A stretch of DNA of 64,000 bases from a virus: positions 1-64,000 of the IMG/VR virus record IMGVR_UViG_3300009514_000515. One strand, written 5' to 3'. Positions 1-64,000 of this stretch are shown one piece after another. The notes below the pieces were generated by a model, which had not been told where the DNA came from, did not search any database, and saw only the letters and a list, made by a program, of their open reading frames with translations. Both the position numbers and the translations under genes were made by a program. Each line of letters begins with the position of its first letter. Within the stretch, counting starts at the first letter, position 1.

Positions 1-59
1 TCTTCGAGCCAATCGAGTTGGGGTTGGGTGAACTGAACCATTTTTCGGGGATAAGGCAT
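1..59 (-). CDS. 5' part of a small protein, possibly a ribbon-helix-helix regulator (runs off the window)
   Basis: AAGGAG RBS then ATG at 59; MPYPRKMVQFTQPQLDWLEE resembles a CopG/RHH strand-helix start; inverted repeats upstream. Confidence 0.4.
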   Translation of the reverse strand, partial: MPYPRKMVQFTQPQLDWLE

Positions 60-179
60 CGTGACTCCTTTTGACACACAAAGGGATCACAAATAGGCTA
101 CCTATTGAACCGGGGTTCACCGAGGTCTTCGGTGATTTACCCAGACTTTCGAGTACTGCTCATGAACCCCTCCCTGCAC

Positions 180-914
180 TCAAGAATCTGGTTTCTTGGT
201 CTGTGAGGCTCCTTCGTTGGTGACGGTCATCCAGACCAGACGGGTCATCTGGTACGGACGAGAATACTCCTCGTCCAGGAGCCTTCCCGACTGAATGAGG
301 CTTGCCCTCTCATCCAGCTCCTCGCGGACGGCTTTCTTGTCCGGCCACATCCGGTAGTAGGTACTGACGCTGACGAACTTGTCAACAATGAACTCCTTGA
401 GGTCGTCTCGGATGGCGCCGTGATCCCAGTAGCGGGTGGCCATGTTCATGGCATAGCCGCGCATCTCCCACTCCGCCCTCCAAGGAGCCGGCAGTGGGGC
501 CAGGGCGACCAGGAACAGGAGGAAGAGCAGGAACCAGAGGCTCCAGAAAGCTCCCAGGGCACCCAGAGCACCCAGGGCCAAGACCTGGGGGAACAGGTAG
601 CTCACCGGGAACAGAACACGCTGCCGGTCCTCGTCGAAGAGGTGAACGTACTCGTGGGCCAGGATGCGGAACGCCTGGCGGGGGTTCTCCTCGACTGTCT
701 CGCGGGAGGCGAAGTAGACCACGGGGTAGAGGGTGGTCGTGAATCGGGTCATGAACTCCTTGTTGAAGACGCCCACCACTGCGGCGGCAATCTTGAGCTT
801 CCAGTCCTTCTTCCAGGTCAGGTCATCCTTGTACCCAACACGGAAGTCGGGGACGTCCTTCTTGACTTGTTTGGCGAGGGCTTCGTACAGCTCTCGTCCT
901 TTGGTGTCGCTCAT
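180..914 (-). CDS. Membrane-anchored zinc metallopeptidase-like protein
   Basis: Start MSDTKG after AGGAG; HEYVH (HExxH) motif, hydrophobic hairpin, downstream E in WEMRGY. Confidence 0.7.
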   Translation of the reverse strand: MSDTKGRELYEALAKQVKKDVPDFRVGYKDDLTWKKDWKLKIAAAVVGVFNKEFMTRFTTTLYPVVYFASRETVEENPRQAFRILAHEYVHLFDEDRQRVLFPVSYLFPQVLALGALGALGAFWSLWFLLFLLFLVALAPLPAPWRAEWEMRGYAMNMATRYWDHGAIRDDLKEFIVDKFVSVSTYYRMWPDKKAVREELDERASLIQSGRLLDEEYSRPYQMTRLVWMTVTNEGASQTKKPDS

Positions 915-987
915 CTGTGTTCTCCTCGAACAGGGAAAGGTCGAGAGTGGCGGCCTCGCCGCCACGCCACGTGAAGCGATAGAAGCT

Positions 988-1188
988 CTAGTCGAACATC
1001 TCCTTGACCTCATGGGCCTTCGCCGTCGTCTCCAAGCCCAGACCACGCTTCAGCGTGAGCCAGGGCGAGGACCCCGTGTCTGCCCTGTGGGCGGACACCA
1101 CCTTCCAGAACCGGTTCCGGAAAGTGACGGTGCGACCGACGAGGGGGTGGTCGATCTTGGCGGACTTGGACTTCCTTCGTGCAATCAT
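988..1188 (-). CDS. Small basic hypothetical protein
   Basis: GGAGGA RBS before MIARRKSK; 66-aa ORF. Confidence 0.6.
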   Translation of the reverse strand: MIARRKSKSAKIDHPLVGRTVTFRNRFWKVVSAHRADTGSSPWLTLKRGLGLETTAKAHEVKEMFD

Positions 1189-1252
1189 GGCTTCCTCCTC
1201 CCTTTCGCCAAGGGTTCCACTCAGCACGAGCTATCGACACCTCACCACCAGA

Positions 1253-1531
1253 TCACGAAAGTTCGAGTTTCCTCGCGACCCGACGCAGCTTAGCTTTCCG
1301 CGACAAGCGCTTGAACCTGTTCTCCGCCTTCGTGGCCGCTGACCGGTCCGGGTAGGGCCACGTGACCAGGAGCTTCACCGGACGTCTGGTCCTCGTGTAC
1401 CGAGCACCCTTGTTCGAGTGGTTGTGCTCCCAGACCCGACGCTCGACGTCCGTCGAGATGCCAGTGTACAGACTCCCCTTATCATCATTGCATTCGACCA
1501 CATAGAGCCACCACTTACGAGAACCACTCAT
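1253..1531 (-). CDS. GIY-YIG nuclease (YhbQ/UPF0213-like)
   Basis: WLYVVEC...SLYTGISTDVERRVWEHN...KGARYTRTRRPVKL...AENRFKRLSRKAK. Confidence 0.88.
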   Translation of the reverse strand: MSGSRKWWLYVVECNDDKGSLYTGISTDVERRVWEHNHSNKGARYTRTRRPVKLLVTWPYPDRSAATKAENRFKRLSRKAKLRRVARKLELS

Positions 1532-1838
1532 CTTCCTGCTCCCGCTGGACCTGCTCGACCAGCCGTTCAGCCCGAGTGCGCTCCCTGAAGTGGCGTCGAG
1601 GATTGCCACAGGCAGCACAGGAACAGAGCTGAGGGGTGCGGTACAGCCGACCAACGGCGACGTCCGCCGACCTGGGATCGTCATCCACCCACTCCCCGGA
1701 GTCATCGTTCCGGCGGCGGAAAGCGGCAAAGTACCACCGCCAGATTCCGAACCACTGCTCTGCCTTACGTCGCGCACGGGCCTTGGCCCGACGCTTCTGG
1801 AGGAATCGCCGCTGGCGGCGCTCCTTCTGGTCGTTCAT
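1515..1838 (-). CDS. Arg-rich small protein with CSCxxCGNPRR motif
   Basis: GGAGGT RBS before MNDQKERR; Cys cluster LCSCAACGNPRRHF. Confidence 0.7.
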   Translation of the reverse strand: MNDQKERRQRRFLQKRRAKARARRKAEQWFGIWRWYFAAFRRRNDDSGEWVDDDPRSADVAVGRLYRTPQLCSCAACGNPRRHFRERTRAERLVEQVQREQEDEWFS

Positions 1839-1842
1839 GTCG

Positions 1843-1898
1843 ACCTCCATGGGGTTTGCTCTCGGGGCCCCTGCCCCGAGTCATGAACCCATGGAGGT
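1843..1898 (-). promoter_or_regulatory. Leader hairpin occluding the SD of the 1515-1838 gene
   Basis: ACCTCCATGGG...CCCATGGAGGT outer stem plus CTCGGGGC/GCCCCGAG inner stem. Confidence 0.65.
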
Positions 1899-1910
1899 GT
1901 CGCTCTTCTC

Positions 1911-2204
1911 TCATGTCTCGTCCCCACCCTCTCCCGAGGGACTGTCCAACTCCCGGAGCTGGAGGGCGTAGTCTTCGTTCGCCTTCCGCTCCTGGATAGT
2001 CAAGCTCTCTCCACCCTTCCCGTAACGTCGCCACCACCTTCCCGTGTCATACTGAACAGGACGGCCTGAGTGCACCCAACGACCGAGGTCTACGGGATGG
2101 ATGTAGTCGCGGGTCCACATCCACCTCCCAGTGAGAAGGCGGACTATGTGGCGCTTACGCTTGAAGAAATGGTGACGACGAAACGCTTGTCCTCTCTCGT
2201 GCAT
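1911..2204 (-). CDS. Arg-rich small protein, probable paralogue of 1515-1838
   Basis: GGAGGT RBS; basic N-terminus; C-terminal WRRYGKGGESLTIQERK aligns with RRHFRERTRAER. Confidence 0.65.
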   Translation of the reverse strand: MHERGQAFRRHHFFKRKRHIVRLLTGRWMWTRDYIHPVDLGRWVHSGRPVQYDTGRWWRRYGKGGESLTIQERKANEDYALQLRELDSPSGEGGDET

Positions 2205-2208
2205 ATCG

Positions 2209-2259
2209 ACCTCCGGGGGTAGCCCCGGGGTCTCTCCCCCGAGGTAGTACCCCGCGGAA
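2209..2259 (-). promoter_or_regulatory. Second copy of the SD-occluding leader hairpin
   Basis: TTCCG-GGGGTA/TACCCC-CGGAG outer stem and CCTCGGGG/CCCCGGGG inner stem; same 3' end GGAGGTCGA(T/C)ATG. Confidence 0.6.
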
Positions 2260-2288
2260 CTCCGACATGCTGTGGAGAGACGTGCTGG

Positions 2289-3038
2289 TCATCGTTTCTT
2301 CCTCTTGCGCTTTTTGCGTGCCTTCGAGGTGCGTTCCTGGCTTGCCTTACGGGACCGGACCACACGACCAGCTCCTCTGAAGAGGGCACGCCGACTCTTG
2401 GCGTACTTGGCTAGAGCCCTCTTGCGGCTCAATTGAGCCGGGATGCGGTCGAAGAGGAGAACTCCGTCGAGATGGTCCAGTTCATGGGCAAGAAGGGAAG
2501 CGCCCCAACCCTCGACCGTCACCTCGAACTCCTCGCCCTCCAGGTTGGTCGCCTTCACCTTGAGAACATTCGGACGTTCAACGTAGGCCGTGACGCCGGG
2601 GAGGGACAAACACCCCTCTCGGGCCCTCTGGGTCCCTTCCGACGACACCACCTCGGGATTGATGAACACCTTGGGGTCCCTAGGCATCTCTCGGGGACCG
2701 AGGCGGGTAGGAACCACCTCGGGCAGCCGGACGATGAGTATCCTTCCCGAGACCCCCACCTGAGGGGCAGCGATACCCAAACCGTTGTAGGCCTTCATAG
2801 TGTCCAAGAGACCGTCACAGAACGCCCGCACCTCGTCGTTGACCTCAGGGATGGGGTGGGCCTTGGCCTTGAGATAGGCGTCGTTCTCGTCCCCGAGGAG
2901 GATGATGGGGAACACATCGGGAGCCGGGACGTGCTCGTGGTCACACTCCGAGGTGCACTCGTGGTGGCCTTCGGGTGTCGGCCCCAGTTCGAGATTCTTG
3001 TGGTCGTCGACGAGGACCTGGGTGGTGGTTTCTTCCAT
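2289..3038 (-). CDS. def: Peptide deformylase
   Basis: All three PDF motifs: GLGIAAPQVG, EGCLS, HELDH; basic C-terminal tail. Confidence 0.95.
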   Translation of the reverse strand: MEETTTQVLVDDHKNLELGPTPEGHHECTSECDHEHVPAPDVFPIILLGDENDAYLKAKAHPIPEVNDEVRAFCDGLLDTMKAYNGLGIAAPQVGVSGRILIVRLPEVVPTRLGPREMPRDPKVFINPEVVSSEGTQRAREGCLSLPGVTAYVERPNVLKVKATNLEGEEFEVTVEGWGASLLAHELDHLDGVLLFDRIPAQLSRKRALAKYAKSRRALFRGAGRVVRSRKASQERTSKARKKRKRKKR

Positions 3039-3847
3039 CAGTCGACCCCCTTGCAGCAGGCATCCTTGCAGGGGTGCTTGTCGAAGGACTGAATCTCGAC
3101 TCGCTCCGTTAGGTCCAGGCACATATTGACGCCGGCCGTGGCCGCCGCATGGGACAGGGTCTCGCAACACAGACACCTGGTCGTGACCTGGGTCCGAAGT
3201 AGGGTGGACCTCGTCACGCTGTCGTTGACATAGCCAGTCTCGACGCCGGAGGCCACGACGGGACCGCTGTTGAGATGGACGTCAGTGACGAGCCCCGGGC
3301 GGCGGAGGCAGGTAGACGTGTCCGAGCCGTAAGGGTTGATCCACCCTGCGTCTACAAACATCTCGGCCATGTCATAGGCCTCGGCTCCATCCTCCTCCAG
3401 GTGCAGCTCGACCTCGTGTTTCCCAGAGACCTGGATATTGGCCCAGGCCACCAGGTCGTCGAGCTTGCCGCTGACCGGTCGGAGGAACCCCTGGACAAAC
3501 CGGAGATCCTCGCCCATCGGGAGAGACAAGGCCGAAAGCGGGGGGAGAGCCTCTGTGCCGGCGGCGTAAGCGGCCAGACGCTCCTCCGTAAGGAGCCACC
3601 GAGCCGTAGGCGACATCTGAAGCAGCCGCTCTTCGACCTGCTCCCAGAAGAAAGAGATGTATCTCTTCTTCTCCCCACGAGATATCGGCAGCACGAGGAG
3701 CCCGTCTTCCTCCTGGGCCTTCTCCTGAATGAGCGTTTTCACCTCGGACACATGGTCCCCGAGCTGTTCGGTCAGCTCTCCGAGATTCCTCTGGGCCTCA
3801 TAGAGGCTGAGCTTGCCTTGTTCGAGCTGTACGCAGATGATGCACAT
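3038..3847 (-). CDS. Hypothetical protein with N-terminal CxxC domain
   Basis: 269-aa ORF coupled to neighbours by stop/start overlaps; N-terminus resembles 4638-4823. Confidence 0.65.
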   Translation of the reverse strand: MCIICVQLEQGKLSLYEAQRNLGELTEQLGDHVSEVKTLIQEKAQEEDGLLVLPISRGEKKRYISFFWEQVEERLLQMSPTARWLLTEERLAAYAAGTEALPPLSALSLPMGEDLRFVQGFLRPVSGKLDDLVAWANIQVSGKHEVELHLEEDGAEAYDMAEMFVDAGWINPYGSDTSTCLRRPGLVTDVHLNSGPVVASGVETGYVNDSVTRSTLLRTQVTTRCLCCETLSHAAATAGVNMCLDLTERVEIQSFDKHPCKDACCKGVD

Positions 3848-4194
3848 CAGTCTTCCCTCTCGTCTTCGATGTTGAACATGACCATCCGACCCTTGGCGTT
3901 GTTGACCGCCTCGATGATGGTCCAGGCGCGGGCCTCGTCGTAGTTCTTGCAGCGACGGACCACTTCTCCAGTGTCGGGGTCGACGACCTTGATGGGGCCT
4001 TCGCCTTCCTTGTCGTGAGAGCCGGTGAAGTCGTGAAGACCGTTCTCCTCGACCTTCCAGACACTGTCACCGCTGTCCTCTTGAGACTCCGCATCGCGTC
4101 GAACCTGCCTGAGGACCGCCTTCGTGACCACAAAGACCACCAGGAAACAGACCACCAGACAGCCGGCAATGAGAACCCAGTCGATGAGACTCAT
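3847..4194 (-). CDS. Single-pass membrane protein
   Basis: MSLIDWVLIAGCLVVCFLVVFVV hydrophobic N-terminus; ATGA overlap with the upstream gene. Confidence 0.65.
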   Translation of the reverse strand: MSLIDWVLIAGCLVVCFLVVFVVTKAVLRQVRRDAESQEDSGDSVWKVEENGLHDFTGSHDKEGEGPIKVVDPDTGEVVRRCKNYDEARAWTIIEAVNNAKGRMVMFNIEDERED

Positions 4195-4595
4195 GAGACG
4201 CCCCCCTTCGGCGTCCACACTACCGGCAAAGCCCTGGAAAGCTCAACCTTGACGTTACGACCCATATCGTCCAGGGCCTCCTGGTAACCGTCAACCATCT
4301 CCTGGAGGACGTGAGTACCCTCGGGGTCGTCCTCGGGATAGGCGAAGAGGACTAGGGAATTGTCGGGCGGGTCGATGACCGTGGCACTGACGGGGAAGTT
4401 GACGAACACAATGGAGACACCTCGGTTAGCGATGTCCTCCAACTGCTCCCACAAAGCGGCGATGCGCTCCTCAGAGACCTCCGGCGGGACCTCGATGAGC
4501 CATAGGGAGCCTTCCCCCGCTGTGAGAACCTGTGATCTTTCCAGGGCTTCGGCGAACACCTGGCGCAAGTCTGCCGTGGTGGTGTCGTCTGACAT
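4191..4595 (-). CDS. Acidic hypothetical protein
   Basis: GAGGA RBS, 134-aa ORF with phage-like codon use. Confidence 0.65.
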   Translation of the reverse strand: MSDDTTTADLRQVFAEALERSQVLTAGEGSLWLIEVPPEVSEERIAALWEQLEDIANRGVSIVFVNFPVSATVIDPPDNSLVLFAYPEDDPEGTHVLQEMVDGYQEALDDMGRNVKVELSRALPVVWTPKGGVS

Positions 4596-4637
4596 GTCGT
4601 CCTCGCGAATTCATTGTCCAAGCCCTAGAGAGGTCCC

Positions 4638-4823
4638 TCATTTCCGACGTTGCCGGTCTTGTCGAGACCTCTTGTTTGTCTGCTCCCAGAAGGGGTCCTG
4701 GAGGCGCTTATCCACCTCCCTTGCGTGCTCCTCATCCATCGTAGGACGAATCTCCGAGAAGTTTCGCTTCGCCTCCTCCTGTGTGAGCCGACCTCTCAGG
4801 TAATCTGTGCAGAGGATGCACAC
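4638..4823 (-). CDS. Small CxxC protein
   Basis: GGAG RBS and GTG start; MCILC...EAKRN similar to the N-terminus of 3038-3847. Confidence 0.6.
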   Translation of the reverse strand: MCILCTDYLRGRLTQEEAKRNFSEIRPTMDEEHAREVDKRLQDPFWEQTNKRSRQDRQRRK

Positions 4824-4937
4824 GGCTCCGTCCCGTCAATTGCTCCTTGTGAGTGAAGCGCAGGGCCGACTTGCGGCTCCCACGCCTCCGCCTACAAAGG
4901 CAACGAGTATCAGAGGATGACCGATTCCTGGTCCAGG

Positions 4938-5102
4938 TCAGCGGACGTCACGAGAAGGTCCCGGAGTACGGTGGGGGAGGCCGTGCATGTGGCCGTGCAT
5001 GTGGCCTTCGGCCAACCACCCCTTCTGACCCGTCCCCTTCTTGAGCACCTTACCCGTCCCCTTCTTGAGCACCTTACCCGTCCCCTTCTTGAGCACCTTC
5101 AT
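4938..5102 (-). pseudogene. Small gene probably disrupted by tandem duplications (MKVLKKGTG x3)
   Basis: RBS/ATG triplicated, 24-bp unit x3, 12-bp unit x2; composition deteriorates after GQKGW. Confidence 0.4.
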
Positions 5103-5223
5103 GGCCGCCTCACATGGCCGCCTCACATGGCCGCCTCACTTGGCCTTCTTCGCCTTCGGCTTCTGGCTGGTCGGGGTCTTGGGGTTGGTCGGCTTCTGGC
5201 TGGTCGGGGTCTTGGGGTTGGTC
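4979..5223. repeat. Cluster of short tandem duplications: 12 bp x2 (4979-5002), 24 bp x3 (5028-5099), 13 bp x3 (5100-5138), 33 bp x2 (5158-5223)
   Basis: Read directly: ggccgtgcatgt; acccgtccccttcttgagcacctt; catggccgcctca; ggcttctggctggtcggggtcttggggttggtc. Confidence 0.92.
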
Positions 5224-5705
5224 GTCTTGGCCGGTCCGGTCTTGGGGTTGGTCGCCGGTCCGCTCATGCCGAGCCGCTCCCCGAGGTCCTTGTAGATAGC
5301 CAGAAGCTCACTGCGAACACCCACCAACCACTCTTGGAGGACCTCCCCCAGAGCAGGACCCTTACCCAGAACACCCCCAGAGGGGCTCTTGAGCGTCCAC
5401 GACGTGACTACGCCCGTAGGGGCGGACTCAGGGTGGTAGTGGCTGTCGAACGACAGCACAGCGGACGACTGGAGCCCCTTGAAGGAAACCTTGAAGGCCA
5501 TACTGACTCCGACTCCTCCAGGGACCACGGAAGACGGTTGGAAAGCGATGCCGAAACACTGCTGAGAGCAGCCATAGCCCCCAAGCACCTTCTGAACGTT
5601 TTCACGGGCATCTACCAAAGGGTCGAACTCCAGTCCATCGAGACAGATGGAGAACTCCTGGTCTTCGCTGAGATCACCGAGAACATTACCGAGGTCGAAC
5701 ATCAT
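5136..5705 (-). CDS. Hypothetical protein with Pro/Lys/Thr repeat tail
   Basis: AGGAG RBS; C-terminal PTNPKTPTSQK repeats. Confidence 0.6.
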   Translation of the reverse strand: MMFDLGNVLGDLSEDQEFSICLDGLEFDPLVDARENVQKVLGGYGCSQQCFGIAFQPSSVVPGGVGVSMAFKVSFKGLQSSAVLSFDSHYHPESAPTGVVTSWTLKSPSGGVLGKGPALGEVLQEWLVGVRSELLAIYKDLGERLGMSGPATNPKTGPAKTTNPKTPTSQKPTNPKTPTSQKPKAKKAK

Positions 5706-5998
5706 CAGTCTCCTTGAGCGAATCCGTGTGTCTTTGGTTTTAGGAGCCCGACGAGATCAAACGCGTCTTCGATCCGCACATCGTTCGGGTGTGTGCCGTA
5801 GACGTAGCACCCAGCTTTCCAGCCATCTGGGAAGCGTCGAGAGGTCATCTCTCCGATGTCGATGTCAGCACTATGAAGGGAGTTCGAGATCTCATCTTGC
5901 AGCGCGCTGAATGCAGCGCTATCAGCCTCGTCATCGTTGCGCGCGAGGATTACGACGTCGACCGTGACGCTGGCGGTGTAGAGCTTCCATTCACTCAT
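5705..5998 (-). CDS. Hypothetical protein
   Basis: MSEWKLYTASVTV...; stop overlaps the next start. Confidence 0.6.
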   Translation of the reverse strand: MSEWKLYTASVTVDVVILARNDDEADSAAFSALQDEISNSLHSADIDIGEMTSRRFPDGWKAGCYVYGTHPNDVRIEDAFDLVGLLKPKTHGFAQGD

Positions 5999-6162
5999 GG
6001 CTTTCAGTCCAGGTTTCTGTGTGGTCGCGACCATAGACGGAGGTCTGATTCCTCGACGTCTACCAAACATACCGCAAGACAGCTCCTTCATCGTATCCAC
6101 GATATCGACTTCATCGAGCGAGTCGCCTCAACTCGGGTGTGCATGACGTTCTCCGGCTTCTA

Positions 6163-6235
6163 TGGGCCCTCCGGGATTCGAACCCGGGCACGTCGTCTTA
6201 TGAGGACGGTGCTCTAACCACTGAGCTAAGGACCC
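6163..6235 (-). tRNA. tRNA with CAU anticodon, most likely tRNA-Ile2 (lysidine type); CCA not encoded
   Basis: GGGTCCT TA GCTC AGTGGTTA GAGC A CCGTC CTCATAA GACGA CGTGC CCGGG TTCGAAT CCCGG AGGGCCC A folds as a cloverleaf; acceptor and D arm resemble bacterial ileX; no initiator GGG/CCC anticodon stem. Confidence 0.88.
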
Positions 6236-6292
6236 CCAGGAAAGACGGACAGGTGACCTGGACACTACCGCCGTTGGTTGTCGACACCCCTC

Positions 6293-6322
6293 TATACGAC
6301 ACCAGGGACGGAACTGGACCCA
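6293..6322 (-). promoter_or_regulatory. Repeated phage promoter-like motif, copy 1 (upstream of the tRNA)
   Basis: TGGGTCCAGTTCCGTCCCTGGTGTCGTATA; near-identical to 53911-53940. Confidence 0.65.
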
Positions 6323-6323
6323 G

Positions 6324-8873
6324 CTAGTTTTTCTCAGACCCCAGAACGGGGTCTGGTTTGCGGAAATAGGTCAGGTCCTGGGCCTTGCCCGAACGGAACA
6401 GTTTCTCCCTGCGCCGGTGCTCGGGACAACAGTAAGACATGGAGTTCTTCATAGAGGTATCGACGAAGTCCTGGTCGCAGTGTCGGTACTGGCACGACTT
6501 CGTCCTCCCCTCAAGGTCTCGCTTCTCCTTACAGGCCGGACAAAGCTGGAAACCCCCGGAAGACTTCTCTTGCCACGTCGACCCGCAGCCCTTGCAGGTG
6601 AACGTCCAGGATGTTCGAGGAGACCTGAGCCGTCTCTTCTGAGCACGCCGATGGCGAGCGTAACAGGTGTCCCCACAGAACCGGCGACTGCTCCTTTTCG
6701 CAAGGAAGTGCTTGCCGCACCCTTCACAGATGGTGGGGATGCCTTCAGAGGCCTTACACGCCTTGCAGACGCCCCTGACCAGGTCCGATTTGCTTTGCAA
6801 ACCCCCACACCTCGAACAGCGAGACAGGGCCATGTCGGGGGCCTCAGAGAGTCTCTGAGGCGGCTCTCCCGGCTTCAGAAACGCCAAGACCTTCTCGTGG
6901 TTCTCCCGATTGCCGAACCGGGGCATTTCGTAACGGAACGTCTCCATACGCCCCAGTCCGAGGTCTCGACAGATTTTGATGGTGTCGGCAACTAGGTTGT
7001 AGCGGGCTTTTCCGACCGTGAAATCGTCGACATTCAAAACCATCCAACCACCAGACCGCAAAGCGACAAAAGCGCGCCTCAGGGCCTCCTGCAGAAACCC
7101 GGTCAACCAGGCCTCGTAGGTGCTGTATCGATTAGACGACTGCATCGGGTCGTCCGCATCGTAGACCTCCCGACACCAGTAAGGAGGGGAGGTGAGAACC
7201 AGGTCGCACGCCGGAGGATTGAAGTCCTCCGCTGGGCTCGAATGCAACTCCACCCGAGGGGATACTCCAGGCACATAATCGTCGAGCCACCTGACCAGGT
7301 GGCTCAGTCGAACAACACCCTCTCGATTAGGGTCACACCCGACATATCGCGGAGCGTGATTCGACAGAACAGACCCCAAAAGACGACCGCCGTATCCCGC
7401 ACAAGGGTCGTAAACGACCCCCCCAGGGCGGCAATAGCGGTCGACCAAAATCTTGGCCACCGACGGACGGAAGTTGTACACCCCCGAGAGCCTCCAGCTA
7501 CGCACGGCCGTTCGAACTTCCGCAGGACTATTCGGACGGCCAGAGAGGGCAAGACGAGAACGCAGGGCCTTTCGTAGAGACTGGGGGTCTAGGAACACCT
7601 GGAGAGGACTCTGCCGAGAACCTCGGCTGAGACCCTCCCAGATGTGCTTGGCAAAGGCATGACAGGTAGCCTGGCCCACTCGGTGGTATTTCAGAGACTC
7701 TCCGTCGCTTCGTAGAACATGCTCCGAGGACAGAGACATCAACGTCTCTAGCTCCTCTGGACGGGGAGACTGATAAGGGAATCCTCTCTCGTGCCAATAG
7801 GCTACCAGGTCATCCAGAAAGGACTCTTGCTGGCCTTCTTCCAGGGTACCCCACCACCGGGAGCGGGAGGCCAATGCCTCGGGAACCTTATCCTCTGGGG
7901 GAGTTCGATGAGGCCTGGCAGGAATTCCCCCTCGGGGCCAATGCTTCGGGGGTATCTTGTGAAGCATGTCCTCCGTTGCGTAGTCCCGCACCAGGTGTAG
8001 AAACACATCCGCACTCCGGGCACGGATGCCCATCTGCCTACAGGTGTCGGTAGATTGTGGGCGAACATACGTATCAAGTCCGAATCTCTTCTGGACCTGA
8101 AGACAGACCTCTTCGGCCTCCTTGTCGCTGATATCCCCAAGGGCAAAGGAAGGGAGACCGTCGCCTAGGCAACCGTCATCGAAATACCAGATAGCCAACC
8201 CCAAGGGACTCAGCCCTTGGAGAACACTCTCCGGGAACACTCTCCTGCCCTCGGGGTAGAACACCTGTCGCATTGATTTCAGCCACACATGCTGAACGGT
8301 CCGGAACGAGAACCCAAAGGTGACGGACCCCGTCCTCTCCATCACCTTCTCCTCATAGGAGATGGTCTTGGACAGAGGTTGGAGGAGGGTGTGCAAACGG
8401 CGTAGGTAGGTCAGCTGGTGCCAGGCATGGCCGACCTTCAAAACCCCTCTCTCCAGAAGATGGCCGTCGCCAAGCATCGTCCCCATCACAACCTGCTTCT
8501 GGTCGTCCGTAAGGAGACTTGTCTTCGTCGCCCGCTCCAACTTGCTGAGGGCTTTGATTCCCCACTTCTCGCGGAGTTTACGTATCGGAAACTTCGAGAC
8601 CCCGTAAAGAGAGCCAATCTGGGTGTCCGACATCTGACTGACCAGGTCGGCCAGAGACGCCGGACTCAGGTCGTCAAGACAGGGACCCTCTCGACCCCTC
8701 CGCTTTCTCTCTCGGGCTGAGATAGTCTCTATACCCCACCGGGACCTCAGACGACATACGGCAACGTCGGAGACCCCATACAGCGACGCAATCTCCGCAT
8801 CCGTGTGCTCCTGGTATAACTCCCGAAGCTGCCCTGGAGTCACCGCCTTTGACAATTTACCCCACTTACCCAC
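6324..8873 (-). CDS. HTH-LAGLIDADG endonuclease-amino-DNA methyltransferase-Zn-ribbon fusion protein
   Basis: GGAGGT RBS and GTG start; two EIASLYGVS-type HTHs; MGTMLGDG and LAIWYFDDG; motif I YDPCAGYGG; motif IV TSPPY; multiple C-terminal CxxC pairs. Confidence 0.85.
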   Translation of the reverse strand: MGKWGKLSKAVTPGQLRELYQEHTDAEIASLYGVSDVAVCRLRSRWGIETISARERKRRGREGPCLDDLSPASLADLVSQMSDTQIGSLYGVSKFPIRKLREKWGIKALSKLERATKTSLLTDDQKQVVMGTMLGDGHLLERGVLKVGHAWHQLTYLRRLHTLLQPLSKTISYEEKVMERTGSVTFGFSFRTVQHVWLKSMRQVFYPEGRRVFPESVLQGLSPLGLAIWYFDDGCLGDGLPSFALGDISDKEAEEVCLQVQKRFGLDTYVRPQSTDTCRQMGIRARSADVFLHLVRDYATEDMLHKIPPKHWPRGGIPARPHRTPPEDKVPEALASRSRWWGTLEEGQQESFLDDLVAYWHERGFPYQSPRPEELETLMSLSSEHVLRSDGESLKYHRVGQATCHAFAKHIWEGLSRGSRQSPLQVFLDPQSLRKALRSRLALSGRPNSPAEVRTAVRSWRLSGVYNFRPSVAKILVDRYCRPGGVVYDPCAGYGGRLLGSVLSNHAPRYVGCDPNREGVVRLSHLVRWLDDYVPGVSPRVELHSSPAEDFNPPACDLVLTSPPYWCREVYDADDPMQSSNRYSTYEAWLTGFLQEALRRAFVALRSGGWMVLNVDDFTVGKARYNLVADTIKICRDLGLGRMETFRYEMPRFGNRENHEKVLAFLKPGEPPQRLSEAPDMALSRCSRCGGLQSKSDLVRGVCKACKASEGIPTICEGCGKHFLAKRSSRRFCGDTCYARHRRAQKRRLRSPRTSWTFTCKGCGSTWQEKSSGGFQLCPACKEKRDLEGRTKSCQYRHCDQDFVDTSMKNSMSYCCPEHRRREKLFRSGKAQDLTYFRKPDPVLGSEKN

Positions 8874-8899
8874 CGAACCACCTCCCTGTTGTAGGATTG

Positions 8900-8929
8900 G
8901 TTCTAACCTGTGGGGCAAAGGACTGTCAA
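8900..8929 (-). promoter_or_regulatory. Candidate host sigma-70 promoter for the LAGLIDADG-MTase gene
   Basis: Perfect TTGACA, 18-nt spacer, weak -10 TAGAAC, just downstream of the capsid terminator. Confidence 0.35.
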
Positions 8930-8961
8930 CCGGATTTAGACAAAAACACCGCGACGTTCAC

Positions 8962-8998
8962 AAAAGGAAAAGGCCGCCTCCTGGTTGGAGACGGCCCT
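8962..8998 (-). terminator. Rho-independent terminator after the major capsid gene
   Basis: GGCCGTCTCC-AACCA-GGAGGCGGCC stem followed by TTTTCCTTTT. Confidence 0.85.
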
Positions 8999-9032
8999 CT
9001 CGGAATCCTTGGCGCTAGCTAGCGCTCAGCCA

Positions 9033-10016
9033 TCAACGAGTGACGGTGAGGCGAACCAGACCACGAGGATTGTACGCCCCAATACCGAGATTCTCGAAGA
9101 CCGAGAATCCGATGGTGCGTTGGCGCGGGTTGTCGGCAGACAGGACCGTGAGTTCCGTGCGAACGGGGATGCGTCCGAACATCTCGGGCTCACAGCAGGC
9201 ATACACGATGCCGGCAGGCACGAGGCGACTGACGATGATTTGGGCGCCCCAGAGGGTTCCCATGAGACCGGTGCGGAGCAGGCTCTGCTGGGTCTCGACA
9301 TCGAGGATGTCACGTCCGAACTTGCGGATGTCGGCGTAGTCCACCGCGTTCATGTAGAGACGCGCGACGCGGAGGTCGTGACGCTCGATGGACGCGAAGG
9401 CATCAGCCAGAACAGCGCCGTTGAGAGGAGCCACGACCGGGATGTCCGGGTTGGTTCCACCGGGAACGCTGTCGAAGCCACTGACGGCGATGGAGTCCAT
9501 GATGGCGAAGACTCGGGAGTCCTCGGCAGCCTGGATTTCCGCACGGGCCAGGTCTTGGGACCGCTCGATGATGTCGTAGCGGCGCTCCTTGATCTGGGTC
9601 AGCGGGATTTCGGGGTTCGAGGCAATCTCGAACAGCGGGAACAGGACGCGGCGGCTCTTGACCATCGCGATGATGTTCTCGCCTTCCTCACCGACGACGA
9701 ACGCTGTGACGTCCGGGTCCTTGTCGTAGATGGGGAGTGCACCGTCGGGGAGCTGCTCGACCAGGAAGGTCTTGCGGCCGACCGCCGTGTAGTCACGACG
9801 GAGACGGAGCGGCTGAGTGAGGCTCAGGGCGAGCTTCTGACGGCCACCTGCGGTACGCAGGAGCTGAGTCACGATGGCTCGACGCTGGGCGGCGGTGACG
9901 TTGCGGCCCGTAGGTCGCTGGAGCATCATTCCTGGGGGAATCATGCCCGGCTGGGGCGGTACGACACCTGTGAATGGCACTGGGAAGGTGCCCTGTCCTT
10001 GGTAGTTCGGGTACAT
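9033..10016 (-). CDS. Major capsid protein (HK97 fold)
   Basis: 327 aa; LTQPLRLRRDYTAVGRKTFLVEQLPDGALPIYDKD, GTLWGAQIIVS, IGFSVFENLG; position after scaffold and decoration genes; strongly biased codons; followed by a terminator. Confidence 0.85.
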   Translation of the reverse strand: MYPNYQGQGTFPVPFTGVVPPQPGMIPPGMMLQRPTGRNVTAAQRRAIVTQLLRTAGGRQKLALSLTQPLRLRRDYTAVGRKTFLVEQLPDGALPIYDKDPDVTAFVVGEEGENIIAMVKSRRVLFPLFEIASNPEIPLTQIKERRYDIIERSQDLARAEIQAAEDSRVFAIMDSIAVSGFDSVPGGTNPDIPVVAPLNGAVLADAFASIERHDLRVARLYMNAVDYADIRKFGRDILDVETQQSLLRTGLMGTLWGAQIIVSRLVPAGIVYACCEPEMFGRIPVRTELTVLSADNPRQRTIGFSVFENLGIGAYNPRGLVRLTVTR

Positions 10017-10029
10017 TGGGTCTCCTCCC

Positions 10030-10707
10030 TCAGATGCGCTGGTCGTAGACCATCAGGTTGACGGAAGAGTCCGCGGGGCACTTGAGGATGGCGATGAGCG
10101 TCGAAGCCGCTCGGCCATGCTCAACTTCGGCAGCGTTGGCAGCGTCGTCCGTAGAACGAGGCGTACCACCACCATCGATGATCTCGCGGGGCATCAGGTA
10201 GCCGTTGCGGCTCGCAATCAGCTCCACACCAACCGTGTACGGGATGGTGTCACCGGTCGCGAAACCGGTGATGGCGCCGCCGTCCAGAACCTGAGTCTCG
10301 AAGAGACCGTTCTGGTACGTGCCCTGGGAACTGAAGTACGGGCCCTTGCCAGAAGCCTGGCCGGGCAGATTCTCGAAGGCGTTGCCGTTGGCTGAGTTGA
10401 TGAAACAACCCAGCGGTCGAACGAACGTCTCCAACGACGGTACGGCCAGACCCTCGGCGTTACCGCCGATGAAGTTGACCCCCGCGTCGGGGCGAGTGAA
10501 AGCGATGCTACCACCGAGGACGCCTTGTCGACTGGTGTCGACCTGCGTCGAAATGGTGCTCGCCGTCGTGACGTGGGGCGGGTTCGTCTGAGAGAAGCTG
10601 TCATCGGTGAGAACACCCACCGAATTTGCCGTCCCCTTGTGGAGAGGGCGCAGTGCAGAACTGCTCTCCGTGAAATCGCCCGACGACTGTCCAAGAAGAC
10701 CGCTCAT
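10030..10707 (-). CDS. Putative capsid decoration/cement protein
   Basis: GGAGGAG RBS; Gly/Ser/Thr-rich beta protein immediately upstream of MCP. Confidence 0.55.
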   Translation of the reverse strand: MSGLLGQSSGDFTESSSALRPLHKGTANSVGVLTDDSFSQTNPPHVTTASTISTQVDTSRQGVLGGSIAFTRPDAGVNFIGGNAEGLAVPSLETFVRPLGCFINSANGNAFENLPGQASGKGPYFSSQGTYQNGLFETQVLDGGAITGFATGDTIPYTVGVELIASRNGYLMPREIIDGGGTPRSTDDAANAAEVEHGRAASTLIAILKCPADSSVNLMVYDQRI

Positions 10708-10822
10708 GAGCTTGTCTCCTCCCTGTTTACAGTGACGGAACAGACGAGGGCTACCCGCCCTCGAACGAGGACCCACCACGGGACCTCTACTCTTACGGGG
10801 CAGCTATCAAGTCGTTATCGAC

Positions 10823-10870
10823 AAAAAAGAGAGACCCCCGACCCTGACTGGCAGGACCGGGGGTCTCTTC
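10823..10870 (-). terminator. Rho-independent terminator after the scaffold gene
   Basis: AGAGACCCCCG...CGGGGGTCTCT stem followed by CTTTTTT. Confidence 0.85.
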
Positions 10871-10894
10871 GAGACTCTCGGAACTCGGCGGGGC

Positions 10895-12588
<1,694 letters not shown>

Positions 12589-12592
<4 letters not shown>

Positions 12593-15500
12593 GATGTACT
12601 CCTCTGTTCTGCCGCCCAATGAGCGAGCATGTTTCCGAGTCGGACCAAGGTACGCGACTCACATTCGGTGGGACTTCTCCGCATGGATTGTCCGCAGGCC
12701 TGGACATAGGTCCCGACATTTGGATACCGGTTGGTTGGGCCCACCCTCAATGCAGCCCGGTAGACATCCACCGGGACTGTAACTCCAAAAGCGTTGTTGA
12801 TGCTGGCCACACCATTCACCAACGCGATGTCACTGGGTGCCATCTGACGAACAGCATTGATGCTCGCCCGATACACCCGACCAGTAAACTCTCGCTGTTG
12901 AGATTGGACCCGAAGAACGGCTTGGCGGACGAGGTTGTCGTCCTCCTCGGTTGTCTTCCGGGCGGATTCTGCCTCTTCCGAGCCAGTCCCCTCCATCTCT
13001 TCTCGAATTCTCTTCACGGTCCGGCGACCGACCTCGTCCTTGACGTCGTCAACCAGGTCTCCGAAGAAGTCTTTCTCGCCACCACTACCACCACCCTCGT
13101 CCTCATCCGGACCGCCGAAGTCAAACTGTGCCGTCCGGTAGGCCTCCACCAGGGTGGCTGCCTTGACGAATCCGCGAAGGGACTCAGGACTCCAGGACTT
13201 CGGGGGAGAGGAGATGAGGTCGACAGCCCTCTTGAGGTTGTCGGGCGTGAGGTCCTCGGGGACCAATATGTTGCGAAGGACGGCGCCCTGGAAAGCCGCA
13301 ACGGCGACCCAGGAGGCCTCGATGAACCGGACTCCGCCGGTCTCGCCCGCGGTCTTGTGTCCGCAAAGCTCAGCGACTCGATGGCGCTGTCCCAGTTCAT
13401 CAAAGAAGATGCTGCCCTTGTTGCCGTGCCGAATGCAGTGACACATCCCCGGCTCGTCCACAGCGACGTTGCCGCACTTGGTGCAGATACTGAAGTCGAT
13501 AGAGCAATTGTGTACCGCCACCCCCTCAACCAGGTAGCTGTGATCTTCCTCGACCTCCATATCGTAGACCCACCCTTGATGGTCGTCCTCCTCGATGGAA
13601 GTGATGGGGAAGATGACGATGTCATCCAGAACTCTGAGGTGTCTCTTGTCGAAGTGGGAGTTGCCCGGAGCTTTGTCGGTATAGGAACTCAGCTCCTTAG
13701 CCACCGTTTGACCAAACACGAGCCTGAAAGCCGGCAGCTTACCTGTGTCCTCGTCCCGGACAACGACTCCGCCGTTCATGACCTCCTGAACCTCGCGGGC
13801 ACGCCCCTTGACGCTACACTCAAGGCGAACAAACAAACCACATCTCATGCTAAGAGCATGAAGCTGGCACGCCAGGTCATAGGAGGTGGTCGTTCCTGAG
13901 GTCTGCCTATGGGCGTGGTTCCACAGGGTTCCATCGCCAGACAACCAACATCCCAGGAGGTGTTTCTGACATTCAGTCGACCAGGCCATAACCTCGGGAC
14001 TGAGGACCTTCCGGTTGCTATACTCCCCTCCGTGGTCGAGGAACCACTTTGCGATGTCGCGTCCACAAACGTGAACCGCACAGGTGTTCCTGTCAGAGCG
14101 ATCCTGTGTCCAGGGCGAACACCCGGGGAACTCTTCCTGGAGAAGCTCCACAACCTCTTGGACGTAGGTGTTGCGTTCCTCCATCGAGAAGTTGAATTGA
14201 ACCTCGACAGGCTCTCCCTTCCTCTTCAGGAAAGATCCCTCCGCAAGGAAGTACCCCAGAAGGCGGGCCCGCCCTGTGCTTGCATCCACACCGACAGAGG
14301 CGAACTCAGTCCTGGGGAAGCACAGGTAGTCTCCCACCCGTAGCTCATCTGCTCGGACTTCCTCAACCTCCTGCTGCCGCTCGATGTCTTCGAGTTGAGA
14401 CTGCCGACGGCGCAGTTCTTCCAGGGAATACGTCCCGTTCGGATTGAGAATGCGAGCCCGATGTCCGCGCTTGAACCTCTTGCCCATTCTGCGGACAGGG
14501 TCCTTGGACTTTCGTGCGTGAAGGGACTCGCCGCAACCGCAAGCACACGTCTCCCGAGGTCGGAGAACAAAGAAGGGGTGGTTGTCTGTCGCCTTGATAG
14601 TGCTCGGCACACCCACGGCTTTGATCTTGCGAGTAGACCAAACTCCTTTGCGATGTTGCTTGTTCAGCACCTCGCGGGGAACTCCCTTGTGGGAGATGAC
14701 CATATCGCCTGGAACGATGTCCTCAATCGCCACCCGCCGACCATCGGCCATTGTCACCTGCGTACCCGCCAGGAAACACCCCATCGATAGGGTCGACATA
14801 CGTCCCTGTTCGATGGCCGCGATGAGCTGGCGGTGTTTGCGGTTGGTCGCAATGAGAATGTCGACGTAGAGGCTGTCCCCGATGTCGCGGGCAACGGCAT
14901 CGACGATGCGACCCTTGCTCTGCTCGGGGATTTGAACGTGCTCAACGAAGTTGTAGCCGCCGATGAACGTCGGGTAGCTCATCGCCAGAACGGGACGGTC
15001 CCACGCATCACAGTTATGTACCGCCATCCCATTAGCGACGTAAGAATGGTCCTGGTCGACCTCGATGTTGTAGACGGGCCCCTCATAGTCTAGGACCTGC
15101 ATGTCCCCCAGCATCTGGAGGTGGTACCCATTCAGGAACCGAAGGTCAGGGGCATTCTGAATCCCTCCGCGCTCCTCCACGCAAGTGAAGTACTGGTGCT
15201 CATACACAGTCTCTCGCACCAGCTCAGGAATCCACCCACCGCCACAGGAGACATGCCATCCGACATGCTTCTTAGTGGGGTCGCTAACCACTCGAACCTC
15301 GCCGTCAATCACGAGACGTTTACGACCCTCTTGCTCAGAACGACACAATCTGGAAGACACCCCCAGACGGCGCAAAACCATCTGCATTTGATTGGCCAGG
15401 GACCGACACGCAGTGCTCCCGACCAAACGCAGGTCAGACTCCGTTTCTAGGAAAGAGCCGTCTCCCTCAAACCAGCCTCTCACAACCTCCATCTGGATAT

Positions 15501-16617
15501 CGAAAGGGGCCCGCATCAGGTCAGGGTGAAGTGTCTTCGTCTTCGCCCCCTCACCCCTTACCCAATGAGAGAAAAAACCTGCCAGGTCTCGGTTGGTTCT
15601 GGTAGTGACGTGTATTCCATTGTCGTCGGCATGTTCTCGGATGACACCTTCGACCCCAAACTCCGACTTGAGCAGCTCGACAATGTCCTTTGCCAAGGTG
15701 CCCGTCTCATCCTGATGGAGAGCCCAAACAGCACCTACCCTTTCGTTATCGTTATCATTGAAACCATAGAGTTCGTAATACCCTTCGGCAGCAAACAGGC
15801 CAATGAGACGAGCCTGTCCAAGTGTCAGGTCAACGTCCTGAGTACTCCGGTCCACGGGCACAGCAGTATAGTCCCGACTTGAAAGGTCTTTTGTTTCGAC
15901 GAACTCTCCTCTCTTCTCCGCCAGCAATTCCCGATTCGTTCGGCGCAACTCCTGGTAGCACTTGGACCCACAGTAGAACTTGCCAAGCAGGTGACTTATC
16001 GCTCCCAACTTCCTGTAGACAGCCGTCCCGCAGTTGGCACAAGAGTGGTTGGGGCGGAACACGAAAAACGGATGTTCTCCAGTGGCGTAAGTCCGTTCCG
16101 TCGTCCCTCTCGGGTTCAGTTCGTATATCTCTCCCTGAATGTCCCGACGGAACGTATGCGTGACCTTTCGGCGCCTTCCGAGGTGGGTAACAACCTCGTC
16201 CCCCACTTCGACGTCCTCAATAGACTTGACCGTTCCGTCGGCCATCGTAATGAGGGTTCCTGGGGTGAAGCAATTGTTGTTGATCCACTGGTCGCACTTC
16301 GGGTCCACTCGGAAGTTGGCGAACTTCCTGTTAGGAGAGAACCCGTACATGTTCGGGGAGGCTGCCGTCTTCCAATTGGGAACCTCAACTGTATCCACAC
16401 TGGCCACGATGGTGGCGTGGCTCAGGAGGTAGTTGGCCGGGGAGAACGCATCCGAGAGGATGTCACTCGCCTGTTCCAGGAGGTTCTTCGGAACGTGCGT
16501 GGTCGCCGTACGAACGTTGCTTCCCAGCGCGTCACCTACACGAACGCCTTGATGCCACACACCCAAGGAGGTGTCTGACCGCGTCGTGACAGCATTTGCG
16601 TATCGTAGGAAGCCCAT
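12589..16617 (-). CDS. Prohead (capsid maturation) protease interrupted by two inteins; spliced product about 498 aa
   Basis: Extein reads NNNCDAWDRP...FVEH...KGRIVDA...TLSMGC...CTKCG...FIEASWV, the His, SMG-Ser and ExSxV pattern of phage head proteases. Confidence 0.75.
13507..14778 (-). mobile_element. Intein 2 with LAGLIDADG homing endonuclease (424 aa)
   Basis: SMG|CFLAGTQVTMADG...ATDNHPF...LLGYFLAEG...GCWLSGDG...VYDMEVEEDHSYLVEGVAVHN|C. Confidence 0.95.
15013..16272 (-). mobile_element. Intein 1 with LAGLIDADG homing endonuclease (420 aa)
   Basis: NNN|CFTPGTLITMADG...ATGEHPF...LIGLFAAEG...GWFEGDG...VYNIEVDQDHSYVANGMAVHN|C. Confidence 0.95.
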
Positions 16618-16623
16618 GATCTC

Positions 16624-17097
16624 TCAGCGATGCTTGAGAATAAGATCGAGAAGTTCGTCGCGGCTCTCCGATTCGGAATGGGCGATACCCACCAGGCTCT
16701 CCATCAGAGCGGTGCGGCGCATGTGGCCACCCCACCACTGAGGAACCCAACCGAACATCTTGCCGGGGGCGTCGAGGAGCTTGGCCAGACCAATGGCGTC
16801 CAGACCGGTGGCCTCGAAGTAGTTGTCGTTGGAGGTCCGAAGGGACACCCTGTGATGCCGATAGCCAGCAACGACATCCCACTTGTTGTCGCGAGAAGTC
16901 ACCGCCAGTTTGAACACCGGGGTGCGCTCGGCCGGACGGAAGATGGCAACCATCCCCTGGTCACTGACCTGGGTTCCGTCCTTGTAGAGGTTGTAGGTGC
17001 GTCCCGTAACCCGGCGCAGATGAGTCTCGATGCCCCTGGTGTGGACAAAGAGGAACCTCTGGAGGGCCTCGGAGTTGGAGACTCGTCTGAGGGCCAT
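16624..17097 (-). CDS. Hypothetical head-module protein
   Basis: 157-aa ORF, GGAGG RBS, translationally coupled. Confidence 0.65.
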   Translation of the reverse strand: MALRRVSNSEALQRFLFVHTRGIETHLRRVTGRTYNLYKDGTQVSDQGMVAIFRPAERTPVFKLAVTSRDNKWDVVAGYRHHRVSLRTSNDNYFEATGLDAIGLAKLLDAPGKMFGWVPQWWGGHMRRTALMESLVGIAHSESESRDELLDLILKHR

Positions 17098-17759
17098 CAG
17101 GAACCTCCTCGCACCAAGCTCAGGAGCGTTGTGTGGGAGGGGGTTGGGAGGACCTTGGGCGGGGGCTCCGACCTGCGGTTGAACGGCAGGATACCCTCGA
17201 TATGGTCCTCACAGACCAGGAACATGCAGCTCTGACACCCCAGAAGGCGCTCGCTGATGCCCTTGTCCCGACGGAAGATGGCCTTGCGGAGGTTACCTCT
17301 GCACTTGGGGCAGGTATAGGAGCCGTTATCTTTCTCGGACTTGGTAGCCCGGTAGCGACGGTCCTTGCTCCTCCAGTAGATGCCCTTACGGTTGGCGAAC
17401 TCCTGGGCGACGTCGGCGGCAATGCCCTCGGCTGCGCTTCGAGGAATGCTCGTCGCGGGTACGACCTTCGACGGGGGGCCGCCGGAGACACTCACCGTAC
17501 CTGCTCCGCCGGGGATGTCCTCAGTACGAGGGGGGATGACTCCGACCCGCTCGGGGTCGAGAATCTGAAGCTCCTCGACCGCTTCGCGGGAAGGACCCCA
17601 AGTCCACTGGACGTCGACGTACCCGATGGCTGGCCACACCGCGACCACCCGACCAGCCCGGGACGGGCTTTGGCCGGTGTGGATGACTACGTCGCCAACC
17701 TGGAACTCGTGTGCACGCTCCTGCTGGTCGACGTAGTATGCCGTACGGGTGTCAGTCAT
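17097..17759 (-). CDS. Hypothetical protein with SH3-like N-terminus and Zn ribbon
   Basis: FQVGDVV...GRVVAVW; CPKC...CQSC. Confidence 0.65.
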   Translation of the reverse strand: MTDTRTAYYVDQQERAHEFQVGDVVIHTGQSPSRAGRVVAVWPAIGYVDVQWTWGPSREAVEELQILDPERVGVIPPRTEDIPGGAGTVSVSGGPPSKVVPATSIPRSAAEGIAADVAQEFANRKGIYWRSKDRRYRATKSEKDNGSYTCPKCRGNLRKAIFRRDKGISERLLGCQSCMFLVCEDHIEGILPFNRRSEPPPKVLPTPSHTTLLSLVRGGS

Positions 17760-17771
17760 CCGGGGGTGTCC

Positions 17772-19838
17772 TCAGGCGGCAGAGAACTGGTCGAATCCGA
17801 GATGGGCCATCTTGTCGGCCGTCGGAAGCTGACCGGCTTCCTGCTTCTCGCGAAGCTCGGACCATTCCTTCTCGGTGAAGTTCGGGCTCATGTAGCCGGA
17901 CTCGTCCGCGTCGCCTTCGAGGTAACCTGGTACCTTCTCAGCAATCTGGTCGGGGTCCCAGCCGTCCTTTTCGGGGACACTGGGGTGGAGAGCGGCTTCG
18001 ATGATCGAACCATCGGCGTTACGGAAGATTCCGACCTGACGCTCCAGGTGGTCACTCATGATGTCAAGGCGGCGGGCCAGGTCAGTGGCGATGTCCTCGG
18101 GGACGTTCATCTCAGCGTGGGCTGAGATGAACAGCTCGGCGTAGCGCTGAAGACCAGCGACGATCTGCTGTGCACCCTTCTTCGTCATCTTGGACATGTC
18201 TGTACTCCAGGAATGAATGTGTCTTGCGGAGACACGAGGGTGGCGTTCGCTGTCTCGGCTCACCTCTCCGCTATTACTGCCCTTCGTATAGAGAGACGAA
18301 CGAGGAAAATCTGAACCAACCCGCTTATGGTTGAGGCTCAGGTCCTTGTCGTCACCCCTATCTCCAGTGTCGACATCGGGGTCGTCGACGTGAACCCTTT
18401 CTCGCCGCTTGTCCTTGCGTGGCGGCTTTTTCTTCGGATTCGGACGGACCAGTCTCTCGGACTCTTCGTCCTCTTTCTCACTGTCAGTCTTCGTCGCTTT
18501 CTTAAAATTCTCGACCACGGTGCCGTCGTGGAGAAAACGGTCCACCAGTCCCGGCACCAGGTAATCGGACTTGAGAGTCGAAGGCTCGTGACCGACGACC
18601 TTCGCGACCTCTTCCAAGGCCTTCTTCAGCTCGTCCTTGAGAATCTTGTCCTTCTCCTTGCGTCCTGACGGAAGTTTCGATCCCTTGCTCCGGACGGCCT
18701 TGAGAGCGGTCACCATCTCCCGGTTGGCGTGGAATCCGCGGATGTCCTTCGCTGTGATGCCGTGCTCCTTGAGGTACTTGTTGACCTCACTGCCGTCGAC
18801 ACAGCGGAGGCCGTCCTTCCCTTCGCAAGTCAGGATGTGGTCGCCATCGTCCTTACCCTCAACGGCATTCTTGAGCAGGCTGACCACCTTCTTGTCAGCC
18901 ACCGTCTTCTGGTGCTTGACCCCACTCTTTCCAGTATAGGTCAGGGTGGCCTTGTTGCCGGAGAACGAGATGTGCTTGCAGCGCCAACCCGTCACCCCGA
19001 AACGGCCCTCCTTCGCCGAGGACTCGTTGCCGACCCTCTCGTAGGTCTGGTCCATCAGAGAGACGACAAGGGCCATGGTTTGCTTCGTAACATCGGAGCC
19101 GTCCAGATCACGGCTGACCTGCTTCCTCAGCTTGTCGATGCTGGTGCGGAGTTTCTCGGCCTTCTCGGCCTTGCGCTCGTTGCGGTTGGCAACCTGGCGA
19201 GGACCGTACTCGTAACGGGGCTTGCCTCCGTCAGGGTCCTCGACCTTCTTCTTGTATCTGGCCGCCACCCTCTGGGCCATGTCCAGGCTCAGGCACGCAG
19301 CCGCCACCCTCTTGGCCATGCCGGCGCCCAGACGGACCTTATGGACCTCCGGGAGACCCCACACCTCCATGGTGTCGAACTCCCAGGCGCCCTGGACGGC
19401 GATACGCTTGATTCGAGAATTGAGGGGGAGATAGGCAAGGGTCGTGTGAGGATTGTACTCACGCCAGGAGTCGGACACGTCGAACCCCGCCTGGCGCAGG
19501 CCGTTGACCAGGTTGAGGCGGTGCCACCCCATATCCTGGTCGAAGAGGACCTTCTGGAATGCCACCGAACGATTCTTGTCGTGGTGGTGGAAGTAGTCGA
19601 CACCTCCCAGGGTAGCCATCACCTTCGGCGGTAGATCACCAAGTAGGTTCTCGGTAACTCGGAGGAATTCTTCCTCCCTCTCAACCGGCACCGACCCCAC
19701 ATATAGGAACGTGCAGTGAGGGGAAGACAAGTCCTCCGGAGCCCTGGACGGGAACTGCTTAGCTAAGTCCGAGGGGAGGGGAATGAAGAATCCCACACTG
19801 TCTCGGGTGCCCGTCTTCTTACCGTCCGCTGCTGCCAT
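17772..19838 (-). CDS. 2H phosphoesterase-DNA topoisomerase IB fusion with extra C-terminal domain
   Basis: PHCTF and PHTTL (2H motifs); Topo IB core ERVGN, GVTG, YTGKSG, AKDIRG, VVGHEPSTLKSDYL. Confidence 0.85.
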   Translation of the reverse strand: MAAADGKKTGTRDSVGFFIPLPSDLAKQFPSRAPEDLSSPHCTFLYVGSVPVEREEEFLRVTENLLGDLPPKVMATLGGVDYFHHHDKNRSVAFQKVLFDQDMGWHRLNLVNGLRQAGFDVSDSWREYNPHTTLAYLPLNSRIKRIAVQGAWEFDTMEVWGLPEVHKVRLGAGMAKRVAAACLSLDMAQRVAARYKKKVEDPDGGKPRYEYGPRQVANRNERKAEKAEKLRTSIDKLRKQVSRDLDGSDVTKQTMALVVSLMDQTYERVGNESSAKEGRFGVTGWRCKHISFSGNKATLTYTGKSGVKHQKTVADKKVVSLLKNAVEGKDDGDHILTCEGKDGLRCVDGSEVNKYLKEHGITAKDIRGFHANREMVTALKAVRSKGSKLPSGRKEKDKILKDELKKALEEVAKVVGHEPSTLKSDYLVPGLVDRFLHDGTVVENFKKATKTDSEKEDEESERLVRPNPKKKPPRKDKRRERVHVDDPDVDTGDRGDDKDLSLNHKRVGSDFPRSSLYTKGSNSGEVSRDSERHPRVSARHIHSWSTDMSKMTKKGAQQIVAGLQRYAELFISAHAEMNVPEDIATDLARRLDIMSDHLERQVGIFRNADGSIIEAALHPSVPEKDGWDPDQIAEKVPGYLEGDADESGYMSPNFTEKEWSELREKQEAGQLPTADKMAHLGFDQFSAA

Positions 19839-21598
19839 TAGAACCGCCCGCCGCCCTCATCGGGCTTCTCGTAACTCATCCCGAGGTACGCGGCTGCCGT
19901 CTCGGCGGCGTTGGAGTTCTCGGCGATGTCGTCACCAAGACGACTGTATAGGCCCCTCAACAGCTCGTTGAAGTTCGGATCGTTGACGGTCATCACGTCC
20001 TTCTTCAAGCGCTCCTGGACGACACGCCAGTCAATGTTGAGGTGCTCCAGGATGGTCTGGATGTCCAAACTGCCCTTCTGGTACAAATTGAACATGTGGT
20101 CGAACGTGGTCTCGTTGTCGCGCAGACCCATGCGGGTGAATGACAGAGACGGGTAGATGACGATCTCGTCTCCGTCCTCGTCCTCCTCGACGAAGCCCAT
20201 GCGGGCGCACATCGGCTTGAGGATGTTCTCCTCGACGAACTCCTGAAGAATCTCACGCAGCAACATGTAGCGCTGGTTGATGACCTCCAGGTTGATGCGG
20301 TCGCCGCTGTAGCTCGACTCGCCGCTCAGCAGACTCTCGGTCACACCCAAACCGGCGTAGAGAAGGCGGTCGATACGGTCGTACTCGCCCGACAATTCCA
20401 GGAGACGACCGTTGGAGGGCATCTCCTCCCAATTGATTTGGTAGTTGGCGATGATGGAATGATCAGGGTCCATCAGGGACAGGTCGATCTGCTCCCTAAG
20501 GGCCTCGATGTCTCCTGCATCCATCCCCTCGGCCCACACAACACGCGTCGGCGTCATGTTGCGACTGGCAATGGACGTCTGGGCCTGGCGCAGTTTGTCA
20601 CTGTAGACCAGGGTGTGAATGACCGACTCCAGCATCGAACGCCCACGGGGCTCGTACTGGCTGCGCTGACGCGCCAGATAGGCCACAAAACTGCCCGCTT
20701 CGGGGTCCGTGTTCAGTGTAACCTTCGAACCGTCGCGTGCGGCGTTGACGACCTCAGGAGGCATCGAGTCGCGGATACGTTGGGCATGGGGATCACCCAT
20801 ATCCGCCTGGTCGACAATACTCTTGGTCTTGCCGTCGATGATGAGCTGGATGAGCTTCTTGTCGGTGAACGGAAAGCTCTCCATGTGAATCTGCTCAGGG
20901 GGCAGAATCCGGATGCGTGTCCATCCCTTGTAGTTCTTGTAGAGCCAGGCGACGTGCTTGTGCCGTGTCTCGGGGTCGTCCTTGAGATCACGGTAGCGAT
21001 AGGGCTGCCCAGTCGTCTCATCGATCCCCTCCTCGACCTCGAAGAATTCGTCCGGTTCCTCGGGGTTGGTGTCCTCACACCAGGGAAACACCTCGCCGAT
21101 CTTGTGATACTCATGAACAATTTCGAGAAGGCGCTGGAAAAGGCCGACCCGCTTAGCCCACTTGGTGCAGAACCGGAGAGACTTCTCAGCCAAAGCATGA
21201 TTTCTGGCCTGAGGAACCCCGAACCGGGTTTTGGAGAGAGGAAGCTCCGTATGAATGTCAACGGCCTGCCGAACGAACGGCACCATGTTGTAGAAGAACC
21301 GATAGTACTGCCGCTTTTCGTCAAGGCTCTGGGCCAGCTCCAGGAAGTCCGTGGACAGCTCTGGGCTGTAGAAGTTGCCGCCGGAGCCGGTCGACGTTCC
21401 TGAGATTCCTCCCAGGCCTCCCAAACCGAATCCAAGTCCCGAACCGAGACCGAGACTACCCCCACCCCCAAACCCGGAGGCGAACTTGGACCTCAGGGCC
21501 GAGGTTACGAGTCGTTGGGGTTTACCCACACGAACGGACCCGCGCTTGGGAATTTTCGCTACTACCGTGCCCTCAGAGGCTTTGGTTGGTTCAGACAT
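19838..21598 (-). CDS. Portal protein
   Basis: 586 aa downstream of terminase; RFFYNMVPFVRQAVDIH, YEPRGRSML, AGLGVTESLLSGE portal-like segments. Confidence 0.8.
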   Translation of the reverse strand: MSEPTKASEGTVVAKIPKRGSVRVGKPQRLVTSALRSKFASGFGGGGSLGLGSGLGFGLGGLGGISGTSTGSGGNFYSPELSTDFLELAQSLDEKRQYYRFFYNMVPFVRQAVDIHTELPLSKTRFGVPQARNHALAEKSLRFCTKWAKRVGLFQRLLEIVHEYHKIGEVFPWCEDTNPEEPDEFFEVEEGIDETTGQPYRYRDLKDDPETRHKHVAWLYKNYKGWTRIRILPPEQIHMESFPFTDKKLIQLIIDGKTKSIVDQADMGDPHAQRIRDSMPPEVVNAARDGSKVTLNTDPEAGSFVAYLARQRSQYEPRGRSMLESVIHTLVYSDKLRQAQTSIASRNMTPTRVVWAEGMDAGDIEALREQIDLSLMDPDHSIIANYQINWEEMPSNGRLLELSGEYDRIDRLLYAGLGVTESLLSGESSYSGDRINLEVINQRYMLLREILQEFVEENILKPMCARMGFVEEDEDGDEIVIYPSLSFTRMGLRDNETTFDHMFNLYQKGSLDIQTILEHLNIDWRVVQERLKKDVMTVNDPNFNELLRGLYSRLGDDIAENSNAAETAAAYLGMSYEKPDEGGGRF

Positions 21599-21612
21599 GA
21601 GTTACCACTCTC

Positions 21613-22251
21613 TCAACGGGGACGGGCTCGTCGGGTCAAACGTCTGGACAAGAACCCACCCCGGTGGAGAGCCGCTTGGACTCTCTCTACAATCTTGCGA
21701 GCGGCCTCCAGACGAACGGTCTCGGCATCCCGTGTCCGTTCCAGGAGGTCCACCATACCCTGGAGACTCCCCTTTACCTCCAAGGTCGTGTGAAGCAAAT
21801 CATTCTCAAGCTGAACGAGAGGTGGTGACCCCTCGCCTTGGGGGACCCTCAACACACCCTCAACCTCGCCAAGGTGGTCGAGCGCAGTGCGGAGGTTTGC
21901 CAGGCGACGCTGAGTAGCTTCCTCACGGTTATGAGAGGCTGTCACCAGGTTCAACAGACCAAGAGAGACCTGGCGAGTTTTCTCACTCAGGTCCTCGACA
22001 AGGTTGGACAGGATGCGGTCGTCCCCTGTCCGACTACCCTCGACGCTTCGAGGCAGAAGACGCTCGACCCTCGTAAGCTCCAGGAGAACCCCTCTGAGGC
22101 GTCCCGCCTGTGAGGGGGACTTCACCCTGGCCACCCGTCGTCGATGGCCCTCGGCCACGTCGAGGGCCGACTCAAGGGCAGAAATGGCCGCCCCCACATA
22201 GCTGCCGAACTGGCGTGTCAGGGGTGTCGCTCCAGTCAGGTGTCGGGACAA
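21613..22251 (-). CDS. Helical hypothetical protein
   Basis: GGAGGTG RBS; lies between terL and portal. Confidence 0.55.
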   Translation of the reverse strand: MSRHLTGATPLTRQFGSYVGAAISALESALDVAEGHRRRVARVKSPSQAGRLRGVLLELTRVERLLPRSVEGSRTGDDRILSNLVEDLSEKTRQVSLGLLNLVTASHNREEATQRRLANLRTALDHLGEVEGVLRVPQGEGSPPLVQLENDLLHTTLEVKGSLQGMVDLLERTRDAETVRLEAARKIVERVQAALHRGGFLSRRLTRRARPR

Positions 22252-22254
22252 AGG

Positions 22255-24213
22255 TCACCTCCTTCGGAGATTCTGGCGAGGGAATTGACGGGACGAATGG
22301 CTGCCTCCCAGCAGGGACCGACGACGTGCCGCCAGTCGAGGACTGAGACCCACTGACCTCTGGGCATCCAGGTCATCTCCTGAACGCAAGCTCCGTCCCT
22401 TGGCCAGGTATCTGACGTTACCGAGCTTCTGGCTAGCCAGCCACACCGCGCGGACAAGAGCATCGGCTCGGTCATCATGGAGGTCGTCTCCGCCTTGGGG
22501 GGCTTCGACCCTCGACACGTAGCGGGAGACCTTCTCTTCCTCTAGGAGGAGAAGCTCCTCGATGTAGTCGCAGTGATCCTGGCCAGGGGGGATACCCGGC
22601 CAGTCACTTCGAGCGACACCGTCGGGCGGGTCCTGCCAGTCGTAGAGGACCAGACGGCCATCCCACATCATGTTCTTGAAGTTACGGAACATCTCGGTCC
22701 GCTCGACCGGAGAGAACCGCTTGCTCTCAATCTTGCGGAGGCCCTTGCGCTCCAGGTGCTGGACCAGCGGGATGCCGCCGACAGCCTGGTCAAGAAGTCC
22801 CTCAGAGATATAGAACCGACGGTGCAGCTTAAGGAACCAATCAGCGATGTGCTCCTCGAAGTCCAGGCGGTCGACATCGACGTACTCCCCGATGCCGGCC
22901 CGAATCCACCCGAGGTAGTCCAAGACAATTCTCTGGTCCGGACTGATGTGGACCAGGGCAACGGCAGTGCCATCACCACCCTTGGTGACACCAACGTCGG
23001 CCCCCAGAAAATGAGGCCTCTTGGCCGGAGCCCTATGGGACGGCCTGAGCCTCGGGTCGATGCACTTCTCCAGGTCTTCGGACTTCTCAATCCAGGTCAG
23101 CTTGCGGCTGTCGAACTGGGCGCCGTACTCAGAGAAGAATCCGGTCGGGTCGTCGACGTACTCGGACTCGAAGAAGTTGCCGGATATGGTCGGGTTGACC
23201 TCCCAGGTCGGGGCCTGGATGCACAACACGTCGTCAGGAAGATACCAACCGTCTCGGAACTGCTTGTAGAACCAGCCGCCCCGTCCGTTGGGGGAGCTGA
23301 TGAGAATGACTTTGGCATCCGTCTGTCCGTCGACCAGGGGCCGATGGGGGTTATTCGGGTCCTTCGGCTCGAACATGGCACGTGAGGGGCCGACGGCTTT
23401 GTAGACCTCCGCGGCCGAGGATTGGCCCTTGTTCACGAAGTGGGCGACCTCGTCCAGAATGATGACGATGTTGCCAGCACCGCGAAGACCCTTGGCCACA
23501 CAGGAGTAGAACGTGACGAGGACGGTCGACAGCGTCGCATTGTTGTTTGGGTCGAAGCGCCCGTAGGTACCGATGTCGTACTGAGACTGGAAGCTGCTGT
23601 AGGTCTTCGTCATGTTCGCCTGGTAGGGGTCGAACCGCGAACACCCGAGGAAGTGACTCTTGACCTTCGAATAGAGGATGCCGGCCTGGTCCTTACCGGT
23701 GGCGACAGAACAGACCTTGATCTCCTCACCCTGGCCGATACCATAGTGGGCCTGGGGATTGGGAAGTCTCAGGAGACGGTCGGTCTCATAGGCCCCAATC
23801 CACCCCGCAAGCTCGGTCTTGCCCGAGCGGCGGCCAATCGGGAGGACGAGCTTGCTCCGGACGACTCCTGGCTCGACCTCGCGGATGTTGCAGCGCTCGT
23901 TGTCGTAGAGCCACCGAAGGTAGTCGGCCTCGGTGAACGACTTGAACTTCTTGCGCCGCCAGTCAGAGATGACAACAGCATCCTTGTCCTTCTCGTCGAG
24001 GGCGATGCCGTAGAAGGCCTTGAGGATGACCCGCTGTACCGGGAAGGGACGAACACGGCCGGTGGTGTTGAGCCCCCAGGGCTTCTCGATGAAATCGACA
24101 ATGTTGGGGCCCCTCGCGGCCACAGTAGAGGCGGTGGACGATGACGTACCGCCCCGGTAGACCCCGCGGGTGAGGTCCCCAAGACCAGTTCTGCCCCTAC
24201 TCCTCTTCGCCAC
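22255..24213 (-). CDS. terL: Terminase large subunit
   Basis: Walker A GRRSGKT, Walker B ILDE, coupling motif ISSP, RNase H-like GADVG...DGTA and HDDRADA. Confidence 0.93.
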   Translation of the reverse strand: MAKRSRGRTGLGDLTRGVYRGGTSSSTASTVAARGPNIVDFIEKPWGLNTTGRVRPFPVQRVILKAFYGIALDEKDKDAVVISDWRRKKFKSFTEADYLRWLYDNERCNIREVEPGVVRSKLVLPIGRRSGKTELAGWIGAYETDRLLRLPNPQAHYGIGQGEEIKVCSVATGKDQAGILYSKVKSHFLGCSRFDPYQANMTKTYSSFQSQYDIGTYGRFDPNNNATLSTVLVTFYSCVAKGLRGAGNIVIILDEVAHFVNKGQSSAAEVYKAVGPSRAMFEPKDPNNPHRPLVDGQTDAKVILISSPNGRGGWFYKQFRDGWYLPDDVLCIQAPTWEVNPTISGNFFESEYVDDPTGFFSEYGAQFDSRKLTWIEKSEDLEKCIDPRLRPSHRAPAKRPHFLGADVGVTKGGDGTAVALVHISPDQRIVLDYLGWIRAGIGEYVDVDRLDFEEHIADWFLKLHRRFYISEGLLDQAVGGIPLVQHLERKGLRKIESKRFSPVERTEMFRNFKNMMWDGRLVLYDWQDPPDGVARSDWPGIPPGQDHCDYIEELLLLEEEKVSRYVSRVEAPQGGDDLHDDRADALVRAVWLASQKLGNVRYLAKGRSLRSGDDLDAQRSVGLSPRLAARRRSLLGGSHSSRQFPRQNLRRR

Positions 24214-24224
24214 CGCCTACCTCC

Positions 24225-24980
24225 TCAATTCAGTGCAGGAGCAGCGTCGCCGCGCTGACCTTGGAGGGCCTTACTTCGCCACTCCTCGGTCTCGACCTCA
24301 CTTGCAAATTCGGAGAGGACCAGGCTGATCATCTCGGCGTCCACACCAGACCTGACCATCGCGTCACGTAGGGTCTCGACGACGAGAACGAAGATGGCCC
24401 GGAAAGCAGAACTCTCCAGGTCGACTTCCTGGTTCTTGAGTTTCTGCTCGATGCGCTTGACCGAGGCGTCTCGGAGGGACGTCAGGATGATGGAGTGTCG
24501 ACGAGCCAGTTGGCTGACCGGGGTCCCGAGGCGGACCGCCTCGCCGATCTCGAACTCGATGGACGCCGCCGACTCCGCCAGCTTCAACATGACCTGGCGA
24601 AGGACGTTGACGGACTCGAAGTCCCCCTCGATGGAGCGACGAAGGGGGTCGTTGGCCAGGAACTTCTGACGCTGTCTCCCCAGCTCCTCGACCATCGCAT
24701 TAGCAGGCTTGATATCGACGTGGACCTTCTTCTGAGGGCGGCGGCCAGGTTCTCCTCTCTGAACGTTGGGTGTGCCGTCGCTCTTGAAAATGATGATGTC
24801 CTCGTCTCGCAGGTCAGCCAGAGGACGCCACTTGGTCTTGCCCTTCTCGTCAACAACGTTGATACGCTGCACTTCCTTGGACAGGCCAGCCAGAATCGTC
24901 CTCTTCTCCTCAAGAGACTGAGGCTTCTTCGGGATGGTGAGTCCGGCGTTCTTGCCTCCCTTCTTTCGTTTGCTTGCCAT
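24225..24980 (-). CDS. Possible terminase small subunit
   Basis: Basic N-terminus and helical C-terminus directly upstream of terL (positional inference only). Confidence 0.4.
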   Translation of the reverse strand: MASKRKKGGKNAGLTIPKKPQSLEEKRTILAGLSKEVQRINVVDEKGKTKWRPLADLRDEDIIIFKSDGTPNVQRGEPGRRPQKKVHVDIKPANAMVEELGRQRQKFLANDPLRRSIEGDFESVNVLRQVMLKLAESAASIEFEIGEAVRLGTPVSQLARRHSIILTSLRDASVKRIEQKLKNQEVDLESSAFRAIFVLVVETLRDAMVRSGVDAEMISLVLSEFASEVETEEWRSKALQGQRGDAAPALN

Positions 24981-24988
24981 GGTGTCCC

Positions 24989-25819
24989 TCAGCTGATGGC
25001 AGGGGGGCCCACGGAGGGACCACCAACAGCCAGCGAACCCCCGTCGGGGGACAGCGTGAAGTGAGTCACCGTACCCCCCTGGTCGGCCTCGAAGAGAACT
25101 TCGCCCGGACCAGCCGGACCGACGATAGTCACGTCGGCACCTACCGAGGACGCGCTGAACCCCGGGAGGTTGTCGATGGCCGCGGCGAGAGCCGTGGCAG
25201 ACGCCGTAGCGTCGCCGAGGGTGGTCTCCCACTGCAACCCGACCACCAGAGTGAAGTCGCCGAGGCGGATAGTCGTCTTACCCTGAGAGACACCTCCCAG
25301 AAGGGAATCCCCACTAAGGGCGATGTCAGTGGGGTTGTCCGTTGCCAGACTGACGTTGCCTGCCGTGCCGGTGGCCACAGCGACCAAACACACCGAAGGA
25401 GACTCGTCTGTCGCAGTGACATCGCCGGAGAAACTGTTGGCGCCGTCATTGATGGCGGCGACAATGTCGGCCACGACACCAGCGAGGGTGCCTGAGGAGA
25501 CACTGAAGTCGTCGGAACCTGGAGTCCTCGCCCCCGCCACTGCGGTCAGGGGGTTGCCGTTGATGGTGATGGTGTCGCCAGCCGTCGGGACCCCTATCAG
25601 AGTAATGACGGCAGTCGCCAGGACGTCCTGGAGGACGAAGTTGGCATCGTCGATGGTGATGGTCCCACCGGAGGCCGACGGAGCATCTGTCAACAGAGCG
25701 AGGCGAGCCTGGTTCTGGTCGTCCAGGACGATCTGCTGAGTGAACTTGCGGCGCGTCGTTCCGGGCGGCGGGGCGACCAGAATCTCGAACGGGCCAGGAG
25801 CTGTGAACTTGCGGGCCAT
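24989..25819 (-). CDS. Virion structural protein (beta-rich)
   Basis: GGAGGT RBS; Thr/Gly/Ala-rich, GDTITING motif, two internal similar units. Confidence 0.6.
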   Translation of the reverse strand: MARKFTAPGPFEILVAPPPGTTRRKFTQQIVLDDQNQARLALLTDAPSASGGTITIDDANFVLQDVLATAVITLIGVPTAGDTITINGNPLTAVAGARTPGSDDFSVSSGTLAGVVADIVAAINDGANSFSGDVTATDESPSVCLVAVATGTAGNVSLATDNPTDIALSGDSLLGGVSQGKTTIRLGDFTLVVGLQWETTLGDATASATALAAAIDNLPGFSASSVGADVTIVGPAGPGEVLFEADQGGTVTHFTLSPDGGSLAVGGPSVGPPAIS

Positions 25820-25822
25820 GGG

Positions 25823-28072
25823 TTACCTCCTCGGAGCGAATGTCCAGCCGGCCAGGCGAGGATGCTTGGGCAGCTCCTCTCGTCCTCGGGGCACTCCCGT
25901 AATACCGGGCTCGTCGGTCTCTACGACATACCGCGTTAGCGTCGAGAACTGACGACCACCGGGCATGCGCTTGATGTCTTTCTTGGTCGGTGGAGGCCCT
26001 TTGGCGCGCTCCGCCGGGATGATGTTGGATAGAGCACCAGAGTCGTGGAACTGCTTGACCTCACGCCGCTCGGGATTGTCGAAGAAGTAGCTCTCGGCGG
26101 TTAGGGGGTTGATAGGGTGCGAAGCGAACCAAAGGCGACGGAAGTCCTGAGCAGCCTTCTTGCCCTGTTCATCGACCATCTTCTGGAGGGACTTCTCGAT
26201 AACCTCCTCGTCGGGCTTGATGAGCTTGCGCGCCAGTTCGTCGAAGAACTCACCGAAATCGGCCTGGGCAGGAACCTCGTCCCCAACCTCGGACTCTTCC
26301 TCCCCAGACTCGACCTCGGACTCCTCGGTGGAGAACAAAAGGCGCAAACCGGCTTTCTTGGGCTTCTCGCGCTTCTCCTTCTTGTGCCCCCTCTCGATCT
26401 CTTTGTCCTCGCGGGCTCGCTCGGACTCGACGACTTCCCGCTCGGCTTCTCCAGAGGGGCCCGCCTGGGCGTAGTCCTCAGTCAGACGAGATATTTCTTT
26501 GACGGAGTCTTGGAGGCTCTTGGTCAGTGTGCGGGAGCGGTTGTGGGCATCTGAAACATCCCGCCCACCTTCCTCGACCTTGTCCTTGAGCTTGCGCAGC
26601 TTGTCGTCTTCTGGGTCGAGCTTCTTCTCGGCCTCGGCCAGGTCCTTCTTGGCCTGCTCCAGGGCCTTGGTGGCTTCGTCCCAGTCCTTGTTCGCCTCGT
26701 TGAGCTGAGTCTGCTGGTCTTCCAGCTTGATCTTGGCCTGGTCGTGCTTCTTCGAGTACTCCTGGTACCGCTTGCGCTTCTCCATCGCCGTCTCGGTGCC
26801 CTCGGGCTTGCCGGCGAACTCCAGCATGCTGTCCAGGATGTGTTCGATGGCGAACGCCAGGAACGAAGACGGACGACCCTTGGCCACCTCTGGCGGGAGG
26901 TTCTTGGCGAGGTTCTCGGCGAACTGGCGCTTGGTCTTCTCATCAGGGATAAGATCGCTAATCTCGGTCGACCCCTTGGCCTCGACCTCCTCCTGCATCT
27001 CCTCCTCGACCTTCGGGAACATCTTCTTCTTGAGGTCCTCGACCTGGCTGTCTAGCTCCTTATCGGTCATCTTATCGACCTCAGAGAGCCACTTGACGAC
27101 CTCACGATTCTTGAGTTTGTTGGCCAAACCGACGATGCGCTGACGAATGCTCGACTTGCTCTTGCCCAAGTACTCATCGATGAGCGCCTGGTCGTGTTCT
27201 GAGACGTCCTCGGCCTTCCCTTTGGCCTTGTCCTGCTCAGCCTTGAGGTCCTCCGGGGACTCCTCGGGGCGAGCCTCCTCGGGTTTCTTCTTCTTCGGAT
27301 GTGGCTTTTCGTCAGGCCCGTCCTTCGAGACCTCGGTCTCATCGAACTTCTGGCGGGTGTCCGGGCGGTCATCGAACTTCTGGCGGGTGTCCGGGCGGTC
27401 AATCCCCTCTACCCAGTCCCCCCACTCCTTGCGGTTAAGGGCCTTCTCTCCCTTGTCTCTCTTGCGCTTGACGTACGCCCGGTAGTCAGGGTCCTGCTCA
27501 CGACGTTCGACCCCCTTGGCCTCCAAAGAGAACCAGGCGAGGCGGAGCCGGCTTGACGCGAGGCGGTCCATGTCCCGTCGAGCGATGCGCTGACGCAGGA
27601 GGTAGATGTGACTCTCGTGGTCGTTCGCCAGAGACATCAGGAAGTCGTCGAGGCCGAGGGTCAGTACATCCAGTCTTTTGAGGATGTCGTAGACACTCTT
27701 GAGGGCCTTCTGGAGGTCCTGTTCACTCCTCAGACTGCGACGGTGGGGACAAGTGTAGATGGACCAACTACGAAGCCACTCTGTAGCCTTGTCGACCTGA
27801 CTCTCGTTGGAGAACGGGTAGATGCCCTCGGCCGGATCTCCCAGGAGGCCAACGACCTTCTCCGCTAGGGTGTCAACCTCCTGGCCCAGGTTGTTGTAGA
27901 GCCTCTCGAACAACAGGTGGTCGCCGTAGTAGGCGTTACCATGCACCTGCCAGTGGCAGGTCTGGTAATTCCACCTCTGAGCACGCAGCAGTGCCAACAC
28001 CTCCGTGAGATACCCACGGAGGGCCTGGCGTGCAGGGTCCGCCACGCGGTCTGTGGGGCGTCGTGTCTGCAT
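25823..28072 (-). CDS. Dps/ferritin-like domain fused to a long charged coiled-coil
   Basis: YQTCHWQVHG...DHLLFERLY...EVDTLAEK Dps ferroxidase signature, followed by ~570 K/E-rich residues. Confidence 0.8.
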   Translation of the reverse strand: MQTRRPTDRVADPARQALRGYLTEVLALLRAQRWNYQTCHWQVHGNAYYGDHLLFERLYNNLGQEVDTLAEKVVGLLGDPAEGIYPFSNESQVDKATEWLRSWSIYTCPHRRSLRSEQDLQKALKSVYDILKRLDVLTLGLDDFLMSLANDHESHIYLLRQRIARRDMDRLASSRLRLAWFSLEAKGVERREQDPDYRAYVKRKRDKGEKALNRKEWGDWVEGIDRPDTRQKFDDRPDTRQKFDETEVSKDGPDEKPHPKKKKPEEARPEESPEDLKAEQDKAKGKAEDVSEHDQALIDEYLGKSKSSIRQRIVGLANKLKNREVVKWLSEVDKMTDKELDSQVEDLKKKMFPKVEEEMQEEVEAKGSTEISDLIPDEKTKRQFAENLAKNLPPEVAKGRPSSFLAFAIEHILDSMLEFAGKPEGTETAMEKRKRYQEYSKKHDQAKIKLEDQQTQLNEANKDWDEATKALEQAKKDLAEAEKKLDPEDDKLRKLKDKVEEGGRDVSDAHNRSRTLTKSLQDSVKEISRLTEDYAQAGPSGEAEREVVESERAREDKEIERGHKKEKREKPKKAGLRLLFSTEESEVESGEEESEVGDEVPAQADFGEFFDELARKLIKPDEEVIEKSLQKMVDEQGKKAAQDFRRLWFASHPINPLTAESYFFDNPERREVKQFHDSGALSNIIPAERAKGPPPTKKDIKRMPGGRQFSTLTRYVVETDEPGITGVPRGREELPKHPRLAGWTFAPRR
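27341..27400. repeat. Perfect 30-bp tandem duplication (in frame, DRPDTRQKFD x2)
   Basis: atcgaacttctggcgggtgtccgggcggtc x2. Confidence 0.92.
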
Positions 28073-28077
28073 GTGCC

Positions 28078-30066
28078 TTAGAGGAGGATGAAGCCATCGC
28101 CAAACTGGATGTCGAACTCTTCCGTGTCGGGTGACTCCGAATAGAGACTGAAGTTGTTCAAGGTTCCGTTGACCAGACCGAACTCGGCCGCTGGGTCCAC
28201 AACGGGCGCGTAGTTCGACGCGGTGCGTGTGGGCATGTTGTCGGCCGTGTACTCCATATTGGAGGCCGTGATGGTCTGAGCCTGGAAAGCCTGCTTCTCG
28301 TTCTCCGGGAAGCCTCCGGCGAGGGGTCGGTTGTACTTGGTGCAGGTGTTGTGCATGTTGCGGAATACACACCCCGAGCACTTGTCCATTGCGAGGACGT
28401 AGGGGGCGGAACTCTTCGAATGGTGCTGAGCACCTGTCTCACACCCCTGGATGCCGGACTCGCCGTAAGCTGCAGCCTCGATATAGAGGTGTCCGGCCAG
28501 TCCCTCGTGCTGAGTCCTCATCGCATGGGTGAGGTGGGTGGAGGCTGTCAGGATGTTGGTGCCAAACTCGGAACGCATCAGACCGTCGAGCCGATTGCCG
28601 GCCCACCCGTCATTGAGGTGCAGGCGGAGGCGCTGGAGCATATTGGTCACCTCGGCGACCTTGACCCCAGCTACGCCAGCCACCCTCTTCAGCTCCTGTT
28701 GCCAGGGGTCGAGCTGAGGAACGGACTGCTCTCCGGCATGTCCCCGGAACACGTCACCCTCGAACTGGCCTTTCTTGCTCTGCTGCTTGGAGATGTACAA
28801 CGAAACCATATCCTGGATACCTGCCAGGTGGTGTCCACTCTGGCCCAGAGCGATGGCCTGCTCCTTAGTGAGGTACCCCGCTCGGACACATTGGCCGAGG
28901 TAGGTGGCTACCTTGCGTGCCATCTGGTCACCCTCTCGGGCTCGCAGGGCAGTGACGGCAATGACAGCTTCGTCGGCTTTGGCCTCCCGCATCAACTCAT
29001 CGATGCGGAAGTACTTGTGGCTGTGGTCGACAGGGAAGTCTCGCTCAGGGGTCTCGATGTGGCCCGGAGTCGCGAACGCCTGGCGAAGGACCTCCTTAGG
29101 GTCTCCTTGCGTAGCGATCTTCACACCCAACGAAGCGAGCCTCGGGACGTAGTATAGATAAGCATGCTCCCAGGGCACCGAGGCCACCAGACGCCGCTGA
29201 AAAATCCCACAGGCGCTGTTCTGGTTGTAGACACACCCCACGCACTTGGAGCTGGCCACGACGTACTGGGCGGACTGAGGAACCTGGTTGTTCCAGGTAC
29301 CCTGCTCACAGCCGGGGTAGACAGACGCTCGGAGGAACACCTTGCCTGCAAGGCCGTGCTCCTCAATGATGGACTTCATCGCCGACGCAACCCGGTTGGA
29401 GTCCTCACCCAGGACCTGAGCCGTCTCGATAAGGATGTTCCGGATAGGGTCTCCCGCGGCAGAGCGACGGGCGGCTGCTTGAACAACCGCCTGAATCTGA
29501 CGCATCGAGAACCGCTGCGGACGCGGAGCCTCTTTGTCGGGGTCGGTGAAGTAGCGGGCATGGTCGAGGTCGACGTTCGAACCTTCCAGCCTCATCTTGG
29601 AGCCTTCACTACGGATTCCGTGCGTACGACGGTCGATGCCCCAGGCCTGACTCAGCTCCTCGATACTGAGGTTCGAGGGGTCTCGGGGAAGGCGGTTCGG
29701 GTCCTGCTTCTCCAGGTCTGTCTGGAGTTCCAACCAATCGAGGTTGGGGAGTCGGCTCTCGTGGATGTCTGCGGCCAGGAACGAACGCAGGTCGAGGCCG
29801 TCCTCCTCGGAGAACCAGTTCGTGATACCGGGGTCCTCTTCGGCCCTGACAGTTCGAGGGCCGTAGGGGGCGTTGTCAAACTTGCCGTGCTCCGAGAGGT
29901 TGTTGCCAGGCAGACCGGAGAACCCTTGGGCGGACGGAAGACGTCCTCCCTGCATGACACCTTCGCCAGTGCCCTCGCCGTCGAAGAGGAACCCGTCGAG
30001 GTTCCAGTTCGAGCCAGAAGTCGAGGTGAAGACGCCCTCGGGCAGATTTGACTTGTTGTTCGCCAT
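28078..30066 (-). CDS. Large head-module protein with a duplicated Cys-containing domain
   Basis: HGLAGKVFL...GCEQG...CVGCVY...C and EGLAGHLYI...GCETG...CSGCVF...C. Confidence 0.7.
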   Translation of the reverse strand: MANNKSNLPEGVFTSTSGSNWNLDGFLFDGEGTGEGVMQGGRLPSAQGFSGLPGNNLSEHGKFDNAPYGPRTVRAEEDPGITNWFSEEDGLDLRSFLAADIHESRLPNLDWLELQTDLEKQDPNRLPRDPSNLSIEELSQAWGIDRRTHGIRSEGSKMRLEGSNVDLDHARYFTDPDKEAPRPQRFSMRQIQAVVQAAARRSAAGDPIRNILIETAQVLGEDSNRVASAMKSIIEEHGLAGKVFLRASVYPGCEQGTWNNQVPQSAQYVVASSKCVGCVYNQNSACGIFQRRLVASVPWEHAYLYYVPRLASLGVKIATQGDPKEVLRQAFATPGHIETPERDFPVDHSHKYFRIDELMREAKADEAVIAVTALRAREGDQMARKVATYLGQCVRAGYLTKEQAIALGQSGHHLAGIQDMVSLYISKQQSKKGQFEGDVFRGHAGEQSVPQLDPWQQELKRVAGVAGVKVAEVTNMLQRLRLHLNDGWAGNRLDGLMRSEFGTNILTASTHLTHAMRTQHEGLAGHLYIEAAAYGESGIQGCETGAQHHSKSSAPYVLAMDKCSGCVFRNMHNTCTKYNRPLAGGFPENEKQAFQAQTITASNMEYTADNMPTRTASNYAPVVDPAAEFGLVNGTLNNFSLYSESPDTEEFDIQFGDGFILL

Positions 30067-30078
30067 CGTGTCTACCTC

Positions 30079-30795
30079 TCAGGTGCGTTCCGACTGGTCC
30101 TGGCTGATTTCCTCGTCGGCCCACCCTTCCGGATTCTGCTTGATCTCGTCTGCGTGCTCGATGATGTCCTCGACCTGACGACTGGACGCGGACCAGTGCG
30201 AGGCATGGACTTCGTCATGTAGCGTGTCTGATAGGGCAGATAGTGCCTCGACGACGTTCATGTACGCGCGACGCATCTCCGAGATACGCTGGATGTAGCC
30301 TCGACCTCCGAGCTTGCCGTCGGGGGAGACCATCCGAGACTTGATTTTGGCGAAGAGAGTGTAGCCGCTCATCGCGTGGCCAAGAGCGGCATTCGTCGCC
30401 CGCAGAGTCTTGGCCAGAGCCTTCACCTGCTTGGGGTCGTAGGTGTAGGCATCGGCGCGAGGCATGTCCCGTTCTGTCGGCGGAGTGGTGAATGCCCAGG
30501 AGGTAGCGTCGTTGGTGTTGTCCTTGACGTGGCGAACCTCTCCGGCCGTCCGAATCATGTAGGCCTGGGCAACCCTCTGGGCCACGTCGCGCTTGATGTG
30601 GGCTAGGACGGAGCGACGGACGTCCTTGAGAACGCCCAAAGGGACGTCCGCACTGGCCGTCCTGAAGCGAGGGTCCGCCTGTGTCCGCAGGGCCTGTGTC
30701 CACTGACGACAAGAGGAGGCCAACTGCTCCTTCGGGGTAGTTGGGGGGAGATGAAAAGACCCCACAACACATCGAGCGATGTCCCTGCGGTCCAT
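30079..30795 (-). CDS. Hypothetical head-module protein
   Basis: 238-aa ORF; RVAQAY motif; SPDGKLGGRGY. Confidence 0.7.
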   Translation of the reverse strand: MDRRDIARCVVGSFHLPPTTPKEQLASSCRQWTQALRTQADPRFRTASADVPLGVLKDVRRSVLAHIKRDVAQRVAQAYMIRTAGEVRHVKDNTNDATSWAFTTPPTERDMPRADAYTYDPKQVKALAKTLRATNAALGHAMSGYTLFAKIKSRMVSPDGKLGGRGYIQRISEMRRAYMNVVEALSALSDTLHDEVHASHWSASSRQVEDIIEHADEIKQNPEGWADEEISQDQSERT

Positions 30796-30797
30796 GG

Positions 30798-31388
30798 TTA
30801 TACTCCCTTGAGGGGAGACCCGTCCGAGTCGAACAGACGCTCGACGACGTATGTCTCGCCTTCCTTCCGATAGCTCCAGAGGTCCTGGGTCGATTTGTTC
30901 ACCAGTTCGTTGTGGCCGTTGAGGAAGAAGCTAGTGAGGTCACCCAGGCTCGTTGCCGTCACCATGACAGAACTGGCCTGTCGAAGGAGCGGAGGAGCTG
31001 GCTTGAGGTGATGAGCAGCGACAGCCCTCAGAAGGCCGTCGTCCCACATCACGAACACTCGCCCATCGAGGGCTGTCACGTCGCCGGATGCCGTCCGAAC
31101 CTTGACCACGGTGCCTTCGGCGTCGACCTGACCCCGCAGAGGGGTTGGGAAGTCCGAGTAGGCCAGCATGGCTTCGGCAGAAGAGACGAAGGACACCCGA
31201 GTGCCCGACAGAAGAGGAGCAGGCTCCGGAACGGGCAGCGGAGTGGGAGCTTTCCCAAACAGCACACCGAGGTCGTCGGTGCCGTCGGTACTGGTGATAG
31301 CCCGCCCAATTACGCTGTTGGCGAACCCGATGTCTCCAGAGGAGCCGATGTCGATGTTGCCTTCCAGAAGGTCTTCCCAGTATCCCAT
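30798..31388 (-). CDS. Hypothetical protein with SH3-like segment
   Basis: 196-aa ORF, AGGT RBS; GTRVSF...GTVVKV...VFVMWDDG. Confidence 0.65.
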   Translation of the reverse strand: MGYWEDLLEGNIDIGSSGDIGFANSVIGRAITSTDGTDDLGVLFGKAPTPLPVPEPAPLLSGTRVSFVSSAEAMLAYSDFPTPLRGQVDAEGTVVKVRTASGDVTALDGRVFVMWDDGLLRAVAAHHLKPAPPLLRQASSVMVTATSLGDLTSFFLNGHNELVNKSTQDLWSYRKEGETYVVERLFDSDGSPLKGV

Positions 31389-31399
31389 GGCTACCTACC

Positions 31400-31835
31400 T
31401 CACAGTACCGGGACCAGCTCCTTTCGCCGGTCCACGCCGATTCTGTCCCAGTGAATGACAAACCCTTTGTCCTTCACCCATGAAAGAACTTTCCTATAGA
31501 GAAGGTACAACAGCCGAGCCATGATGGTCGCCGGCAAGAGAGCGAAGGTCCCCAGGCCCGGGAACAAGGTCGCCACCAGGAGGCCGATGCCGGATTCCGG
31601 CAAGGACCCCAATAGCTCGCCCATCGACAGCCCGCCCGTGAACCCCCTGATGAGACCTTCGACGTCCCACGAAATCTCGGCCACATTGAGCCAGACCCAG
31701 ATGAACGCCGCAGCCATCAGGGGGCGGGCCAAGGTCTTGGCCAGACCCAGATGAACGCCGCAGCCATCAGGGGGCGGGCCAAGGTCTTGACCACCCTGCT
31801 CTTCTCCAACACTCTGTCGATAGGTTGGATGACAA
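31400..31835 (-). pseudogene. C-terminal remnant of a phage membrane protein, split by the insertion and frameshifted
   Basis: Frame IQPIDRVLEKSRVVKTLARPLMAAAFIWVWLN... is continuous once one copy of the 50-bp duplication is removed; no start codon of its own. Confidence 0.6.
31690..31789. repeat. Perfect 50-bp tandem duplication (frameshifting)
   Basis: gccagacccagatgaacgccgcagccatcagggggcgggccaaggtcttg x2. Confidence 0.93.
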
Positions 31836-31987
31836 TGGGGGCGAAGCTTCTGATGGTAGTCGCGGACGAAGTCGTAGAACTTGTACTGGCGTACATGCTC
31901 CCGCTCCACGCTCCAAAACAGAAACGACCCGATGGGGTAGCCTTGCATCAGGCTGTCGAACAGCCGCGCGATCTGCTCCGGTCGCCT
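31835..31987 (-). pseudogene. Internal fragment of a DUF262 (GmrS/ParB-like) defence protein
   Basis: RPEQIARLFDSLMQGYPIGSFLFW...; lacks the preceding QRxxVW and the following DGQQR motifs. Confidence 0.75.
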
Positions 31988-32062
31988 CCGGTTTCATATG
32001 ACCAGCTACGCCCCTGGCGCAGCAGCAGCGAGCCGTGACCAGAAGAACCCGGCACGCGCACA

Positions 32063-32527
32063 TCACGGCACCTCGATGCGGTGCGGCTCGAGCAGGTTGA
32101 AGACCGCTTCGTGGGCGTACCACCCGTCCAACGCCGGGTTCTCGTCCCAGCCGACATAGGCCGGGCTCGTTGGCGGAATTCCCTCGACGAGGGAACGGTC
32201 TGCAGCGCGACCAACCACGATGCAGGCGTGCCGATGGCGTGTGAGCATGACGCAGAGCCGACCGGGATCGAGATGGAACTCATCGACGTCGACGAGGCCC
32301 GCAAACGGGTGCCACGCGATGACGATCTCGTACGTGAGCCCCTGGAGCTTGTTCGCGGTGTTGACGACGACGTCCGTCAGACCGGCGTCGTCGAGTGCCA
32401 CCCTCAACAAGTTCTTCTGATCGTTGTGGCTTACGGCAACTGCAATTTCGTTCGCCTGAACGGGCTTCGCCCTCCGGTGCGTCTCGCACTGGGCAACGGG
32501 ACCGCGATCGAGGAGCCGAAGCAGTAG
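32063..32527 (-). pseudogene. C-terminal fragment of an SF1 (Upf1/DNA2-like) helicase
   Basis: IAVAVSHNDQ...VNTANKLQGLTY...RLCVMLTRHRH; no Walker A or start. Confidence 0.7.
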
Positions 32528-34850
32528 TGGTCGACGTGGAAGGAACGGGTCTCGCCCTCGTGGTCCGACGCCGTCTGGATCATCTCCGGGAGCGCGTGCA
32601 CGATGTAGCAGTCATCCGGAGGGGACCCGGGCGGCTCGCGGACGAGTGCGACTCCTTCTCCCAGGCATCAAGCTGGTACAGCGCACGGAAGACTGCCGGG
32701 ATGACGTGGTCGTAGAGCAAGTCGTTATGCCGACTGACCCACTCGACGATCTGGTCCAGGAGCTTCGGGGTTTGCTCGAACAGCTCTTCGATCGCGATGG
32801 GGCTCTTGTTGAGATAGCGTGCGACCTCCGCGACGACGGTGAGACGCGAGTGCTGGCGATCCTCCATGTCCACGACCTCGGACCGGCTGGACACGTCTCG
32901 GCCGTCCCCCCGCAGGCCAGTCTGGATGGTGCGGAGCACCTTGTAGCGCTCAACGAGCTCTTCTGAGAACGACAGGTCGAGCGGCCTGGGGGAGGCGATG
33001 TCCTTTAGCTCCCACAGGTGCCGCTTGCGGCGGATCTCCAGATGAGGGACCGGACGAACCGGACGGACTTCGACCCGCTGCTTGGACTGTCCGTCCTTCT
33101 TGAGTTCGTCGACGGTGAGCTTGTAGTTCTCGTGAAGCTCCTGATCCAGCATCTCCTTGCACTGCGTCGAAAGGTAGACGCGGCCTGTGCGCGTCGGGGG
33201 CATGTCGATGGCGCGGAGGCAGCGCATCGACGCCTGAAGCACGAAGATCTTGGACGTGGGCTTCCGGTAGAGCACGACACCGAAGAGCGACCGACAGTTC
33301 CAGCCCTCCTTGCCCTTGCCTACCAGGAGGATGAACTGCTTGTCCGAGTCGTGGGTGTCGAGGAGGTTGAACGAGCGGATGTCATCTGCCGTGGTGTGTT
33401 TGGAATCGCCCACGTTCACCAGGACCGATGTGCCTGAGATACCCGCGTCGCCCAGAACCTCGAGGAGCACGCGTCTCACGGGATCGATGTCTTTGATCTT
33501 GGGGACGAAGATCGCGAGCTTGGGAAGCATGCCCTCGTAGCGTCGGCCCCCGCCGTGGTGGCGAATGAAGTCGGCGACGGCATCCTTGACGAACTTCTTC
33601 TCGAGGACCTTTTTCTCGTCGACGTGCTGGACTTCGACCTCCTTGAGATAGCCAGCCTCGATCGCCTGCTTGAGCCCGTAGGCGTAGACCACCTCCGGGA
33701 AGACCTGTCCCTTGGCGTAGGGCGTGCCTGTGAAGTTGTAGCAGCCCACGACGCGCGTTCCGCGCTCCTTCAGGTCCTGCCCGAGGAGGTCGACTGTTCG
33801 CCGTAGGCTCGTAGCGCTCTCGGGGTCGAGGTCCTTGATGAGTGTGTTGCCGAAGGCGTGGTGGGCTTCGTCGATGAAGACCCCGAGCTGCTCCATTCTG
33901 CGAAGGGTCTCGTACCGCTGGTTCGTGACGATCTCCGCCTCGTTCTCAATCTCCTCGGTGTCGAACAGGTTCCGAGCCCGCGCTTCGGCGGAGGTCGGCT
34001 CGAGCGTCCGGGGCGTCGCCGCAAACAACTTGGCGGTCGCAGACGGCGTCTTGCTCTGCCGCTTGAGAATGATCTTCTGCGCGTTGCTGACGATGATGTT
34101 GAAACGCTGGCGCAGGCCCGTGAGGGTGGCGCCGTCCTCCTCGAGAAACCGAGCTTCCGCCGCGTCGATCACGTGCATGTACTCGGGCGGGACGACCAGC
34201 AAACGGTCGAACTGTTCAATGTCGCGGCGCAGAGTGGCGAGGACGGTCTTGTCCGGGGCGAAGATCAGGGCATTGTGCGCGTACCGGACATCCTTGGGGT
34301 ACGTGTTCGCCATCAGAAAGTCATAGAAGATGCACGTCGCCATGAGCAGCGTCTTGCCGGTGCCCATGGTCAACGCGAAGATGTAGTTCGCGTACTCGAC
34401 GGCCCCGCCCAGCTTCTTCATCTTCTCGAAGGCAGCCTTGTAGGCTTCCTCTCCGAAGTCCGCGTCGAAGAGCGACGCCTGCTCGTCGACCGATAGGCCG
34501 ATGGCGTCTCGCGTCGCGAACGGCGTCTCCTTCCGGTACCACTTCTCGAAGATCTCGTGGACCGGCCAGGCGCGCACGGCGCGGCCGCCCGCGGAGCGTT
34601 CGACCATGCGCTCCTTGAGGAAGATGTACATCTCGAGGGCCTGCGCTTGAGGCACGCGCAGGAAGCGAGGACGGGCGCGCCGCGCTTCCAGCACTTCGTC
34701 GTAGCCGAGGGGGGCGTTGTACTCGAGGAACCGTTGCGTCACGCCAGGGTAGTTGGCGCGGATCACGACGCGGTTCTTGCGGTACCAACCCCATAGCTCG
34801 TGGTGGAAGGCCTCGTCGAGCGTGACCACCTTGCGAACCGGCTTAGCCAT
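32517..34850 (-). pseudogene. res: Type III restriction Res subunit (SF2 helicase), frameshifted near 32652 and truncated at ~32517
   Basis: ALTMGTGKT, FIDEAHH, FTGTP, KEGWNC, QASMRCLR; alternative frame continues VALVREP...SFHVDHYCF and then joins the helicase fragment; no C-terminal nuclease domain. Confidence 0.8.
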
Positions 34851-36774
34851 GGTTCACCTCGACGCTCGCTTCGAAGACGTCGGAAAGCACATCCGTGATC
34901 TTCACCCGGATGGTGCCGGCGCCATCGGGAATCTCGTACTCCCCGGCGACCATCTCACCGCGAGCCGGGATGTCTGTCACCGCCGGGCGCAACACAGCAC
35001 CATCGAAGTTAAAGTCGATGAGCACGCTGTCGACGAACTCGCGCCAGTCGGAGACGGCCGCCTTCTCCATCGACAGCTTCTGGAGGAGGTTCATGGGGTA
35101 GAACCGCTCAATCCGCAGCCGCTGCCGCTTGACCGTGATCTTCGCCTCGCTGTCCCGCTTGAACTGGATGTGATCCTTGTCGCGAAGAATGTCGACGACC
35201 TCGATGTCGACTTTGCAGCCTGGGTCGTTGAGGCTGTTTCGGATCTCAGTGGTCAATTCCGCGGCGATGTCGGGTTCGTGTCCCATGCAGAGGAGCGTGA
35301 TTCGCTCTACCGGCTTCTTGGGCGCGTCCACGCGACGACGCGCAAGCTCTCGGTAGTCAAGGTTCTGAACGATGGGGGCGAGATCGGCCTTGGTGGCGAT
35401 ACGGTTGACCGGCATTACGCGGACTTGTCGGGCCTCGGTGCCTTCTCCAAGCTCCCCATGCCAGAGCGCGCCCCCTGCGAGCGGGCGCACGCCGATGGCC
35501 TCAAGCAGCAGTTCTCGTGCCTCGAGTTCGTTCCGGAAGACCTCGTACTGGTTGACGACGAACACGTCGAAGCCGGGAAGCGAAGCGGCCTGCGACTGAT
35601 CATCACGAGGCGTCGGCTTGCCCAGCGAAAGCTGGGATCGCAGGCGATGGATCGTTGTGGTTATCGCCCCTTGATTGATGTCGCTCCCGACAAATCGACG
35701 GCCCAGCCGAGACGCACAGGCCAACGTCGTTCCAGACCCGGCAAAGCAATCCAGTACGAGCGCCCCTGGCTTGGTCAGGCCAAGAATGATGCGTTCGAGC
35801 AGCAGCTCGGGCTTCTGGGTTGGGTAGCCGATACGTTCTGACGACTTCGGATCAAGCCCCTTCATATCCCAGACCGAGTCGATGGGTTGCCCGAGGGCCT
35901 CGTACACAACGTCATCAGCACCCGGATCTCGGCCGTGTTGCTTCTTCCACTTGTTCAAATAGCGAACAAATCTCGAATCCTGCGTGGGCATGTTGCCCCC
36001 TAGAATCCGCCCGCTCTCGTCCATGTAGGACTTCCAGCGCTTTCCATCGATCGTGTCGGCCAACTGTGTGTCAAAGAGCTGGTTGTAAGTGAAAGACACG
36101 CCTTTCGTGTACCAAAGGAGGGTGTCGTGTTTGCGGGGAAAATAGCCGTGCGTCTGCCCCTGGAAGGTGCGGTACCTCCAGACGATCTCGTTCTTGAATC
36201 CAGGCGCCCTTCCGTCTCCACCACCGTCGCCGAACACTTCGTCCATTAGGCACCGAAGGTGGTGCATCTTGTGCCAGTCGCAATGAAGAACGATGGATCC
36301 CGTTGAGCTCAGCAACTCGCGCAGCAGGTACAGCCTCTCATACATGAACTGCAGATACTCATCATTGGTCCACAGGTCCGAGTACTGTCGCTCCTCGAAT
36401 GCCGTTCCGTCGGATGAGGCGACTCCGGCTCGCTGCACGACCTTCTTCTTGTAGTCGGCCTTCGAGTCGAACGGTGGGTCGATGTAGACGAAGTCAACTC
36501 GTCCTCGGAACTTCCGCAGCAAGTGCCCCATCACCTGCAGGTTGTCGCCCCAGTACAGCTGGTTGCGCCATCCATGGACGGCGTCACCGTGGGACTCCTT
36601 GTGCTGCGCCGGGTAGTAGTGGACGCCGTTGAACGGCCGCTTCCCCTTCCACCACAGCTCCGGAAACCCGCGCTGGGGGTCTGGTCGGGAGGTCTCGACC
36701 TCGAAGAACTCGGTCTGCTCGGCCTCCGCCGGGACCAGGTCTTGCTGGCCGTCATTCTTCTTCTTCATCGTCAT
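34843..36774 (-). CDS. mod: Type III-like Mod adenine DNA methyltransferase (beta class), intact
   Basis: GDNL, YIDPPF (motif IV), YPTQKPE, LDCFAGSGTT (motif I); 8-nt overlap with res. Confidence 0.92.
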   Translation of the reverse strand: MTMKKKNDGQQDLVPAEAEQTEFFEVETSRPDPQRGFPELWWKGKRPFNGVHYYPAQHKESHGDAVHGWRNQLYWGDNLQVMGHLLRKFRGRVDFVYIDPPFDSKADYKKKVVQRAGVASSDGTAFEERQYSDLWTNDEYLQFMYERLYLLRELLSSTGSIVLHCDWHKMHHLRCLMDEVFGDGGGDGRAPGFKNEIVWRYRTFQGQTHGYFPRKHDTLLWYTKGVSFTYNQLFDTQLADTIDGKRWKSYMDESGRILGGNMPTQDSRFVRYLNKWKKQHGRDPGADDVVYEALGQPIDSVWDMKGLDPKSSERIGYPTQKPELLLERIILGLTKPGALVLDCFAGSGTTLACASRLGRRFVGSDINQGAITTTIHRLRSQLSLGKPTPRDDQSQAASLPGFDVFVVNQYEVFRNELEARELLLEAIGVRPLAGGALWHGELGEGTEARQVRVMPVNRIATKADLAPIVQNLDYRELARRRVDAPKKPVERITLLCMGHEPDIAAELTTEIRNSLNDPGCKVDIEVVDILRDKDHIQFKRDSEAKITVKRQRLRIERFYPMNLLQKLSMEKAAVSDWREFVDSVLIDFNFDGAVLRPAVTDIPARGEMVAGEYEIPDGAGTIRVKITDVLSDVFEASVEVNHG

Positions 36775-37016
36775 CCTCGCCGGTCGCAGTAGGCTTTCAT
36801 GTCGCAGTTCTTGCAGAGCTGTTCGGGCCGTTCCTGAATGTCGAAGTCCTTCGACTCGATGCGCGCGACCACGTCATCGAACCCTTGCATCGTGCGCTCG
36901 ATACGCACGGGATCCATGTCGTATGAGATGCGGGGGTTCCCGTGGAGCGCTCCGGTATAGTGCAGGTGGAGCTTGGTCACTCGCTTGCCGTGGCGCTTCT
37001 CCACGAGTTGCCCGTA
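36771..37016 (-). pseudogene. C-terminal fragment of a RecB-family PD-(D/E)XK nuclease
   Basis: YGQLVEKRHG...LHLHYTG...LCKNCDMKAYC; begins abruptly at the insertion junction. Confidence 0.65.
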
Positions 37017-37288
37017 TCCTTGATACGAGTCCAGACCTTAGGCGCCCTCTTGAAGAGCTTCAGGAGGCCATTGAGCTTGCGTCCCAGACCACCCAGGAGT
37101 GCCGTGCGTGTCTTCGCGTTGATGGCCGGGAGGGTGAACGCCTCCGCGAACCCAACGAGGACCTCGGGAGTCAGGTCGTGCAGGCTCGCAGAGCGTTGGT
37201 GGAACCCGACCGAGGCGTAGGCTTCGGCGGCCGCGACTCGGATGAAGTACCGGTCGGCGACCCGCTGTGCGATCTCGGCCTGGACCAT
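37017..37288 (-). pseudogene. N-terminal remnant of the phage gene split by the insertion
   Basis: MVQAEIAQRVADRY...KVWTRIKD then reads into foreign DNA and stops at 36977. Confidence 0.6.
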
Positions 37289-37292
37289 CGAC

Positions 37293-38021
37293 TCACCACA
37301 CGCTGTGCTGGTAGTCGTAGCCAATCTTCTCCTTGCTCAGCCAGTCGGTGAACCCCTCCCAAGACACACCCTTGAGGGCCTTAGGGTCCGCCTTCAGGAT
37401 CTTGAACAGCTTACGTGCTGCCCCGGAGCTTTTCTCCTTAATCTTGGTGTAATAGGGGTCCTGTAACTGGAAGTCAGAGCTGGGGGAGTAGGCACTGAAC
37501 TCTGTCCACTCCGAGGTCACGGCGAAGTCCTTGGCCTCGGCAGTGATTGGCTGGACGTCGAGAGGAACCACCTTGAGGTAGAACACCTGCTTCTCGGAGA
37601 CGCGCACGCCATCGTCCTTGTCGAGGCCCTTCTTCTCGACAGCCTTACGAGCCTTGTCGACCGCCCCTTTGAGAGCCTTGAGGACCTTGTCGTAGTCCAT
37701 GCTCTTCGAAAGCTTGGCGTCGTTGATGAGGTTGATACCGAGGAACTCGTCGAGGTGGAGAGTCTGCACCGCATACCACATCGTGATTTCAGTGTATCCC
37801 ATCTGCCTCTTGAACTTCTTGCCTGGGATTTCCTCTACCAGGATGTACGCGTTGTGGTAACTGACCCGGACGTCCTTGCCAATCCAGACCGCGTCCCAAC
37901 GCCCACCTCCGCGAGCCCACTTGGCTCGGGCATCGTGGTTGAACACCAAGGGAACCAGTGTCTCCCGAAACTCGGGGCGTTGACTGGCCAAACGAATAAC
38001 GGCCTCGCGAAGACCCATCAC
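37293..38021 (-). CDS. Hypothetical head-module protein
   Basis: GGAGGT RBS; N-terminal LREAVIRLASQRPEFRETLVPL helix motif. Confidence 0.7.
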   Translation of the reverse strand: MMGLREAVIRLASQRPEFRETLVPLVFNHDARAKWARGGGRWDAVWIGKDVRVSYHNAYILVEEIPGKKFKRQMGYTEITMWYAVQTLHLDEFLGINLINDAKLSKSMDYDKVLKALKGAVDKARKAVEKKGLDKDDGVRVSEKQVFYLKVVPLDVQPITAEAKDFAVTSEWTEFSAYSPSSDFQLQDPYYTKIKEKSSGAARKLFKILKADPKALKGVSWEGFTDWLSKEKIGYDYQHSVW

Positions 38022-39223
38022 AACCTCCTGTGGACGGCATACTTGACCGTCGTCGTCTGAGCGCCTGAGAAGGACGCGGTGAACCCAGAGGCCGTAGGAC
38101 TGGTTGTCCCGAGGGCTTCGGTCAGTTCCGTCTCGTAGGTCACATGGTAATCATCGTCGGGGCCGTCCACCGCGAAGGAGACGGCCTCAGAAGACGATGC
38201 TGTAAAAGAAATCGTACCTCTCTGGAGGTCCTCGGCGATGGTACCGGCCCCTGCGATGGAGGTTCTCTTGCAACCCCGCATGACGAGAGGGGCAGAGTTG
38301 TTGACCACCACCGAATCGAGGTCGCTGTTCGCCGCCTCGAAAGTTCCGACCCCGTCTCCGTCAAGAGTGAGGCCACCACCAGACCCAGACCTCATAACGC
38401 TGTCGATGGACAAGCTGCCCACGCCCGTCAGGGTCGACATGATGTTGCCGAGCAGCGCCATGCTGGCCAGGTGGTAAGACGAACTCACCAGGGAAGGAAT
38501 GGGGTTGCCGGAGTCGTAGTCGAGCTGAAGGTGAACGGCCTGGTCGATGTCGCGAATCGAGCACCGGGCACATTGGGTGATGCGAGTCAGGGACGTCGAG
38601 TGACTTCCCGCCCAGGTGCCTCCTTGGATGCGGATGTTGTTGACAGTGGTCGCTCGGACCTGGAACGCCCCGGCGCCCGAGGCGACCAGGTCGCAGTCAA
38701 CGATGCCGACCTCGGCAGAGCCGATAACGGACGTAGCTCCACCGATGATGTCGATGCAGGGGTCGCCTGCGAAACTGTTGGCAATGCGCAGGTTCTGGAT
38801 ATGAAGCCAGTTCGGGTCTGTACCGACGGCCGACTGGACGATGATGGTCGCCCCTGCTGAGGGCGCCTCGATGGAGGCCCCTCCAGGACTCATGAGCCAG
38901 ATGCCGTCCTTCTCGATGGTCACCTGCTCGGCGTACACCCCCGCAAGAATGTAGACGATGCTGGGGTCTGTCAGGCTGCTCGTCGCCAGGACGGCATCGA
39001 CGGCGGCCTGGATGGTATTGTACTGAGCACCGCTGCCACTCTTGCCGACGACGAACACGTTGGCGATGGAACGCAGACCGGCCAAGTCGGCCACAGTGAG
39101 ACCGGCCACCGTTGGGTCGGTGATGCGGATGGCACCAGTCGCGGGGTCTCGCTCAATGAGACGCGTCCCGGTCTCTCCGGGAGCAATCTGGATGGCGTCG
39201 ACTTGGATGGGGTCCTGGGGCAT
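38018..39223 (-). CDS. Pectin-lyase-like beta-helix virion protein (spike/fibre)
   Basis: AQYNTIQAAVDA...YILAGVYAEQVTI helix-cap motif; C-terminal small beta domain DYHV...SGFT. Confidence 0.7.
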   Translation of the reverse strand: MPQDPIQVDAIQIAPGETGTRLIERDPATGAIRITDPTVAGLTVADLAGLRSIANVFVVGKSGSGAQYNTIQAAVDAVLATSSLTDPSIVYILAGVYAEQVTIEKDGIWLMSPGGASIEAPSAGATIIVQSAVGTDPNWLHIQNLRIANSFAGDPCIDIIGGATSVIGSAEVGIVDCDLVASGAGAFQVRATTVNNIRIQGGTWAGSHSTSLTRITQCARCSIRDIDQAVHLQLDYDSGNPIPSLVSSSYHLASMALLGNIMSTLTGVGSLSIDSVMRSGSGGGLTLDGDGVGTFEAANSDLDSVVVNNSAPLVMRGCKRTSIAGAGTIAEDLQRGTISFTASSSEAVSFAVDGPDDDYHVTYETELTEALGTTSPTASGFTASFSGAQTTTVKYAVHRRL

Positions 39224-39234
39224 CTCGAACTACC

Positions 39235-39663
39235 TCACACAAAGACGTCGAAGCCAACGGTTCCGGTGATGGGGGCGGAAAGCTCGATAGTGAACCCGGT
39301 GGTGGCCTTGTTGGTCACCCGCCAGTCCACGAACTCGGGCAGTTCGGGGTGAACCCGGTAATTCGTGTTCGAGAACGCAATGCCGAACACGAAAGAAGCA
39401 GTGACGGCGTTGGTAAAGGTGAGCTGGCCGCCCACCGCGCTGGTCTGTGCCACGAGGTCCTCCACTTGTCCGATGGCCGTTTGGATGTCGTTGATGACCT
39501 CCTCGGGGAGTCCCGTGACGGAGTCCGTAACGCGTCCCGTGGGAGTGACGATATTGCGGACGGTGACGTTGCTCAGGGTGTCCTGAGCGACCTCGAAAGT
39601 GTAGAACACCCCGCCGCCGCCGGACCGAAACGTCAGTGCTGTCTCTTGACGGACTAGTACCAT
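39235..39663 (-). CDS. Small virion protein whose C-terminal domain resembles that of 38018-39223
   Basis: FSNTNYRV...VTNKATTGFTIE resembles PDDDYHV...TSPTASGFTAS. Confidence 0.6.
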   Translation of the reverse strand: MVLVRQETALTFRSGGGGVFYTFEVAQDTLSNVTVRNIVTPTGRVTDSVTGLPEEVINDIQTAIGQVEDLVAQTSAVGGQLTFTNAVTASFVFGIAFSNTNYRVHPELPEFVDWRVTNKATTGFTIELSAPITGTVGFDVFV

Positions 39664-39673
39664 CCCGACGTCC

Positions 39674-39991
39674 TCACCAGATTCCAGAGGTCTCCATATC
39701 CCGGCCCTCAGCCCAGTCCCTCAACGTGACCAAAGCCTCATAATCCGAAGACCAGACCGACACAGAGTCAAATCCGGACTCCACTCCTAGATCAGGAATC
39801 GTCTTGACGTTGGCAATCTTCGTCTTGCCGTCCCTCATCGCCCGAAGCAGACCAGACATGTTGCGCGTGTAAGTCCCACTGGCGTAGATGGTCAGACGAT
39901 ACTCAGGCTTGGCTCGGCGTTCGAGCCAGCGTCGAGCGACCTTCTTCGCCATGACAACACGTGTCGCGGATGTCGCGGATTGCTTTGACAT
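39674..39991 (-). CDS. Hypothetical protein (first gene of the virion module)
   Basis: 105-aa ORF with KVARRW motif. Confidence 0.6.
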   Translation of the reverse strand: MSKQSATSATRVVMAKKVARRWLERRAKPEYRLTIYASGTYTRNMSGLLRAMRDGKTKIANVKTIPDLGVESGFDSVSVWSSDYEALVTLRDWAEGRDMETSGIW

Positions 39992-40068
39992 GGGTCCCTA
40001 CCAGGATGATGCCTCGGACTCCGAGACTCCTATGGAGAGAGACTCGATAGGGACTTTAGTGGAGCCCC

Positions 40069-40671
40069 TCAAGCAACCCTGTAGGTCACAGTCGCATCCT
40101 TGGACGAGCGACGGACCTCTCGGAGGATGTTGAGGTTGTTCTGGATGGCCTCGAAGAGTTGGACGTAACGGTCCATGTCCTCGGCCTCCTTCATACGACG
40201 CAGAGAACGGATGAACCGATGACGTACCAGTCCCTGGCTCTCCCCCAGACGCTTGGCCACCGCACTCTGACACGTCGTCTCAAACATCAGGACCATGATG
40301 CGGACATCCTTGGGATCATCCAGGAACTCGCCCAGGACCTCCTCCAGCTCCGCCTCGGTGACGTCCGGTAGGTGGAGAAGGAACATGATACGGGCCGTCG
40401 CCCTCTGAAGGCGATAGCAGACCGTGGGCTGACTGACCCCATATAGCTCTGCGATGGCCGTCTGCTTCATGTGCCGGAAGTAGTAGAGCTTGACGAAGTC
40501 TGACTCCCTCGCTGGCAGGTTATCGAGGATGGCCTTGATGCGCTCCATCTTCTCCTGACTCTCCTCGGACGGTGCCGAGAAGACGGAGTCCATGTGAGCC
40601 ATCGAATCCTGGACGCTGAATCGAGAAGATAGCTCGACCGGGTCGATTACCTGGTGTCCTGGCCACATCAT
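40069..40671 (-). CDS. Protein with two tandem sigma-70 region-4-like HTH domains
   Basis: LDNLPARESDFVKLYYF...QTAIAELYGVSQPTVCYRLQRA and DPKDVRIMVLMF...QSAVAKRLGESQGLVRHRFIRS. Confidence 0.8.
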   Translation of the reverse strand: MMWPGHQVIDPVELSSRFSVQDSMAHMDSVFSAPSEESQEKMERIKAILDNLPARESDFVKLYYFRHMKQTAIAELYGVSQPTVCYRLQRATARIMFLLHLPDVTEAELEEVLGEFLDDPKDVRIMVLMFETTCQSAVAKRLGESQGLVRHRFIRSLRRMKEAEDMDRYVQLFEAIQNNLNILREVRRSSKDATVTYRVA

Positions 40672-40712
40672 GTCCGCACTCCCTGTCGTCGCTGTTTGCA
40701 CAGCACCAAGAC

Positions 40713-41762
40713 CTAGACGAGGACTGCCTCTCCCTCTTCGTCCTCTACTGCGAGGAACATCCGAGGAAAACACAGAGTGGCCCGAAGAGACTGAAGCCCC
40801 TCCGTTTCAACGATGACGAGGTCGTCCTCCAGGAAGCACAATACCTTGACCGTCAGGCCCTTGAGACGACCCTCAACAACTCGGGCCCGGTCTCCAATGC
40901 CGAGATCGCGAACACACAGACCACGCAGACTGACCCGCATGGACTCAATCTCTGCGTCAGAAACACAGTGGAGGACTCGGATGCCGTTGGTCCCCACCGA
41001 GGACATGACCTGGTTGACATAGTTGGTCCTGGTCTCCAGGCTGAAATACTTGACCTCGGACAGGCCAGAGGCTACGAACACGTACCCCTGAATCAAGGTC
41101 TTGGTCACGACACGGTCAGGGCGGTGGTAGGTCACCGCGGGCACGAAAATCAGGTGGCCCTCGTCGATGTCCAGGTCACGGCGAAGGGTGCTCTCCAGGG
41201 TCCCTTCCTCAACCCGGACCTCCCCCGCATGTCCCAGCTCGATGACGACCCAGGTTTGTCGGTCCCTAGGATCACCCTTAGCTGTCTGGGATAGTTGCTC
41301 GGCGGTGTCTTCGAGAAGCCTCCCCGGAGTCGCCTTCTCGGGGACGGACTCGGCGAACTCCTCTGGCTGTCCATAAAGGTACTGAGACCTCTCGACCCCG
41401 TCCTCCGTCAGACCCCAAAGACCTCGGCCCAGACTCAAACAGAAAGAGGAGCGGCGACCAGAATACCTGACCGCCCTACCACTCTTGTGAGAGACTCTAT
41501 CTGGTCGTTGGTTGCGGTGAGCCCACCCAATGACCCGGTAGAGGCCCAGAGGCTTAGATCCCCTCAAAGGCCACGGGCTATTCCGTGGGTCGATACCCAC
41601 CTCCCCCAGAACCTCGTCAAGCACCGTCTGGTATGGAACCCCGACGTAAGCTGAGAACCCTGTCAGGCGACCGAGGACCTTGACCAGGGGATCAAAGAAC
41701 TCCTGCGCCGTCGGACGTGGCCTCGACTGCTCCTGGGGAGCCTTGTCCTGAATCTCTGTCAA
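40713..41762 (-). CDS. NusG/RfaH paralogue with N-terminal Mrr_N-like winged helix (start uncertain)
   Basis: NGN segments WVVIEL, IFVPAV, LIQGYVFV, VSDAEI; KOW IGDRARVVEGRLKG; N-terminal PTAQEFFDPLVKVL...IGWA...GRGLWGLTEDG. Confidence 0.75.
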   Translation of the reverse strand: MTEIQDKAPQEQSRPRPTAQEFFDPLVKVLGRLTGFSAYVGVPYQTVLDEVLGEVGIDPRNSPWPLRGSKPLGLYRVIGWAHRNQRPDRVSHKSGRAVRYSGRRSSFCLSLGRGLWGLTEDGVERSQYLYGQPEEFAESVPEKATPGRLLEDTAEQLSQTAKGDPRDRQTWVVIELGHAGEVRVEEGTLESTLRRDLDIDEGHLIFVPAVTYHRPDRVVTKTLIQGYVFVASGLSEVKYFSLETRTNYVNQVMSSVGTNGIRVLHCVSDAEIESMRVSLRGLCVRDLGIGDRARVVEGRLKGLTVKVLCFLEDDLVIVETEGLQSLRATLCFPRMFLAVEDEEGEAVLV

Positions 41763-43257
41763 TCCCACCCTGCCCCACCGAACGCTGCATACCAAGCTCT
41801 AGAAGACGGCTGCGGAGCAGGGAACAGAACTCCCCTAATCCCATCTGGTCAGTCTCACCGGAGCCCGTCTGCTGAACCTGAGGTGCTGGGGACGGGACCG
41901 GCTTGGAGACACTCGACTCTGCCTTGCCAACCGGACTCGCCCCGAAGCTATTTCGGTTCACCGCACGGGGATCAACGTAGACTCCACCCTCGATGTACGT
42001 CTCGTCAGCCATACTGATGAGACGTGCAGAACCCTCTGACACCGTCACCGAATCTTCTCCGGAAACTTTCTCCGCAGAAGTTACATCCGGCTCCGAGTTT
42101 TCCAGAGAAGGGTGGGGTAGGTCAAGTCTTCTGTCAATAAGCACTGGAGAGGAATTCCTCGTTTCCAAAAGCGAGAAACAACCCCCCAAAAATTGGCGGT
42201 GTAGTAGGAACAGGTCACACTCCAACATCTCCCGAGTGGGTCGTCGGGGGCGGGAGGCGAGGGACTCACTTACAAGAAGGAGTCCGTCCCGATGTCTCTG
42301 TCCGATGCCGGTTAGTCTCTCGGAGTCCCAGTAGGTGGGGGCTTTCTCAACTGAGAGCGCCACCTTGAAGGCCAGGAGAGCCGCCTCGGACAGGCGCTTG
42401 TACAAAGTTGCTGGTGAAACTTTCTCCAGCAGAGTTTGGGTGGCCTGGAGGGACTTGGGGATGTCCGTCCCCAGGCCTTCGAGGATCTCAAGAACCAGTT
42501 CATTGAGGTCGTCCCCGAGGAGCTGACGGACGGACTCCAGGGTGATAGGACCTGGGAGTCGGGCGAGGCTCTCCAGGGATTTGATAGCGGCTCGAATGCC
42601 GCCCTCGGCCCCTTCAGCGATACGTAACAAGGCCTCGTCCTCGGCCTCGAATCCCTCCTGGTCACAGATGAAGCGCAGGCGCTCTGCAATCTTCTTCGGG
42701 GAGACGACACGGATGACGAACGTTGGCCCACAGCGGTTGGCCACCGTGTTCCGCATCTTCTCCGGCTCGGTGGTGCAGAAGATGCACGTCAGACGGCGAC
42801 TCCCCGTCTCCTGGTCCGTGTCCTCCATGGGCTTCAGCAGAGCATCCATCGCGTCCTTGGAGAGCTGGTGTGCCTCGTCGAACAGGTAGAACCGCCGACG
42901 TCCTGAGAACGTGGCATACTCGATGTTGCTCAGGATGGAGCGAATGTTCTCCTTACCACTATTGGTGGCGGCATCGATTTCCGTGAAGGCATCCGAGACA
43001 CCTCCCCGGAGAACCTCGACGCAAGAGCTGCACTGGTCGCAGGCCTCACCCCTGGCGGGAGACTCACAGAGAAGGGCCCTCGCCAGAATGCGACCAAGGG
43101 TCGTCTTGCCGGAACCGGACAGACCGGCGAAGAGATACGACTGGTGGCGGCCTTCCCCGCTCGCCACTATCTGGCGGAGCATCGTCTTGGTGTGCCCTTG
43201 ACCAAGAACCTCGTCGTACCTCTTCGGCCGGTACTTGATGTCCAGCGGCTCCCCCAT
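41692..43257 (-). CDS. dnaX: DNA polymerase III gamma/tau clamp-loader subunit
   Basis: KYRP...VLGQ, GSGKTT, Zn module CDQCSSC, EIDAA, DEAH, CTTE. Confidence 0.95.
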   Translation of the reverse strand: MGEPLDIKYRPKRYDEVLGQGHTKTMLRQIVASGEGRHQSYLFAGLSGSGKTTLGRILARALLCESPARGEACDQCSSCVEVLRGGVSDAFTEIDAATNSGKENIRSILSNIEYATFSGRRRFYLFDEAHQLSKDAMDALLKPMEDTDQETGSRRLTCIFCTTEPEKMRNTVANRCGPTFVIRVVSPKKIAERLRFICDQEGFEAEDEALLRIAEGAEGGIRAAIKSLESLARLPGPITLESVRQLLGDDLNELVLEILEGLGTDIPKSLQATQTLLEKVSPATLYKRLSEAALLAFKVALSVEKAPTYWDSERLTGIGQRHRDGLLLVSESLASRPRRPTREMLECDLFLLHRQFLGGCFSLLETRNSSPVLIDRRLDLPHPSLENSEPDVTSAEKVSGEDSVTVSEGSARLISMADETYIEGGVYVDPRAVNRNSFGASPVGKAESSVSKPVPSPAPQVQQTGSGETDQMGLGEFCSLLRSRLLELGMQRSVGQGGIDRDSGQGSPGAVEATSDGAGVL

Positions 43258-43766
43258 TACTCCTCACTCCCCTCGTCTTCAGAGGCGGACTCTTCCTCCT
43301 CGGCGAACAACTCCTCGATGGCCGAGGCACTTTCTTCGGCGGTGTCGTCCTCCGTATCGTACTTCATCCAGAAGCCGAAGAGCTTGATGTTCTCGTAGAA
43401 CACCGAGGCGTCAGGAGGCCGCACGAAGTACCTCTCCGTCCCGTCCTCCTTCTCTTCAACCCCGCAGCAGCACAGGAGATGGTGCAGGGCGGCCATCTTG
43501 GTCTCGTCGGAGAACGTCAGCCACTCGTCGTTCCCGATCTCCAGGAGGAACACCAGCTCCCCTCGCTCCTTGGTCAGGGCCTGGATGACCGCCGACGCCT
43601 TCTTCGACTTCCCGAAGATGACCTGACCCCCGGACTTCGTCGCCTTCTCCTTGAAGAGAATGGCGATCTTGTCATCGACAGTTGCCAAGTGAGGCAGGTG
43701 TTCCTTGATGATGTACTCCATCAACTCCCGGGTGGCTCCGGTTGCTTCCCAAATTTTCGACGACAT
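43257..43766 (-). CDS. Phage metallopeptidase-like protein with degenerate metal motif
   Basis: GGAGG RBS; HLPHLA...I..LF...FGK...W...AALHHLLCC...PPD pattern. Confidence 0.55.
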   Translation of the reverse strand: MSSKIWEATGATRELMEYIIKEHLPHLATVDDKIAILFKEKATKSGGQVIFGKSKKASAVIQALTKERGELVFLLEIGNDEWLTFSDETKMAALHHLLCCCGVEEKEDGTERYFVRPPDASVFYENIKLFGFWMKYDTEDDTAEESASAIEELFAEEEESASEDEGSEE

Positions 43767-44445
43767 TGCGCCCTCCAATAGCGTGAGCAAATGCTTCGAG
43801 GAGGACCTCTCGTCCTCCTCGCTCCCAAATTTCGCCGGGGTCCTTGCCTCCGATATAGGCAACCTCCCGACACCCGATAGGTACGTCAAGTAGGTCCTTG
43901 ATGGCCCTACTTGACCCGGAACGGCCAGCCTCGTCGTTATCGTAGACGACGTAGACGAATCTGGAAAACCGGCGAAGGAACTGGAGGTGACTGAATCCGA
44001 GACGGGCTCTTCCAGTGGCCAGGACGACCTCGGAGTGGGGAACCACCCACTCCATCGCGAAGAGATCGAAAAGACCCTCGACCAACCAGACAACTCCGTG
44101 GACCCAAATCTGTTCGACCCCCTTCGCCGCCCCCAGAAACACGGGGTTCCACCGAGATTCCGGAAGGCGGAACTCGGTCTTCCAGTCACCCCGACGACCG
44201 ATGAGCCCCAGAACGCGACCCTGGGGACACAGAAGCGGCGCTACGAGACACCCGTCCAATTTCTGGCCCCGAGACCCGTATCTCTTCCGGAACTCCTTAG
44301 AGGGCGCGTCGCTTGGTGCTGTATCCCATGTCGTGAGCTGCATCCTCTGAAAAGAGTCGAACCTGGCTCCCCGGGCCAAAAGCATCTCCTCATGGTCGGG
44401 AGACAGCTCGCACGAGCCCAGAACACCACTCAACCATTCCCTCAT
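43672..44445 (-). CDS. DNA primase TOPRIM domain protein (no Zn finger)
   Basis: LVEGLFD, YDNDEAG, KDPGE. Confidence 0.85.
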   Translation of the reverse strand: MREWLSGVLGSCELSPDHEEMLLARGARFDSFQRMQLTTWDTAPSDAPSKEFRKRYGSRGQKLDGCLVAPLLCPQGRVLGLIGRRGDWKTEFRLPESRWNPVFLGAAKGVEQIWVHGVVWLVEGLFDLFAMEWVVPHSEVVLATGRARLGFSHLQFLRRFSRFVYVVYDNDEAGRSGSSRAIKDLLDVPIGCREVAYIGGKDPGEIWERGGREVLLEAFAHAIGGRNVVENLGSNRSHPGVDGVHHQGTPASLGNCR

Positions 44446-45050
44446 GTCTCCTTGCCCTTCCTGCTCTTCTTCTTGAGTGAGCGGGGCGGTGTCTTGCGTG
44501 CCACCGAGATTCCTCGGACAGCGTTCTGGACAACGGCGAACATCCCCGAACTCCCGGCCAGGGTCACCATGCCCACGAAGGATCTCTCCTTGGGCAGAGC
44601 AACGGCCGTGTACTCCGGAACCCACTCGGCGCCAACGACGGGGTAGTCACCGATGGTACCCCGCTTGAGATACCTCTTCCCCGAAAGGGGAGACACCAGA
44701 AGCTCGATGTCGCGAAGGCCAAAACTGGAGACGTAGTCTCCCGCCGCCTCCATCCCCTTGAGGGTGAACGGATGGGTGTTCCCGTACTCCAGCTCATGAC
44801 CACGCTCAACGATGGCATCGATAACCAGGCAGAAAAAGGCCGCCAGGTCCTGGCCTGGCCTGACCCCTGCCCGTACGGTCCCGTTCCCCAGGGGGCGTTC
44901 GTACCAATAGAGGGGGGTTTTTAGCGACACGTTGGTCGTCAGGATGGCATCGAGACGAGGGTCTACAGGAACGACGACCGCGAGTGCTTGGGCACCCTCG
45001 CGGACGAACTTGGGGTCTCGGTACACAGACAGGAGCGGGTTGTCCATCAT
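44442..45050 (-). CDS. Hypothetical protein
   Basis: GGAGG RBS, coupled 202-aa ORF. Confidence 0.65.
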   Translation of the reverse strand: MMDNPLLSVYRDPKFVREGAQALAVVVPVDPRLDAILTTNVSLKTPLYWYERPLGNGTVRAGVRPGQDLAAFFCLVIDAIVERGHELEYGNTHPFTLKGMEAAGDYVSSFGLRDIELLVSPLSGKRYLKRGTIGDYPVVGAEWVPEYTAVALPKERSFVGMVTLAGSSGMFAVVQNAVRGISVARKTPPRSLKKKSRKGKET

Positions 45051-45781
45051 TCCTCCGTCGCCTCTCGGCGCCAGAACATGAACCAGACCAGCACGCGACG
45101 CCACCAAGGTAGGGCGTAGTGAGCCAAGGAGTAGTTCGTCTCCACGATGATCCCACTCTCTTGGGGGTCCCCTACCTCTCCACCGCTAGAAGTAGAAGCC
45201 GATACAGAATCGGACTGGCCACCTTCAACACCCAGATCAGAAACTGGAACAACATCGTCTACCTCGTCTTCGGGGACTTCTGACCCCTCGTCTTCGTCAT
45301 CGTCCTCCCCGTCACCTTCGACCTCTCCGGGTTCCTTCGGGGAGGCCTCCTCGTCAACAGAGGCCACAGCCTCCGAGGCGACGGGACCATCGTACAAGAC
45401 CCAAAGCAGAGAGCCGACGTCGGGGTACTCGGCCACCAAAGGACCCATCTCCCCGTCCCTGGCTCTATTTAGGAGGTCCTGCATATGGAGGACGAACTGG
45501 CCTTTTGCCTCATCCTTGGTCAATCGGGACTCCAAATGAGGACACCCCTTCGCTGTCGAGAGACACTCCGGCATATCATCGTCGCAGACAACGACGGACC
45601 ACTTCACTCCCTCCGGCGGAGTGAACCGACACACCCCGACCTCCTTTCCGGAGACCGAGGCGACCCTGTCGTTGTGCTTGCATCGGCAAGGAACACGACG
45701 GAAGTTATCCTTGAGGACCTTACTCTGGTGTCTCCAGATGACCTGCTGAAGCTTGCGTCGGACCTTGCCTTCGCTCTTCAT
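45047..45781 (-). CDS. Hypothetical protein with Cys cluster, acidic linker and C-terminal amphipathic segment
   Basis: CRCKHN...C...C...C...C; LPWWRRVLVWFMFW. Confidence 0.65.
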   Translation of the reverse strand: MKSEGKVRRKLQQVIWRHQSKVLKDNFRRVPCRCKHNDRVASVSGKEVGVCRFTPPEGVKWSVVVCDDDMPECLSTAKGCPHLESRLTKDEAKGQFVLHMQDLLNRARDGEMGPLVAEYPDVGSLLWVLYDGPVASEAVASVDEEASPKEPGEVEGDGEDDDEDEGSEVPEDEVDDVVPVSDLGVEGGQSDSVSASTSSGGEVGDPQESGIIVETNYSLAHYALPWWRRVLVWFMFWRREATEE

Positions 45782-46443
45782 CTCTGAACCTCGTTCTCCA
45801 GGGTGAACTTCGCCGTGTCCTTCCTGGCTTGACGAACCCGGTACGACCTGTGAGACGCGTCCACGAACGTCTGGTTGTGTGTGATAATGAGGATATCCAA
45901 ACCCAAACGATCACACAAAGCCACCAGGAACCGGCCCATGTTTGTAGCGTAGCGAGGGTCGAACGCCGGCAAGGCCTCGTCGAGGAGAAGGAACCTCCTC
46001 ATATCACGCTTCGCCAGGATAAGCACTCGCAAGAGTACCGACTCGACCGTGGTCACAGAGCCGCCGAACGCCTCGCGACTGATTCCCTTCTGGACAGCAC
46101 CGTCCGAGAGGGTCTTAGTCGTCACCAAATCAACTGCGACCTTGCCGCGCTCGACGGCGACCCGCGTCTCAACAGACAACTCCTGGTCGTCAAACACCGC
46201 CTTGAGGGCCTCGGATTGGAGCCCCTCAAGGGTGGTCACGGCATCCTTGATTTCGGCGTCGATGAGACTCCGGAACAGGGCACTGACGTGCTCCAGGACG
46301 GACTCCTCGTCACGAAGCTCCTCGACCTCTTTGTCCACTCGGCGAAGACTGGCCCGGAGCGCAGAGCGGCGTCCCTGGGCCCTACTGAAGTGGGTCTTGA
46401 GGGAGTCCAGGTCCGGGAGTTCTGGTAGAAGGGACATCATCAT
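45778..46443 (-). CDS. SbcC/Rad50 ABC-ATPase, C-terminal half
   Basis: Signature-like AFGGS, Walker B LLLDE, H-loop IIITH. Confidence 0.85.
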   Translation of the reverse strand: MMMSLLPELPDLDSLKTHFSRAQGRRSALRASLRRVDKEVEELRDEESVLEHVSALFRSLIDAEIKDAVTTLEGLQSEALKAVFDDQELSVETRVAVERGKVAVDLVTTKTLSDGAVQKGISREAFGGSVTTVESVLLRVLILAKRDMRRFLLLDEALPAFDPRYATNMGRFLVALCDRLGLDILIITHNQTFVDASHRSYRVRQARKDTAKFTLENEVQR

Positions 46444-47594
46444 CCCGCCTTGGCCGATACCCAGGACAGGACGGTGAGCCGTTTGCTATCCCCGATCTCC
46501 TCGCAGAAGGAGACCCACCCTCCCTTGTTCTGGGAGGAGACACCCATGACCACCCTGTCGCCAGAATACTGGCTCACGATCTTGGTGAGATACTCGTAGT
46601 TGAGGGTGAACCCCTTGTCTGGGAGGGTGCCTTCGGCGGTGTTCTCTTCCAGCTCCAGAAGAGGGACTGAAAGGGACACCGTATCCCCGGTGGCCGACAC
46701 CAGGCTCATCTCGATGAAGGACCCTTCGACGCGATAGGTCGACCTCCTCCAGTTGTCCTCGTAGTTGGCACTGCTCGACAGAATGTCCAGGGCGGTTAGC
46801 ATCTCGGACTTGTCGAACGTCCACTTCTGGTGAGCGTTCGAGAAGGCTGACGCCACTCGACCCATCTTGGGGAAGTCCTTGCCCTGACGCTCACTGCCGA
46901 ATAGACGGCCGTCGGGGGACCGGAGGAAAAAACCCCGACTGTGCTCGTAAATTTCGACTTCGCACCCGACCACGTCGAGAAATTTACAGGACTTACCGAT
47001 CTCACGTCCGGGGACTCGGAGGCTGGACTCCTCCATGCCGGGAACGGTGACGCGGACGCAGGACGCCCCGTCGGTTGCGAGAAGCGCTCCGCCCCGGAAC
47101 TGGCAGTTGCAGAGGTGGGGCTCCATCGTCTCGTTCTTCGAGACGAAGTGCTTGGCGTACCCAAGGGCGGCGGCCAGGTCGGATGACTGAATCTTGGCCG
47201 TCGTCTTGGCCTCCTCCAGGGTCTTGTCCCAGAAGGGGAAGGAGGTCGGGTCCTTCGATCGGAACTTGACCGACCCGCGAGGGCTCGTGGCCTTGACTAC
47301 ACCCCGGTGGTGTTCGAACACTAGGGCCGAGTCATCGACGGCCCCCACCCATCGACGCAGGCGCTTCGACTCAATGGTGAACTGGTTATGCCGATTGTCG
47401 TCATCCAGGCCTTCGACACGACAAATCATCGGAGATCCCGAGAAGAAGCTCTCGTTGTAGCTCAGGACCTCGATCTCTCCGTCGACGTGACGAAAGATGA
47501 AGTCGGCGTTGATGTTGTCGCCGCTGGCCGCGACGGTGTTGCTTGTAATTGCGAGAGCTGACTCCAAGTCGCTCTTTGCCACTGTGACCTTCAT
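46440..47594 (-). CDS. dnaN: DNA polymerase III beta sliding clamp
   Basis: 384 aa, three-domain pattern; MKVTVAKSDL, LLATDG, DFP, LNYEYL. Confidence 0.85.
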   Translation of the reverse strand: MKVTVAKSDLESALAITSNTVAASGDNINADFIFRHVDGEIEVLSYNESFFSGSPMICRVEGLDDDNRHNQFTIESKRLRRWVGAVDDSALVFEHHRGVVKATSPRGSVKFRSKDPTSFPFWDKTLEEAKTTAKIQSSDLAAALGYAKHFVSKNETMEPHLCNCQFRGGALLATDGASCVRVTVPGMEESSLRVPGREIGKSCKFLDVVGCEVEIYEHSRGFFLRSPDGRLFGSERQGKDFPKMGRVASAFSNAHQKWTFDKSEMLTALDILSSSANYEDNWRRSTYRVEGSFIEMSLVSATGDTVSLSVPLLELEENTAEGTLPDKGFTLNYEYLTKIVSQYSGDRVVMGVSSQNKGGWVSFCEEIGDSKRLTVLSWVSAKAG

Positions 47595-47878
47595 GTGTCT
47601 CCTTCGATGAAAGGGGCCAATTCGGCCTCCACTGCCTCAACCTCTGCGACGGCGGCCTCGACCTTCTCTCGGTACGCCTTGTGAAGTTTAGCCAGGAACC
47701 CGTCGATGTTGTCGGGGTCGATGTTCTTCTCCCGGCACTTCTCGCGGAGCTGCTGCATGTTCTTGCGAGACTGCTCCAGAGCCCCAGTCTTGCGGTTCTT
47801 GATTGCCTGAAGCTCCTCGCGACGCTTGGCTGCCGCGTGAAGTCGGTCGTGTAAAGAACTATGTGCTGACGCTGCCAT
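47591..47878 (-). CDS. Small coiled-coil protein (possible third piece of SbcC)
   Basis: 95 aa, heptad K/E-rich. Confidence 0.6.
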   Translation of the reverse strand: MAASAHSSLHDRLHAAAKRREELQAIKNRKTGALEQSRKNMQQLREKCREKNIDPDNIDGFLAKLHKAYREKVEAAVAEVEAVEAELAPFIEGDT

Positions 47879-47908
47879 TCCTCTACCTCATACTGTCGGT
47901 CGGCGGAC

Positions 47909-48910
47909 CTACTTGAACCCGATGGTCTTGAATTCCCCACCCTCGATGTCCAGGGCAGGGTCCACCTTCTTACTCTTCGGTCTCCTCTTACGTCGATTGA
48001 TCTCTTTCTGGGCCTGACGTTGGGGACAATTGTCCTCCCAATCACAGAGCTTGCACATCGGAGGTGACGGTCTGGCCTCGAATTCCTGGCGGTCGATGCC
48101 GCGGCGGGCGTCGACCGCTCGCTGGGCCAGACCCCGGACATCTTTCTTGTCGTACTCGACCCACTCAACCCCTTGTTCGATCTCATCGGTGTCCGACCCT
48201 AGTCGCGTCCCGTAAGGGAACCGGTAGTAGACGAACCCCAGGCGGTCGGGAAGGACGCCATGGGACAGGTAGAGCAGAAGCGCGTACCAACGGAGCTGGT
48301 CAGGGCTGCTATAACGACCCTTGTACTTGCTGTTCTTGCCGTCGATGATAGTGATGCCCGTGGCGGGGCGTCCGGGCTTCTCGTCCCGACGAAGGATGAC
48401 GTCCGCGACACCTCCCACCGGGGTCTTGTCATCGACAAACCCCAGAAGACGGAACTCAGCTCGGACCCATTCTCCTAAAAGGTGGTGGGCCCGCATGGTC
48501 TTGAGATAGCCCAGGACGCCCTTGACGCAGGTCTCCAGCAGGTCACCAGGAGCAGGAGACTTGCGCCAGTCGATGAACGTGTCCTCGTCCGAAGTCTCCC
48601 GGTCAAACACCTTATTGGTCATATCCTTGAGCGTATTGGCCAGGTCTCGGGCATTCATCTCCCCTCGCTTGATGGCCTTCCACATCTCATTGTTGTAGAA
48701 AGCCTCGATGACCTCCTGGATGACCGTCCCCATGATCATGTGGTGCTCTGAGCGCCGCTCTGGGAGGGGCTTTGGACGTCCTACTCCACCTCCCTGATCG
48801 ACCCCAGGGATGCCGTATTTGAAGGCAAACTTCTGGGGACAGTCCTCGTACATGCTGAGAGAGGACCAGTAGAGGGCTTTGATCTTCTTCTTCGGTCTGG
48901 CCATGGTCAC
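47909..48910 (-). CDS. RecB/AddB/Cas4-like PD-(D/E)XK exonuclease
   Basis: SSLSMYEDCP, GVADVIL, IDGKN, QLRWY, CKLCDWEDNC. Confidence 0.88.
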   Translation of the reverse strand: MTMARPKKKIKALYWSSLSMYEDCPQKFAFKYGIPGVDQGGGVGRPKPLPERRSEHHMIMGTVIQEVIEAFYNNEMWKAIKRGEMNARDLANTLKDMTNKVFDRETSDEDTFIDWRKSPAPGDLLETCVKGVLGYLKTMRAHHLLGEWVRAEFRLLGFVDDKTPVGGVADVILRRDEKPGRPATGITIIDGKNSKYKGRYSSPDQLRWYALLLYLSHGVLPDRLGFVYYRFPYGTRLGSDTDEIEQGVEWVEYDKKDVRGLAQRAVDARRGIDRQEFEARPSPPMCKLCDWEDNCPQRQAQKEINRRKRRPKSKKVDPALDIEGGEFKTIGFK

Positions 48911-49881
48911 ACCGCCATCTCAAGGTAGCAGAGAGCCTTCTCCTTCACCGTCTGTGGAACTCCTGGCAACCCACGGACCTGGTCTTCAAGGGGGACCTTG
49001 ACACTACCGTCCAGACCACTCTCCATCCGTCGGACAAAGTCCTCGATGACCACGGAGCGCGCTTCCTGGCGTACCCGTCCTGCGATGTCAAACACCTCGT
49101 CCGACGGTTCCACGTCCAGGTCAAATCGAACGTATCGAACGCGGTCCTCGTCGAATGTGAGGACCACCGCTGCGGGAGAGCGGTCTATATGGTCCTCCGA
49201 GATCGAACCCCGGGTGAGACTGCCCACGTTCACCACGAACTTGGTCTCTCCCTTCGAGGACACCAGTTCCGTGACGCCCTGGTCCTTGTGCCAGTGCCCG
49301 AACATGAAAACATCAGCATCAAGGTCGGCCAGGTCACCGTGGCCGACGATGTCTTCTCCCTCGAACATGCTACCCCCGGCCTCGCTGGCCAGGACGTGGG
49401 CAACCACGACGAGGTAGTCCTCGTCGCCCTTGACGACTTTGAACCTCTCCATGTCGTAGGAGGTCCCGTGGTAGGGAACACCCACCACCCGGACCTTGAC
49501 TCCGCCCTTCTCGAACACGGCCTCGTGTTCGTCGTAGAGACGACGGAACACCCCCGCCTCAAACAGGACGCCCAAGGGCTGTTGAGGGAGCTTGGTGTAG
49601 TCTCCGTAGACACAATCGTGATTGCCGACGCAGGCGTAGACGGGGCAGGGATAGCTCTCATGGGCCTCGATGACTCGACGGACGAGGTGGTGCGTATTAC
49701 GGCTCGGGGACTTCACATGAAAGAAGTCCCCTCCGTCGAGGACGGCATCAGCCTGGACACGTCGAGCGATATTCTCGACCTGGCGTAGCTTGCCGAACAC
49801 CGTCTCTGCCCAGTCGTCCAGACGGGACTGGGGCGCTCTGTCGGCCAGGTGAACGTCAGTCCTCCACACCAAATTTATCAT
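48907..49881 (-). CDS. sbcD: SbcD/Mre11-like metallophosphoesterase nuclease
   Basis: DVH, GGDFF, GNHD, GHWH, NVGS. Confidence 0.88.
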   Translation of the reverse strand: MINLVWRTDVHLADRAPQSRLDDWAETVFGKLRQVENIARRVQADAVLDGGDFFHVKSPSRNTHHLVRRVIEAHESYPCPVYACVGNHDCVYGDYTKLPQQPLGVLFEAGVFRRLYDEHEAVFEKGGVKVRVVGVPYHGTSYDMERFKVVKGDEDYLVVVAHVLASEAGGSMFEGEDIVGHGDLADLDADVFMFGHWHKDQGVTELVSSKGETKFVVNVGSLTRGSISEDHIDRSPAAVVLTFDEDRVRYVRFDLDVEPSDEVFDIAGRVRQEARSVVIEDFVRRMESGLDGSVKVPLEDQVRGLPGVPQTVKEKALCYLEMAV

Positions 49882-51128
49882 CCCAAAACCCTCGCTTCGT
49901 GCCGGGGAACGGACCCACACACGGGACACTCCTCCAACCCTTCCAGTTCGTTCCCGATGAACTCGGTCAACCCCTCAATCTTCTGGTCCAACCCTTCGAT
50001 CTCAGACTCTAGGAAAATCACCTGGCCGGTGACCTTTATTAGTTCCTTGGCCAAACGAGCGACAACTTCGTGAGCCCTCTCGGCCTTGCGGGCTATCCTC
50101 TCATGATGGTCGTCACTGAGGTCGACCCCCTCGAATGCCTCCAAGGCCTCCTCATGGGAGAGAACCTCGTCTCGGAGGCTCTCAACCTCGGCGAAAATGG
50201 ACTCCCCTTCCTGAACCTGTCCCCAGAGTGCAGTCGCTTCGGCGAGAGACGAGATGGAGAGATCCACCTCGTCGACGCCGGACAATCTCTCGGCAACCCC
50301 CTTCTCATGATCGAACTGAGACTTGAGACGCTCAACAGAGCGAATCTCGGCCGCAACGTCAAGGGCATCCTGTATATTGGCGTCGGAGGGCATAACGACC
50401 GCCTCAACGCCCGATAGGTCAGCAATGATTTCGGCCTCCCGGTCGAGCTGGACCTGGATGCGTTCCAGCTCAGAGACACCACGGCGAATCCGTCTCGCCT
50501 TCTTGACCGTGGGACCCAGAGAGTCCATTCGAGTCTGAATGTCATCCAGAGCCTTGTAAGGCACCAACTCCTCAGCGAAGCGGGTTTGGTCCTTCAGCCG
50601 GACCTTCAGGGTGGAGTGGACCGATCTCAGGTCCTTCTCTGACGCCTTCAGGGCCTTGTTGATCCGGCCGACACGTTCGACGTCGGCAATGGCCTCAGCC
50701 AGGACGGACCCCGGCATATCTGGGGCCAGGAGGAACATGGTGTCCACGAACTGACGAGAGATTTGGGGCCACAAAGTGCGTGAGGCCGCCATGATAGGGT
50801 GAACCCCCAGGACGTCGACAACCTCCGGGGGGACTCCTTTGCCCACGTTCTCCATCCACTTGCCGCCGTTGACCTGATAGCGGTTGATCTTTTTGCCCTT
50901 CTCCCAGGTCACCGTCGAGTCGTCGTCGAAGCGCATCTCGACATGGGAGAACTCGGCTCCGTGGCGGACGAAGTCATGTCCTGGAGCGTTGCAACACAAT
51001 CCCCGAACGGCCCGGAAAAACGCCGACTTGCCGATATTGTTCCCTCCGGTGATAGAGGTCAGTCCGTCGACAACAAGGGTGGCGTCCTCGATGGACTGGA
51101 AGTTCTGAACGTGGATGGTGATGGGCAT
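49878..51128 (-). CDS. SbcC/Rad50 ATPase, N-terminal half ending at the zinc hook
   Basis: IHVQNFQS, Walker A GGNNIGKS, coiled coil, terminal CPVCG. Confidence 0.88.
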   Translation of the reverse strand: MPITIHVQNFQSIEDATLVVDGLTSITGGNNIGKSAFFRAVRGLCCNAPGHDFVRHGAEFSHVEMRFDDDSTVTWEKGKKINRYQVNGGKWMENVGKGVPPEVVDVLGVHPIMAASRTLWPQISRQFVDTMFLLAPDMPGSVLAEAIADVERVGRINKALKASEKDLRSVHSTLKVRLKDQTRFAEELVPYKALDDIQTRMDSLGPTVKKARRIRRGVSELERIQVQLDREAEIIADLSGVEAVVMPSDANIQDALDVAAEIRSVERLKSQFDHEKGVAERLSGVDEVDLSISSLAEATALWGQVQEGESIFAEVESLRDEVLSHEEALEAFEGVDLSDDHHERIARKAERAHEVVARLAKELIKVTGQVIFLESEIEGLDQKIEGLTEFIGNELEGLEECPVCGSVPRHEARVLG

Positions 51129-52441
51129 CAGTCGTCCTTGACCTGATTCTGGCCGTCGAGGATTTGAGCATCGATGTCGGCTGCGGAGAGGGAGGGCCCC
51201 TTGTACGCCATCCCCTCAGCGAGGAACATGTCCGCCCCGTCTCCCGTGGACATAAGGCGACGAGCATGAGCCAACATCTCCTCGCGACCTCCGGGGAGGT
51301 CGTTGATACCTTCAAGGAACTTGCCCAAGCCTTGTTTCCTGAACTCCTCTCCGTTCTGGCGAATCCAGGTGTACCAACTCCCACCCTGCTTCACGACGCC
51401 GCGATTCTCCAAGACGGTCGAAGCCGCGAGCACGGGGTCGAACCCGATACCCCTGATTAGAGGGACCTCAACCTCTCGGTTCTGCTGCATCGACACTTTG
51501 GATTTGCGGATTTGGACCTTGACCTTGTGGCCGATGGGGGTGCTCACATTCTTGCCGAGGACGGGGTTGTAGACCGAGTTGTTGATGAGACCCCCCTTGA
51601 ACACCCGCGACAGCTCGATACGCAGAGCCGCATAGAACTTCCAGGCGTTGCCTCCCTGGACGGTCTTCGACCCCATGCCGCTTCGCGTCTGAGAGATACC
51701 GATGAGCGCGGTGTTGCCGTCCGACAAGTAGCCGCAAATCTTCGGTAGGTAGAAGCTCCAGGCCGCCGCGACAGCACCTAGACGACCCCTCTCGCCGGCC
51801 TCGATCTCTTCGAGGGACTGGTCGGCAACAGTCTTGGGAACAGCCGCTCCCGCAGAGTCCAGAACAACAAGGTCCACTCCGTTATCGGCAGCAGCGATGA
51901 TAGCGGACACGCCCTCTTCCAGGGTCCGAGGTTGGAGAACCCCCCAGAGGTCCGGGTCGGTGACCGGAATGCCCAAGCTCTGGCAGTAGAGAAGGTCCAG
52001 GGCATGTTCGAAGTCCACGAAGAGGACACACCCACCCTGTTCAATCACGCCGGCAGCACAATGCAGCGCAAGGGTGGTCTTCCCCGAGCTGAAGTCCCCG
52101 TAGATGTTGGTTACCTTGCCCCTGGGAGGGCCAGGGCATTGGTTGAGTCCCTGGCGATTGTGTTCGCCGCCTATGACGAACTCGAAAAGGATGTTGTTTG
52201 TGGGGACGTGAGGCTTGACTGTCCTCAAGGAACGTTCGTCACAGGGGACGAAATTTTCCGTACTGGCGTTCTTCATTCCCCCCAGCAGCTTGCGAGTGCT
52301 CGCAAGGGCGGTGGTCTTTTTCTTGGGCTTGGGCTTCGACTTAGCCTTCGTCGCCTTCGTCGCCTTCGACTTGGTCGACTCTGTCTTCGTCGCCGCGGCT
52401 TTCGTGGCGGCCGCCTTCGTCTTCGCTTTCTTCGCTGCCAT
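51128..52441 (-). CDS. recA: RecA recombinase with Lys/Ala/Thr-rich N-terminal tail
   Basis: GDFSSGKTT, FVDFEHALD, VVLDS, ISQTR, GGNAWKFYA. Confidence 0.93.
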   Translation of the reverse strand: MAAKKAKTKAAATKAAATKTESTKSKATKATKAKSKPKPKKKTTALASTRKLLGGMKNASTENFVPCDERSLRTVKPHVPTNNILFEFVIGGEHNRQGLNQCPGPPRGKVTNIYGDFSSGKTTLALHCAAGVIEQGGCVLFVDFEHALDLLYCQSLGIPVTDPDLWGVLQPRTLEEGVSAIIAAADNGVDLVVLDSAGAAVPKTVADQSLEEIEAGERGRLGAVAAAWSFYLPKICGYLSDGNTALIGISQTRSGMGSKTVQGGNAWKFYAALRIELSRVFKGGLINNSVYNPVLGKNVSTPIGHKVKVQIRKSKVSMQQNREVEVPLIRGIGFDPVLAASTVLENRGVVKQGGSWYTWIRQNGEEFRKQGLGKFLEGINDLPGGREEMLAHARRLMSTGDGADMFLAEGMAYKGPSLSAADIDAQILDGQNQVKDD

Positions 52442-53093
52442 CTGTTGCTCCAAACTTCGACCACAGGAAGAACCTGTCGTCCTCTCTGTGGATGATGCCC
52501 GTCTTGATGACCTTCCCCTCAAACTTGCCCCTCACAGGGAGATGAATGGCGGTGAAGGTTTTGCGCTCGTATGGGGTCAGGTCCTCGATGCTCAGAGAGC
52601 CGTCGAACAACTCCCAGAATCGTCCGCCGAGAAGAGCGGCCATGTAGGCATCTGCCTCGTCCCCACTCCAGCGGGACTTGGAGGTGTCTGTGTCGAGGGC
52701 CGCCGCCTCCCTCATGTCCTCCTTCTCCATCTTCCATCCCTGGGGGCGCTTCAGCATTCGAAAGCCGAGTGCCTTGGTCTGGTTGTTGGCGAAGAACACG
52801 ACGTCCAGATGGGCGAGTAGGAGGGCCTCGCACGAGTAAAGGAAAAGACCGTAGAGGCCCTCCGACCAGAGATCGTTGAAGATGGGATACTCTATAGCCA
52901 CTCGGTCAGGGCTGTACTCGGCCACCAACCCGAGGAGACACGTCCGCATGTAGATGTAGCGACTGAGGAACAGTTCGTCCGCTTTCGTACGAAATCGGCC
53001 TCGGGCAGGACATCTTGCCCGGCCCGAGGCTTCCGTATCATGCAGCGCCCACCCGAACGCAGTCAGGGATGGGTCCAGGCCGAGGACGAGCAC
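52341..53093 (-). CDS. ruvC: RuvC-like Holliday junction resolvase
   Basis: LGLDPSLTAFG, AIE, DEADA. Confidence 0.85.
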   Translation of the reverse strand: MLVLGLDPSLTAFGWALHDTEASGRARCPARGRFRTKADELFLSRYIYMRTCLLGLVAEYSPDRVAIEYPIFNDLWSEGLYGLFLYSCEALLLAHLDVVFFANNQTKALGFRMLKRPQGWKMEKEDMREAAALDTDTSKSRWSGDEADAYMAALLGGRFWELFDGSLSIEDLTPYERKTFTAIHLPVRGKFEGKVIKTGIIHREDDRFFLWSKFGATDGSEESEDEGGRHESRGDEDRVDQVEGDEGDEG

Positions 53094-53094
53094 C

Positions 53095-53841
53095 TCACTC
53101 GTCCTCGGCGTCGTCCACCAGGTCGCCGAGCATGTTATCGAAGTCTTCCTCGTCCAGAGCGACCTCTCCGGGGCCGGAATCTCCCGTGAGCCCCTCAGAC
53201 TCCATGCCGAGCTTCTCGCGGAGGCGGTCGAGGCTCATGTCCGAGCCGATGAGCCAGTGGAGCTGCTTCGCGCAGTCCTTGATCTCTTCGAGAGCCTCGG
53301 CGAAACGCTTCCTCCCCTTGCTGCCCATCAGTGTGCGAAGCATGTTCTTCTTCACAGGAGTAAGGGTGATCTTCTGGTACTGGGTGTCCGTACAGGTCAC
53401 CTTCACGTCGCACTCGCCGAAGTGCCAGTCCAGGTGAAGATCCTTGAACTGGTTGAACTTCTTGTCTGAGAAGACGTAGGGCTCGACTGACCACTTTCCT
53501 TCGCGGACTGCTGTCTGGTCGAGCTGACCATTGCGGTCGAGTGGCCAGACCACGATCACTGTCGCGAATCGTTGCTTCGGACTTTCCCCGGCCAGCTTTG
53601 TGTACTCTGGGCCCTTGTTGATGACGTGACCCACATCTTCTATGTAGTTGGTGGCGTTCATCTCGATGCTCGGGGAAGCCTCGTCGAACTTGAGGACCTC
53701 GCGGCCGTCTTCCTCGACGATGGGCCAGAGGGCAAAGCTGATGCGGTACTTCTTGCTCTCCTCGAACTTGAACTTCTTGCGCTTGCCTTTGCTGACCTTC
53801 TCGTCACCAACTCCGAACCCGATGGTTTCGAACGTGCTCAT
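53095..53841 (-). CDS. Single-stranded DNA-binding protein (gp32-like)
   Basis: Aromatic-rich core, D.KV.CTD.QYQ segment and acidic C-terminal tail; located in the replication cluster. Confidence 0.6.
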   Translation of the reverse strand: MSTFETIGFGVGDEKVSKGKRKKFKFEESKKYRISFALWPIVEEDGREVLKFDEASPSIEMNATNYIEDVGHVINKGPEYTKLAGESPKQRFATVIVVWPLDRNGQLDQTAVREGKWSVEPYVFSDKKFNQFKDLHLDWHFGECDVKVTCTDTQYQKITLTPVKKNMLRTLMGSKGRKRFAEALEEIKDCAKQLHWLIGSDMSLDRLREKLGMESEGLTGDSGPGEVALDEEDFDNMLGDLVDDAEDE

Positions 53842-53910
53842 GTCTTCTTTCCTTGGTCTTGGGGCTAGTCAGGGACAGTAGGTTTGGTCTTGGACGCCCC
53901 GAAACTATCT

Positions 53911-53940
53911 TATACGACACCAGGTCCGGAAATGGACCCA
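53911..53940 (-). promoter_or_regulatory. Repeated phage promoter-like motif, copy 2 (upstream of SSB)
   Basis: TGGGTCCATTTCCGGACCTGGTGTCGTATA. Confidence 0.65.
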
Positions 53941-53941
53941 C

Positions 53942-54976
53942 TTAACTGAGAATACTTTCGTCCAGGGCGTCCCCACCGCCGTCCGCGTCGAACAGGAGGT
54001 CGACATCGACATCGTCATCGTCGTCATCGATCTCCTTCGCCACGATGTCGGAGAAGTCGATATCGAGGAAGTCATCGATCTCACCCTCGGAAGAGGTTCC
54101 AGCGAAAGCGACGTTCGGGTCCTGTTGGGACTCGGGCTGTGGCTTGGCAGACTCGATCTCCTGCGTGGCAGCGACAGGTTCGGGCTGTGGCTTGGCGTCG
54201 GGCTGTGGCTTGGCGTCGGACTGTGGCTTGGCGGACTCGGGCTCCTGGGCAGCGACAGGTTCGGGCTCCGGTTGAGGGACCGAAGGTGTCGCCTGAAGAT
54301 TCTCGCCGTCCTCGTCGTCCTGGACCCCAACCAACTCATCTCGGGGAGGAAGAGAGAGATCCACGCCGAGATCGTCCAACAGCTCGTCGACGCTGTCAAC
54401 CGCCATTGCTGCGGCCACCAGGTCGGGTTTGGGGTTCGTGTCGATTTCCGAGGGGGGCTTCTGAGAACCCCACCGGGCATTCAGAGAGACCTCCGTCTGG
54501 CAGAGCTTGATTTGGTCCCGGATGCCCGTGATGGTGGCCCCGAGGTCGCGCTTCTTCGTCTTGATGGCCTCCAGGACCATAATGACGTCCAGGACCGCAA
54601 GGTCCAGGGCGACCTTCTCGGCCAATTCATCCTGGAGCTTGTGATACGCCAAGGCCTCTCTCGCCTTCTGAGAGGAACCTGCCCTGACCAGGGGGTCTGT
54701 AGCCATGAGGCTCATCACTGCGACATCCAAGGAGGCTTCGGCAGCCCTCTGGGCGGCCTTCAGGTCATGAGCCACACGATGCACCCGGAGGAAGAACTCC
54801 TGAACCCGAGTCAGGTAGTTGCGGGCCTTCGCCATCTTCTCGTTGAGGCGCTTGGGTCCGTAGATCAGAGGATTTTCGTCGAGCTTGACCTCCATGACCA
54901 GCATCTCGTCGTAGATGAGCTGCATCGCCTCTGGCGTGATGCCCCTTATCGGCTTGGGCTGGTTCAACTCACTCAT
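53942..54976 (-). CDS. Helical protein with Pro/Gln repeats and acidic tail (possible recombination mediator)
   Basis: Coiled-coil N-terminus, AKPQ repeats, D-rich C-terminus. Confidence 0.6.
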   Translation of the reverse strand: MSELNQPKPIRGITPEAMQLIYDEMLVMEVKLDENPLIYGPKRLNEKMAKARNYLTRVQEFFLRVHRVAHDLKAAQRAAEASLDVAVMSLMATDPLVRAGSSQKAREALAYHKLQDELAEKVALDLAVLDVIMVLEAIKTKKRDLGATITGIRDQIKLCQTEVSLNARWGSQKPPSEIDTNPKPDLVAAAMAVDSVDELLDDLGVDLSLPPRDELVGVQDDEDGENLQATPSVPQPEPEPVAAQEPESAKPQSDAKPQPDAKPQPEPVAATQEIESAKPQPESQQDPNVAFAGTSSEGEIDDFLDIDFSDIVAKEIDDDDDDVDVDLLFDADGGGDALDESILS

Positions 54977-55292
54977 CCGTAGTGCCTCTGATGCTTGCGA
55001 CATGGGCCATCGCCAACGCGCCGTAGTTGTTCCGGGCAGACCGGACCTGGTCATGATAGTGCTGGTCGCTGATAAGGCCGCTCGCCCTGGCGTGAGTCAG
55101 GACACCGATCTCGACCTCGACCTGGGCAAGAACAGCCGCCAGTCGAGCCTCGTCCAAGGTCATTCCACCTTCCAGGGAAACCTCATACTCCAGCTCGACG
55201 GAACCTGACTGGTCCATCCTCTTGACCTTCAGAGACGTGACCTTCGCTGACGCCCGAATCCGATCTCGTATTTCTCTATCTGACTCTGACAT
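54969..55292 (-). CDS. Hypothetical protein
   Basis: 107-aa coupled ORF. Confidence 0.6.
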   Translation of the reverse strand: MSESDREIRDRIRASAKVTSLKVKRMDQSGSVELEYEVSLEGGMTLDEARLAAVLAQVEVEIGVLTHARASGLISDQHYHDQVRSARNNYGALAMAHVASIRGTTDE

Positions 55293-55297
55293 GTGCC

Positions 55298-57712
55298 TCA
55301 CGCTGGGGTAGGGACCGCAATCTCGCAGGCCGCCACATCGTCCTCAGAGAACGCCGCCACCAGTCTGTCCACGAACAGGGTGTTGCGAGTGTCCTCCTTG
55401 TTGTTCTCCACCGCCTTGGCGAGAGCCTTTCGGCTACCCACCAAGATGACCCGCTGACGTGCTCGCGTGATGGCCGTGTACAGGAGGTTACGTTGGAGCT
55501 GGCGCCCAAACCCCATAACCAGAGGCATCACAACCGTGTCGACCTCCAAACCCTGATACTTGTGGACCGTACAGGCGTAAGCAAGCCTCAGATGAGACGA
55601 GGCCTGTACCAAATTGAACGAAATATGGCGAGGAGGAGAATCCAGGACCTCGACGATGACCAGCTTGTGCTTGCGACTGATTCTTCGAATCTTACCCACA
55701 TCCCCGTTGTACACACCAAGGTCGTAGTTGTTCTTGACCACCATCACGCGATCACCCTCTCGGGCACTCTCGACGCCGACCTTCAGCTCCTGGACACCCT
55801 TGGAACGGGGGTTGAGGCGGGCCCTGATGTGGTTGTTGAGGTTGGTCACCCCAACCGTGCCGCCATGGCGAGGAGAGAGCACCTGGAACGTCGGGCCAAT
55901 GCCCTCACCCTTGTAGGCCTTCGCCTGCTTGTAGAGGCGCTCACAGACTTTCAGGATGGCGTTGAGCACCTTCTTGTCAGTCGACACGGGAGCCAAGGCG
56001 AAGTCGGTCCCGATGCTCGTAGCCGGGACCTCCCCTCGATAGATGGCATGAGCCGCATGGACAATGGCGCTGGTGTCCTCTTGGCGGAAAATCTTGGTTA
56101 AATTGACCGTCGGGAACGCCTCTGACTTGATAAGATCACGAAGGACGTTGCCTGGTCCTACTGAGGGAAGTTGGGCGGCATCTCCAATCATAACCAACCG
56201 GGTCGACAGCTTAGTGCCTGTCAGGATGCGCCACATCAGATGCTGGTCGACCATGCTGAACTCATCGACGATGACAACGTCAGCGGGGTGGGGGTTGTCT
56301 GGGCCAAACTCCCAGATCTCTCCTCGGCCGCCGTGGCCCACCTTCTTCGTGGCCGAACCAACGATGCCCTTGTAGGTCGACTTGCGGCCGTCGTCCTCCT
56401 TGCTCCCCCGGGCCCCGAAAGCCCGGTGAATGGTCGATGCCGGATGCTTCGAGACTGTTGCGAGACGCTTGGCCGCGATGCCTGTGGGGGCAACCATGAG
56501 AAAGGGCACTTGAATCGACTGGAGCAGCCGCACCAGGACCTTCATAGAGGTCGACTTCCCCGTCCCAGGCAGACCCGTCAAGATGCTGACAGGCTCCATC
56601 AGTGCATTGTAGAGTCCCTGGGCCTGCTTATCAGAGAGCTGGAACCCGGAGGAGTCTGCACACTCGTTGAGGGCCGTGTACACGATGTCATCATCTGACG
56701 CGTCTGAGTCCTCCACCACCGCTCTCGTCACCGGACCCACTCGGGCCAGGAGATCGACATCGTCCCCGTCGACGACCGCTTCCGCAATTCTCTGTCGGAG
56801 GAACAGGGAGGATTCCTCCTCTGTCCTGTGCATCCAGGGGTCGTAGATGGCCGTCATTCCCGTCCGAGTCTTGCGGTCCAGGACGATGTTCCCCCGTTGG
56901 TGTCCGTCCTTGATAGCCACTGCGATGGACTTGGGTCTCGTCCCTGGAAGGAGCTTGCCGACTTCAGTGAGAATCTGACCAGCTACGAGAAACATGTCCC
57001 CTTGTTGGCGGCCTCGACGTGTCGCGTGGACAACCGCAGCCACCCTCCGGTCGGAGTTATCCAGGTCGATGCCCATCTGTTTGGCGACGTTGTCGAGGTC
57101 GGCCCAAGGAATACCGTCGATATCGACCAGAGCCCAAGGGTTCTTGGTCAGAAGCTCCTCCGTCTCGTCCCCGAATGTCGCCCAAATCTCCCCCACCTTG
57201 TGGCGCGGGAGGTTCATGTTGTTAAGTGTCTCCAGGACCTTGAGGCGATTGATGACGGCCTTCCACCGGGTCACCAGAAACTCAGCTTCCAGAACACCGA
57301 CACCCAGGCCCTTCTTGATCTCATCCGTATCCTGGAGTGCCTTGAACAGACCCTCTCCAAACACCTTTGTCAGACGCCGAACGACCCGGTCGGGTAGTTG
57401 ACCATCGGAGGTGAGCATCTCCGAGATCACCTCGGGGGCGATATGGTCTCGAATGACCGGCGCCTTGGTGACTGAAATCTGCAAACCGTACTTGGGGTCG
57501 TTGATCCACTTGCCCTGGAACCCGAACCAAACCCCAGGCTTAATCTCGACCCCTGGGACATACCCCTTGACCACAACCTCCTTCCAGAGGAGAGCCTTCT
57601 CCTCATCCAGGTCGTCTGGAGGAGTCCCGTCGAGAGTCATCTTGACGATATTGAAACACTGGTCCTCGTTCTTGAAAAAGACCGCCAACACTCTGCCTGA
57701 AAAATAAGCCAT
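55298..57712 (-). CDS. recD2: RecD2-family SF1B helicase
   Basis: GKWINDPKYGLQ, NPW, GLPGTGKS, APTGIAA, VDEFSM, GDAAQLPSVGPG, IFRQ, TVHKYQG, YTAITRA. Confidence 0.95.
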   Translation of the reverse strand: MAYFSGRVLAVFFKNEDQCFNIVKMTLDGTPPDDLDEEKALLWKEVVVKGYVPGVEIKPGVWFGFQGKWINDPKYGLQISVTKAPVIRDHIAPEVISEMLTSDGQLPDRVVRRLTKVFGEGLFKALQDTDEIKKGLGVGVLEAEFLVTRWKAVINRLKVLETLNNMNLPRHKVGEIWATFGDETEELLTKNPWALVDIDGIPWADLDNVAKQMGIDLDNSDRRVAAVVHATRRGRQQGDMFLVAGQILTEVGKLLPGTRPKSIAVAIKDGHQRGNIVLDRKTRTGMTAIYDPWMHRTEEESSLFLRQRIAEAVVDGDDVDLLARVGPVTRAVVEDSDASDDDIVYTALNECADSSGFQLSDKQAQGLYNALMEPVSILTGLPGTGKSTSMKVLVRLLQSIQVPFLMVAPTGIAAKRLATVSKHPASTIHRAFGARGSKEDDGRKSTYKGIVGSATKKVGHGGRGEIWEFGPDNPHPADVVIVDEFSMVDQHLMWRILTGTKLSTRLVMIGDAAQLPSVGPGNVLRDLIKSEAFPTVNLTKIFRQEDTSAIVHAAHAIYRGEVPATSIGTDFALAPVSTDKKVLNAILKVCERLYKQAKAYKGEGIGPTFQVLSPRHGGTVGVTNLNNHIRARLNPRSKGVQELKVGVESAREGDRVMVVKNNYDLGVYNGDVGKIRRISRKHKLVIVEVLDSPPRHISFNLVQASSHLRLAYACTVHKYQGLEVDTVVMPLVMGFGRQLQRNLLYTAITRARQRVILVGSRKALAKAVENNKEDTRNTLFVDRLVAAFSEDDVAACEIAVPTPA

Positions 57713-58158
57713 CAGCTCTTGCCCCGGAGCTTCACTAGAAGATCGCGTAGAGCAGTCGCTCTTTGCTGCAACGCTTCCACCTTCCCCGTCCCACCCCGAT
57801 CTCGGTCCCGGAGATGGGCCACCACTACCTGTGAGTGGTGACCCTCCAGGAAAAGTAGGGGTACTTCGACGTCTTGGATGAACCAACGCCGACCATCCCT
57901 GCTCAGAACTCCTATCTGAGTGAACAACAGAAGCTCCGCTGGCTCCTTATGGTGTCCCGCCGGACACTCTGAAGGCTCCCAAAGACATGACCCCTGACCC
58001 CAACGCTTCGTCTGAGGAGGGGCTGGAGGCTGATGACATACGTGGACCGCCACCCGACGGCCTTCATAGCCTGCCATGAGTTCGGTCACGTTGACGTCAG
58101 TTCCGTCTTCCTGAATGAGGATGTTGCCCTCTTCGAGGAAGGCAACACCGCTCGCCAT
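57712..58158 (-). CDS. Hypothetical protein
   Basis: 148-aa ORF with WGQGSCLW...CPAGHH. Confidence 0.6.
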   Translation of the reverse strand: MASGVAFLEEGNILIQEDGTDVNVTELMAGYEGRRVAVHVCHQPPAPPQTKRWGQGSCLWEPSECPAGHHKEPAELLLFTQIGVLSRDGRRWFIQDVEVPLLFLEGHHSQVVVAHLRDRDRGGTGKVEALQQRATALRDLLVKLRGKS

Positions 58159-58197
58159 CGACACTCTCGGCTCCAAGGGACACCTCCTCAACCCGTA

Positions 58198-58227
58198 TAT
58201 ACGACATTGGAGAGGAAAGTGGACCCC
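58198..58227 (-). promoter_or_regulatory. Repeated phage promoter-like motif, copy 3
   Basis: GGGGTCCACTTTCCTCTCCAATGTCGTATA; same spacing as copies 1 and 2. Confidence 0.6.
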
Positions 58228-58413
58228 CTTAACCTAGAAGTGAAGAACCTTGAGGCCGTCGTAAAAAGCCTGGTGTGACGTACGAGCACTCGAATTCTGC
58301 CTCCGAGATCATTCGGTATCGCATCTCGCTCCTTCCTGCCACCTCTGCTCCTTCTCTGCCATGTTGAAAGAGCTGTCACGTCACAGGACCACGACGACTC
58401 AGTCGACCGGCCT

Positions 58414-60483
58414 TCACACTGCCAGAGCCGCTGTCGATCCGTTTCGTAGTTGCTCGAGACCGTGGAACACCGCCCGCTTCACGTTCAGTGAGAGTATCTT
58501 GAAGTGCGCCGAGAGATTCACCCTCTCCCTCCCTCGAACTCTCAGATTTCCACCGCCGTGCCGCCCCTTGAACTCATGATTTGTGGCCTCGATCGAACTC
58601 CGCGCTCGGTACTCGTCTTTGAACGCCCCCGTCTGTTGCTCCACCTGTCGCACTGCAGTAGCGAGTTGATGCGGTCCGCGTCGGAGCGTCCGCCGTCCAT
58701 CGCTGAGCTTTCGCGTCGGGCAGAGCCCTGCAAGTCCGCACTCAGCGCATGCCTCGGCCCCGAATGTGGCGGTCAGGCCCCGGCGATGTTGGGTCTGCTC
58801 CACTGGGCGGTGTCCTGTTGGGCAACTCTCTACCAGCTCGAATGTCGAGCTGAAGGCGAACTCTGCAAGTTCGAGGTCCTCATCAGTCCCATCACTATAT
58901 TCTCTGCTTTCCGGTCGCATCGTGGTTTCGTCGAACGGGTCGCGGCGACTCTCACCCTTGTGCGGATCACGAACTGGCGCGACCAATCGCACTCCCCTCT
59001 TCGCGCTGTTCACGATATTGGCACCGCTTCCATACCCAGTGTCTGCGAGGATTTCAGTCGGCGACATCTGGTCCCGTTCCAGCTGGTTGAGCATCGGAAT
59101 CAGCGCTTTCTGGTCCGACTCGTGCGCGCCGTTGAGCGCTACTCCCGTCACCAATTGATAGGGGTTGCCACCAGCACAGGTCTCGCTGAGCTGAAGCTCA
59201 TAGCCTTTGCCCTTGTGGCCATATGTCGCATCCAAATCGTGGGGGCTCTGCAGCGAAGTGCTTTGCACCGTCTCTGGGTCCCGAAGTTGGACTCGACGAG
59301 TTCGTCCACTCCGACGGCCGAGCTTGCGTCGATTCTTTGCCTTGCGCTTGGGCTTGCGGGACAGCGGGCTTGCCTCACTCCCGCCCAATCCGGCTGCGTC
59401 GGCCTCATCGGCCTCGTCGGCCTCGTCGGCTTCGTCGGCTTCGTCGGCCTCGTCGGCTTCGTCGGCTTCGTCGGCCTCGTCGGCTTCGTCGGCTTCGTCG
59501 GCCTCGTCGGCTTCGTCGGCCTCGTCGGCTTCGTCGGCCTCGTCGGCCTCGTCGGCCTTGTCGGCTTCGTCGGCCTTGTCGGCTTCGTCGGCCTCTTCGG
59601 CCTCGTCGGCCTCGTCGGTGAACTCACTCACCTTGGCCTCCGGCTCGGACCGGGAGCGGACTTTTACGGGGTCAACCGTGCCCGCAGAGCCGGCGCAACC
59701 ACCTTCATCGTACGGCTCATCGATGAGTTCGCACTGCTCCTCGAAGAGCCGAACCAGGAGCGAATAGGCTCCAAGCGTCGACACGAGCTCGTCGCCTCGG
59801 AACATCTCGATCAGCTCATAGAGGTCCTGCGCAACGATCCCGAGACGCCGCTTGGCTTGGCTGCGTTTGGCGTCACAGAAGTAGCCCTCGCGGTCGAGAT
59901 ACCGCTTGAGAGTGATCGGCTCCAGGACCGAGAGTCGCCCAGGCGTCTCCTTGCGGACTTCGCGCAGGAATTTCGAGATGGTCTCGACGAAGAGCGTCAG
60001 TCGCGAGAGCACCGCGATGTTGGACATGATGTGAGTCGAGTCGAGCCGCTGGAGTGCCCAGGAGACGCCATCGGCCTCAGCGAGGGCGCGTGTCAGCTGG
60101 GCAAACATAGTCTCCACACGGTCGTTTTTGGCGGCACGGACGCGGAAGTTGTGCAGGCTCTTCTGGCAGCTGTGGGCGGACTCAGGCTCGACAGCCAGCG
60201 CGTAGTGCCACTGGAGATTGTACTCCAGCTGCTCCAGGACTTGCTCGTCGGTCAGGTCATTGAGCTCCTTGAGCAAGTGCAAACTCACCAGAAGACGGAT
60301 AGACATATTGGGGCGGCCCGTCCCGTCACTGAACGCACTCCGGAAGACCAGCTCGTCGATGAGCGGAAGCACAGTGTGGCGGAAGACATGGGCCCAGGAT
60401 TCCTTCAGGCGCTTGGTCTTCTTCGGCGAGAGAAGATACTGCGCTTCGAGAAGAGAGAGTTGGGGGTCGGTCTCACGAAACAT
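58414..60483 (-). CDS. DDE transposase with inserted (DEA)n tract
   Basis: [38 protein letters not shown]. Confidence 0.9.
59401..59616. repeat. 9-bp minisatellite, about 24 units (ggcYtcgtc), encoding Asp-Glu-Ala
   Basis: Read directly; no spacers. Confidence 0.95.
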
Positions 60484-60580
60484 CGTTCACTCCAGCATCG
60501 GTCGGTCTCCTTCGAGGATCTCACAGTGAGCTCGTCGGGTCGATCCCTGATCAACCGGCTGGCGACTTTTTACGAGGGTC

Positions 60581-62767
60581 TCAACCTTGAGATGCCATCT
60601 CCCCCCCATAATCGCCAAACCGATCTGGTTCCGTAGGACAAATCCCGCTTTCGCAAGCAAGGTGATCAGGGTCATATGCCTCACGGTCGAACCGACGAAT
60701 CGCAACCATGTAGGAGTCATAGACCTCTTTCGAAATCCTCTCCTCAGGCAAATACACGTAGGCCGAGGCATCTTCCTGAGGCATCACCGAACAAGCTCGT
60801 ACCGTAGGCTGGTTGCGCAGAATTGACCCCATGTAGTCCTCGTAGGACACCTCCCTAGGGTCGTACTTCAGCGTATAGGAGACGTTGTTCCCCTTGGGGC
60901 CAATCCAGTATTTCTCCAGAAGTCTGAGCCACTCGAAGTGCTGGTCAGGAGAGGGTTCGCCCGCGCAGACCACTTCGCTACCCATGAGATCAGCTATGGG
61001 CATGGAGGTGGGGAATCCCACGACGACCCGGCCCGAGTACTGACTGCTGATGTCTTTGACCGGATAACCCCGGAGTCGATGGTCTTGGACCTCTGGCGAG
61101 TCCGCGGAAAACTGAACCCACCGCATGTAGTGGGCGTAGGCCGGGAGGTGGGCACCTTCAGTGCAACTACACACCTTACTCACAGTCCCGCTCGGTTTGA
61201 TGGTGGTCACTGTGTGTGGGACCGAGAGCCCTCGGGCCTTGCTGTATTGGCTGGCTTCGTCCTCAGCAAGAGTGCGCAACTCAGCGAGGAAGCCCCAGAA
61301 GGGCTGGGATTTGCTCTCATCAATGAGATCCCAGAAGGTGTAGCCGAAGTGTTTCCAGGCGAACTCATGGATGCCTGTGAGACCCACGCCGATACGGTTG
61401 GTGCGCTTCACCTCCGCGTCGTAGAAGAAGGTCATCGTGTTGGTGCGGATCAGGAACTGGGCCATCAGTCTGGCAGCGTCCCGAGCTTCGTCAAGATGCT
61501 GGACAAGGGCCAGGCAGATGTCACCGATTACACAGTAACCCCCCCACACGGCCAGGACGATCTCACCGCATGGATTAACGAGGAATGGAAACATCTTGCG
61601 CTTGGCGTACTCCAGCACAGAGCCCATCATCTCATGGGTTCGTAGATGGAGGTTGAGAGGCTTGAGGGAATTTTCCTTCACCATCGTCTCTGGGGTGATG
61701 TTATCTACTCCCTCGTTGTTCCAAGCCATGCGAGAGACCACCAGAGCACCAGGCTCCCCCGTCTCATCGAAATACCCGGCGGAACACATGGCCTCGAACA
61801 CGCGTCGGGCATGACTCGGCGCAGGAGACCTTGCCCTCTCCCAGAACTCCTCGTCTGTGGAGACAGAGTTGTTGGCCGTGTAGAGCCACCCACCCCTCTT
61901 GAGATCGATGAAATCGATGATGTCGCGGTCGCGCCAGGTCTTGACAGCGATCCTTGCAGATCGACGGATGCCCCCGAGGGCCACACAGTCACTGAGGTAG
62001 TGGTCGATGAACATCGCCTGTTTCCAGGGGCGCATGCCGGCCCCTTTGATAGAGGCGACCTTCATGAGTGCCTCAATGAGAGGCACCGGACCTGACGCGG
62101 GCCGTCCCTGCTGACCGAGTATCGGGGAGTCCCTCCTCCGTACAGGAGTGAAGTCGAAGATGAATAGCTTGTTCGCATGTTTGGCCTGCCAGGCAGCTGT
62201 CTCCAGGATCTCCACGACCTTGGCCCAGCCCTCAGCAGAATCTCCTACAGCAAACCAGCGAACATCCTCTGACTCGGAGTCATATTTGTGCTGCGCCGCC
62301 TGGAGGGTCTCGATCCAGGGCTCGTAGTCGGGGTGCCCACCGGTGTTCGTCTTAGGGTCAGGACCTTCCAAGACGAACCGCACATTAGGCATGTTGTCCC
62401 AGTTCACTCGACATAGGTCGCCGTCGTAGCATCGACCGACACCACTCCCCTTCAGGAGGAGCCAGAACTTGGTGAAGCTGAACATGGCCGTGGTACAATT
62501 GCAGTAGATCTCTCCGATCTTCTTCGACTGATTCCGGTCCCCGTGCTGAAGATGTCTGCCACTAAAGGGCATGACACCAGCCCGAGCCAGCCCCAGTGTA
62601 CGACTGTAGTCCACCGTCGATGCTGTTTCGTCCAGGGAGAAATTACCCTCGACCACCTCGGCAACCCGCTCCCCCCAGCTCTGAAAAGAACCGTCCGCTT
62701 TTCGGCGGCTGTACTTATTCTCGAAAATGGACCGGGGCATACCTTCGGCGACCGAAAATGTCCGCAT
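60581..62767 (-). CDS. nrdJ: Class II (adenosylcobalamin-dependent) ribonucleotide reductase
   Basis: [36 protein letters not shown]-terminal CESGICP; AGAGGA RBS before MRTFS. Confidence 0.9.
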
Positions 62768-62896
62768 GGATTCCTCTGAAACAGAGCCGGATTGAAGCAA
62801 AAATAAACCCCCACTACCGGCACTCGCAGGGGAATCCACCCTTAGTTTTTGAACCACTAAGGACGAGGTATCGAACGCCTATCATCCCCGCTACCA

Positions 62897-63880
62897 CTAG
62901 CGCGTACCGATCTCACGACAGGCCCTCAGGAGACCTGCACAGAATCTGAGCCAGGGAGACACGCTGCCCTTGAGGACACCCCTCTCGGCCCGTCTCAGGG
63001 TTCCCATAAGCTCGAAAAGACGACGACGGCTCCACCGCTTCGCGACGGGCAGCAACTTGTTCTTGTGATACCAGGAGTTGAGGTTGAGATCGGAGGCTGC
63101 TTCCCCTGGTGACACCCCCTTCTCGTGTAGATCAGCAACGGCCAACCACTTGGTCAGCGAGGGATACATGAACCCGACGACTTTCATCGTCGGGTCTCCT
63201 GGGTGAGTACGCCCGACCCAGGAGAGCTGACGAGACACCCGGCGCACGTTCGCCGTACCGACGGCGTCAATAAGGGGCTGCACCCCTGAGGCCTCGACCT
63301 GGGAGACAACACCCCAGACGTGCTTCGTCGTGGCTTCCTCCTCTCCTCGGGCTTCCAGGAGGGTGCAGAGCTTGAATACCTCCCAGTGCAGAATCCCGAG
63401 GTTGGGACCGACGACGCTCACCAGTATCTCGGCCGCCTCCACAGGAAGACTCTTGCCCCTCTCCTTGGTCTCCTCGACACACATGCGGACGGCATCGTCA
63501 GGCTGCTTGAAGAACGGTGGCAAAGCGAACCGCTGATGGAGACTCTTCGGAAGGACTGTCACCAACTTCGCGAAAGTCCCTGACTTCTTCGGGGCACCCT
63601 CATTGACCACAGCCAGGGTGACCCCCGGCTGTGGGTCGTGATAGTGGTCGAGGATAGTGTCCACGTCGGCCTTGTCCGGTTGACTGACCAGGACCAGCTC
63701 CTTGCTCTCGAACAGCACCGACCCGGAGATGGCGTTCACGAGGTCGAGGTGGTCGCCCCCCTCGACCCAGGTCACCTGGTAGCCCTCTGACAGAAGGCCT
63801 CTCTCCAGAGAGAGGACGGCCTGGCGCCGGCGATACTCGTCCGTCCCCGAGAACAGAACCACAGGAAACTCACGAGCCAC
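62897..63880 (-). CDS. holA: DNA polymerase III delta subunit
   Basis: VVLFSGTDEYRR, SVLFESKELV, LVSVVGPNLGILHWEVFKL, AERGVLKG; GAGGTG RBS and GTG. Confidence 0.8.
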   Translation of the reverse strand: MAREFPVVLFSGTDEYRRRQAVLSLERGLLSEGYQVTWVEGGDHLDLVNAISGSVLFESKELVLVSQPDKADVDTILDHYHDPQPGVTLAVVNEGAPKKSGTFAKLVTVLPKSLHQRFALPPFFKQPDDAVRMCVEETKERGKSLPVEAAEILVSVVGPNLGILHWEVFKLCTLLEARGEEEATTKHVWGVVSQVEASGVQPLIDAVGTANVRRVSRQLSWVGRTHPGDPTMKVVGFMYPSLTKWLAVADLHEKGVSPGEAASDLNLNSWYHKNKLLPVAKRWSRRRLFELMGTLRRAERGVLKGSVSPWLRFCAGLLRACREIGTR

Positions 63881-64000
63881 GGAACACCTCACAGGCGCTG
63901 AGGAGGGCGTGAGAGACGCCTATCTTGGAGGGGTTCGTGAAGGCCATCTCCGGCCGAAGACGTTCCCAAACCGCCAGGGCAGAGAGGTCTCCCTTCTGAA

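Follow-up and report, generated by a model that had tools for sequence, protein, structure and literature searches.

An intact type III-like methyltransferase gene among broken defense genes within a conserved jumbo-phage gene

A foreign segment inside a conserved phage gene

The window analyzed here is a stretch of 64,000 nucleotides, positions 1 to 64,000 of the 86.6-kb IMG/VR record IMGVR_UViG_3300009514_000515, which is a linear fragment with a completeness estimate of 18%. Positions 31836 to 37016 are a foreign segment, made up of defense-type genes and located within one phage gene (Table 1), as supported by both composition and homology. The tetranucleotide distance of this segment to the remaining record was 0.0247, while 142 stretches of phage sequence of equal size had a mean of 0.0111 and a maximum of 0.0146, none of them (0/142) being as deviant. 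All the gene pieces found in the segment have the same orientation.

TABLE 1 Coordinates of the features at the interrupted phage gene (positions of the window)
Feature	Position	Strand	Evidence
Phage gene, N-terminal 91 codons	37016..37288	-	88% identity to P0001 residues 1-91; ends of HMMER matches; alignment
UvrD-helicase/PD-(D/E)XK gene, 3' tail of ca. 80 codons with Cas4-like Cys-rich end	36771..37016	-	L006 protein
Complete type III-like mod, 643 aa	34843..36774	-	Pfam; PADLOC; EcoP15I Mod; L006 Mod
res, first ca. 733 codons (helicase/ATPase part), original frame	32653..34850	-	ResIII; L006 Res; P0048
res continuation, shifted frame	32519..32652	-	P0048 residues 738-784 match 32652-32512, frame -2, 81% identity
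SF1 helicase, last 151 codons (32063-32518), plus 82 nt of downstream DNA	31981..32518	-	AAA_12; contigs
DUF262 (GmrSD/HEC-05-like) N-terminal domain, internal piece of ca. 48 codons	31836..31980	-	PHROGs; PADLOC
Phage gene, C-terminal part, residues 168-294	31403..31835	-	P0001 residues 168-198 at 31833-31741 and 181-294 at 31744-31403 (89%); 25 relatives
Perfect tandem duplication, 50 nt x 2	31690..31789	.	Copies 31690-31739 and 31740-31789, 100% identical

The interrupted gene is a conserved jumbo-phage gene coding for ca. 294 aa, as is the 294-aa protein P0001 used for the alignments, and 25 relatives of full length (ca. 280 to 296 aa) were found at E≤0.01. Its first 91 codons and codons 168 to 294 remain in the window, the 76 codons between the two halves having been lost, with 5,181 nt in their place. 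The N-terminal remnant reads on out of frame as a 115-aa open reading frame (36977 to 37324), and 19 of the 21 HMMER matches to this query end at its residues 102 to 105, which correspond to the junction. The C-terminal remnant has a hydrophobic C-terminal half and is interrupted by the 50-nt duplication. At eight related IMG/VR loci, six of them on contigs of 257 to 437 kb, the phage gene is uninterrupted, and at none of the eight did the four insert genes appear within 10 kb of it. Since the gene is conserved and the 86.6-kb record showed no second copy, the genome could be that of a defective variant. Searches for a function of the interrupted gene gave nothing at E≤0.01 in PHROGs and no match at 0.9 or above in Atlas. 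The upstream neighbor gene (242 aa) had no relatives among the viral contigs (viral_contigs), and a megablast of positions 30500 to 38500 against deposited phages returned no match. Elsewhere in the record, another methyltransferase-like domain is located at 6861 to 7205.

The initial annotation had described an insertion of ca. 5.2 kb of foreign DNA between N- and C-terminal remnants of a phage gene, with neither transposase nor target duplication. The P0001 alignments and the composition agree with the foreign origin of this DNA and with its location inside the gene, and the comparison with related phages that had been proposed gave the uninterrupted version. What had to be modified was the plain insertion, since 76 phage codons are missing and the event is a replacement. 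We rejected insertion mediated by a transposon or an integrase, as 228 nt of target are lost, no target duplication flanks the segment, and no transposase or integrase match was found in it, including by Pfam for the six plus-strand open reading frames picked in and around the insert (0/6).

The methyltransferase gene and its broken neighbors

The only complete gene of the insert is mod, whose product matched N6_N4_Mtase (E, 6e-45) and PADLOC MTase_III (E, 3e-47), resembled the EcoP15I Mod protein (4zcf_A; E, 7e-13), and aligned to residues 18 to 630 of the 630-aa Mod from a related locus, L006. It has the arrangement of the beta-class N6-adenine methyltransferases, with motif IV (DPPY/F; here DPPF at residue 99) before motif I (FxGxG; here FAGSG at residue 344) and a variable recognition region between them. 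The protein keeps 108 of the 118 columns that are invariant in 12 homologues, and the 10 changed columns include a D-to-A replacement immediately ahead of motif I, at residue 338. The first ATG of mod overlaps the stop codon of the upstream fragment, and the second ATG, at 36768, has a GAGGA sequence 5 nt ahead of it. As mod has the same direction as the surrounding phage genes, it should be transcribed with them. A promoter scan of positions 30500 to 38500 gave no sites, and the terminator-like sites in this region were five, against 5.2 expected. NCBIfam matches for both Mod and Res were all far below the cutoff. Type III Mod proteins such as those of EcoP15I and EcoP1I methylate their target without Res. 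Provided that the contig is correct, mod is an orphan methyltransferase gene, located inside a phage genome and with a cognate nuclease that does not work.

All the other genes of the segment are incomplete. Upstream of mod, positions 37016 to 36777 align with 49% identity to residues 869 to 948 of a 956-aa L006 protein with UvrD-helicase and PDDEXK_1 domains (Pfam), which means that just the last ca. 80 residues of the UvrD/PD-(D/E)XK protein are present; the 77-aa open reading frame of this tail had no Pfam match by itself. Directly downstream, and overlapping mod at 34843 to 34850, res codes for an SF2 helicase-like ATPase (ResIII, 27.7 bits versus a cutoff of 22.5; PADLOC REase_III, only E of 7e-5) with 44% identity to residues 13 to 724 of the L006 Res and 85% to residues 1 to 737 of the protein P0048. 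A 13-nt deletion at 32652/32653 changes the frame at 32652 to 32640, and a single metagenome contig (X2, at a depth of 2) is 13 nt longer after 32652. Homology to Res stops at ca. 32512 to 32518, equivalent to residue 784 of P0048, at an HYCF motif, after which the window continues with helicase sequence. The nuclease domain of P0048 lies at residues 822 to 882, and the relatives of this Res have a TnsA-like nuclease domain; the C-terminal PD-(D/E)XK-type nuclease is missing from the window. As Res is frameshifted and without its nuclease, no restriction would be possible from the window. A sequence search of the PDB gave no match for Res and none for the helicase piece; given this result for Res, “type III” should be read here as a family name and a similarity of Mod.

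The two remaining pieces are much smaller. The SF1 helicase piece matches positions 107 to 194 of the 195 in AAA_12 (E, 3e-8; 33.9 bits versus a cutoff of 27), that is, the AAA_12 end rather than both RecA-like domains with their ATP-binding motifs. The DUF262 piece, with a right end that falls between 31823 and 31836, matches positions 45 to 82 of 584 in phrog_17051 (E, 3e-9) and, with its residues 1 to 42, positions 64 to 105 of 600 in PADLOC HEC-05 (E, 1.4e-14), a small part of a domain that is usually followed by a C-terminal DUF1524 nuclease. No Pfam match was obtained with the 54-aa piece alone.

These results coincide with the initial annotation in regarding mod as the sole complete gene and as co-oriented with the phage genes, Res as frameshifted near 32652 and cut before its nuclease domain, and the SF1 helicase, DUF262, and RecB-like nuclease genes as fragments. 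An 11-nt microhomology suggested at the Res/helicase junction, and with it a deletion mediated by it, was not sustained, as all three listed helicase-type contigs that reach this place no longer match beyond 32518 and homology to Res is firm only to ca. 32517, leaving ca. 2 nt at most. The 50-nt tandem duplication is not mentioned in that annotation. It is located 46 nt from the right junction, in a stretch that relatives carry once, and shifts the frame by +2, with the result that an ATG at 31948, within the DUF262 piece, reads into the phage C terminus as a 182-aa open reading frame (31400 to 31948). Since three further perfect tandem duplications are found in the record (5028 to 5099, 11196 to 11242, and 27339 to 27401; sizes of 24, 18, and 30 nt), this one need not be an artifact.

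Environmental relatives and operon context

We used metagenome contigs from four runs of one marine sample, in which relatives of the insert were present and the phage was not; cover was next to nil over the phage flanks and over the middle of mod (ca. 35500 to 36340), to which we attach no meaning. The contigs were 91 to 100% identical to the insert pieces, with no differences in 422 nt at 33125 to 33546 and three in 534 nt at 31985 to 32518, and the identity along the SF1 piece (31981 to 32518) was 99.4 to 100%. Among those listed, the contigs diverge from the window yet continue past position 37016 in two of two cases (by 296 and 79 nt), past 32518 in three of three, and past 31981 in two of two. 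Because the contigs extend beyond these three junctions, the broken genes must occur elsewhere in unbroken form. The 99 to 100% identity of parts of the insert suggests that there has been little time for decay. Joints that skipped 5,756, 7,347, and 2,320 nt were taken as chance, as their sides were 21 to 22 nt long with a likeness of 90.

Among 17 cellular loci with a relative of Mod, the UvrD/PD-(D/E)XK gene was found upstream in 15 and Res was present in 14, the three Res-less loci being cut by contig ends. Given that the order UvrD/PD-(D/E)XK, Mod, Res is conserved among cellular relatives, positions 36771 to 32519 are one collinear operon fragment. Relatives of the SF1 helicase or DUF262 genes were found in the flanks of none of 19 cellular operon loci, so a single shared island of origin is unsupported. 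The insert contains at least three separate defense-gene pieces, namely, the 4.5-kb operon part, the 538-nt SF1 helicase locus, and the ca. 145-nt DUF262 piece. Searches with Mod found no match among the viral contigs, nine loci with identities of 47% or less in genome contigs (genome_contigs), and 10 loci with 46% or less in metagenome contigs (metagenome_contigs). The donor search proposed initially provided DNA 91 to 100% identical to insert pieces and unbroken past the three junctions; from these collections, neither a host taxon nor a closely related donor genome could be named.

Origin and possible role of the segment

The contig leaves and re-enters one phage gene, with strand and order kept and only 228 nt apart, which counts against misassembly, and the capture is probably real. 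We propose that a jumbo-type marine phage captured bacterial (or other mobile-element) DNA by nonhomologous recombination in the central part of one of its conserved genes, exchanging 76 phage codons for 5.18 kb of stitched defense-gene pieces, among them a UvrD/PD-(D/E)XK-Mod-Res operon piece cut at both ends. The mod gene has retained its native region for ribosome binding and every catalytic motif. Given its direction, it should be transcribed together with the surrounding phage genes, and its product would methylate the phage DNA at its target during infection, so that the phage would escape restriction in hosts with the whole operon. We give about an even chance (ca. 0.5) to the complete proposal, i.e., that the capture is real and recent and that Mod methylates the phage DNA and lets the phage escape matching restriction. 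A correct contig, the production and activity of Mod, and the protection itself are all steps that we infer.

The route could have been different from capture of a whole island followed by whittling inside the phage. The mosaic may have formed in one step, by a series of template switches while DNA was replicated or a break was repaired, with three nearby pieces of a defense island copied and 50 nt duplicated by the joint, or it may have been preformed in a decayed donor island; this is quite possible, at somewhat short of even odds. The lesions of the insert are all rearrangements and cluster at one end, where five breakpoints (32652, 32518, 31981, ca. 31836, and 31690 to 31789) fall within ca. 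960 nt, the other 4.4 kb being collinear with the operon. The pieces there are tiny (538 and ca. 145 nt) and in a single orientation, the junctions overlap by 0 to 2 nt, and a local duplication lies beside one of them. However, successive deletions likewise produce small remnants that are collinear and near one another, the contigs show unbroken versions and not the actual donor molecule, and the flanks of the cellular operons do not join these genes. A single complex event or a mosaic donor fits the data as well as whole-island capture and later whittling does. This question is about the route rather than the function, and a protective role and a neutral one are both compatible with it.

Another alternative concerns the role. 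The capture could be real and the segment a neutral relic, accidental host DNA in a dispensable or already defective gene, with Mod whole simply because it falls within the 4.5-kb operon piece and the event is young, and with no selected benefit. This is a tentative alternative, to which we give appreciable weight but clearly less than an even chance. If the capture is as recent as the near-identical contigs suggest, few point mutations are expected, and a 1.9-kb mod would be intact without selection; the intact Mod is thus weak evidence of selection. Rearrangements in place of substitutions, the destruction of a conserved phage gene with no second copy seen, and the methyltransferase-like domain that the record already has point in the same direction. 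Against it, the start region of Mod is still the native one and its direction is the sense of the phage genes, and the use of orphan methyltransferases against restriction by phages and other mobile elements is established (PMC12707154), although neither point is proof of selection.

A more detailed version of the protective proposal seems unlikely as a whole. In it, one template-switching event would have copied three defense-island pieces into a virion-region gene and provided a working Mod that shields from the source system, and the duplication would have reopened the C-terminal membrane half behind a borrowed start. If true, the one-step capture of Mod would be a natural and datable example of a phage turning host restriction into counterdefense, with near-identical unbroken copies of the insert pieces persisting in an environmental sample.

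Finally, an assembly or laboratory chimera, with junctions present in no single molecule and the 50-nt duplication as an untrimmed k-1 overlap (50 nt for an assembler with k = 51, exactly the size of this perfect duplication), is very improbable: a 34-nt junction pattern had no matches in viral and metagenome contigs, collections from which the record of the window may be left out, leaving no independent assembly with the junctions, and the record is fragmentary, but a wrong join would need to leave the phage and come back to this one gene and strand 228 nt on, through three more joins without long shared sequence, the phage sequence on both sides of the 50-nt repeat would make it a phage-phage join, and the other three tandem duplications are not overlap sized.

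Comparison with known systems

The search for literature joining type III restriction, TnsA, UvrD, and methyltransferase found no paper, and otherwise only general ones. EcoP1I is the type III system of phage P1. The window and the EcoP15I and EcoP1I systems share a beta-class Mod, with motif IV before motif I, and a res with ResIII directly downstream. On the other hand, the Mod/Res family found here differs by the TnsA-like end of Res and by a third, upstream UvrD/PD-(D/E)XK gene, and the res of the window has, in addition, a frameshift and no nuclease part. Only one of 50,697 phage records, that of the Acutalibacteraceae phage NatCom_11578 (PV036426.1), had a match that covered 80% or more of Mod, with 45% identity. 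In this phage, Res (40%) is directly downstream, and a gene annotated as DNA helicase is located upstream of Mod and separated from it by a single small gene. In contrast to the window, this is a complete system with all its genes whole, in a 58.7-kb gut phage unrelated to ours.

The acquisition of host genes by phages through illegitimate recombination and microhomology-mediated template switching (MMBIR), the latter known mainly from cellular genomes, resemble the picture described here in the 0- to 2-nt junction overlaps, the short joined pieces, and the local tandem duplication. Here, the mechanism would be deduced from an end product, and stepwise deletion gives an identical picture.

The locus is a concrete case of host restriction genes entering phage genomes and of which part survives, and the Mod/Res pair is suited to a test of protection. 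Knowledge of anti-restriction itself is unchanged, and the protective role is a putative one. The closest parallels in phages are orphan methyltransferases such as T4 Dam and P1 Dmt, which, like the gene described here, are found in a phage genome without a working nuclease partner and in sense direction. Methyltransferases are common in phages, but the traces of where they came from have usually been erased; here, the origin of a predicted active Mod is visible, as two defense scraps, the end of the upstream operon gene, and the damaged Res are still attached, and the scars and exact breakpoints can be read.

A phage gene with its middle replaced by foreign DNA

The 112 residues encoded by positions 31738 to 31403 matched 25 longer proteins at E ≤ 0.01, most of them 276 to 298 aa in length; the best was P0001, an intact relative of 294 aa (91% identity). 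P0001 also matched on the other side of the insert. When the 115-aa ORF was searched independently by HMMER against 1.84 billion representatives, 19 of the 21 matches stopped at ORF residues 102 to 105, that is, at the junction. Both remnants therefore come from a single gene, of which they form the two ends, as the initial annotation had proposed. Its description of a phage gene split by foreign DNA stands, although not as a plain insertion, since codons 92 to 167 were removed and the change is a replacement. A second copy of the gene was looked for in the 86.6-kb record and not found, and searches of PHROGs and Atlas gave no assignable function.

The IMG/VR virus record is linear, with an estimated completeness of 18%, and in the window (its first 64 kb), nearly all long ORFs are carried by the minus strand. 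Relatives of the interrupted gene were found on eight viral contigs of 55 to 437 kb (six of them of 257 to 437 kb), and the surrounding gene order (clamp loader, 401-aa, 238-aa, and 662-aa genes, and others) was kept in three related viral loci. The large contigs and the shared gene order indicate that the record is part of a jumbo-type phage genome. The 196-aa gene downstream of the interrupted gene has its homologue upstream of the intact gene in three related phages, which represents either a local difference in gene order or a paralogue. The 242-aa gene directly upstream had no Pfam or PHROG match and no relatives among viral contigs; its similarity to related phages is confined to the first ~30 residues.

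TABLE Coordinates of the interrupted gene, the pieces of the insert, and neighboring features
Feature	Position	Strand	Remark
N-terminal remnant	37288-37016	-	P0001 residues 1-91, 88% identity
C-terminal remnant, first part	31833-31741	-	P0001 residues 168-198
C-terminal remnant, second part	31744-31403	-	P0001 residues 181-294, 89% identity
(a) UvrD-helicase/PD-(D/E)XK fusion gene, last ~80 codons	37016-36771	-	
(b) mod	36774-34843	-	643 aa
(c) res, residues 1 to ~733	34850-32653	-	
(d) res in shifted frame	from 32652	-	P0048 (nearest Res relative, 1,084 aa, 85% identical) continues in frame -2, 32652-32512
(e) End of Res homology	~32518	-	At ...HYCF, P0048 residue 784
(f) SF1 helicase, last 151 codons	32518-32063	-	Then 82 nt of helicase downstream DNA, to 31981
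(g) DUF262 domain piece, ~48 codons	31980 to ~31836	-	PADLOC HEC-05 profile positions 64-105 of 600
50-nt tandem duplication	31690-31739, 31740-31789		Perfect
Other perfect tandem duplications	5028-5099		24 nt x 3
	11196-11242		18 nt x 2.6
	27339-27401		30 nt x 2.1
Further perfect tandem duplication	4979-5006		12-nt unit
242-aa gene	37293-38021	-	
196-aa gene	30798-31388		
Homologues of 196-aa gene in related viral loci	L011 9231-9632; L012 9517-9972; L013 8451-8843		
864-aa ORF	6324-8918	-	

Composition and origin of the insert

The tetranucleotide distance of the insert to the rest of the record was 0.0247, compared to a mean of 0.0111 (standard deviation, 0.0013; maximum, 0.0146) for 142 phage windows of equal length, and GC3 was 0.86 in res versus 0.68 to 0.79 in 16 phage genes. 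In the eight related viral loci, the 10 kb on either side of the intact gene held no match to any of the four insert genes.

Cellular relatives of Mod (~45% identical) are encoded by the second gene of a conserved operon of three, UvrD/PD-(D/E)XK - Mod - Res. Of 17 loci that have a Mod relative, 15 carry the upstream gene (of the other two contigs, one begins inside mod, and the other lacks the gene over 3.2 kb), and 14 carry Res, the remaining three running into the contig end. Given this conserved order, positions 37016 to 32519 are one collinear operon fragment. The SF1 helicase and DUF262 pieces had no relatives in the flanks of the 19 cellular loci and belong to other genes. The operon (loci L002 to L009, L019 to L027, and L034, the phage genome PV036426.1) is widespread, from Clostridia to Rhodobacteraceae; its Res family, which ends in a TnsA-like nuclease domain, has 1,925 relatives at E ≤ 1e-20. 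A full-text literature search found no paper on this arrangement.

At the frame break in res, one metagenome contig carries 13 extra nucleotides, and protein sequence comparison likewise gives a 13-nt loss. The TnsA-like nuclease domain (P0048 residues 822 to 882) is missing from the window Res, which therefore cannot cut. P0048 ends in a Peptidase_S24 (LexA-like) domain (residues 931 to 1072) fused behind the nuclease domain; a genuine fusion and read-through on a short contig are both possible. The SF1 piece matches AAA_12 (33.9 bits; cutoff, 27) at profile positions 107 to 194 of 195; this piece and those of the DUF262 and UvrD/nuclease genes are much too short to be functional. Searches of the insert revealed no transposase, integrase, or further domain, and none of six plus-strand ORFs picked in and around it had a Pfam match.

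Contigs from four runs of one sample, labeled marine metagenome, were 91 to 100% identical to pieces of the insert (for example, no differences in 422 nt at 33125 to 33546 and three in 534 nt at 31985 to 32518). The phage itself was not found in these runs. Among the pieces listed, the match ended at 37016 in both of two (the contigs going on for 296 and 79 nt), at 32518 in all three (319, 75, and 96 nt), and at 31981 in both of two (493 and 92 nt). The nuclease-helicase gene, the SF1 helicase gene, and the region downstream of the latter thus occur unbroken in nature, in versions whose sequences are close to that of the insert, which makes a donor that already had the same truncations less likely.

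Junctions and possible routes of capture

The 11-nt microhomology proposed earlier for the Res/helicase joint was not borne out: helicase-type contigs match only to 32518, and Res homology can be trusted as far as the first base of the following codon (D in P0048, G in the window), which leaves an overlap of ~2 nt. The overlap at 37016 is 0 to 1 nt. Inside the C-terminal remnant, 46 nt from the junction, lies the perfect 50-nt duplication of a stretch that occurs once in relatives. Because of the resulting +2 frameshift, an ORF begun in the phage frame at the ATG at 31896 terminates at 31717. Another ATG, at 31948 within the DUF262 piece, opens a 182-aa ORF that passes through the first copy out of frame before entering the true phage C terminus. 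Were the stretch present only once, a similar product would result from the ATG at 31896. An untrimmed overlap between assembly pieces is a possible explanation, but the record has four other perfect tandem duplications, with units that are all multiples of 3. Slippage thus seems to produce duplications often in this phage, and that of 50 nt may be real.

Two routes fit these junctions. A larger defense island may have been captured and then shortened by deletions, as first suggested, or three nearby pieces may have been joined by template switching in one complex event; in a variant of the second route, an island that had already decayed would have been captured. Five breakpoints fall within ~960 nt at one end while the other 4.4 kb is collinear, the pieces are tiny and co-oriented with overlaps of 0 to 2 nt, and the duplication adjoins a joint. 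Replicative template switching typically leaves such features, but nested deletions can produce remnants of this kind too.

Putative role of Mod

Mod matches N6_N4_Mtase (E = 6e-45), PADLOC MTase_III (E = 3e-47), and EcoP15I Mod (E = 7e-13) and aligns end to end with its cellular homologues. It has the motifs DPPF (residue 99) and FAGSG (residue 344) and, of 118 columns that do not vary among 12 homologues, it retains 108. Most of the 10 substitutions are conservative, but one is D338A, directly before motif I. Judged by its sequence, Mod looks active and is the sole candidate for a function within the insert. The first ATG of mod overlaps the stop of the UvrD/PD-(D/E)XK fragment, GAGGA lies 5 nt ahead of the second ATG, and the gene should be transcribed together with the phage genes. 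In mid-mod (35750 to 36500), GC falls to 0.56 to 0.57 versus 0.61 to 0.66 on both sides, roughly at the position of the target-recognition region in beta-class enzymes, and this part may have a different history. Elsewhere in the window, the 864-aa ORF has two domains, a LAGLIDADG_2 endonuclease (E = 3e-18) and an N6_N4_Mtase-like one just below the cutoff (26.6 versus 26.7 bits), and may encode a second DNA methyltransferase.

Type III Mod methylates without Res. The captured enzyme would methylate phage DNA at its own target, and DNA so modified would escape hosts carrying the complete system, the most likely effect of the insert. We give a real capture with a protective Mod a probability of about 0.5. 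The intactness of Mod is no evidence of selection. An identity of 99 to 100% to some contigs suggests a recent capture, in which case a 1.9-kb gene would be whole by default, and with only three internal lesions, it is not improbable that all missed mod; a neutral relic, somewhat less probable, hence stays close behind. An assembly chimera is very improbable: the junction pattern was found in no other assembly among the viral and metagenome contigs searched, but the contig re-enters the same phage gene after 5.18 kb of foreign DNA, on the same strand, in the same order, and 228 nt downstream of its exit, and the four joins lack any long shared sequence. This geometric return is the main argument for a real capture.

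Phage P1 carries a whole type III system. A complete UvrD/PD-(D/E)XK - Mod - Res operon is found in the deposited gut phage PV036426.1, whereas that of the window is broken. Phages and other mobile elements are known to use orphan methyltransferases against restriction, as described in a review (PMC12707154). Antirestriction by phage methyltransferases is thus already known, and only the preserved record of the capture is unusual here.
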